Of a stretch of 32,651 nucleotides of DNA, positions 1 through 32,651 are shown piece by piece (positions within the stretch are counted from its first letter, which is position 1; every line of letters begins with the position of its first letter). The stretch comes from a virus. Lineage: Duplodnaviria; Caudoviricetes. The notes under the pieces were generated by a model that was not told the DNA's origin, made no database searches, and saw nothing but the letters and a program-made list of their open reading frames with translations. The position numbers were made by a program, and so were the translations under genes. The DNA lies in the IMG/VR virus record IMGVR_UViG_3300005573_001290, positions 1 to 32,651 of that record, one strand, 5' to 3'.

Positions 1-495
1 TGTTGTTCATGCCGCGCAAGTGCACCAACTGCATGCCGCCGGTGTCGTACAGATGGGCGAAGCTTCTCTCCATCCGTTCCCCGCGACGTCTCATCAGCGC
101 CTTGGCGGTCCGGCTCTTCAGCCGCCGCCGGTTGGCATACACCGCCGCTTGCGCCGCGTGCGCCGCCGCCTACGTCACGACGGTGCCGGCGTGCGCCCTT
201 CCAGGCTCAAGCCGAAGAACTCCCGCAAACCAAGCGGGTCCGAGACCCGGTAGGCGATGCCGCGCTCCGAGTCGATTCCTTCGAAGTTGCCCAGCAGGAA
301 ACAGCGGAAGCGAGAGGGACGGACTGCCCAGGGCCACGGCGTAGCACTTGCGGAAGATCCGCTCGACGTAGGCATCGAACTTGGCCCGTTCCAAGATCTC
401 ATTCACCCGGCGATAGAAGGGCGGCGAACCGTGACCCCGCTAATGGCCGATCTCAGCCCGAAGGGAGGCCTGCTTCGGCTTCCACCTGGCAGGCG
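1..495 (-). pseudogene. IS5/IS1182-like DDE transposase remnant, frameshifted and internally deleted (5' boundary approximate; runs off the window)
   Basis: N-terminal motifs PFYRRVNEILERAKFDAYVE and, in another frame, GNFEGIDSERGIAYRVSDPLGLREFFGLSLEGRTP are joined near 170 directly to C-terminal motifs AVYANRRRLKSRTAKALMRRRGERMERSFAHLYDTGGMQLVHLRG; the central part is missing. Confidence 0.8.
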
Positions 496-548
496 CGATG
501 CCCGCTTAAGGGCCCAAAACATCGTTACCATAAAATGTTTTCTCGTCT

Positions 549-860
549 TTATCCACGGTTAGCGTACAGGCACAGCTGGTCGTAGTCCCAGAGCCCGATG
601 AGGGGGAGCAGCGTACGGCGTGCGGCCAGGTAGTCGCGATCGTAGGGCCAGCCGGAGTTGAAGTTGCCCATAAGATAGCGGCTGGTCGAGCGGGGCCAGG
701 AGAGGACCTCGAAGGGGTACCCGGCCATCCAGCGGACCTTGTGAAATCGCAGTTTGCGCACTGGCAATCGAAACCCATTGCGGATTTTATCGAAACCGGA
801 GCTGGGCCGGTCTTTCTGAGCGACACGTTGACTGACGGTGCTGCTGGGGATGGGCCGCAT
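549..860 (-). CDS. hypothetical protein or gene fragment
   Basis: ORF of 103 aa with no recognisable motif; may be a decayed fragment. Confidence 0.25.
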   Translation of the reverse strand: MRPIPSSTVSQRVAQKDRPSSGFDKIRNGFRLPVRKLRFHKVRWMAGYPFEVLSWPRSTSRYLMGNFNSGWPYDRDYLAARRTLLPLIGLWDYDQLCLYANRG

Positions 861-915
861 TCTGCCTGCGGCATGCGGCCCGAGGCTTTGACGAAACAGG
901 CAGGGGAGTGAGGTG

Positions 916-1353
916 CTATGCCGAGCCCGGCCTCCTGAGCCACCTGGCCACCCTGATGGCGGCTGGTGATGGGGGCGGCAGACCGGCGAAAGCCAGTGAG
1001 CCGCGCACGTCTCCTTCGCCGTGAGCCAGCCCTGCCAGGCTGTGGCGGATGCTCAGGGCGGCGGCAACGTCGCCATCCCCACCGATCAGCCCGGCGGCGG
1101 ACAGAGCGAGTACTGCCTGGGCAATGGCATCGCAATCGCCGGCGGCCGCACCGAGCAGCGAGATCAGCACGCCGGTGCGAAAGGCGGAGCCCGTTACCTC
1201 TCCATCCCCCTGGGCGGCTCCCTGGACGGAGGCGAGCAGGAACGTGGTCCCGCTGACTGCACCTTCCCCACCAGCCAGACCAGCCACGTCGATGAACCGG
1301 CTGGCGCCGCCGAAGCGGGTTTCACCGAATCTGCCCCTGCCGAACAGTGGCAT
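916..1353 (-). CDS. Gly/Ala-rich tail-associated hypothetical protein
   Basis: Last gene of the coupled operon, GAGG ribosome-binding site (RBS) upstream, repeated A-x-G-[ED]-G-x-V-x-G motifs. Confidence 0.65.
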   Translation of the reverse strand: MPLFGRGRFGETRFGGASRFIDVAGLAGGEGAVSGTTFLLASVQGAAQGDGEVTGSAFRTGVLISLLGAAAGDCDAIAQAVLALSAAGLIGGDGDVAAALSIRHSLAGLAHGEGDVRGSLAFAGLPPPSPAAIRVARWLRRPGSA

Positions 1354-1357
1354 GTCG

Positions 1358-2641
1358 TTACCTCGCCGGACCGGACGTGACCACGATCACCTGGACCGCG
1401 GAGGGCGGTACGGTGTAAGTCACCTCGATGTAAGGTGGATTGCCCCACCCTGGTGCACCAAAAGTCCAAGAGTTAAGCTGCGTCGGCGTGGGAGAGGTTG
1501 AAGATGCAGAGATCCGAATCGCCGTATAGCCGGTCTTGGAGATGTTGCTGGGGTCGAGGAGGACGCCATTCCATACCATTGACTGCGGCGTCCAGGAGGA
1601 TAGAATGCTCCCGCTGACGGGCGTCTGCTGGTACACCTGTTCGCCGGACCAGTTGTTTGGGTTGTACCACTCAATCGCCAGCGTTCGGCTCTCCGGGTTG
1701 GTGATGCTGTTTAAATAGAGGTAGAGTTGGGCTGCGGTGATGGTGGCATTGTCGGGGATGGGCGACGTATCGAACTTGAACGCCAGCAACGCCCAAACGT
1801 AGCTGTACTCGTACCCGGCGGTGACTTCCGCCGGACCCGCAGTTCCCACATACGATGGCACCCACTGTCCGCCGTTCCCATAAGCGCAGATGAATTCCCC
1901 GGCGTAGTAGGTTCCGGTCGGGTCGATGACGTAGGGGAACGCCTCGGGCGGGAGATCAGAATCGTCGCAGGCGAACGCGAACCCTTCAGCGGACGGACTC
2001 CAACCGCTGCATGGATGCCGCTTCCCATTCGCGCCAAGCATCACAGCCCGAGTGATGAGCGTGCCCCCTTCACCCGTGAGATTCCCAGCCTCATCCGGTT
2101 TCAGCGGCCCGGAGATCTGCCATGCGTAGGTCCGCTCTCCGAGAGACTTTGGAATCGGCGCGGAGCGCAGGTCGAAGCCCTGTCCTGTGACCTCGAAGGT
2201 CCAGTCCAGCCCGTAGGCGCTCAGCCGGAACCGGAAGTCGCTCTCGTGTTCCAGCTTCCCCGGCCGCATGGTGAGCGAGTTGACCCACTGGCCGTCCAAC
2301 ACCCGCCAGAACTCCACCACGTCGCCGTCAACTCCACGGGTGATGCGCGTCCGCACCGGCCCGCCCGTCAGCGTCCAGCCGCGGTCGGTTTGCCAGAGTT
2401 GCGGTTCGGCAAGCTGGATTTCGCCCCGCTCATCCCTCCACGTCAAGCCAGAGCCAAACACCGCCCGGTACTGGTTCGGCGCAACCCGGTATGTCACCCC
2501 CGAGAGATCCCGACGCTGCTCGACGGCGCCCTCGATCCGCGCCAGCCTGGGTGATTCGGCCAGCTTGCTGAGCAGGGTCTCGACGCGGTCCTGGGCGGCC
2601 AGCCCGGAGGCAAGCAGGAGAAGGCAAAGACTTTTCCTCAT
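1358..2641 (-). CDS. signal-peptide protein with C-terminal DNRLRE-like carbohydrate-binding domain
   Basis: N-terminus MRKSLCLLLLASGLAA|Q; FPYVIDPT linker; FKFDTSPIPDNATITAAQLYLY ... PYIEVTYT resembles DNRLRE-type beta-sandwich domains. Confidence 0.7.
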   Translation of the reverse strand: MRKSLCLLLLASGLAAQDRVETLLSKLAESPRLARIEGAVEQRRDLSGVTYRVAPNQYRAVFGSGLTWRDERGEIQLAEPQLWQTDRGWTLTGGPVRTRITRGVDGDVVEFWRVLDGQWVNSLTMRPGKLEHESDFRFRLSAYGLDWTFEVTGQGFDLRSAPIPKSLGERTYAWQISGPLKPDEAGNLTGEGGTLITRAVMLGANGKRHPCSGWSPSAEGFAFACDDSDLPPEAFPYVIDPTGTYYAGEFICAYGNGGQWVPSYVGTAGPAEVTAGYEYSYVWALLAFKFDTSPIPDNATITAAQLYLYLNSITNPESRTLAIEWYNPNNWSGEQVYQQTPVSGSILSSWTPQSMVWNGVLLDPSNISKTGYTAIRISASSTSPTPTQLNSWTFGAPGWGNPPYIEVTYTVPPSAVQVIVVTSGPAR

Positions 2642-2642
2642 G

Positions 2643-3911
2643 TCAGTTCACCGTGTACTTGATGGCGATGTTCATACGCCGCAGGCCGGAGCCGACCGAG
2701 ACAGTCACGTGGTCGATCTTGTAGCCGGAGGTGATGCTGGTTTCGCCGCTCACAAACGAGGTCGTCGTGGCCCCCGAAGTCGAGCAGGTCAGGTTGCTCG
2801 ACAGGATGTTGGCCGGTGAGCCGTCGTCACGGCGGAGGTTTATCGAGGCGCTGCCGCCGTTGATCTCGCAGTAGACCTCGGTGATGGTGATGTCCGGCCC
2901 CCGGTTGACGAAGATGCTGTCGATGTCCAGAGTGTCCGGCAGGTCGTTGTTCACGTCGAAGAAGGTGTAGTTGATGACACCCGTCTTGAGCGCAGTCGCC
3001 ACGTCCGCCGTCCCAACCGTGGCGCAGGTCGGCGTTGTCTCGGCATTCAGTCCGCGCACAAACTGGTTCGTGCAGCTTCCGGTGCCGGCCAGCGACGGCT
3101 TGCCGCTGAGCTGGCTCCAGGGCGCCGCGCCGTTCAAGCTGCCGATAAACGTGGTGGCCTTGACGTTGCCCGTGACCTCCAGCTTCTCTGTGGGGGCGTT
3201 GTTCCCGATCCCCAGGCGCTTGTTGGTGTTGTCCCAGTACAGGTTGGCGTTGTCTTGCTCGAAGACATTCGAGGAGGTAATGAACAGCACGGAGCCGGGC
3301 GTCCAGGTCACCCCTCGTCCGGTGCCGCCATAGGCGGTGGAAAGCTGCCCGCTGGTGATCTTGGTGGCCGGAAGGCCTGGGATTTGAGACACGGCCAGCA
3401 AGCCGGAGGCGTCCAGCCCGGCGTAGCCGTTGGCCTGGTTGCGCTGGCTGAGCGCCTGGTAGGTGCCGTCGTGGTTGTGGCCGGCCAGCGCCACGTTGCC
3501 CAAGTTCGCGCCGAGCGAGGATTGCACGGTCTTGAGTTCAGCGGCCAGTTGGTTGTGGTGCCAGGCGTTGATGAAGCCGTCCACGGCGGCCCCGGAGTCA
3601 TGCGCGGCGGCAGTGGTACCGCCGAATCCACGCCCACCGGAACAGACCGTCAGGGTGTTGCCGGCCGCCGAGCAGATCAGAACTAGCTCGGAGTCGATGG
3701 TGACGAGCTCATAGGCGGTGAACTTCGATCCGTCGGCCACTGGGATCGACAGCGTGGTGGAGTTGATCCCTGCCGTGAGGGTGGAGGCAGAGTTGTCGCG
3801 GGCCACCAGCAGGTCTTGATCGGTGGCCAGTTGCGATGGATACTTGGCCGTGTTCGGGTTCTGCGCCAGCAGGCACAGAGACACGAGGATCAGGGGGATC
3901 ACTCTGCGCAT
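2643..3911 (-). CDS. tail-fibre-like protein with N-terminal signal peptide
   Basis: MRRVIPLILVSLCLLA|Q; fibre-type motifs GHNHDGTY, ANGYAGLDASG, QDNANLYWDNTNKRLGIGNNAPTEKLEVTGNV, PWSQLSGKP. Confidence 0.7.
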   Translation of the reverse strand: MRRVIPLILVSLCLLAQNPNTAKYPSQLATDQDLLVARDNSASTLTAGINSTTLSIPVADGSKFTAYELVTIDSELVLICSAAGNTLTVCSGGRGFGGTTAAAHDSGAAVDGFINAWHHNQLAAELKTVQSSLGANLGNVALAGHNHDGTYQALSQRNQANGYAGLDASGLLAVSQIPGLPATKITSGQLSTAYGGTGRGVTWTPGSVLFITSSNVFEQDNANLYWDNTNKRLGIGNNAPTEKLEVTGNVKATTFIGSLNGAAPWSQLSGKPSLAGTGSCTNQFVRGLNAETTPTCATVGTADVATALKTGVINYTFFDVNNDLPDTLDIDSIFVNRGPDITITEVYCEINGGSASINLRRDDGSPANILSSNLTCSTSGATTTSFVSGETSITSGYKIDHVTVSVGSGLRRMNIAIKYTVN

Positions 3912-3912
3912 A

Positions 3913-4278
3913 TCAACTCTCCTGAATCTGAAGCTGTCCGGCCTTGAATCGAAGCTGCTGCCCCGCGCTCACCGTGACCGGCCCGCCGGTGAATGTGTCC
4001 ACATAGCGCAGCGCCCCTCCCACCACCCGGATGCCGAACCCCACGACCGTGCCCCAGGCCGAAGTTGCCTCCGGGAATAGGATCTCAGCCGTGTTCGCGC
4101 ACTGGCCGTTGCTGGGGACGCTCAGTGTGATTGCCTGCCGCTGGTACTCCGGGGCGGAGACCTCCACGCCGCCGGAGTCGTTCTTGTCCGTCAGGGTGGT
4201 GTAGAGCGCCACTTCGAGGGATTGCGACCGCAGATCGTTGAGGATCTGATTGGCCCAGGCGTAGCTCTTATCGCCCAT
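3913..4278 (-). CDS. phage tail-fibre-associated protein
   Basis: LEVALYT...GGVEVSAPEYQRQAIT...FPEATSAWGTVVGFGI is a motif set common in small siphophage tail-region proteins; AAGGA RBS. Confidence 0.75.
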   Translation of the reverse strand: MGDKSYAWANQILNDLRSQSLEVALYTTLTDKNDSGGVEVSAPEYQRQAITLSVPSNGQCANTAEILFPEATSAWGTVVGFGIRVVGGALRYVDTFTGGPVTVSAGQQLRFKAGQLQIQES

Positions 4279-4287
4279 GTTGCGTCC

Positions 4288-4596
4288 TTACTTCCCCGGC
4301 TCTTGCTTCAGCAGGCTTCGCTCAGATCTCACGGCGGGCTTGGCTGCCGCGAGCATGGCCCGTTGCGCGGCTTCAAGTTGCTGTCGCGCCTGAATCATCT
4401 CCGGCGTCGGATTGGCCTCCAAGATGCGCACAAAGTTTTGCGCCAAGACCTCTTCGATGTATTGCTCAGGCCCCTCGAACAGCGGCTCGGAGATCACCGC
4501 GCCGTTCTCCAGTTGACGCGGCGGCTTGCGCAGGCCGCAGATGTGCTCGGCGATGGCGTTGAAGGTGTTGTCGTCGATTTCAATGGTGATGGTCAT
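4288..4596 (-). CDS. hypothetical protein, possible tail/fibre assembly chaperone
   Basis: Starts immediately after the stop of the large tail gene, GGAG RBS, helical C-terminus. Confidence 0.7.
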   Translation of the reverse strand: MTITIEIDDNTFNAIAEHICGLRKPPRQLENGAVISEPLFEGPEQYIEEVLAQNFVRILEANPTPEMIQARQQLEAAQRAMLAAAKPAVRSERSLLKQEPGK

Positions 4597-7500
4597 TTAA
4601 CTCACTCCTACGAGCCAGCCCCGTTTGAACGTGAGGGTGGCCGTCGTGTCATCTGGCTTCTTCACCTGGACGGCGCCGGTGAAGGCAGGGCTGTCGTCCA
4701 CAGTTACATTCATGTTCTTGACGGACATGGTTGCGAGTTGCCCCGCGGTTGCGTCTATCCGAAATTCGCTAACCTGGCCTGGCACGCTGGACCAAATACT
4801 GAGACTGCACCCAGTTACGCCCGTAACTGGGTAGCGGGATGCTTGAACAAAAAACTGAGCAAACTGACCGGACGAATTTTGGCCAGCATCCACCAGCAAG
4901 TTCGCAAGTAGCACCTCTGGAATCAATCCCCCACCCCCACCTGGATTGTGACCCCTGGTAAGAAGCAGGCGGGGGTATGATCCGCCGTCGGCAGCCCTGA
5001 TGTCGATTCCGCCGCTTCCCAACACGGTTCGGCTGCGCTTGCTGGCGTCGATGCTTGCGCTTGTCTCCGTCAGCACGACAATCTGCGTGGATGCCGGCGT
5101 CACCGAGAAAGTCTGGGACCGGTTTACGCCGAAAGAGTCCGTCCACGACCCGGATGCCTGGATCGTGGCATCATTCAGCGACACGTTCCCGTTGACATCC
5201 GCAATCAATGGGGCGTTCGAGTAACTCGTCCCGCCGATGCGGGCGGTCTTGAACCATGCGCCCTCATTCGTCCCCTCGACACCAATGAAGCCGATCTGTT
5301 GGCCGAGCGCGTTGTAGACTCCGAACTTCCCCGGCTTGTTCCCACCGCCGCCGACCATGATCTCGTTGGTGGCGAGTTTGTCGCTCGACACAGTGCCAGC
5401 TACGATCAGACTGCCGTTGAACTGCCAGACCTTGAACTTCCCATCGGTTACGGTGAAGATATCCGGGTCGTAGCTGGTCGGCTTGGCTCGGGAGAGATCA
5501 AGCTGGCCGGCCGCGTTGCCCACGATGATGGATTGCCAGGGAGTTCCGGCTCCGATCGCGGGCGTGTTCATGCGCCCGTTCACGTCGAAGCTGACGGCGG
5601 CGACGTAGAACGTGGTCGGCGTAATGCCCACCGGCAGCTCGAACGTCAGGGGCGACCTGGAGCCCTCCACCCGTCCGATGTAGACCGCGAAATCGGTCGT
5701 GGTGCGGATGCTCACCCCTCCCCAGCGGGGATCATTCGGCGGGGTGAAGGTACAGGTGACCACCGCCCGGGCGGTCCCGTCCGCCGTCGCCGGGTAGGAG
5801 ACCGAGGCGTTGAAGCCAGTGACATGAGCGCACCACTCCGCAGGCGCGTTGTCTGAGGTTGGAGCCGGGATCTGAATGGTCTGCGCAGGTGTCACGCCAC
5901 CCACATAGCTGTTCACGCGGTTGTTGGTGTCTACACTGCGGGCGTAGAAGGTGGCGTTGGCCGCAGATGACGGGAAATTGGTTGTCTCCCAGGCGAAACT
6001 CGTCCCGCGCTCGAAGCTGGCAAGCTGGTAGGTGCGGCCATCGATCCAGTTGACATAAAGCGCCACCCCGCCGAAGCGCGGATCGGAGGGGTTGGACCAC
6101 GACAGATTGACCCGCAGCACCCGCTGGCCCTGGCCGTTGACCGCGTAAGCCGGGCTCGCGACGGCGGCAGTGAACCCCGTCACCAGATCGGCGTACTCCC
6201 GCCCGGCGTCGCCGGTGAGCCGCTGGATCGTCAGCGCCACTGATGGAGTGGAGCCAGGCACGACGGCGCCCACCGTCCCATCGCCATAGACCGGGACGGC
6301 GTAGACAGTAATGTTCTTGGCCGCCTGGGGTACGGGCCAGGACTGGGAAGCGAACGAGGAGGCGCCCTCGGGAGCGTCGGCCACGGTGATGTCCGCCGAC
6401 TCCCACCCGCGCATGAGGATGCGCACGCCCTTGTAGCGCGGCGTCGTGGGATTCGTCCAAGAGCCCCTCAGCCGGAACTGCTGGTCGCCGCTCTCGGTGA
6501 TCTCGTAGACGGCCTCGGCAGCGAAGTTCGAGACGTAATCCGCCCTCGGCAGGGTCATCAACTGCACGGTCAGGCCAAGCGGATTGCCTTCGGCGTCCCG
6601 ATTGAGTGTCCCGAAGCGGCTGATGCTGGCGCAGATCAGCGTCCAGGTCTGAGGCGGCTGCGGGATGCTTTCAGGCTCAATGGCGATGGTGTCGTAGAGG
6701 TACGGGACCTGCTGACCTCCCCCCTCCACCCGGCGCGGCAGCGTGAACTGGGTCTGCGGAATCGGATCGGTGGCCGGCGTGTAGTCGTAGCCTCCTCCCG
6801 TACGAGGCGATTTGATCCAGACCTGCACCCCGGACCAGTTGGTGCGGTCTTCGGGCGCAAGACAGGCCCAGTCGATCAGCATCCGCTGGCGGTGGTCGTC
6901 CCAGTACATCTCCGGTGCAAACTGCCCGTCCTGCTGCAATCTCCCGGCGCGGAAGACCTTGACGTGGGGGGCCTGGCTGTAGCCAGGCTCAACCGGCACC
7001 TCACTCGGCGGCACGTCCGCCGGTTTCGGCCCGATCGCCAGGTCGTACATCGAGTCCGTGGTGGTCCGGCCCTCGATCTCGATGGAGTAATCCTTGTTCA
7101 GCCGCCAGCCGGTGACCCGGAACTCGCCCGCGCCGCCAGGCATGTCGGGATGGGTGAGCGAGCAGACCATGCCGGGCTCGGTGTTGAGAGCCAGCACGGT
7201 GGTCTTGAAGGCGACCTGGCGCGCGGCTTTCCATTCGGCCGGCGTGATGCCTCCGAGCTCTTCGCGCAGCCGGGTGGTGAGAATTCGGGCTGCCTGAGAC
7301 TTGGATGCGGTGCCGGCCAGATTGAGGTTCGCCTTAAGGTAGAGCGGCCCGGACCCGCCGCCCAACAGCGACGCATGATCGGCGTCGTAAAGCGAGATGG
7401 AGTTGCCGGCGAAGTCAAACTCCTCATCGGCGAAGTTGGCCGTCAGGTGGTTGAAGCTGGGCTTGAGCGGCGCAAGCTGTAGGCTGCGGAACAGGATGTT

Positions 7501-9441
7501 GCCTTCGGTGAAGGCCTCCACGGTCGAGGAGTTCACCCGAATGCCCAGCTTCAGCTTGCCGTTGGCGAAGGTGTAGTAGCCCAGGCAGTTGGCCAGGACC
7601 TCCTGGAGCCAGTCGCGCAGCGGCTTCTCTTCTTGAAGCGCGCCCCGGAACTTGAACTGAGTCTCCTGGTTGATCTCCTGCCACTCGTAGTGACCTTCCG
7701 GCTCATGCCATTGGCCCTGCTCGTCGTAGTAGCCCGGAGCATCCTCGACCCAGACCTTGACCTTGCGCGGGAACAGGCTGGTCACCGTTTGGTCGCAGAT
7801 CTGGGCAGCGGCTATGGCCGCATCGACGTCGAAGTACTGCTCACAGACCGATGCGCTGGCAAACCGTAGGCCCCGCGCCCGGAGCAGCATGTTGACCGCG
7901 ATCCAGATGGGATTTGTAAGACCAGGAATCCATGCCCGCTGACCCGGCGCACTCCACGCCCATCCCCCGAGGCCTTGGTTGATGACGGCCTGCATGGAGT
8001 GCTCCTCGAGCTTCGAGGGTTGAAAGCCCTTCTGGTCCATGCGCCGGATCATCAGGAAGGCCGTGCCGGCGGCCCGCTCGGGTGCGTTGTCGGTGTCGAA
8101 GCCGAACGTCAGCGGATTCGGGTCCGGCCCAGTGTTGAAGTACAGCCCCAAGTCGCCCGGCCCGTGGTGAAGTTGGTTGTCGAGCGTGTGGCCTGTTCCG
8201 AAGGCGCCGATCGGCCCCTCGCCCACGATCCCCACGGCGGCGTAGAAGTCCGACTCTTCCCGGCCCATGGCGATCTTGCAGTTGACCGGCATGGCCGAAT
8301 CCGTGTAAATCTCCGGCACCACCTGGTCGTAGATGGACTCAGACACCAACGACGTGCTGGTAATGGTGGACCGCCGGAAGCCCCATGTTCCCGTCGAGTT
8401 GTCCTTGATGCGAACACTCTGCGGCTTGGCGAGGATGCCTCCGAAGTAGTTGTCCATGCCATGAGCCCGGCAGCCGCTCGGCGTATCGAAGCCCTTGTCG
8501 CAGGACGTGTCCGGGCCGCTGTACGGGCAGCTTACGCCGTCCTTAAACTGCTTCCAGCAAGTGCGGGAGATCTTCCGGGTAGGGTACGGCAGGTTGAGTT
8601 CGTAGAGACCGTCTGCGGCAATGAGATGAAACTCCGGCCCCTGGTCGCAGGACCAGTTGACCACATGCCCCTGCCACAGATCAAGCTTGATCCCAGTGCC
8701 GACGTGGTAGAGCGAGAACTGAACCGCCGCCCGGTACAGATCCACGTCGTTGGCCAGATCGCGCATGACCCGGTCGGCGTTGCCGAAGGTGAACTGGGCC
8801 TCATCGGACTCCCCGCCGAGAGACTGGGAGATCCCCTCAAACTCGACGAGCCGCGCCTGGTAGAGTTGGCCGCCGATGGTGCAGCGCCGGTCGGAGAGGT
8901 AGATCGCCGGGTAGCTTGGCTGGAGCGGTTGAATCTTTACGAGTGGGATAATCTCCTGCACCTGGGACAACAGCGCGGTCTGGAGTGCGGCTGGCGGGAA
9001 GCGGTTGACGGTCTGACTGAGCGGATAGGACGGGTTCCCGGCGGGGATTTCGACCAGCGTCACGCCGATTGAGCAGGCCCAATCCGCTACCATCTCCCAG
9101 GAGAGCGGCTCATTGGCAAAGCGGCATGTGACCGGCGTGGTCCCGATACCGTTGTCGTTCGGAGCGTTGAACGTGAACGCGCCGTAAGGCCCGTACTTCG
9201 TCTCCCAGAAGTCGCGAAGCGCTATGCGATCGGCGTCCCGGAGTGCCTGCTTGCGGACGGTGAATCGCCGGGCGCCGGTGCCGAGCAAAAGCCTTTGCTC
9301 GATCTTGGCATTGCCGCTTCCGAACGGATGCACTACGACCTCATGGTCACGGCGCACCTCCAGCGGGTAGTCCGGCACGAGCGGGAACGTTCCGGATGGC
9401 GTAATCTCCGGGACTGGTATGTTGCCGATATAGTCAGGCAA
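4597..9441 (-). CDS. large tail-tip / central tail fibre (host-specificity) protein, 1614 aa, TTG start
   Basis: N-terminal distal-tail-like segment; Cys motif CWKQFKDGVSCPY...CDK...C...H; NPIWIAV and QFKFRGALQEEKPLRDWL tail-tip motifs; four Fn3/Ig-like repeats; GGAG 10 nt upstream of TTG. Confidence 0.85.
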   Translation of the reverse strand: MPDYIGNIPVPEITPSGTFPLVPDYPLEVRRDHEVVVHPFGSGNAKIEQRLLLGTGARRFTVRKQALRDADRIALRDFWETKYGPYGAFTFNAPNDNGIGTTPVTCRFANEPLSWEMVADWACSIGVTLVEIPAGNPSYPLSQTVNRFPPAALQTALLSQVQEIIPLVKIQPLQPSYPAIYLSDRRCTIGGQLYQARLVEFEGISQSLGGESDEAQFTFGNADRVMRDLANDVDLYRAAVQFSLYHVGTGIKLDLWQGHVVNWSCDQGPEFHLIAADGLYELNLPYPTRKISRTCWKQFKDGVSCPYSGPDTSCDKGFDTPSGCRAHGMDNYFGGILAKPQSVRIKDNSTGTWGFRRSTITSTSLVSESIYDQVVPEIYTDSAMPVNCKIAMGREESDFYAAVGIVGEGPIGAFGTGHTLDNQLHHGPGDLGLYFNTGPDPNPLTFGFDTDNAPERAAGTAFLMIRRMDQKGFQPSKLEEHSMQAVINQGLGGWAWSAPGQRAWIPGLTNPIWIAVNMLLRARGLRFASASVCEQYFDVDAAIAAAQICDQTVTSLFPRKVKVWVEDAPGYYDEQGQWHEPEGHYEWQEINQETQFKFRGALQEEKPLRDWLQEVLANCLGYYTFANGKLKLGIRVNSSTVEAFTEGNILFRSLQLAPLKPSFNHLTANFADEEFDFAGNSISLYDADHASLLGGGSGPLYLKANLNLAGTASKSQAARILTTRLREELGGITPAEWKAARQVAFKTTVLALNTEPGMVCSLTHPDMPGGAGEFRVTGWRLNKDYSIEIEGRTTTDSMYDLAIGPKPADVPPSEVPVEPGYSQAPHVKVFRAGRLQQDGQFAPEMYWDDHRQRMLIDWACLAPEDRTNWSGVQVWIKSPRTGGGYDYTPATDPIPQTQFTLPRRVEGGGQQVPYLYDTIAIEPESIPQPPQTWTLICASISRFGTLNRDAEGNPLGLTVQLMTLPRADYVSNFAAEAVYEITESGDQQFRLRGSWTNPTTPRYKGVRILMRGWESADITVADAPEGASSFASQSWPVPQAAKNITVYAVPVYGDGTVGAVVPGSTPSVALTIQRLTGDAGREYADLVTGFTAAVASPAYAVNGQGQRVLRVNLSWSNPSDPRFGGVALYVNWIDGRTYQLASFERGTSFAWETTNFPSSAANATFYARSVDTNNRVNSYVGGVTPAQTIQIPAPTSDNAPAEWCAHVTGFNASVSYPATADGTARAVVTCTFTPPNDPRWGGVSIRTTTDFAVYIGRVEGSRSPLTFELPVGITPTTFYVAAVSFDVNGRMNTPAIGAGTPWQSIIVGNAAGQLDLSRAKPTSYDPDIFTVTDGKFKVWQFNGSLIVAGTVSSDKLATNEIMVGGGGNKPGKFGVYNALGQQIGFIGVEGTNEGAWFKTARIGGTSYSNAPLIADVNGNVSLNDATIQASGSWTDSFGVNRSQTFSVTPASTQIVVLTETSASIDASKRSRTVLGSGGIDIRAADGGSYPRLLLTRGHNPGGGGGLIPEVLLANLLVDAGQNSSGQFAQFFVQASRYPVTGVTGCSLSIWSSVPGQVSEFRIDATAGQLATMSVKNMNVTVDDSPAFTGAVQVKKPDDTTATLTFKRGWLVGVS

Positions 9442-9493
9442 GTTGGTTTATCTCCGGGAGGCAGACGGCGCGGCGGCTGGACCGCACCCGGGC

Positions 9494-9522
9494 TTGACGT
9501 AGTGCACAGTTGTGCATACTAT
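9494..9522 (+). promoter_or_regulatory. sigma70-type promoter of brnTA with operator-like palindrome
   Basis: TTGACG-17 bp-TACTAT; spacer contains TGCACA-gt-TGTGCA; GTG start 6 nt after the -10 box. Confidence 0.75.
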
Positions 9523-9528
9523 TGGAAG

Positions 9529-9800
9529 GTGGCCTACCAATGGGATGCCGCGAAAGCCCGGCGCAATCTCCAGAAGCACGGGGTCGATTTTGCGGACGCG
9601 GCAGGCGTGTTCGAAGACGAGCGTGCCCTGACCATCGAGGACCCGCGCGCTGAACAGGAGCGACGATGGATCACCATCGGGATGGACTGGCTTGGCCGGG
9701 TGCTGGTGGTCGTGTACACGTGGGGGGCGATACGATCCGGCTGATTTCGGCGCGGCCCGCCACAGCGCGGGAGCGCGAGCAATATGAGGAAGGAAGATGA
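9529..9800 (+). pseudogene. brnT: BrnT family toxin, frameshifted at a G6 run (9722-9727)
   Basis: YQWDAAKARRNLQKHGVDFADAAGVFED...ERRWITIG...VLVVVYTW; the conserved tail DTIRLISARPATAREREQYEEGR* is in another frame and ends with ATGA overlap onto brnA. Confidence 0.85.
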
Positions 9801-10051
9801 AAAGAGAATATGATTTCTCCAAGGCCCGGCGCGGGCCGGTGGTTCGCGTGGCGAAGGGCAAGACACGCATTACCATTCGCTTGGATGATGACGTCTTGGC
9901 GTGGTTTCGCGAGCAGGTGCATCGCGCCGGGGGCGGCAGCTATCAAGCCCTGATCAACGAAGCCTTGCGGCGGCATATCGAGCAAGCGGGGCAGCCGCTG
10001 GAAGCCACGCTGCGACGGGTGATCCGTGAGGAACTCCGGCGCACAAGCTGA
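9797..10051 (+). CDS. brnA: BrnA family antitoxin (ribbon-helix-helix)
   Basis: MKREYDFSKARRG...KTRITIRLDDDVLAWFR...GGSYQALINEALR. Confidence 0.9.
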   Translation: MKREYDFSKARRGPVVRVAKGKTRITIRLDDDVLAWFREQVHRAGGGSYQALINEALRRHIEQAGQPLEATLRRVIREELRRTS

Positions 10052-10070
10052 CGACGGATGGCTGCTCGGA

Positions 10071-10472
10071 TCAGGCAAGCTCGATCAACTCGAAGCTCAG
10101 CTCCGTGTGCGCAAGCGAAGTAGCCTGTTCCCACGGACCGTTGAACCGCACCGTGTACCGCCCCTGCGTGGCCTGGCCAGTTGGGTCATAGCTGAACTTT
10201 GGGACGGTCTCCCAGGGATCGTAGAAGCAAAACGGCTCAGCCGGACCCTTGCGGGCGTCGTAGAAGCCGCGCAGGGCGGCCAGTTGCAATGGAGTGAGCC
10301 GCTTCGCCAGCCGCCAGCGCTTGCGGCTGTTGGCCGCCTGAACCGAACGCTGCGATTCGCCGTTGCGATACTCGTTGTCCAAGACCGGGTACTCGCGCTC
10401 GTGGGTGAAAGCGTGCGAGAGGCTGGCCGGGAGTACGGTGAGGGGCGCTGCGTTCTGTACCGATCCGGGCAT
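10071..10472 (-). CDS. distal tail protein (DUF2460-like)
   Basis: LRGFYDARKGPAEPFCFYDP...YTVRF...LSFELIEL; located between TMP and tail-tip gene. Confidence 0.7.
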   Translation of the reverse strand: MPGSVQNAAPLTVLPASLSHAFTHEREYPVLDNEYRNGESQRSVQAANSRKRWRLAKRLTPLQLAALRGFYDARKGPAEPFCFYDPWETVPKFSYDPTGQATQGRYTVRFNGPWEQATSLAHTELSFELIELA

Positions 10473-10942
10473 CAGGCCGTCACCAGGTCGATGAGTCTTT
10501 GGTCTGGGCGCGCGCCGAGCTTGCTTGCCACGAACCGCGCATAGTTGGCCGGGTGGTTCCTGTCCGATGAGGGCGCATACGCCCGAAACATCTCCTCACA
10601 GGTCGGCGGCCTGCCCTGCGTGTAGCGGCCATCCAGATACTGGCCAATGAGCACCCGCAGCACCCGCCAGCCCTCCTCCAGCGCCCGCCGGCTCAGCTCC
10701 TCGCGGCTCACGCCGGGGAACCGCTCCGAAGCCCAGGCGACGAAGTCGACATATCCATTCGATGTCGGGTACGGCAGCCCGCGGCTGTCCCGCCATTGGC
10801 GGAGGTTGCCGGGGTTCGCGTTGATCTGGGCCAGCGTCGGATAGCGGATCTTGCGCGCCCGGGCCTGTGGCTCGCTCACAAAGAACCCTTCCATCTCGGC
10901 GATCGCCCGCGCAAGGCGGTCAATCAGTTCCGCTCGCGTCAT
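10472..10942 (-). CDS. putative lysozyme-like endolysin or virion muramidase
   Basis: AIAEMEG...NANPGNLR...GYVDF...EEGWRVL...YAPSSDRNHPANYARFVA resembles NNPGN-type lysozyme-like phage proteins; start placed at MTRAEL. Confidence 0.6.
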   Translation of the reverse strand: MTRAELIDRLARAIAEMEGFFVSEPQARARKIRYPTLAQINANPGNLRQWRDSRGLPYPTSNGYVDFVAWASERFPGVSREELSRRALEEGWRVLRVLIGQYLDGRYTQGRPPTCEEMFRAYAPSSDRNHPANYARFVASKLGARPDQRLIDLVTA

Positions 10943-11135
10943 CCTGCCGCAGCCTCCAGCGCTCCACCCACTGCTGCCACTCCCGGCGCTGGATGTAGCG
11001 CTCATCGAGCAGCTCCAGGAGTTCGAACTTCAGCCGGGCGATGGCCTCGCCCACGCTCTGCCGCACAAAGACACCCACCACCGTGGATGCGATCACGGCC
11101 ACGGCGCACAGGGCCGTGACTGCCTGCCATTCCAT
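10920..11135 (-). CDS. small single-transmembrane protein (holin/antiholin-like)
   Basis: One N-terminal hydrophobic helix, charged C-terminus, AAGGAGG RBS, overlaps the lysin-like gene. Confidence 0.55.
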   Translation of the reverse strand: MEWQAVTALCAVAVIASTVVGVFVRQSVGEAIARLKFELLELLDERYIQRREWQQWVERWRLRQDDASGTD

Positions 11136-11145
11136 TGGCGCCTCC

Positions 11146-14100
11146 TTATCCCACCACCAGCCCTGGACTCATTTGCAAGGCCGCCGACTGCCGGCGGCCG
11201 GCGTTCTGCTTCATCGCATTCATCGCCGCCGATTGCACCGCGCGCGGGTTGCTCACCACCACGCGCACGGTCTCCTGCTCGAAGAACTCCTTGGCCCCCG
11301 GCACGGTGATGTTAATGACCGTCGTCCCACTGGACGCCACACCTGCTCCGATCCGGTCGAGAGAGAACCCGCCGGAGCCCTGGGAGAATAGCGCGCCGCC
11401 ATATTGAACCATCGACACCGGGCGCATGACAGGCGGCAGTCCTGCCGTGCTCTGGCCGGTGCTCATGGCGTAGAGCTCGACCAGTTCCCGCACCGGCTGG
11501 CTGCGGATGGCCATGTCGAGGTTGCCGCCAAATCCCTGCTTGGCGATCTCAACGATCTGGCGCAGGATGTTCTTCTCGCGGATCTCGACGCCGTAGGTGG
11601 CCTTGATCTTCTCCCGCACCTTCTGCTCCGCGCTCTGCCGGAACATGCCGAGGATTCCGGCGAACGCACCGATACCCGCCGCCGCAATCCATCCCACTGG
11701 TCCGGCAGCAACCAGCGCCGGGAAGAAGCTAGCCAGCGCGCCGAACCCCGCCAGGCCGCTGATCGCGCCCAGCGCCGGCGCCAGCCCGCGCCCCACTCCA
11801 CCGCCTTGCCCGAGCCGGAATGCACCCATCAGCCCCAAGCCCGCGCCAAGCAGTCCAAGTTGTGGCGCCATCGCCGCCAGTCCCGCCCGAGTCACGCCCA
11901 GGCCAGCTCCGAGCCCCGTCAAACCACCCAGGCCTCCGGCGGGAGTACTCGCTGCCGACCCGGTGCCACCGCCAATCGCGCCAAACACAGGCGCCGCACC
12001 GGCGCCGAGTATGCCGCCTGCGGCCCCGGCCAGGGATACCCGCTGCCCCGTGAATAAATAGGTCAGCATCGCTGCGATGCGCGAGGTCACGACCTCTTTG
12101 ATAGCGGTCAGCAGCGCCGTCTTGAGCGAGTCCGCCAGCGCCGACCAGATCGACCGGCCCTTCGTCAGCAAGGCATCAAACACCCCCTCGGCCTGCCGCC
12201 GGAAGCTGTCGAAGATCCGCTGGTTCTCATCCCGGATGATCTGGGTTTGCCGAATGGCTGCCGATTGCCGCGCCGCATCCAGTGCCGCCTGCGTGTCGGC
12301 GTCGAGCCGCTGCCCGCGCTCGGCGTACTGTTGGAGAATGGCGTCCCGGCGCGCGGCGATTTGCTCCTCCGCCATGCCCCGCGCCCGGGCGATCGTCTCC
12401 ATCGTGTCGAGCTCGATTTCGGACTCGCGCTTGAGTTGATCGGCAAGCAGTCGAAACCGGGTCATTAAGTAGCGCTCCTCGATGGCAAGCTTTTGGGCAA
12501 CCCCATCGAGCTGCTGCTGGACGGTCGCGGTCTCCATCCGATCCAGATGGCGCAGCTCGTAATCCCGGACATGCTCAGCTGCCTGCTCCTCGTAGGTGAG
12601 TCTCGCCTCAAGTGCCTGCCGTTGAATCTCCAGCGTTTCCGTCTCGAACTGGCGCTCCTCGGCAACCTGCTGCTGGCGCCAGTTCAGAAATTTCTCTTTT
12701 GCACCCTCAGCATCTCTTTCCACCTCCGCCAGAGGCTTGCCGCTCTCTAGCTTGATTCGCTGGAGCTCATTGGACACAAGCGTCACAGTGGCCCGATTGA
12801 TATCCCAGATGGCGGCAGCCGTCAGACCGTAGACGTTCAGTAATTTCTGTCTCTCGGCATAGATCCGTCCCATGTTGCCAAGTTCGGCGGTTTGGGCCGA
12901 CAAAAGATATTCGCGGGCCTGCTTTTCGGCCTCCCGTTGCTTCTCCCTCTCCTTTTCGAGCTCTTCCAGTTCTTCAAAGTTGATGCCAGGCCCGCGCACC
13001 TTAAAGCCGGTCTCGACCTCCAGGTCCAATGGTTCCATGGACCGGCCGCCGATCGCCTGCCGAATCTCAGCCTCGCTCAGGCCGGCGGCTGTCATCTGCT
13101 CCAGCGTCTTGCCTGACTTGAGCCCAGAGAAGACCTCAGCCTGCCGGTTGAGCCGCTCCAGTGATTCCCGGAATTCATCGGCGCGCTTCCTCTCGCGCCA
13201 GAGCACCCCACCGAACGCAGCCAGACCAGCGCCAGCCAATGCCCAAGGGCTCAGCAGTCCCATGGCAGCCGCAAGGCCCTTTATCGCCGCGGCGACTTTG
13301 GGAATCGCAGTCACCAGCGAATAAAGACCGATTGCGATTCCGATTTCCGCGAGCGCATTTGCGAGGTCCTTGACATAGGTGATCGCTTGCCGCAGACCAC
13401 CGCCTCTTACCCAACGGACCATCTTGTCGGTGAGTTCAACCAGCCGCGGCGTGAGTTCATTGGCCAGGGCGAACTTCAGGCCTTGAATCGCCGATTGCAA
13501 TCGCCTGAGGTTGTCGGTGAACTGCCCGGCGGCCCGGAGCGCATCTTCGCCAACCACCAGGCCAAAGTCATGCGCCTCCTGCCGCAAGCGGCGGATCTCT
13601 GATCCGCCCTGATTCAAAAACGGAATCATCTCCCGGCCCGAGCGGCCGAGCAGGGTCATGGAGAGCGCCACCTGAGTCGCATCCTCCGGCATCTGGCGGA
13701 AGCGGTCGGCCAGATCCTCCAGGACATCTCCGGCATTGCGGAGTTGCCCGCGCTGGTCGCGGAAGGACACGCCGAGCGCCTCAAAGGCGCGTCTCTGCTC
13801 CCCGGCTCCCTTGGCGGCCTCCATCATGTTGCGCGAGAGACTTCCGACGGAGGTAGCGAGCTGCTCCGCGCTTATGCCCGACAGTTCGGCAACCTGCTTG
13901 AGCTCAGAATAGGCCGCTACGCTCAGCCCAACTTTCTGCGCGGCCTTGCCCATGGCGTCCTGCTGCTCAAGAGCGCCAATCGTCAGGGATTGAATGGCGC
14001 GCGCAGCGGACATGAGCGCGCCATAGATGGCCAGGCCGGCGACGACGGCCTTCGTCATGCTGGCGGTCATGCCGTCGATGCCTTGCGATGCGCCCCGGGC

Positions 14101-14214
14101 GCTCTTGACGGCCGCGGCTTCCATGCTGGAGAGATTCGCGTTGACGCCCTTGAGGGACGCATTAGCCCGGCTGGCATCCACTTCCACGACGAGCTCGAGA
14201 CGGTTGTCGGCCAT
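11146..14214 (-). CDS. tape measure protein (1022 aa from MADNRLEL)
   Basis: Long Ala/Leu helical protein, FEALGVS...LLGRSGREMIPFLNQG core, Gly-rich hydrophobic C-terminal part; downstream of the tail chaperone. Confidence 0.92.
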   Translation of the reverse strand: MADNRLELVVEVDASRANASLKGVNANLSSMEAAAVKSARGASQGIDGMTASMTKAVVAGLAIYGALMSAARAIQSLTIGALEQQDAMGKAAQKVGLSVAAYSELKQVAELSGISAEQLATSVGSLSRNMMEAAKGAGEQRRAFEALGVSFRDQRGQLRNAGDVLEDLADRFRQMPEDATQVALSMTLLGRSGREMIPFLNQGGSEIRRLRQEAHDFGLVVGEDALRAAGQFTDNLRRLQSAIQGLKFALANELTPRLVELTDKMVRWVRGGGLRQAITYVKDLANALAEIGIAIGLYSLVTAIPKVAAAIKGLAAAMGLLSPWALAGAGLAAFGGVLWRERKRADEFRESLERLNRQAEVFSGLKSGKTLEQMTAAGLSEAEIRQAIGGRSMEPLDLEVETGFKVRGPGINFEELEELEKEREKQREAEKQAREYLLSAQTAELGNMGRIYAERQKLLNVYGLTAAAIWDINRATVTLVSNELQRIKLESGKPLAEVERDAEGAKEKFLNWRQQQVAEERQFETETLEIQRQALEARLTYEEQAAEHVRDYELRHLDRMETATVQQQLDGVAQKLAIEERYLMTRFRLLADQLKRESEIELDTMETIARARGMAEEQIAARRDAILQQYAERGQRLDADTQAALDAARQSAAIRQTQIIRDENQRIFDSFRRQAEGVFDALLTKGRSIWSALADSLKTALLTAIKEVVTSRIAAMLTYLFTGQRVSLAGAAGGILGAGAAPVFGAIGGGTGSAASTPAGGLGGLTGLGAGLGVTRAGLAAMAPQLGLLGAGLGLMGAFRLGQGGGVGRGLAPALGAISGLAGFGALASFFPALVAAGPVGWIAAAGIGAFAGILGMFRQSAEQKVREKIKATYGVEIREKNILRQIVEIAKQGFGGNLDMAIRSQPVRELVELYAMSTGQSTAGLPPVMRPVSMVQYGGALFSQGSGGFSLDRIGAGVASSGTTVINITVPGAKEFFEQETVRVVVSNPRAVQSAAMNAMKQNAGRRQSAALQMSPGLVVG

Positions 14215-14228
14215 GCGAAGAGCGGCTC

Positions 14229-14257
14229 TTGCGATTTCGCAATATTGCGAATAGACT
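14229..14257 (+). promoter_or_regulatory. sigma70-type promoter with a perfect 16-bp palindrome in the spacer
   Basis: TTGCGA-17 bp-TAGACT; TTCGCAATATTGCGAA at 14236-14251; ATG 8 nt downstream of the -10 box. Confidence 0.75.
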
Positions 14258-14265
14258 GGATTAGG

Positions 14266-14643
14266 ATGCCAAGGACAAAGGTCGTCCTTTACGGCGAGCA
14301 AGACGGCGCCTGCCCGTTTCTTGACTGGTACAGCGGCTTACCGGTCAAGGCGCAGGCGAAATGCCTGCTCCGGCTGGAACGGCTGCGCGAGTTGGGGCAT
14401 GAGCTGCGCCGCCCGGAGGCGGACTACTTGCGGGACGGGATCTATGAACTTCGCGTCCGCTGTCAGCACGCGCACTTCCGGATCTTGTACTTTTTCCATG
14501 GGACAGTCGCTGCGGTCGTCTCCCACGGCATTGTGAAAGAAGGGGCAGTCCCCGCGAAGGAGATCGACCGGGCGATTCAGCGCAAGAAGTGCTTCGAGGC
14601 CGATCCGGCCGGACACAGCCATTTCGAGGAGGTCTCACAATGA
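14266..14643 (+). CDS. RelE/ParE-superfamily toxin (Gp49/DUF891-like)
   Basis: CPFLDWY...LERLRELGHELRRPEADYLRDGIYELRVR...RILYFF...SHGIVKE...EIDRA. Confidence 0.85.
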   Translation: MPRTKVVLYGEQDGACPFLDWYSGLPVKAQAKCLLRLERLRELGHELRRPEADYLRDGIYELRVRCQHAHFRILYFFHGTVAAVVSHGIVKEGAVPAKEIDRAIQRKKCFEADPAGHSHFEEVSQ

Positions 14644-14960
14644 GCGGCAAACGAAAGTCTACGAGCGATGCGGTGGAGATTCTTCACCGGCGATTCTTTC
14701 AGGGGCGGCCAGAGCGCCTGAAGGCATTGGAAGAGGCCCGAGCCGACGACGAGGTCGCCCGGAAAATCTATGAACTTCGGACAAAGGCCGGCTTGACACA
14801 AGCCCAATTGGCCAAGATGATCGGCACTACGGCGTCGGTGATCTCACGCCTCGAGGATGCCGACTATGAAGGTCACTCCCTGGCCATGTTGCGCCGGATC
14901 GCAGCGGCCTTGAACCGGCGTGTGGAGATCCGCTTCGTTCCGGTCCGGAGATCTGCCTGA
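14640..14960 (+). CDS. XRE-family HTH antitoxin
   Basis: IYELRTKAGLTQAQLAKMIGTTASVISRLE...SLAMLRRIAAAL; ATGA overlap with the toxin; GAGGAGG RBS. Confidence 0.9.
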   Translation: MSGKRKSTSDAVEILHRRFFQGRPERLKALEEARADDEVARKIYELRTKAGLTQAQLAKMIGTTASVISRLEDADYEGHSLAMLRRIAAALNRRVEIRFVPVRRSA

Positions 14961-14962
14961 GC

Positions 14963-15208
14963 ATGGAAGACAACCGGCAAGGAAGATCGGCTTCCGAAGT
15001 CAGCCTGCATTCCGTGGTTGCCCTGCTGGCCGACCTGCCAGAGCGCGGCTTGGTTCGCGGCCAGGTGGGGACGGTCGTCGAACGCCTCGCCCCCGGTGTG
15101 TACGAGGTGGAATTCAGCGATGACCAAGGGCGCACATACGCGACAGTGGCTCTGGAGGCGGGGCAACTCATGCGCCTGCACTATCGGCCAGTTCACGAGG
15201 CGGCCTAG
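14963..15208 (+). CDS. DUF4926 family protein (orphan copy, putative immunity/antitoxin)
   Basis: VVALLADLPERGLVRGQVGTVVE...YEVEFSDDQGRTYA. Confidence 0.85.
   Translation: MEDNRQGRSASEVSLHSVVALLADLPERGLVRGQVGTVVERLAPGVYEVEFSDDQGRTYATVALEAGQLMRLHYRPVHEAA
15013..15124 (+). repeat. 112-bp direct repeat, copy 1 (core of DUF4926)
   Basis: Identical to 16092-16203 except one base (A15040 vs C16119); flanks diverge. Confidence 0.9.
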
Positions 15209-15326
15209 GCGCTTTTTGCCGCCGCCACTTCCATGCTTGACAGATTTGCATTGACGCTCTTGACGGACGCATTGCCCGGTTGGCGTCCACTTCCACGACG
15301 AGCTCGAGACGGTTGTCTGAAGGCAC
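15205..15326 (-). pseudogene. orphan copy of the tape-measure 5' end (copy B)
   Basis: Reads VPSDNRLELVVEVDANR[1-nt deletion]ANASVKSVNANLSSMEVAAAKSA*, aligning to TMP codons 1-39 (14098-14214). Confidence 0.9.
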
Positions 15327-15356
15327 TTAGCGGCCAGGCTGCTTTAAGATAAGGTT

Positions 15357-15539
15357 ATGCCCAAGGTTGCCGAAAGACCTGCTGCCCGGCCTTCCCTGAA
15401 GCGGAGTGGAGGGGCGGCGTCGGCTTTAGGCCGGAAGTTGCGGCGGATCAGCGACAGGATTGCTGCCTCTGGGGAGAAATTGCTCTCCCGGCGGGAACTG
15501 GAGCGCGAGGTGGCCGAACGGCGCGGCGGAGTGCGCTAG
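15357..15539 (+). CDS. small putative antitoxin (VapB-position partner of a PIN toxin)
   Basis: LGRKLRRISDRIAASGEKLLSRRELEREVAERRG; TAAGAT -10 box 6 nt before ATG; directly upstream of a PIN N-terminus. Confidence 0.65.
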   Translation: MPKVAERPAARPSLKRSGGAASALGRKLRRISDRIAASGEKLLSRRELEREVAERRGGVR

Positions 15540-15544
15540 ATCGA

Positions 15545-15589
15545 ATGATCCGAACGTTTCTGGACAGCGGGGTGCTGTTGGCCGCCGCC
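15545..15589 (+). pseudogene. truncated PIN-domain (VapC-like) toxin, first 15 codons only
   Basis: MIRTFLDSGVLLAAA matches the PIN N-terminal motif with the first catalytic Asp; it then runs into antisense TMP copy C and stops at 15709. Confidence 0.7.
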
Positions 15590-15687
15590 ACTTCCATTCT
15601 GGAGAGATTCGCGTTGACGGTCTTGATGGATGCATTGGCCCGGTTGGCATCCACTTCAATGACGAATTCGAGTCTGTTGTCAGACAT
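15571..15687 (-). pseudogene. orphan copy of the tape-measure 5' end (copy C)
   Basis: MSDNRLEFVIEVDANRANASIKTVNANLSRMEVAAANST vs TMP MADNRLELVVEVDASRANASLKGVNANLSSMEAAAVKSA. Confidence 0.9.
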
Positions 15688-15718
15688 GGGTATCGAAAGA
15701 AGTTGGTAGGATCGACAC

Positions 15719-16060
15719 TTGATGCTCTTGCCGGGCGCCGACCGTGCCGTCGTCGATATCGTGAAGCTTCGCCACTACTGTCTCAGCCCCACTCATCCAC
15801 GAGGCCGTCACAAGGCGCGGGTGTTTGCCGCGACTGTGGGCCTCACCGCCGCCGATGCCGAGTTACTTCGGCAGGCCCTCTTGGACGCAGCGCGTACGGG
15901 CGAGGCGATCGTGGGCACGGCAGATGAATACGGCCAGCGCTATGCGGTCGACTTCGATTTCGTGAGGGCTGGAAGGCGAGCCCGCATTCGTAGTGCCTGG
16001 ATCGTACTTACTGGTGAGGACTTTCCGCGGTTCACGAGTTGTCATGTATTATTGGATTGA
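15719..16060 (+). CDS. DUF6883 family protein (putative nuclease-type toxin)
   Basis: LPGADRAVVDIVKLRHYCLSPTHPRGRHKARVF...DEYGQRY...IRSAWIV...PRFTS; followed by DUF4926; start TTG 15719 or ATG 15722. Confidence 0.8.
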   Translation: MMLLPGADRAVVDIVKLRHYCLSPTHPRGRHKARVFAATVGLTAADAELLRQALLDAARTGEAIVGTADEYGQRYAVDFDFVRAGRRARIRSAWIVLTGEDFPRFTSCHVLLD

Positions 16061-16068
16061 GGCCTGCC

Positions 16069-16287
16069 ATGGCGGAACTTGAACTGCTCAGCGTGGTTGC
16101 CCTGCTGGCCGACCTGCCCGAGCGCGGCTTGGTTCGCGGCCAGGTGGGGACGGTCGTCGAACGCCTCGCCCCCGGTGTGTACGAGGTGGAATTCAGCGAT
16201 GACGCTGGCAGAACATATGCCTCGTTGGCCGTGTCCGGCGAGCAGCTTCTGGTTCTGCATCACGAGCCCATCCATCAAGCCGCTTAA
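16069..16287 (+). CDS. DUF4926 family protein (partner of DUF6883)
   Basis: MAELELLSVVALLADLPERGLVRGQVGTVVE...; GAGG RBS. Confidence 0.85.
   Translation: MAELELLSVVALLADLPERGLVRGQVGTVVERLAPGVYEVEFSDDAGRTYASLAVSGEQLLVLHHEPIHQAA
16092..16203 (+). repeat. 112-bp direct repeat, copy 2
   Basis: 111/112 identical to 15013-15124. Confidence 0.9.
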
Positions 16288-16289
16288 GA

Positions 16290-16616
16290 TCATTGAGCCT
16301 CGATCCGTTCACTGTCCAGCCGTTCACGTTCCTCTTCCAGGATGACCATCGCTGCGAACTCATCCGCGCGGATCTCGTCGAGGCCGATTCGGACGCCCAA
16401 CTTCAACGCCGCGCGAAGGTCAATCGCGAGACGCAACAACAGACCGGCCTCCGAGGATTGAGCCGCATCCAGCTTGTCCAGCGGGCAGTGATCACAGCGG
16501 CCACCGTCGTCGGGCGCGTCCGGACAGAGACCAGGGTCGCAGAGCTCTTCGCGGCGCAGCGCCCAGTGAATCAGGAACCGCAGGGAGGGCCGCTCCGGCC
16601 ACTCCGCCGGTGTTAG
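16290..16616 (-). CDS. gpT-like C-terminal extension of the tail assembly chaperone (-1 frame; absent from the ORF track)
   Basis: Open 109-codon frame LTPAEWPERPSLRFLIHWALRREELCDPGLCPDAPDDGGRCDHCPL...RIEAQ* starting at the slippery site. Confidence 0.8.
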   Translation of the reverse strand, partial: LTPAEWPERPSLRFLIHWALRREELCDPGLCPDAPDDGGRCDHCPLDKLDAAQSSEAGLLLRLAIDLRAALKLGVRIGLDEIRADEFAAMVILEEERERLDSERIEAQ

Positions 16617-17215
16617 TTTGGGTCCGAGGACTCCGCGAAGGCGCCGTCGAGGGCGTCGATGGCGGCTTTTACGGCCACGGCCTGGTGGATGATGGGCGCC
16701 TCGCCCGCGTAGCCTTCGGTGGAGTCCACCAGCTTCTTGTAGAGCGCCGCCGCCGGTGTGAGGTTAATGATCAACTCCTGGCGGTTGTAAGGCAGATCGA
16801 GCACGCGCGCGAAGCCGCGGCGGTATTCGAAGACGTCCTTGGCCGAGGGCATCCGCAGCACATGCGTTACCGTGCCACCCAGCACGCGCATCGTCACGCG
16901 GAAGCCGTCGCCAGCCTGGACCACGTCGTCGACATCGGCCTGGCTCAACTGCTCGATGATCCGGCTGGCCTCGAAGGCGTCCACCTCGGGCGCGTTCTCG
17001 TCGGCCAGACGGATCTTGGCGAGCAGCGCGGCGTCGGCATCGTGAGAGTCAGGGATCGTCGTCTCGGAGACGCCCCGGCCCAGTTGTTTCACGATGACCT
17101 TGCGCCTCTTCTGGCGGTCGATCCACTCTTCGTCACTCGGAAAGCGCACGCGAACCGGCTTTACGCCTTCGGGCGTGCGCAGGTGGATGGTGATGGATTG
17201 CTTTGCGTCAAACAT
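16613..17215 (-). CDS. tail assembly chaperone (gpG-like), 200 aa from MFDAKQ
   Basis: Between major tail and TMP; AAAGGA RBS; ends at a slippery heptamer. Confidence 0.8.
   Translation of the reverse strand: MFDAKQSITIHLRTPEGVKPVRVRFPSDEEWIDRQKRRKVIVKQLGRGVSETTIPDSHDADAALLAKIRLADENAPEVDAFEASRIIEQLSQADVDDVVQAGDGFRVTMRVLGGTVTHVLRMPSAKDVFEYRRGFARVLDLPYNRQELIINLTPAAALYKKLVDSTEGYAGEAPIIHQAVAVKAAIDALDGAFAESSDPN
16616..16622 (-). promoter_or_regulatory. programmed -1 ribosomal frameshift heptamer C CCA AAC
   Basis: X XXY YYZ pattern in the correct phase immediately before the TAA stop, with an open -1 frame downstream. Confidence 0.8.
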
Positions 17216-17228
17216 AAGAAGGTCCTTT

Positions 17229-18269
17229 CTACTGGCAGATCCCATCCACGCCGCATTTCGCCACGGCCGAAACGACGCCGTTGGCCTCATCCCACATCGG
17301 CAGGCACTCAACCGAAACCGTGACGATGCCGTCCGTCTCGCCGACCTCCGCGGTCGCAAACGAGACCTTATGCCAAGTGAGCTCGAGCGAGTTGTTCGAG
17401 TCGTAGGTGAGCGAGATCACCGCCGTGCCGGCCGTCTGCTGGCGCAGCTTGGTGAGCTCGGTCGAGCCGTTCTCAAAGCGGGCGACGAAGCGCAGCGCGC
17501 CCTGGCGGTTGCCGAACTCAAGCCGCCCTCGGATGGCCCCGCTTGAGCCGTCGCCGGGCGTTTGGAAGCCCGAGCCGGGGTAGAAACCGCCGTCCAGCCG
17601 CACGTTGTTCTTCCAGGAGGTTTCGAGCGAAACAATGTTCTTGTTCGAGACGTAGTTGACGCCGTTGATCGTGAGCGCCAGCGACGCCGATGGCAGCAGC
17701 TTCTCCACCGTCGCCGCCGGCATGGTGATGCCCGAGGGCTCAATGTACTTGCCCGATCCCACGAACTCAACAGTGATCTTCGAGTTGGCGCGGCCCGGAC
17801 CCGAGCCGATCGAGATGGTCCAGCCTTCGACGGCGCAGCCCACCGCCATGCGGTCGATGACGGCGCCCGCGCCGGGCCGGATCTGCTCAACGAAAGAAAA
17901 GTAGGGCAGCTCGGCCGCATCGCCCGAAGCGGGAAACAGCGGCGTCGAGGTGTAGGTGAAGTTCGGCGCTGAGCCCGACTTGACCACCTTGCCCAGGCCA
18001 AAGGCCATGGCCCAAGCGGCAATCTCCGCGCTTAAGTATTTCTCGAGCGTCCCGCCCGTATCCCAAGCGGCCGGGAACGAGTGCGTGGCGAACTCGTGCC
18101 CCTTTCCAAACTCCTCGGCGTCATTCTCGGTGTTGAGCTTGGGGTTGGCCAGCGCAGCGTTCAGCTTGCGCAGTTGCCACATCTGCCCAGCGGTGTTGGC
18201 CGTGGCGATGTCGGCCTGCTTCTGCTTACCGAAGCAGATCTGGATTTCCTGCATCCGCGCGACGGACAT
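17229..18269 (-). CDS. major tail tube protein (346 aa from MSVARM)
   Basis: Position before the chaperone, beta-rich sequence, GAGGAGG RBS. Confidence 0.8.
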   Translation of the reverse strand: MSVARMQEIQICFGKQKQADIATANTAGQMWQLRKLNAALANPKLNTENDAEEFGKGHEFATHSFPAAWDTGGTLEKYLSAEIAAWAMAFGLGKVVKSGSAPNFTYTSTPLFPASGDAAELPYFSFVEQIRPGAGAVIDRMAVGCAVEGWTISIGSGPGRANSKITVEFVGSGKYIEPSGITMPAATVEKLLPSASLALTINGVNYVSNKNIVSLETSWKNNVRLDGGFYPGSGFQTPGDGSSGAIRGRLEFGNRQGALRFVARFENGSTELTKLRQQTAGTAVISLTYDSNNSLELTWHKVSFATAEVGETDGIVTVSVECLPMWDEANGVVSAVAKCGVDGICQ

Positions 18270-18405
18270 CAGGGGTTGCCTCCTCATCTTCCTGTTCGTT
18301 CCGCTGCCGATAGCCGCGGACCATCAGCGGCACCAGAACTTCGGGCCGCGCCGCCACGCGCCGCACTTCGCCCTCAGGCGAGATCATGACCACTTGTTCA
18401 CTCAT
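18226..18405 (-). CDS. small hypothetical protein (59 aa, MSEQVVMISPEGEVRRV...)
   Basis: Fills the gap between terminator and major tail genes with overlaps at both ends; below the ORF-track cutoff. Confidence 0.6.
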   Translation of the reverse strand: MSEQVVMISPEGEVRRVAARPEVLVPLMVRGYRQRNEQEDEEATPDVRRADAGNPDLLR

Positions 18406-18871
18406 CTCCCATCTCCGTGAAACTCAGGGGCATTTCAAAATAGTCCAGCCCCTCGGCGTCGGTCTGCCGCTGGATCTGCGGCAGGTCCATTGGGTAACAG
18501 GAAGGATGGACCGCCGCGTTGAGCATCGGCACGCCCAACGACGCCGGCACACCCTTGGTGATCAGCCGGAACAGCCGGTAGTAGGCCGTGGGCGGGTCAC
18601 CATCAAAGGTCTCGTGCGCCCGCAGGTAGAGCGTGACCTGATGACGCCAGACGTCGACACTTCCGAAACTCCCCGGCTGCGTGCCTTGCCAGGCGGCCAG
18701 GATCCCCGGCGCGGGCATCTGGTGAACCGCCGCCGCGAGGCTGACCCGCTTCGGGTACTGATCGTGATAAGCGAAGATCCGCTGCTCATCGCCTTCCATC
18801 TCGGCCACCAGCTCCGGGATATCGCGCAGCAACGCGACCAGCTCATCGACCAGTTCCGCCGGGTTGATCAT
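18398..18871 (-). CDS. putative tail terminator/completion protein (157 aa from MINPAEL)
   Basis: Synteny; ATGA coupling; GGAGG RBS. Confidence 0.7.
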   Translation of the reverse strand: MINPAELVDELVALLRDIPELVAEMEGDEQRIFAYHDQYPKRVSLAAAVHQMPAPGILAAWQGTQPGSFGSVDVWRHQVTLYLRAHETFDGDPPTAYYRLFRLITKGVPASLGVPMLNAAVHPSCYPMDLPQIQRQTDAEGLDYFEMPLSFTEMGDE

Positions 18872-19323
18872 TGTTGCTTGCCTCCCAAGGCGCGCTCGAC
18901 GAGCAAACGAGGCTTCATCTCCTCGAGCATTTTCCGCGCGGCTCCAACGACGGCCGCCTTGTTCTTGGGCGAAAAGACCATCCACTCCTCGCGCTTCTGG
19001 TTGGCCCACGCCTTGATGCGCTCCTTGCGAGTCGAGACGCCGGCCTTGGCGCGGTTCTCGCTCACGGTGCGCACCTGGAAGTTGCGCAACAGGTCGCCGG
19101 TGAAGGTCAGGTTGCGGCGGTTGCCCTTGCCTTGGCGGGTCTTGAAGATCGCGTAGCGCTTGGTGAGCGGCTTGGTCGGCGCATCCGTAGGTCCCTGCGC
19201 CGCCGCCAGCCGCGCCTTCACCGCCGCGACGCCCGCTGAGCCCAGCTCATACATCTGCCGCTGGGGAAAGTTGAGCCGGTCGAGCCGGAGCTGCTTCTTC
19301 ACATACACCCGAACCGTGGCCAT
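18868..19323 (-). CDS. putative neck / virion morphogenesis protein (basic, gpZ/gp10 position)
   Basis: KPLTKRYAIFK...RNLTFTGDLLRN motif; synteny. Confidence 0.7.
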   Translation of the reverse strand: MATVRVYVKKQLRLDRLNFPQRQMYELGSAGVAAVKARLAAAQGPTDAPTKPLTKRYAIFKTRQGKGNRRNLTFTGDLLRNFQVRTVSENRAKAGVSTRKERIKAWANQKREEWMVFSPKNKAAVVGAARKMLEEMKPRLLVERALGGKQQ

Positions 19324-19375
19324 GGTTTCTGAGGCGCCGTCTGCGGTATCCTACTGCCAAAAGCAGGTGGGCTCG

Positions 19376-19597
19376 ATGAAACGAACCATCCAAGTGCGCA
19401 TTTCAAAGGGCGAGCAACAGTATGTTGCCGAATGCCTGGACCTGCCGGTTGTGACGCAGGCGCCGACCCTCGACGAATTAGCCGCCAACATCCGGGAGGC
19501 CATCCACCTGCACCTGGAAGGGGAGGACCTGGCGGAACTGGGCTTGGCTGAGCACCCGACTATCGTCGCCACGCTGGAGCTGGACGCCGCCGCCTGA
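19376..19597 (+). CDS. hicB: HicB family antitoxin
   Basis: YVAECLDLPVVTQAPTLDELAANIREAIHLHLE. Confidence 0.88.
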   Translation: MKRTIQVRISKGEQQYVAECLDLPVVTQAPTLDELAANIREAIHLHLEGEDLAELGLAEHPTIVATLELDAAA

Positions 19598-19752
19598 TGC
19601 CGAAGCTCAGGGTCTTGTCCGGTGACGATCGGTTGGCCATGTTGTCCTGTCATCGAGAAGTGGACAAGGGGACCTTGCGGGCCATTTACCGGCAGGCGCT
19701 GCGGTTCGTTCCAGAATCGGTATTGAAACCTCTGTTCTACACGGAGCAGTAG
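19597..19752 (+). pseudogene. hicA: HicA family toxin with in-frame internal deletion (51 aa; absent from the ORF track)
   Basis: MPKLRVLSGDD...HREVDKGTLRAIYRQA keeps both HicA ends but lacks the central GF...GSH catalytic segment; TGATG coupling to hicB. Confidence 0.8.
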
Positions 19753-19771
19753 CCTCCGCGGCGAGGCTACT
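19748..19771. terminator. 9-bp hairpin at the end of hicA, possible terminator
   Basis: AGTAGCCTC-6 nt-GAGGCTACT; no clear U-tract. Confidence 0.4.
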
Positions 19772-19786
19772 CTGCCATCCCGCTCC

Positions 19787-19850
19787 ACTTCCGTCAGATC
19801 TGGCGGAAGTCGTTCCCGCCGACTCAACTTGTGGAAGATCTTCCACAAGT
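19787..19850. repeat. two 24-bp palindromes at 40-bp period
   Basis: ACTTCCGTCAGATCTGGCGGAAGT (19787-19810, one mismatch) and ACTTGTGGAAGATCTTCCACAAGT (19827-19850, perfect). Confidence 0.85.
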
Positions 19851-20134
19851 CAACCTGTCTTGCGGAGCTTGAGCACGGCGGCGCCCTCCGCATCCAGCTC
19901 GATGTCGAAGACCTTGTAACGGACGCCGCCGATCCCGACTTCGTCCCCGCGCCGCGGTGCGCCGGGCAGATCCGCCAGCCGCACAAACAGCACCGCGTAG
20001 ACGCCCGGCGAAGCGTCCTCGGCCTCCCGCGCCGGCTGAAACACCGCGCGGATCGCGGCCTCGCCGCCCGCCTCGGGCCAGTAAAGAACCTCGCGGCCGA
20101 AGGCTTGCACCACGGCCGCGTCGAGGTCCTTCAC
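19850..20134 (-). CDS. head-tail joining protein (gpFII-like)
   Basis: PRRGDEVGIGGVRYKVFDIELDAEG...LKLRK; follows the capsid gene; start uncertain. Confidence 0.75.
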   Translation of the reverse strand: MKDLDAAVVQAFGREVLYWPEAGGEAAIRAVFQPAREAEDASPGVYAVLFVRLADLPGAPRRGDEVGIGGVRYKVFDIELDAEGAAVLKLRKTG

Positions 20135-20157
20135 TGCCGCCGGCCAACCGCTCCGGC

Positions 20158-21168
20158 TCAGGCCTTCGTCCCTTTCACCAGCACCTCCGGCCGCAGGCAG
20201 ATCGGCAGAGGGTTGGACTGAGTGTGAAGATCGGTCCCGCGGTCGAACTTGCGCGGTTCCTGCTTGGCGTACAGCGGCAGGCCCAGCGTGTTGGCGGTCT
20301 CGTTGAAGTCCGCCGGGGCGAAGTAGGTCCGGAAGGTGTTGGCCGTGCCCAGCGGGAAAAAGTGCGCCTCGTCGTCGGCGATGAACTTGCGCACGTTGCC
20401 GGCGGCGTCGGTCGCCTGCCCGCGGTACTCCTCAAAGGTCACCCCGCCGAAGCTGAACCCGGTGCGGTAGTCGTTGCCCAGCTGCTGGCTGCGCTGGAAG
20501 TACAGGAAGGCCTCCTTGACCTTGGGATGGGTGGTCAGCGCGTCATAGAAGCCCTGCGAGCACAAGCACATCACCCCGGTCATGAACTCGCCCTTGAGGT
20601 TGTCCTCGATGTGCCGCTTCACCTCCAGGATCTTGGTCAGCACCTCGGTGGTGTTGGTGGTCAAGGCGAAGTTCACGCTCTTGGGCGTGATGCCGAACTC
20701 GCTGTAGAGGTCGTAGAGCACCGAGCCGTCGGCGTCCAGAATCACCCCCTTCAAGGCCCCCATGCGCAGGTGCTCCAGGGTGATGGCGTGTTTGTTGCGC
20801 ATGGTCTGGAGCTTGGCGGCGATGAGGTTGGCCAGGGCCTCCAACTGGTTGTCGGAGCCGAAGGCGCGCAAGCCCTGGACCTCCTCGGGCAACACCACAT
20901 CCTCATGCGGGATGTGGGGGATGACGAAGCTGCGCAGCTTGCGCTTGGCCTGGGCGCCGAGGGTGGCCGGAGCGCCCACCGGGCGGGTGGGCAACAGGTT
21001 CAGCACCCCGTTCATCTCCTCGAGGATCAGGGTGCGGGTGCGCACGCCTTCGGCCGGCATCAGGTTGAGTTGCTCCAGGCGGCCGTAGAGGTTGGGCAGC
21101 TTGTTGAGGGCCGCCGTGAGGGCGACCATATGGAAGGCATCGGTGGCGAAGGGATTGAGCATCGGCAT
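20158..21168 (-). CDS. major capsid protein (lambda gpE family)
   Basis: KHAITLEHLRMGALKG...DLYSEFG...HTQSNPLPICLRP. Confidence 0.93.
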   Translation of the reverse strand: MPMLNPFATDAFHMVALTAALNKLPNLYGRLEQLNLMPAEGVRTRTLILEEMNGVLNLLPTRPVGAPATLGAQAKRKLRSFVIPHIPHEDVVLPEEVQGLRAFGSDNQLEALANLIAAKLQTMRNKHAITLEHLRMGALKGVILDADGSVLYDLYSEFGITPKSVNFALTTNTTEVLTKILEVKRHIEDNLKGEFMTGVMCLCSQGFYDALTTHPKVKEAFLYFQRSQQLGNDYRTGFSFGGVTFEEYRGQATDAAGNVRKFIADDEAHFFPLGTANTFRTYFAPADFNETANTLGLPLYAKQEPRKFDRGTDLHTQSNPLPICLRPEVLVKGTKA

Positions 21169-21174
21169 AACGGG

Positions 21175-21549
21175 TTAGGCTCCTTCCCGGACGAGAATGC
21201 CCAGGTTTTCCAGTTGGCTGAGGGCGGCGGCCTTCTGCGGGGCCGTAATGCCGGCGGGCCACACAAGCCCCCTGTCGGCGCAGATGGCCTCGCGGGCGAG
21301 GATCACCCCGGGCGCGTCCGCCGCCGTGGCGTCGACACTGTGGAGCAGGACGCCCGCGGCGTTTTGCGAGCCGTCCTCGGCGGCCGGCGCAAGCTGGGTC
21401 ACCTTGCCGCTGGCAGTGAGGACGCCGACCACCGTGCCGGTGGCCAGATTCTGGCCGCTCGCGACGGTGACTTTGTCGCGGCTGTAAAGGTTGTCTTCTT
21501 CCCACTTGAGCCAGTCGCCCAAGCGGTTGGTTTCGTCCAGAACGGGCAT
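21175..21549 (-). CDS. head decoration protein (gpD-like)
   Basis: YSRDKVTVASGQNLATGTVVG...DGSQNAAGVL. Confidence 0.9.
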   Translation of the reverse strand: MPVLDETNRLGDWLKWEEDNLYSRDKVTVASGQNLATGTVVGVLTASGKVTQLAPAAEDGSQNAAGVLLHSVDATAADAPGVILAREAICADRGLVWPAGITAPQKAAALSQLENLGILVREGA

Positions 21550-21552
21550 CGC

Positions 21553-21915
21553 TTACTTTCCTCCTCGCGCGCCCAAGCGGGCGCAGGCTTGCACAATGGG
21601 GTTATCCTCCAGATCCGCCGGAGCGCGGGTTCCGGTTTCCGGCAACACGTGGGAATGGATCGGGGGCGCTTCGGCTTCGGCGCGCATCGCCCGAAGCAGT
21701 TTCCGGACCTCGGCGGCCGGCAGTTGACGCTCAATGAATTCCGCGGCCCGCGCCGGGCAGCCGGCCAGGGCGCACAGATCGACGATCTCGGCCGCCTCGG
21801 CGTAGCCCTGGGCGCGGGCTTCCGCCTGGATCGAAGCCGGATCGGGAACGGGCGGACTGGGGGCCGCCTGGATGGTTGGGGCCTGGATGGTTCCATCCAG
21901 GATGGTTTCAGACAC
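21553..21915 (-). CDS. nested in-frame scaffolding protein (Nu3-like)
   Basis: AAAGGAGG 7 nt upstream of an in-frame GTG inside the protease gene; same layout as lambda C/Nu3. Confidence 0.7.
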   Translation of the reverse strand: MSETILDGTIQAPTIQAAPSPPVPDPASIQAEARAQGYAEAAEIVDLCALAGCPARAAEFIERQLPAAEVRKLLRAMRAEAEAPPIHSHVLPETGTRAPADLEDNPIVQACARLGARGGK

Positions 21916-22779
21916 GGTAGTGCCTCCTTTCGTGAACTTGGATTTCGAAATGAAATCGGTCATTACGGCAAGAGCATCCCGGAACGGGCCGATGCGGTCC
22001 GCGAAACCGCGGGCGATGCTCTCCTCACCGTAGTAAATGCCTGCTTCCGTGGCCCGCACTGCCTCTGCGCTGAGTCTGCGCCGGCGCGCCACGGTATCGA
22101 CAAACATGCCGTAGAGCCGGTTGATCTCAGCCACGAGCACGTCGCGCGCTTCAGCCGACAGCGGCTCATGCGGACTGAAATCGTTCTTCCGCTCGCCGGC
22201 ATAGATGGCGGTGTACTTCAATCCATGGGCCGTGTCGGAGCCGCTCTGGTCAATGTGTAATGCGATGATGCCGACCGAGCCCACGCCGGCGGTGCGCGTG
22301 ACCCAGATCTGGCCCGCCGCCGAGGCGAGCAGATAGCCGGCGCTCAAGGCCCAGTCGTCAACCGCGGCCCAGACCGGTTTTGCCTGTGCCGCCTGCTCGA
22401 TCAGATCGGCCACGTCCCAGGCCCCGTTGGCCTCGCCGCCGTAGCTGTCCAAGCGCAGCAGGATCCCCTTCACTTGCCGGTCCGCCGCTGCCTGGAGAAC
22501 CTCGTTGCCGAGCTGCTCATACGAGGTCAGCCCCGACTGCGCCTCCAGGCCGGAAGCGCGGTTCACCAGCGTGCCCGACACCTCGATGACGGCGACGCCG
22601 GCCTCGGTGACAGCATAAGGCTTCCGCGTCCGCTGCTCCGCAAGCAGCGCCGCTTCCACGCCCGGAGCATCGAATCCGAGGCGAGGTGCGAGCACGGCCA
22701 GGATCGCCGCCAGCTTCTTCTGCTCGATCATCAGCGGCGTGTGGAACACGCGCGAGGCCAGGTGGGGAAGATTCCTCAT
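21553..22779 (-). CDS. S49 family prohead protease (gpC-like)
   Basis: LDSYGGE, ALSAGYLLASAA, GVGSVGII, AGERKND motifs. Confidence 0.93.
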   Translation of the reverse strand: MRNLPHLASRVFHTPLMIEQKKLAAILAVLAPRLGFDAPGVEAALLAEQRTRKPYAVTEAGVAVIEVSGTLVNRASGLEAQSGLTSYEQLGNEVLQAAADRQVKGILLRLDSYGGEANGAWDVADLIEQAAQAKPVWAAVDDWALSAGYLLASAAGQIWVTRTAGVGSVGIIALHIDQSGSDTAHGLKYTAIYAGERKNDFSPHEPLSAEARDVLVAEINRLYGMFVDTVARRRRLSAEAVRATEAGIYYGEESIARGFADRIGPFRDALAVMTDFISKSKFTKGGTTVSETILDGTIQAPTIQAAPSPPVPDPASIQAEARAQGYAEAAEIVDLCALAGCPARAAEFIERQLPAAEVRKLLRAMRAEAEAPPIHSHVLPETGTRAPADLEDNPIVQACARLGARGGK

Positions 22780-24269
22780 GAGGTCTCTGTCGCCGGCTCC
22801 TTCTCGGCCACCCTCTGCCCGTTGCCCGTGGTCTTGCGCGGGTCGGAGTCATAGGTCAGGCCCAGCGAGTCGGCGCGTGCGTTGTCGGCGGCGGCCTGCC
22901 GGTCGACCTCTTCTTCGTCGTAGCCCATCTCGTTGATCACCGCGCTGCGCGGCTTGAAGCCCGCCCGCACCGCCAGCAGCTCCGCATTCATGTCCTTGAG
23001 CGGATCCACCCAGGCCCAGGACGGCGGCCGCCATTCGACATCCAGATAGGCATACTGTTGCCGCCGGTAATCCCGCGCCTCAATCGCCCCCGCCAAAACC
23101 GCCGCTTCCAGCCACGCCCGCCACACCGGCCGGCAGAACTGGTAGACCAGCACCTGGTGCTGAAACTGCTCGCAGCGGCGGCGGAACTCCAACAGCCCCG
23201 CCCGGATCGAAGAGTAGTTCACCCGCTCCAGGTCCCCGGTCAACTGCTCGTAGGTGATGCCCAGCCCGGCGGCGATGGCCCGCAACTGCACCCGCATGAA
23301 CTCGGTGTACATGCCGCCCACATCGCCCGGCTCGGCAAACCGCACATCCTCGCCCGGCAGCAGCTTGACCATCGAGCCGGGCTCCAGCCCGGCCAGCGCC
23401 GCGCCCGCCTGGTCCCGCTCCGCCTCGGCCGGCTTGGCCCCAAGCACCGGGTCGTCCGGATTGTTTTCAACAATGAAGGCCGCAAACATGGCCGCCAGCT
23501 TCTTGCGCACCAGCTCGGCATCGTCGTACTGGTCCAGCTCGTGGAGCTTCACCAGCACTTGCGCCAACCAGGGCTGCCCGCGGTGCTGGCCGGGCCGCAG
23601 GGGCTTGTAGATGTGCAACACCGACTCGGCCGGCACGCGCACCGTCTGGCCGGCGTTGGCGAACATCACCCGCTCGCCGGGATGCTCGCGGTAGAGGTGA
23701 TACGCCACCCGCTGGCCCATCGCATTGAACTCGATCCCCGCCCGGATGACGTTGCCGTTCGGCAAGTCTTCGTTCTTGGCCAGGGGCAGATGCTCGGCCT
23801 CCAGCAACTGCAACTGAAGCGGAACACTCAAGCCGTCCTCTGGAAGCCTCGACCGGATGCGCACCAGGCACTCGCCGCCCTCGATCGCCGAACGGCAGAC
23901 CAGGGCTTGCAGCCCGTAGAAGTCGGTGAGCCCATGGGCGTCAGCTTCGTCGGTCCAGCGCAGCCACAGCTCCTGAAGCCGCCGCTTGACCGCCGCATCG
24001 GGGTGCTTGGACTGGGGCTTGATGCCCGCGCCCACGGCGTTGGCCACGAAGCTGTCGATGGCGTTCGCGGCCCAGGCGTTGCGCCGCACCATCTCCCGCG
24101 AGCGCGACCGCAAGGCCTCCCCGCCCACTGTCAGCAGGGCATTGAGGCCCTCGGCCGAGGCATACCAGCCCCGCGTGCGCCAGCCCGCCGAGGCCGCCTC
24201 ATAGCCCGAGGCCGCTTTCACCAGCGGCGCAAACGCCGCCCGCAGGAGATTCCGCCAGTAGCCCGCCAT
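22776..24269 (-). CDS. lambda-family portal protein (497 aa from MAGYW)
   Basis: LRSRSREMVRRNAWA, RPGQHRGQPW, VNYSSIRAGLLEFRR, WVDPLKD. Confidence 0.95.
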   Translation of the reverse strand: MAGYWRNLLRAAFAPLVKAASGYEAASAGWRTRGWYASAEGLNALLTVGGEALRSRSREMVRRNAWAANAIDSFVANAVGAGIKPQSKHPDAAVKRRLQELWLRWTDEADAHGLTDFYGLQALVCRSAIEGGECLVRIRSRLPEDGLSVPLQLQLLEAEHLPLAKNEDLPNGNVIRAGIEFNAMGQRVAYHLYREHPGERVMFANAGQTVRVPAESVLHIYKPLRPGQHRGQPWLAQVLVKLHELDQYDDAELVRKKLAAMFAAFIVENNPDDPVLGAKPAEAERDQAGAALAGLEPGSMVKLLPGEDVRFAEPGDVGGMYTEFMRVQLRAIAAGLGITYEQLTGDLERVNYSSIRAGLLEFRRRCEQFQHQVLVYQFCRPVWRAWLEAAVLAGAIEARDYRRQQYAYLDVEWRPPSWAWVDPLKDMNAELLAVRAGFKPRSAVINEMGYDEEEVDRQAAADNARADSLGLTYDSDPRKTTGNGQRVAEKEPATETS

Positions 24270-24478
24270 CAGAACCCCTTGCTCGTTGTGACCTTCACAA
24301 TGCGCGATCGCACTTGCGCCGAATCCTGCGCCGCCAGCCCCGCCCTCACCTCGCCGATCGCCTTCTTGAGCTCGTCCACGCTGCGGTACTCCAGGCTCCG
24401 CCCTTCGAAGCTCACCCGCAGCGTGCCGCTGGCCAGCGCCGCCTCCAGCGCCTCTAACTGCGATTGCGTGTAGGCCAT
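24269..24478 (-). CDS. head-tail joining protein gpW-like
   Basis: MAYTQSQLEALEAALASGTLRVSFEGRSLEYRSVDEL. Confidence 0.9.
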   Translation of the reverse strand: MAYTQSQLEALEAALASGTLRVSFEGRSLEYRSVDELKKAIGEVRAGLAAQDSAQVRSRIVKVTTSKGF

Positions 24479-24567
24479 CTTGCGCCTCCCAACTCAACTT
24501 CCCGTGTGTGTTCTCGCTCCAGCCATGACTGCCGCCCACCGTGGAGCAAGCCGTCAGGCCGCGCTTT

Positions 24568-24594
24568 GTAGGGGCGGACCGGCGTGTCCGCCCC
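24568..24594 (+). repeat. GTAG-type REP-like hairpin
   Basis: GTAG overlapping GGGGCGGAC-cggcgt-GTCCGCCCC. Confidence 0.6.
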
Positions 24595-24715
24595 ATCGGC
24601 GTGGGCCTTCTGGCTCGCGCCTGCACCATCTCCACCCGTCGCCCTGTTTCATCCCCGTCGTCCCCGCCGGGCCAGGAGGGACTCTGTTACACTCAGGGCG
24701 GATCGACAGGAATCG

Positions 24716-24952
24716 ATGCCCACGATTGCGCGGATCGGGCCGTACCGGGTGTTCTTCTTCAGCAACGAAAGCGACGAGCCGCCGCATGTCCACATCCAGC
24801 GCGAGCGTGCGCTGGCGAAGATCTGGTTGGACTCGGCCGCGTTGGCCGCGGCCAGTGGTTTCGGGGCCAGGGAGTTGCGCGAGTTGATCCGAATGGTGGA
24901 AGATCACCAGCAGAGCTGGTTGGAGGCATGGCATGAGTACTTTGGGGGTTGA
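24716..24952 (+). CDS. DUF4160 family protein (putative TA component)
   Basis: MPTIARIGPYRVFFFSNESDEPPHVHI...AKIWL...WLEAWHEYFG; extended -10 TGTTACACT at 24685-24693. Confidence 0.88.
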   Translation: MPTIARIGPYRVFFFSNESDEPPHVHIQRERALAKIWLDSAALAAASGFGARELRELIRMVEDHQQSWLEAWHEYFGG

Positions 24953-25196
24953 AGTGCAGCCGCGGGCCCGCGAGGTCCAAGTCACAGAGGACGAGCTCAT
25001 TGTCTTGCTGGTGGACGGCCGCAGGCTTTCCGTTCCCTTGGCTTGGTTTCCAGCCCTGGTGCGCGCCGCACCCGAACAGCGGCAGCGCTTCGAACTCCTG
25101 GGCGACGGCGAGGGAGTTCACTGGCCGGACATCGATGAAGATCTGAGCGTGGCGGGCTTGTTGCGAGGGGTCCGCGCCCCGCAAAAATCCTTGTAA
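24933..25196 (+). CDS. DUF2442 family protein (putative TA component)
   Basis: LVDGRRLSVPLAWFPAL...GVHWPDIDEDLSVAGLL. Confidence 0.88.
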   Translation: MSTLGVEVQPRAREVQVTEDELIVLLVDGRRLSVPLAWFPALVRAAPEQRQRFELLGDGEGVHWPDIDEDLSVAGLLRGVRAPQKSL

Positions 25197-25197
25197 T

Positions 25198-28100
25198 TCA
25201 TCCGCCGCGGATCCAACTGGATCGCACCACCGATCGCCGCACCGGTTTGACCAACGGCTCAGCCGGCGCCAACACCTCCGGCTCCATTTCAGTTCTGTGC
25301 CGCGGCCGCGCCGCCTCCAGTTCCCTCCACTGCCGCTCCGCAAAGCGGTCCATGCCGTAAATGGCCGCCGCCGCCCGCGCATAGCAGCGCGCATCCAGCG
25401 CCTCGTTGCGGCGGTTGGGGTCCTTCACCCACTGCCCCTTGATGAAGCTCTCCGCCGTCAACTGCCGGAAGTACTCCTCCGTGTAGCGCGGAAAATGACA
25501 GTAGCCCGCCGGGTACGGCTCGCCGCTCTCCTCGGCCGGTTTCGGAAGCCGGAGCCAGCTATAAAGCTGCGACTTGGCCACCGGCGTCCCAAGCGTCCAC
25601 ACCCGCACCGCGCGGCGCTTGGAGGCCGTGTCGGCCGCGCTCGCGCCCACGATCAGCCGATCGGAGCGGGCCGTGCCTTTGACCGCCACTGCCGTCTTGG
25701 GATGGGGCGCGCGGGCCCCCGCCGGCCCCCAGCTCGCCTGCGGGTGGCGCCGCACCCAGTCGTAAACCAACTGCGGGTTGTATCCTGAGTCGATGCACAA
25801 CACCCGGATCGGCAGCCCGCTGAACTCCTCCTCCAGCAGCGCATCGAGCTCCCGCCAGAGGCCCCATTCGGCAATGTCCCCCACCAGCACCCGGTAGTCC
25901 ACCGACCAGGACTCCTTGCCCCGGCCCCAGGCCACGATCTCCACCTCGATGCGGTCCTTCTGCACGTCCGCGCCCGCCGTCAGGAAGAGCCCGCCCTCGG
26001 GCACGCTCCCGATCCGGTAATCCTCCCGGCGCTCATAGAGCGGCTGCCAGTCGGGCGCCTCCCCGCGCTCCTGCCACGACTCGCCCAGCACCAGGTTGAC
26101 GAACGACTTCAACCGCTCCACGTCCCCCTGCGCCTTCTCCCAGTCCTCGGCCGCCCGCTCCCACGAGTACCAGCCCACCGGGCTGTAGAGGCTCGACAGG
26201 TGGTAGCCGCGGGTGCGCCCGTCGCCGGCGGCTTCCGGTCGCCACTCCCCGCGCGCCAGCATCGCCGCCTTGTGGTGGTTGTAGATGGCCTGCTCACAGG
26301 CAATGCAATAATAGGCCGCCTTCTGCGGCTCGCCCTTGGGCCAGCGCAGCCGCTCGAACTTCAGCACCTGGAACTCGCCACAGTGCGGGCACGGGACCCA
26401 GTAACGCCGCTGGTCGCTCTCGGCGAAGGCCGCCTCAATCCGGCTCCAGCCCGCAACCAGCGGCGTCGAGACCATCAACACCTTGCGCCGCGAGAAGGTC
26501 CGCGTGCGAGCGTAGGCGAGGTTGATTGGATCGCCTTCCCCGTCCACGTCCCCCGGATAGGCGTCCACCTCGTCCAGGAACAGATACCGCACCGCCATCG
26601 AGCGCAAGCCCACCGCCGAGTTGGCCCCCGTCATCACCAACACCCCGCCGGGAAATTCCTTCGACAGCACCGTGTTGCCCGAGTCACGCGAGCGCGCCGG
26701 CTTGACCAGTTCCCGCAGCGCCTCGCTCTCCTCAATCAGCGGATCGATCCTTTGCTTAGAGTTGCGCTTGGCCAGCTCGACGGTGGGCTGCACCACCATC
26801 ATCGGGCCGGGCGACTTGTGAATCACGTAGCCGACGAAGTTGTTCCCGGCCTCGGTGTTGTGAGTCGGGATCATGGATCGGCCGGCGAGAAACAAATGAC
26901 TCGGCGAGTCGACCGCGATGCAGCGCACTGGCACGGAGTCGACTCTTCGGATGGAGACAATCCTGCGCCTCTCCGTCTCGGTTGTGCGCCGGCCGGTGCG
27001 GCCTACCTGTCTACGCAACTTCCGGCCCAGCCGGAAAACAGGAATGTCGTCATAGACCATGAACGAGACGCGCCAACCCTCTCGCGACTGCATTGGCCTA
27101 CCGCAGATGACCTGCCGTTTGGGCTCCCGCCGGTAGATTGTGGCTTTCAGGCCCAGAGTCATGAGCAGTTCATAGACACCGCGGAGCAGCGCGGGTGTGT
27201 GCGTCGTGTACTCGCATCGGCCCTCCCGGCAGATATGCCCGTCGGAGTCCATTAAGCCCTGAAGCAGAGCGAGCCTCTGGCTGAAGCTTCCGCGAAGATA
27301 GGCTGCGGGGATGTGTTTGTTGCCGACAACGCCGAGGTCACGCAGACAGCCCATGAAGTACGTTTCCCCCTCGGCGACTGCCACCGGGCCAAACGAGCCG
27401 TCTTTGAGTCTTTCCGCCCGGCGCCCGCCATCCACGAGGAGATCGGCCGTGCGGCCCTTTCTCCACCAGGGCAATCGGTACTCGACCTTGACCCGCGATT
27501 GTGCCAGATGATCCACAATCTCGTGATCGTCCTCATGGATGGTGATGTGGTTCATCACCGCGTTGCCGTTGCCAAGCCAGTACCCGAGCAGGTAGGGGTC
27601 CAAGGGGAATGGGGACTCTGGCAGGCAGAGGGGGCCAGCAACATCGATGGCGAAGCGGTTTCTTTGCTTCCGCCCGCCTGCCTTGTGCCGCGGGTACATC
27701 GCCGCAGTCGTCGTCTTCACGAGCCGGCGTTTGCCGGGTCCCAAGTCATCCCAGGCAACCCACCGGTGCGAACCGTCCGACACGATGCGGCTGCCGTCGG
27801 AGAAGGTGACTTCAAAGCACTCTCGATCAAAGAAGACATCAGAGACGGCAATCACGCAGGCTGGATGGCCATTCTCATCAAACACCCGATCTCCGACACG
27901 AATCGTCCCCATCGTGGTCCACCCCTCCACGGTGGGTATCGCGGTATCGAGAGCGAGCGGCCCGCCGATCTGTGAGCCTTTCATAAACACCACACGCTCG
28001 ACGGGCGACGACGGCGAAAGCGAATCCATGACCTCCCGCAGGTACGGGGTTCGGTCGGTACGCCATGGCCCCGGCTCGGCCGCCGACTTGCCCGACAGCC

Positions 28101-28209
28101 GCCGGTAGCGGTCGGCCCACTCCGAGACCGTCAGCAGCGGATCCGGCCGCAGCCCCGCGCGGAAGGCCTCCTGGTAAACCTCAGTTGCCGTTTGCGCCGG
28201 CCAGCTCAT
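25198..28209 (-). CDS. terminase large subunit (GpA family) with intein
   Basis: PGPWRTDRTPYLRE, KGSQIGG|TE P-loop, LFLDEVDAYP, VSTP, CPHC, GADVQKDR, NEALD; 635 aa after removing the intein. Confidence 0.95.
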   Translation of the reverse strand: MSWPAQTATEVYQEAFRAGLRPDPLLTVSEWADRYRRLSGKSAAEPGPWRTDRTPYLREVMDSLSPSSPVERVVFMKGSQIGGPLALDTAIPTVEGWTTMGTIRVGDRVFDENGHPACVIAVSDVFFDRECFEVTFSDGSRIVSDGSHRWVAWDDLGPGKRRLVKTTTAAMYPRHKAGGRKQRNRFAIDVAGPLCLPESPFPLDPYLLGYWLGNGNAVMNHITIHEDDHEIVDHLAQSRVKVEYRLPWWRKGRTADLLVDGGRRAERLKDGSFGPVAVAEGETYFMGCLRDLGVVGNKHIPAAYLRGSFSQRLALLQGLMDSDGHICREGRCEYTTHTPALLRGVYELLMTLGLKATIYRREPKRQVICGRPMQSREGWRVSFMVYDDIPVFRLGRKLRRQVGRTGRRTTETERRRIVSIRRVDSVPVRCIAVDSPSHLFLAGRSMIPTHNTEAGNNFVGYVIHKSPGPMMVVQPTVELAKRNSKQRIDPLIEESEALRELVKPARSRDSGNTVLSKEFPGGVLVMTGANSAVGLRSMAVRYLFLDEVDAYPGDVDGEGDPINLAYARTRTFSRRKVLMVSTPLVAGWSRIEAAFAESDQRRYWVPCPHCGEFQVLKFERLRWPKGEPQKAAYYCIACEQAIYNHHKAAMLARGEWRPEAAGDGRTRGYHLSSLYSPVGWYSWERAAEDWEKAQGDVERLKSFVNLVLGESWQERGEAPDWQPLYERREDYRIGSVPEGGLFLTAGADVQKDRIEVEIVAWGRGKESWSVDYRVLVGDIAEWGLWRELDALLEEEFSGLPIRVLCIDSGYNPQLVYDWVRRHPQASWGPAGARAPHPKTAVAVKGTARSDRLIVGASAADTASKRRAVRVWTLGTPVAKSQLYSWLRLPKPAEESGEPYPAGYCHFPRYTEEYFRQLTAESFIKGQWVKDPNRRNEALDARCYARAAAAIYGMDRFAERQWRELEAARPRHRTEMEPEVLAPAEPLVKPVRRSVVRSSWIRGG
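26857..27960 (-). mobile_element. intein (368 aa), class-3 type, with LAGLIDADG-like domain
   Basis: Starts PLALDT, ends IPTHN|T; W (SHRW), C (VPVRCIAV) and T (PTHN) triplet; YLLGYWLGNG and LLQGLMDSDG motifs. Confidence 0.92.
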
Positions 28210-28672
28210 CGAGCGCCTTGCGAATCTCCCCGGTCAGAATCTGATGCACCCGGTCGGCGTCGGACTCCGAGGCCAGCAACGCCGCCAGACGGTCCGGAAG
28301 GTTCAACAGGTTGTCGCGCACCGTGCGGGCCAAGGTGAAGGCCGCCACCTGCACCTCGTCGCGGCTGACCAGCTTGGCGGTCTTCTCCTCGAACTCGATC
28401 TTGGCCAGCCGCGCCAGGTAGCTCTCGCGGATGGCCCGCGCCTTGAAGTAATCCAGGCCGCCGGCAGCCTCGCCGCGCGGGGTTTCTGTTCCGCGATGCG
28501 CCGCCCTGCCTTGTCCCGGCCGCGTCCTGGCCTCCCAGTCCGCATCGGCCTGCTCGCTGTCGATCCGCCCATCCGGCGTGGTTTGAATCCGCCCGGTCTG
28601 AATCGCCTTCTGGACGGCTGAAAGCCGCACGCCACGGTGTTTGGCGTAAGCCCGCAAGCTCACCAGCGGCAT
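28181..28672 (-). CDS. terminase small subunit (Nu1-like)
   Basis: N-terminal HTH SLRAYAKHRGVRLSAVQKAI, coiled coil, overlaps the TerL start. Confidence 0.85.
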   Translation of the reverse strand: MPLVSLRAYAKHRGVRLSAVQKAIQTGRIQTTPDGRIDSEQADADWEARTRPGQGRAAHRGTETPRGEAAGGLDYFKARAIRESYLARLAKIEFEEKTAKLVSRDEVQVAAFTLARTVRDNLLNLPDRLAALLASESDADRVHQILTGEIRKALDELAGANGN

Positions 28673-28826
28673 CCCGCGCCACCTTGGCCTACAAGCCCGT
28701 AAGTGCTAGAAAACACGCCGAATAAAGATACCAACTCTTCGCAGATTTCCCTTGACTCTTTTTCCAAGTTAAGCGATGAATGAAGTCACGATGATCAACG
28801 GATACAACACGCAAGGAGAAAGGACG

Positions 28827-29021
28827 ATGGAAAGATTAGTTCATTTGGATAACGCTTGTGAATCATTGGAAGACGCAGTAGCGGCGCTGATGAAAGCCTA
28901 CAAAGAACTCCAACAAGCATGCGATGGCCAGTTCGAAGAAGAGGGAAAGCGCAAGCATTTAGCGGAGCTCAAAGCCATGATTAACAAAGCAGAAGCGTTA
29001 ATCGGTTCCTTACAAGCATAA
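28827..29021 (+). CDS. hypothetical protein (AT-richer, helical)
   Basis: AAGGAGAAAGGA RBS before ATG 28827. Confidence 0.65.
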   Translation: MERLVHLDNACESLEDAVAALMKAYKELQQACDGQFEEEGKRKHLAELKAMINKAEALIGSLQA

Positions 29022-29034
29022 GGGAGACTAAACC

Positions 29035-29268
29035 ATGCCGAAACAGATAACAGCCACAATCACCAAGGAAGACTTGATGAAACAGCTCAGCGAACTCATC
29101 GACATGCTGCCCATGGCGGCCGATGACTACCACAACGAGGTGTCCGAAGGTTTCAGCGAGGAAATGGCCGCCGAACAGCTTCAGGAGGCCATAAAGCACG
29201 TGGCCCTTGCCCGGGCCACCCTCGGCGTGATCGAACCCGCCCTGGACCGAGGTCTGATCCACGGCTAA
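29035..29268 (+). CDS. hypothetical acidic helical protein
   Basis: AAGGGAG RBS, operon context. Confidence 0.7.
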   Translation: MPKQITATITKEDLMKQLSELIDMLPMAADDYHNEVSEGFSEEMAAEQLQEAIKHVALARATLGVIEPALDRGLIHG

Positions 29269-29279
29269 GGGAGACAACC

Positions 29280-29513
29280 ATGGCCATCACCCGCGAAGAA
29301 TTAATCGCCTGGGCCCGCCGCCACGGGTGGGCCCTCGACCGCTGGGGCCACCTCCAGAAGACGCAAAACGGCACGACCTACCGCCTCAAGCTCAGCCGTA
29401 TCGCCGCCCGGTACGAACTGAAATCCTCCGCCGGATGGGTCCGTCTCCGCAGCGGCTACTACAAAAACTTAACCATCACCGACGCCGGCCAACTCACCGG
29501 CATGACCCGATGA
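29280..29513 (+). CDS. hypothetical basic protein
   Basis: AAGGGAG RBS, operon context. Confidence 0.7.
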   Translation: MAITREELIAWARRHGWALDRWGHLQKTQNGTTYRLKLSRIAARYELKSSAGWVRLRSGYYKNLTITDAGQLTGMTR

Positions 29514-29527
29514 AAGGACAACTACCC

Positions 29528-30121
29528 ATGACTGCATTCGCCATCCTCGAAACCAACGTCACCGCTTACCCCACGGTGGCTGAAGCCAAACAAGCCGTGG
29601 CGGCCGCCGCCGACTCGGATCCGCGCCTGGTCGTCACCTCCGAGGCCGAACTGGCATCGAGCCCGCTCTCCGTAGGCCAGCTCGTCGACATCTGGAACGG
29701 CTTTGCCGGCGTGGTCCCCTTTGACGATCTCAAACCGGTCAAGAAGTTCACCGACCGCAAGACGGCCGTCAACCGGATCTGGCGCGCCCTCCAGCGCCTG
29801 GCGCCGAGCCCGGCCCGAGAAAAGGCCCCTCCTGCGCCCCAGGCCGCCAAGGTTGCGCCGAAAAAGGCCAGGACGCCCAAGGAGGCCACTGCCCCGTCCG
29901 GATCGCCCCCAGCGCGCCCGGGCACCAAGACGGCCATCGTCCTCGAGCTCCTGCGCCGCCCCGAGGGCGCCACGCTCGCCGAGCTGATGGCCGCCACCGG
30001 CTGGCAACCCCACAGCGTCCGCGGCTTCCTGTCCGGAGGCCTCGGCAAGAAGATGGGACTCACGGTCGAATCTCTCAAGACCGCCGAAGGCGCCCGCGCG
30101 TATCGAATCAAGACTCAGTAG
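29528..30121 (+). CDS. DUF3489 domain protein (winged-HTH-like)
   Basis: RPGTKTAIVLELLRRPEGATLAELMAATGWQPHSVRGFLSG...RAYRI; AAAGGA RBS. Confidence 0.88.
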   Translation: MTAFAILETNVTAYPTVAEAKQAVAAAADSDPRLVVTSEAELASSPLSVGQLVDIWNGFAGVVPFDDLKPVKKFTDRKTAVNRIWRALQRLAPSPAREKAPPAPQAAKVAPKKARTPKEATAPSGSPPARPGTKTAIVLELLRRPEGATLAELMAATGWQPHSVRGFLSGGLGKKMGLTVESLKTAEGARAYRIKTQ

Positions 30122-30139
30122 CCTCCGCGCCGCTCCTCC

Positions 30140-30173
30140 GCCGCCAGCCTTCGTCGCTGGCGGCTTCTGTATT
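30140..30173 (+). terminator. intrinsic terminator after the DUF3489 operon
   Basis: GCCGCCAGC-7 nt-GCTGGCGGC followed by TTCTGTATT. Confidence 0.65.
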
Positions 30174-30281
30174 CTGCCGTCCAATCCCTTCGATCCGTTC
30201 CGCCCAGAACGAGCCAGGCGGCGACCGCATCCAGCGGCGCCGCCGTTGCCTCGCCCGGCGGATGGCCGGCCTCTATTACTG

Positions 30282-30310
30282 TTGACGGAATACCATCCGT
30301 GTCATAGACT
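30282..30310 (+). promoter_or_regulatory. sigma70-type promoter of higBA with imperfect inverted repeat
   Basis: TTGACG-17 bp-TAGACT; ACGGA...TCCGT repeat; TTG start 5 nt after the -10 box. Confidence 0.75.
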
Positions 30311-30315
30311 GGAAC

Positions 30316-30594
30316 TTGATCCGCTCGTTTCGATGCCGGGACACGGCCGCGCTGTTCGCCGACCAGCTTGTGCCGCGCTTCCGCTCCATCGAACGGGCGG
30401 CCCGGCGCAAGCTGCTGTGCCTGCACGCCGCCCGGCGGCTGGAGGATCTCCGTTGCCCTCCGGGCAATCATCTGGAGGCGCTCAAAGGCGGCCGGGCCGG
30501 GCAGCACAGCATCCGCATCAACGACCGTTGGCGGATCTGCTTCGTCTGGCGCGGCGGCGAAGCCCATGAGGTGGAAATCGTCGACTATCACTGA
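30316..30594 (+). CDS. higB: HigB toxin (RelE/ParE superfamily, plasmid-killer type)
   Basis: MIRSFR...DLRCPPGNHLEALKG...GQHSIRINDRWRICF...VEIVDYH. Confidence 0.92.
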   Translation: MIRSFRCRDTAALFADQLVPRFRSIERAARRKLLCLHAARRLEDLRCPPGNHLEALKGGRAGQHSIRINDRWRICFVWRGGEAHEVEIVDYH

Positions 30595-30603
30595 GAGGCG
30601 GCC

Positions 30604-30912
30604 ATGGCCAAGAAACCACAGCAACTGGAACCCATCCATCCCGGCGAGATCCTGGCCGAGGAGTTCATGAAGCCGCTCGGCCTCAGCATCAACGCCCTGG
30701 CGCGGGACCTCCACGTGCCGCCCAACCGCATTCACGGCATTGTGCACGGCGTGCGCTCGATTAGCGCCGATACGGCCCTGCGGCTGGCGGCCTACTTCGG
30801 CACGTCCGCCGAACTCTGGCTCAATCTGCAATCGGAGTACGATCTGCGGCAGGCGCGCCGGACCCTTGGCCCGGAGATCGAACGCACGGTGCGGAAGCGT
30901 CCGGCGGCGTGA
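30604..30912 (+). CDS. higA: HigA antitoxin
   Basis: PIHPGEILAEEFMKPLGLS...ISADTALRLAAYFGTSAELWLNLQ. Confidence 0.93.
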   Translation: MAKKPQQLEPIHPGEILAEEFMKPLGLSINALARDLHVPPNRIHGIVHGVRSISADTALRLAAYFGTSAELWLNLQSEYDLRQARRTLGPEIERTVRKRPAA

Positions 30913-31087
30913 ACGGCTCGGTTCGCCGCTCGCGCTCGCGCTCTAGAATCCGCAACTCCTGCGCCCAGTCGTGCAGCGCCAGGCACAGACCATCGATGTC
31001 CGGATGGCCCGCACGGAGCAACGCCTCCACCTCGGCCATCTCCCGCCGGCACCGCTCGACCTCACGCTGGTACTCGCCGCCGCTCAT
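30821..31087 (-). CDS. hypothetical protein; 3' end runs antisense into higA
   Basis: MSGGEYQREVERCRRE...AGHPDIDGLCLALHDW; GAGGAGG RBS; overlaps the methylase stop. Confidence 0.6.
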   Translation of the reverse strand: MSGGEYQREVERCRREMAEVEALLRAGHPDIDGLCLALHDWAQELRILERERERRTEPFTPPDASAPCVRSPGQGSGAPAADRTPIAD

Positions 31088-32321
31088 CGGCCACCTCCTC
31101 GAAGCTACGCCCATCCCCATCCAGCATGGCCTGCCGGCCCGAGTACTCCTGCCACCGCCGCACGATGACGTCACAGTACCTCGGCTCCAACTCAATCAGC
31201 CGCGCCTGCCGGCCGGTCTTCTCGCAGGCGATCAGCGTCGAGCCCGACCCGGCGAAAGGATCCAATACCGTATCCCGGCTCTTGCTCGAGTTCCGAATGG
31301 CCCGCTCGATTAGCTCCACCGGCTTCATGGTCGGGTGCAGGTCGTTGGCGACGGGCTTCTTCACAAACCACACATCGCCCTGGTCGCGGGCGCCGCACCA
31401 GTAATGCTCCGCGCCTTCCTTCCAGCCGTACAGGATCGGCTCATACTGCCGCTGGTAATCCGACCGCCCCATCGTGAAGGTGTTCTTGGCCCAGATGAGG
31501 AACGTGGACCAGTGGCCGCCCGCCTCGGTGAACGCGCGGTAGAGGGTGTGCAACTCGGACGACGACATGCAGAGGTAGACGGCGCCCTTGGTGACGGTGA
31601 GGATATTCGTGCAGGCGTCGCGCAGGAAGCTCTCAAAGCCATCACCGAGATCGTCGTTGGCGATCTTGCGTTTCTTTCCCCGCAACTTGTCCTTCATGGT
31701 TGCGCCGTAGTTCACGTTGTACGGCGGGTCGCTGAAGACCATGTCCGCCAAGCCGCCCGTCAAGACCTTGTCCACGTCAGAGATCTGCGTCGCGTCCCCG
31801 CACAACAGCCGGTGATCGCCAAGCGCCCACACGTCGCCGGAAACTGTGACCGCCGCCTCCGGCGCCGCCGGGACGGCGTCTTCGTCCGTCAGCCCCGGGG
31901 CCTCGGCCTCCGGCTCCGCCAGCAGCGCCTCCAGCTCCGCCTCGCCGAAACCCAGCAGGTCGAGGTTGAAATCCTCCTCCCGCAAGGCCTCGAGCTCCAG
32001 CCGCAGCAGCTCCTCATCCCAGCCCGCGCTGAGAGCCAGCCGGTTGTCGGCGATCACCAGTGCCCGCCTCTGCGCCGGCGTCAGGTGCTCCAGCACGATC
32101 ACCGGAACCTCGGCCAGGCCCAGCTTCCGCGCCGCCGCCAGCCGCGCATGGCCGGCGATCATCACGCCGTCGGACCCCACTAAGATCGGGTTCACAAACC
32201 CAAACTCGGCGATCGACGCCGCCACCTGCGCCACCTGCTCCTCGCTGTGCGTGCGCGGATTCCGGGCGAAGGGAATCAGCCGCTCGGTGGGCCAAGGCTG
32301 GATGTGGAGGTCCGGATTCAC
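31062..32321 (-). CDS. ParB-like N-terminal domain + N4/N6 DNA methyltransferase (beta order)
   Basis: LIPFARNPRTHS...SIAEFGFVNPIL...AGHAR; DPPY precedes LDPFAGSGS; HPTMKPV. Confidence 0.93.
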   Translation of the reverse strand: MNPDLHIQPWPTERLIPFARNPRTHSEEQVAQVAASIAEFGFVNPILVGSDGVMIAGHARLAAARKLGLAEVPVIVLEHLTPAQRRALVIADNRLALSAGWDEELLRLELEALREEDFNLDLLGFGEAELEALLAEPEAEAPGLTDEDAVPAAPEAAVTVSGDVWALGDHRLLCGDATQISDVDKVLTGGLADMVFSDPPYNVNYGATMKDKLRGKKRKIANDDLGDGFESFLRDACTNILTVTKGAVYLCMSSSELHTLYRAFTEAGGHWSTFLIWAKNTFTMGRSDYQRQYEPILYGWKEGAEHYWCGARDQGDVWFVKKPVANDLHPTMKPVELIERAIRNSSKSRDTVLDPFAGSGSTLIACEKTGRQARLIELEPRYCDVIVRRWQEYSGRQAMLDGDGRSFEEVADERRRVPA

Positions 32322-32587
32322 TGTTTGATGTACGGCGCCTCGGCCGGCGTGCCGTCTGGATTAGCAAAGTGTGCGAGCACGGCAGCCACGCCCTGCACCA
32401 CCGACAGCCCGACCATGGCCCAGAACTTGCCGCGCCCGGGTAGCAGGTCCATGGTGGCGTTCAATCCCTGCGCCGCCAACGCCAGCATCTGAATCGCAAC
32501 ATTGACAGAGAACTTCATCTTGCTGAGCTCCTTGAATCGTTGAATCACCGGCCGCAGCCGCCACAGGATGCGCAGCTCGCGAATCAC
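32318..32587 (-). CDS. small membrane protein, possibly holin-like
   Basis: GAGGA RBS before GTG 32587; two hydrophobic segments; NPDGT motif; GTGA overlap with the methylase; start uncertain. Confidence 0.55.
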   Translation of the reverse strand: MIRELRILWRLRPVIQRFKELSKMKFSVNVAIQMLALAAQGLNATMDLLPGRGKFWAMVGLSVVQGVAAVLAHFANPDGTPAEAPYIKQ

Positions 32588-32651
32588 GTCGTCCTCGTAA
32601 CCCACGATGCAGAGTGAGGGAGTCCGGGGGTCGAACCCGGCGTCCGCGTCG

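Follow-up and report, generated by a model that had tools for sequence, protein, structure and literature searches.

Organization of the Chaperone–TMP Interval

It is in the gap from the tail assembly chaperone to the tape measure gene (TMP) that the window, meaning here the whole stretch of 32,651 nt that was analysed, carries three antisense cassettes and two orphan TMP starts, named C and B, in addition to the start of the functional gene, named A (Table 1). This layout had been proposed in a preliminary description made from the letters alone, and it was verified by the profile scores of stubs C (106 bits) and B (97 bits), by the long open frame of copy A, and by the Pfam contents of the cassettes. 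Since background matches stay below 8 bits, both stub matches exceed chance. The chaperone itself gave no match in Pfam or PHROG searches, and the frameshift origin of its extension is what we presume from a lambda G/GT-type layout; in empty relatives, the stop of this extension overlaps the TMP start codon.

The gene contents given earlier for the cassettes stood for DUF6883 with DUF4926, for the RelE-like gene with HTH_3 and DUF4926, and for the cut PIN gene, which is the 54-aa ORF at 15545-15709, severed after 15 codons, with an intact homologue of 132 aa (PF01850) in the related locus L176. The “antitoxin” of the middle cassette keeps this name because of its position before a PIN gene, given that the 60-aa ORF had no Pfam or PHROG match and fell only into unnamed Atlas clusters. 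A 112-bp block present in both DUF4926 genes forms a second internal repeat, which the preliminary description lacks. The GC content is 0.60-0.63 inside the interval and 0.58-0.69 over the tail genes, and the scans returned two promoter-like matches, neither of them upstream of any cassette, and one terminator-like match against 1.9 expected. At the stubs, there is no short-spaced inverted repeat of at least 14 nt and no palindromic attC-like site.

Table 1. Features of the chaperone–TMP interval and its borders, in window coordinates.
Feature	Position	Strand	Basis or remark
Tail assembly chaperone	16613..17215	-	ORF, named by position; search anchor for related loci
Chaperone extension, likely frameshift product	16290..16577	-	Comparison with related loci
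112-bp block	16092..16203	+	1 mismatch vs 15013-15124
DUF4926 copy a, predicted immunity protein	16069..16287	+	Pfam; role from excerpt of bioRxiv 10.64898/2026.08.28.747851
DUF6883, predicted BECR ribonuclease toxin	15719..16060	+	Pfam; role from the same excerpt, bioRxiv 10.64898/2026.08.28.747851
Decayed orphan TMP start C, part that is clearly TMP (codons 1-33)	15590..15687	-	Alignment of copies; start at 15687
Junction C, 9-bp microhomology GGCGGCGGC	15581..15589	-	Common to TMP start and antisense strand of PIN gene
PIN toxin gene, first 15 codons only	15545..15589	+	Rest lost at junction C; intact in L176
60-aa putative antitoxin	15357..15539	+	By position; homologues in L316 and L333 each sit before a PIN gene
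Orphan TMP start B (codons 1-39)	15208..15326	-	1-bp deletion near codon 17; joined at DUF4926b stop codon
DUF4926 copy b	14963..15208	+	Pfam
HTH (Xre-type) putative antitoxin	14640..14960	+	Pfam HTH_3
Gp49/RelE-like putative toxin	14254..14643	+	Pfam PF05973; PHROG “toxin”; probably starts near 14263
Functional tape measure gene, copy A, 1022 aa	11146..14214	-	Tape-measure PHROGs; open frame; start at 14214

The Three TMP Starts

Over codons 3-38, the identity is 86.9% for A-B, 83.3% for A-C, and 84.1% for B-C, and at 13-17% apart the copies are indeed distinct alleles, as had been suggested. The accompanying statement that they differ largely by synonymous or conservative changes did not hold, with synonymous/non-synonymous codon differences of 7/5 (A-B), 5/9 (A-C), and 9/6 (B-C), and with the residues F8, R30, and V33 of copy C each occurring in 0 of 159 distinct functional alleles. 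Copy B has V33 as well, besides its frameshift, and a pattern scan of viral contigs for the V33 allele matched only the L143 contig. N27 is common to A, B, and C and is present in 13 of the 159 alleles. The copies are patchworks, B being like A at codons 3-12 and C like A at codons 24-29; A and B share a 32-bp stretch, and B and C have 17 identical bases just before their breaks. A tree of 96 columns, for which the two stubs were combined with the 45 alleles that lie closest to any of the three copies, puts B and C into the sub-lineage to which A belongs, although this tree is weak, with no starred branch near them; a single clade of A, B, C, and the L154 allele had a p-AU of 0.47, which neither establishes nor rejects it. 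Because of this placement, the donors appear to be close kin.

Junctions and Donors

Nine types of stub junction were found among the loci, at TMP codons ~18 (L037/L224), 25 (L072), 30 and 104 (both in L316), 33 (L022 type), 33-37 and 39 (both in the window), 53 (L244), and 259 (L267). The two window breaks had been placed at one and the same point, and they differ: the crossover of C lies in codons 33-37, because from 15589 downward the sequence is PIN-gene DNA (L176 matches 15589-15463 at 96.9%), and B retains TMP through codon 39. Some local preference for codons 30-39 is observed, given that four of the nine breaks cluster there, and 6 of the 36 junction pairs lie within 6 codons of each other. 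A fixed breakpoint at codons 36-39 was ruled out by the scattered junctions and the differing window breaks; such scatter is one of the outcomes that the preliminary description had named as speaking against its scheme.

Several joins can be read against their donors. Stub C is joined inside the PIN toxin gene at the 9-bp microhomology GGCGGCGGC, with L176 as the PIN donor (97%), and this is also the longest exact match between the 116 nt of stub B and 755 nt of L176. In L244, TMP codon 53 is joined to the extension end of L250 at another 9-mer, GCGGCCATG, with the donor 98% alike; this 9-mer is carried by 27 of 165 functional starts. In L267, codon 259 is joined midway into a second copy of the extension, with ~5 bp of microhomology, and at junction B, where the stub meets a stop codon after its codon 39, the microhomology is 2-3 bp and the nearest donors are ~75% alike. 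A random join would fall within a match of at least 9 bp with a chance of ~6 in 100,000. The donor search returned none for five of the nine junctions. The first junction of L316 cuts another PIN gene, of which a remnant is left, so that in two cases, the window and L316, a toxin gene was cut while its putative antitoxin stayed.

The Interval in Related Phages

The census started from 240 chaperone-anchored loci, of which 200 had both landmarks (40 lacked one), 186 were complete (14 were not), and 142 were distinct at 95%; 80 of the 263 confirmed metagenome matches had been kept in sampling the family, and the loci from a pattern scan (L081-L172 and L333-L340) served as donors or alleles outside this census. 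The 142 distinct complete intervals comprise 64 empty ones, 71 with cargo and no stub, 5 with one stub, and 2 with two stubs, the window included. Therefore, 71 of the 78 occupied intervals have no stub, even with multi-module cargo, for example in L063 and L067; relatives with several cassettes and no TMP duplicate, which the preliminary description had named as evidence against its scheme, do exist. In all, the interval holds 54 cargo types in this phage family, whose hosts are mostly Bryobacterales. The Pfam scan of the cargo covered 101 ORFs, namely 99 of the 276 in 26 representative intervals from the first 80 loci and 2 from the window; among the later cargo types, annotation covers L176, L316, and L333.

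Each of the three window cassettes is found alone before a TMP start elsewhere (L023 type, L176/L333, and L043 type). Among the kin that are 92-98% like the window, L176 has the intact PIN gene. L001, L174, and L177 correspond to the window with all that lies between its two 112-bp blocks taken out, and L001 and L177 are collapsed and stub-free. A C-like start stands behind a different cassette of 972 letters in L175 and in runs X4 and X7, and stub B lacking the deletion stands behind another, of 868 letters, in run X1. In L154, the TMP is that of A except for codons 1-14, which are replaced together with the DNA upstream. For an excess of in-register crossovers at the TMP 5' end, the count was 5 vs. 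4 usable pairs, which is underpowered.

Origin of the Stubs

We consider it very unlikely that the two-stub order arose in assembly as a chimera of strains occurring together, made via the 112-bp repeat or the 32-bp A/B stretch. Many alleles do coexist in the samples, no piece in the seven runs spans the whole array, no near-identical independent contig bridges the 112-bp block at 16092-16203, and the coverage of stub B in X1 comes entirely from the deletion-free allele. Nevertheless, junction B is bridged in all seven runs and junction C in five of them (X1, X3, X4, X5, and X6), with single pieces from 15288 to 16096 or past it (15288-16121 in X1, 15288-16099 in X5, and 15288-16096 in X6), and L143 is a single contig running from 15589 to 10176, the right-hand 5.4 kb, at 98.3% to the window and without gaps. 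In addition, an 85%-like contig of X7 links the extension, cassette 1, and a TMP start in this order, and the two-stub array of L316 is an independent one, so the chimera that the preliminary description had warned of was not found. Loose ends at 15317 in X1, X4, and X7, which read like A's upstream DNA, were considered as an excised circle or tandem copy, and this was dropped, as copy A outside the given stretch maps onto B. A joint of 15317-16356 in X1 was likewise ruled out as an empty-site allele, with 868 letters lying between. No circle joint going back on itself occurs among the run contigs, and contigs drop rare forms.

Two further origins of the stubs have to be weighed, and the least probable of all, to the point that we give it hardly any credence, is a site-specific recombinase acting in trans, such as a prophage serine integrase, that would insert a cassette with a TMP start at a fixed site near codons 36-39, in the manner of integrons, a site-specific enzyme in trans being one of the two routes left open earlier. 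The window breaks are only 2-6 codons apart, the 17 bases ahead of them are identical in B and C, and large serine recombinases occur in three of four fuller relatives. However, the window crossovers fall at different bases, seven further junction types are scattered over codons ~18-259, the six close pairs among 36 occurring anyway, junction C destroys the toxin gene that came in and the first junction of L316 cuts another, and most occupied intervals have no stub at all; moreover, the serine recombinases sit no more than 4 kb from the record ends, far from the tail genes, and none of five records has a tyrosine recombinase above the cut-off. Local origin, in which a single lineage duplicated the region in tandem, or lost DNA across a pair of related prophages lying in tandem, and the copies then decayed and exchanged sequence by gene conversion, is unlikely too, if less so than a chimera. 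It would suit the grouping of A, B, and C in one sub-lineage with N27 in common, the V33 shared by B and C, the patchwork of the copies, and the 112-bp block, which is 99% identical while its flanks differ. On the other side, the three cassettes are unrelated and each stands alone before a TMP start in other phages, and since a duplication would copy the cassette too, duplication is disfavoured; within codons 25-29, four third positions also separate B from A, as in alleles that diverged while functional. The product of a deletion across tandem prophages would be identical to that of the first step proposed below.

Most likely, the chaperone–TMP gap is a swap site for accessory TA-like cassettes, and the orphan starts are scars of misaligned crossovers between close relatives. 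In a first step, an off-register join at a microhomology would link the left parent, from slightly within its TMP gene, to the inside of the right parent's cassette or to a position immediately ahead of it. In a second step, the exchange would be finished by homologous recombination of the usual kind at a later point of the TMP gene, whose conserved 5' end is the likely place, or of the tail, and because of this completion an intact TMP would follow the new cassette, with the old start stranded. As the variants suggest, the stubs and the 112-bp repeat may then serve as added homology arms, by which the array could gain, swap, or lose units. The unit described earlier, in which a cassette comes with a substitute TMP start and the previous start is left stranded, is retained here, and of the two routes then left open the homology-driven one fits. 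Regarding the enzyme, the preliminary description had reported no recombinase gene, and indeed no RecT, serine, or tyrosine recombinase was found in the window, whose record is 57% complete; RecT occurs in one and AAA_24 in two of the four fuller relatives, three in all. A likely candidate would be a phage single-strand annealing protein of the RecT or Sak4 type, encoded in a portion of the genome that is missing from the assembly, or else the putative agent would be host RecA; RecET joins sequences of 5-13 bp, according to an excerpt of PMC2327257.

Some observations count against misaligned crossovers. The V33 shared by B and C is unexplained by independent captures, the microhomology of B is only 2-3 bp, donors are missing for five of the nine junctions, four of the nine breaks fall at codons 30-39, and no RecT, serine, or tyrosine recombinase was found in the window.

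Relation to Known Systems

Integrons hold rows of small TA-rich cassettes between related repeats, with an adjacent integrase, a fixed crossover base, and palindromic attC sites. The likeness of the present locus to them is superficial, given that the row of small cassettes between related repeats comes here with no adjacent integrase, no fixed crossover base, and no palindromic attC-like repeat, that incoming genes can be cut, so that cassettes are not always whole, and that most loci gain cargo without a repeat.

The closer counterpart is the moron, of which gene 15 of HK97 has the tail assembly chaperone gene on one side and the tape measure gene on the other (excerpt of PMC3594210). Judged from that excerpt, the lambdoid morons have the same address and are likewise accessory genes that some relatives have and others lack, as here, where 64 of the 142 intervals are empty between their conserved neighbours. 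They differ in that our family has 54 cargo types, often TA-like and antisense, up to three of them stacked, with TMP stubs visible and without a clear shift in GC content. Phage mosaicism, as described in excerpts of PMC2327257 and PMC3945230, proceeds by exchange via short conserved flanks, with one homologous and one illegitimate junction and with RecT/Red-beta-type enzymes acting on 5-13-bp matches. The exchange scheme is alike, and the difference is that here the illegitimate join falls inside the conserved flank, because of which the flank is doubled and comes to serve as another homology arm. Homology-facilitated illegitimate recombination also combines a homologous anchor on one side with a few bases of microhomology on the other (excerpt of PMC6382021), comparable with the 9 bp at junction C and in L244, the ~5 bp in L267, and the 2-3 bp at B; it is described there for RecA-dependent natural transformation, whereas enzyme and DNA route are putative in our case. 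We found no literature on TMP-start duplicates at morons.

In summary, this is moron accretion in legible form, and no new system; nothing in it suggests a new enzyme or element class. A bolder proposal, which we find rather improbable although less so than any of the alternatives weighed above, is that of a gene accordion which the phage makes for itself, without a recombinase, out of the duplicated start of an essential gene. In it, a rare microhomology join would seed a stub, and each stub would be a reusable homology arm by which the phage population could quickly stack, swap, and shed TA or defence cassettes, with selection retaining antitoxins while toxins are cut. The joins of morons have usually been inferred, since they are erased or their donors are missing, and here they can be read base by base beside the near-identical donors L176 and L250. 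This family of loci, therefore, offers a direct set of natural cases on which to test the microhomology-plus-homology model of how morons are gained, and also a catalogue of candidate TA/defence cassettes in the prophages of Bryobacterales.

Layout of the array

The window holds a 32.7-kb fragment of a lambda-like phage, 57% complete, whose relatives are mostly found in Bryobacterales/Acidobacteriota genomes and whose near-identical DNA comes mainly from hot-spring metagenomes. Its three tape-measure (TMP) starts, namely the functional copy A and the orphan starts or stubs B and C, are 83–87% identical to one another. Start B carries a 1-bp deletion and start C three residues found in none of 159 distinct functional alleles, and therefore the stubs are decaying. 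The two DUF4926 genes of the window have in common a 112-bp block with one mismatch, and a passage in bioRxiv 10.64898/2026.08.28.747851 describes DUF6883-DUF4926 as a predicted ribonuclease toxin-immunity pair.

Elsewhere in the window, the 177-aa ORF that directly follows the TMP gene weakly matches a tape-measure family of PHROG (E 1e-6). In the terminase large subunit (1003 aa), a LAGLIDADG endonuclease domain at residues ~300–364 interrupts the ATPase match and is likely an intein. An A-skewed, lower-GC stretch that separates the methylase region from the terminase has four antisense ORFs, three of 77–81 aa and one longer, and is possibly a second accessory block; the three small ORFs have no Pfam match at 0.01.

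Features of the window array, of other window regions and of the array in the distant relative L316
Feature	Position	Strand
Chaperone, then extension	extension stop at 16290	minus
Cassette 1: DUF4926-DUF6883	between extension and TMP start C	antisense
TMP start C (stub), next after cassette 1	15687	minus
PIN remnant and 60-aa ORF	between TMP starts C and B	
TMP start B (stub)	15326	minus
Cassette 3: DUF4926-HTH-Gp49/RelE-like	between TMP start B and functional TMP	antisense
Functional TMP (copy A), 1022 aa	from 14214	minus
177-aa ORF	10472-11005	minus
Terminase large subunit	25198-28209	minus
Stretch with three small antisense ORFs	28776-30121	plus
L316 array: intact PIN and small ORF; 30-codon stub fused to PIN remnant and small ORF; 104-codon stub, then Clp-N domain gene	L316:2663-4881	

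Occupancy of the chaperone-to-TMP interval

With the tail assembly chaperone as search anchor we collected 240 loci, taking the top 80 from each of three sets (148 viral, 263 metagenome and 92 genome hits). Both landmarks were present in 200 of them; 186 intervals were complete, and 142 were distinct at 95% identity. Among the latter, 64 are empty, with the TMP start overlapped by the stop of the extension, 71 hold cargo without a stub, five have one stub, and two, including the window, have two. The cargo comprises 54 types, the annotated ones including HicB/HicA-like, Gp49-HTH, DUF4926/DUF6883, PIN, outer-membrane barrel, metallo-beta-lactamase-fold, M15 and M48 peptidase, and Clp-N proteins, and several cargoes are multi-module without any stub (e.g., DUF4926, HTH and HicB in L063, or HicB-like, DUF4926 and DUF6883 in L067). 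At the same site, two relatives (L076:7933-9255 and L079:8018-9256) carry a metallo-beta-lactamase-fold protein with an RNA-specificity domain, which could be a nuclease-type defence gene. Gene 15 of HK97, the first named moron, has an address identical to this interval, according to a passage in PMC3594210. The proposal that a cassette arrives with a replacement start was right in outline. Most occupied intervals (71/78) are stub-free.

Junctions read against their donors

The preliminary description was mostly right: its cassettes and three TMP starts were confirmed, but not the common breakpoint of the two stubs. At junction C, where the stub meets the PIN gene, the crossover lies within a shared GGCGGCGGC at TMP codons 33–37, and no exact match of stub B to L176 is longer than this one. 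L176, a relative with an intact 132-aa PIN gene, is 94.8% identical to the window in its chaperone and extension. Starting at 15589 it aligns to the window with 96.9% identity, so that the apparent TMP codons A-A-N-S-T of C are the antisense strand of PIN codons. At junction B, the TMP is kept to codon 39 and joined at the DUF4926 stop, with 2–3 bases shared when compared with donors that are only ~75% alike.

Nor is there one fixed break site, since nine junction types, including these two, run from codon ~18 to 259: ~18 (L037 and L224, probably one event), 25 (L072), 30 and 104 (L316), 33 (L022/L026/L204), 53 (L244) and 259 (L267). Codons 30–39 hold four of the nine; six of the 36 junction pairs lie no more than six codons apart, and therefore the closeness of the B and C breaks is unremarkable. 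For five of the nine junctions no donor was found. In L244, GCGGCCATG links codon 53 to the end of the extension from an L250-type phage (98%). In L267, codon 259 is fused midway into a second copy of the extension (L267:8552-10606, a 7.4-Mb chromosome record, the second copy being 81%-like), and none of the other loci among 235 has a duplicated extension. The computed chance of a random join falling within a match of at least 9 bp is ~6 in 100,000. The distant relative L316 (68% chaperone) carries an array of its own with three cassettes and two stubs, the first of these stubs being fused, like stub C of the window, to a PIN remnant.

B and C also have V33 in common, inside 17 identical bases and absent from the 159 functional alleles, and a weakly supported tree places A, B and C all in the sub-lineage of A. 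An unsampled V33 lineage would explain this sharing, as would conversion between the stubs or a B-type stub as the left parent of junction C.

Assembly and variation of the array

The two-stub array is probably not an assembly artefact. Although no single piece from seven matched public runs (X1–X7) spans it whole, the only bridge over the left 112-bp block comes from an 85%-like relative, and the sole B allele in X1 lacks the deletion, the separate contig L143 matches window 15589-10176 gap-free at 98.3%. Moreover, five runs (X1, X3, X4, X5 and X6) bridge junction C and all seven bridge junction B; the runs come from six studies, and one run may be the window's own source. At window 15033-15064, inside the right 112-bp block, L143 has five differences vs. 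~2 expected from its average, which hints weakly at conversion between the window's two blocks.

The stubs may serve as homology arms that let the array vary, which predicts variants of the kind that close kin (92–98% like the window) carry. L001/L174/L177 equal the window minus all DNA between the 112-bp blocks; L175, X4 and X7 have a different cassette ahead of a C-like start, the piece in X7 extending by 30 nt on the PIN side, slightly too little to count as a bridge of junction C; X1 has another cassette ahead of the deletion-free B; and L154 has the TMP of A with codons 1–14 and the upstream DNA replaced. Separately, at window 13900-14080 compared with L003-L080, the TMP diverges sharply past its first ~50 codons despite 76–94% identical chaperones, and window TMP residues 46–260 are matched in only 7 of 80 relatives; the TMP body appears to have been swapped behind a conserved 5' end.

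Proposed mechanism

The locus failed on each integron feature that was tested. We propose instead that a misaligned, microhomology-guided join slightly inside the TMP gene of the left parent is followed by a normal homologous crossover farther downstream; this second step would complete the exchange and leave the phage with an intact TMP after the new cassette. A join that falls ahead of the TMP start would add or exchange cargo and leave no stub, this being the common case; one that deletes the start would be lethal. The fuller relatives encode RecT (one of four) and the Sak4-type AAA_24 (two of four); in the window, a 57%-complete record, no RecT, serine or tyrosine recombinase was found. 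The literature allows such a two-step exchange, in that passages in the sources describe one homologous plus one illegitimate junction with RecET working on 5–13 bp (PMC2327257), exchange between diverged phages dominated by phage recombinases (PMC3945230), and homology-facilitated illegitimate recombination (PMC6382021). TMP-start stubs were not found described in the literature searched. In summary, this locus likely works like moron gain via microhomology-guided, homology-assisted recombination, the scars of which are unusually legible.
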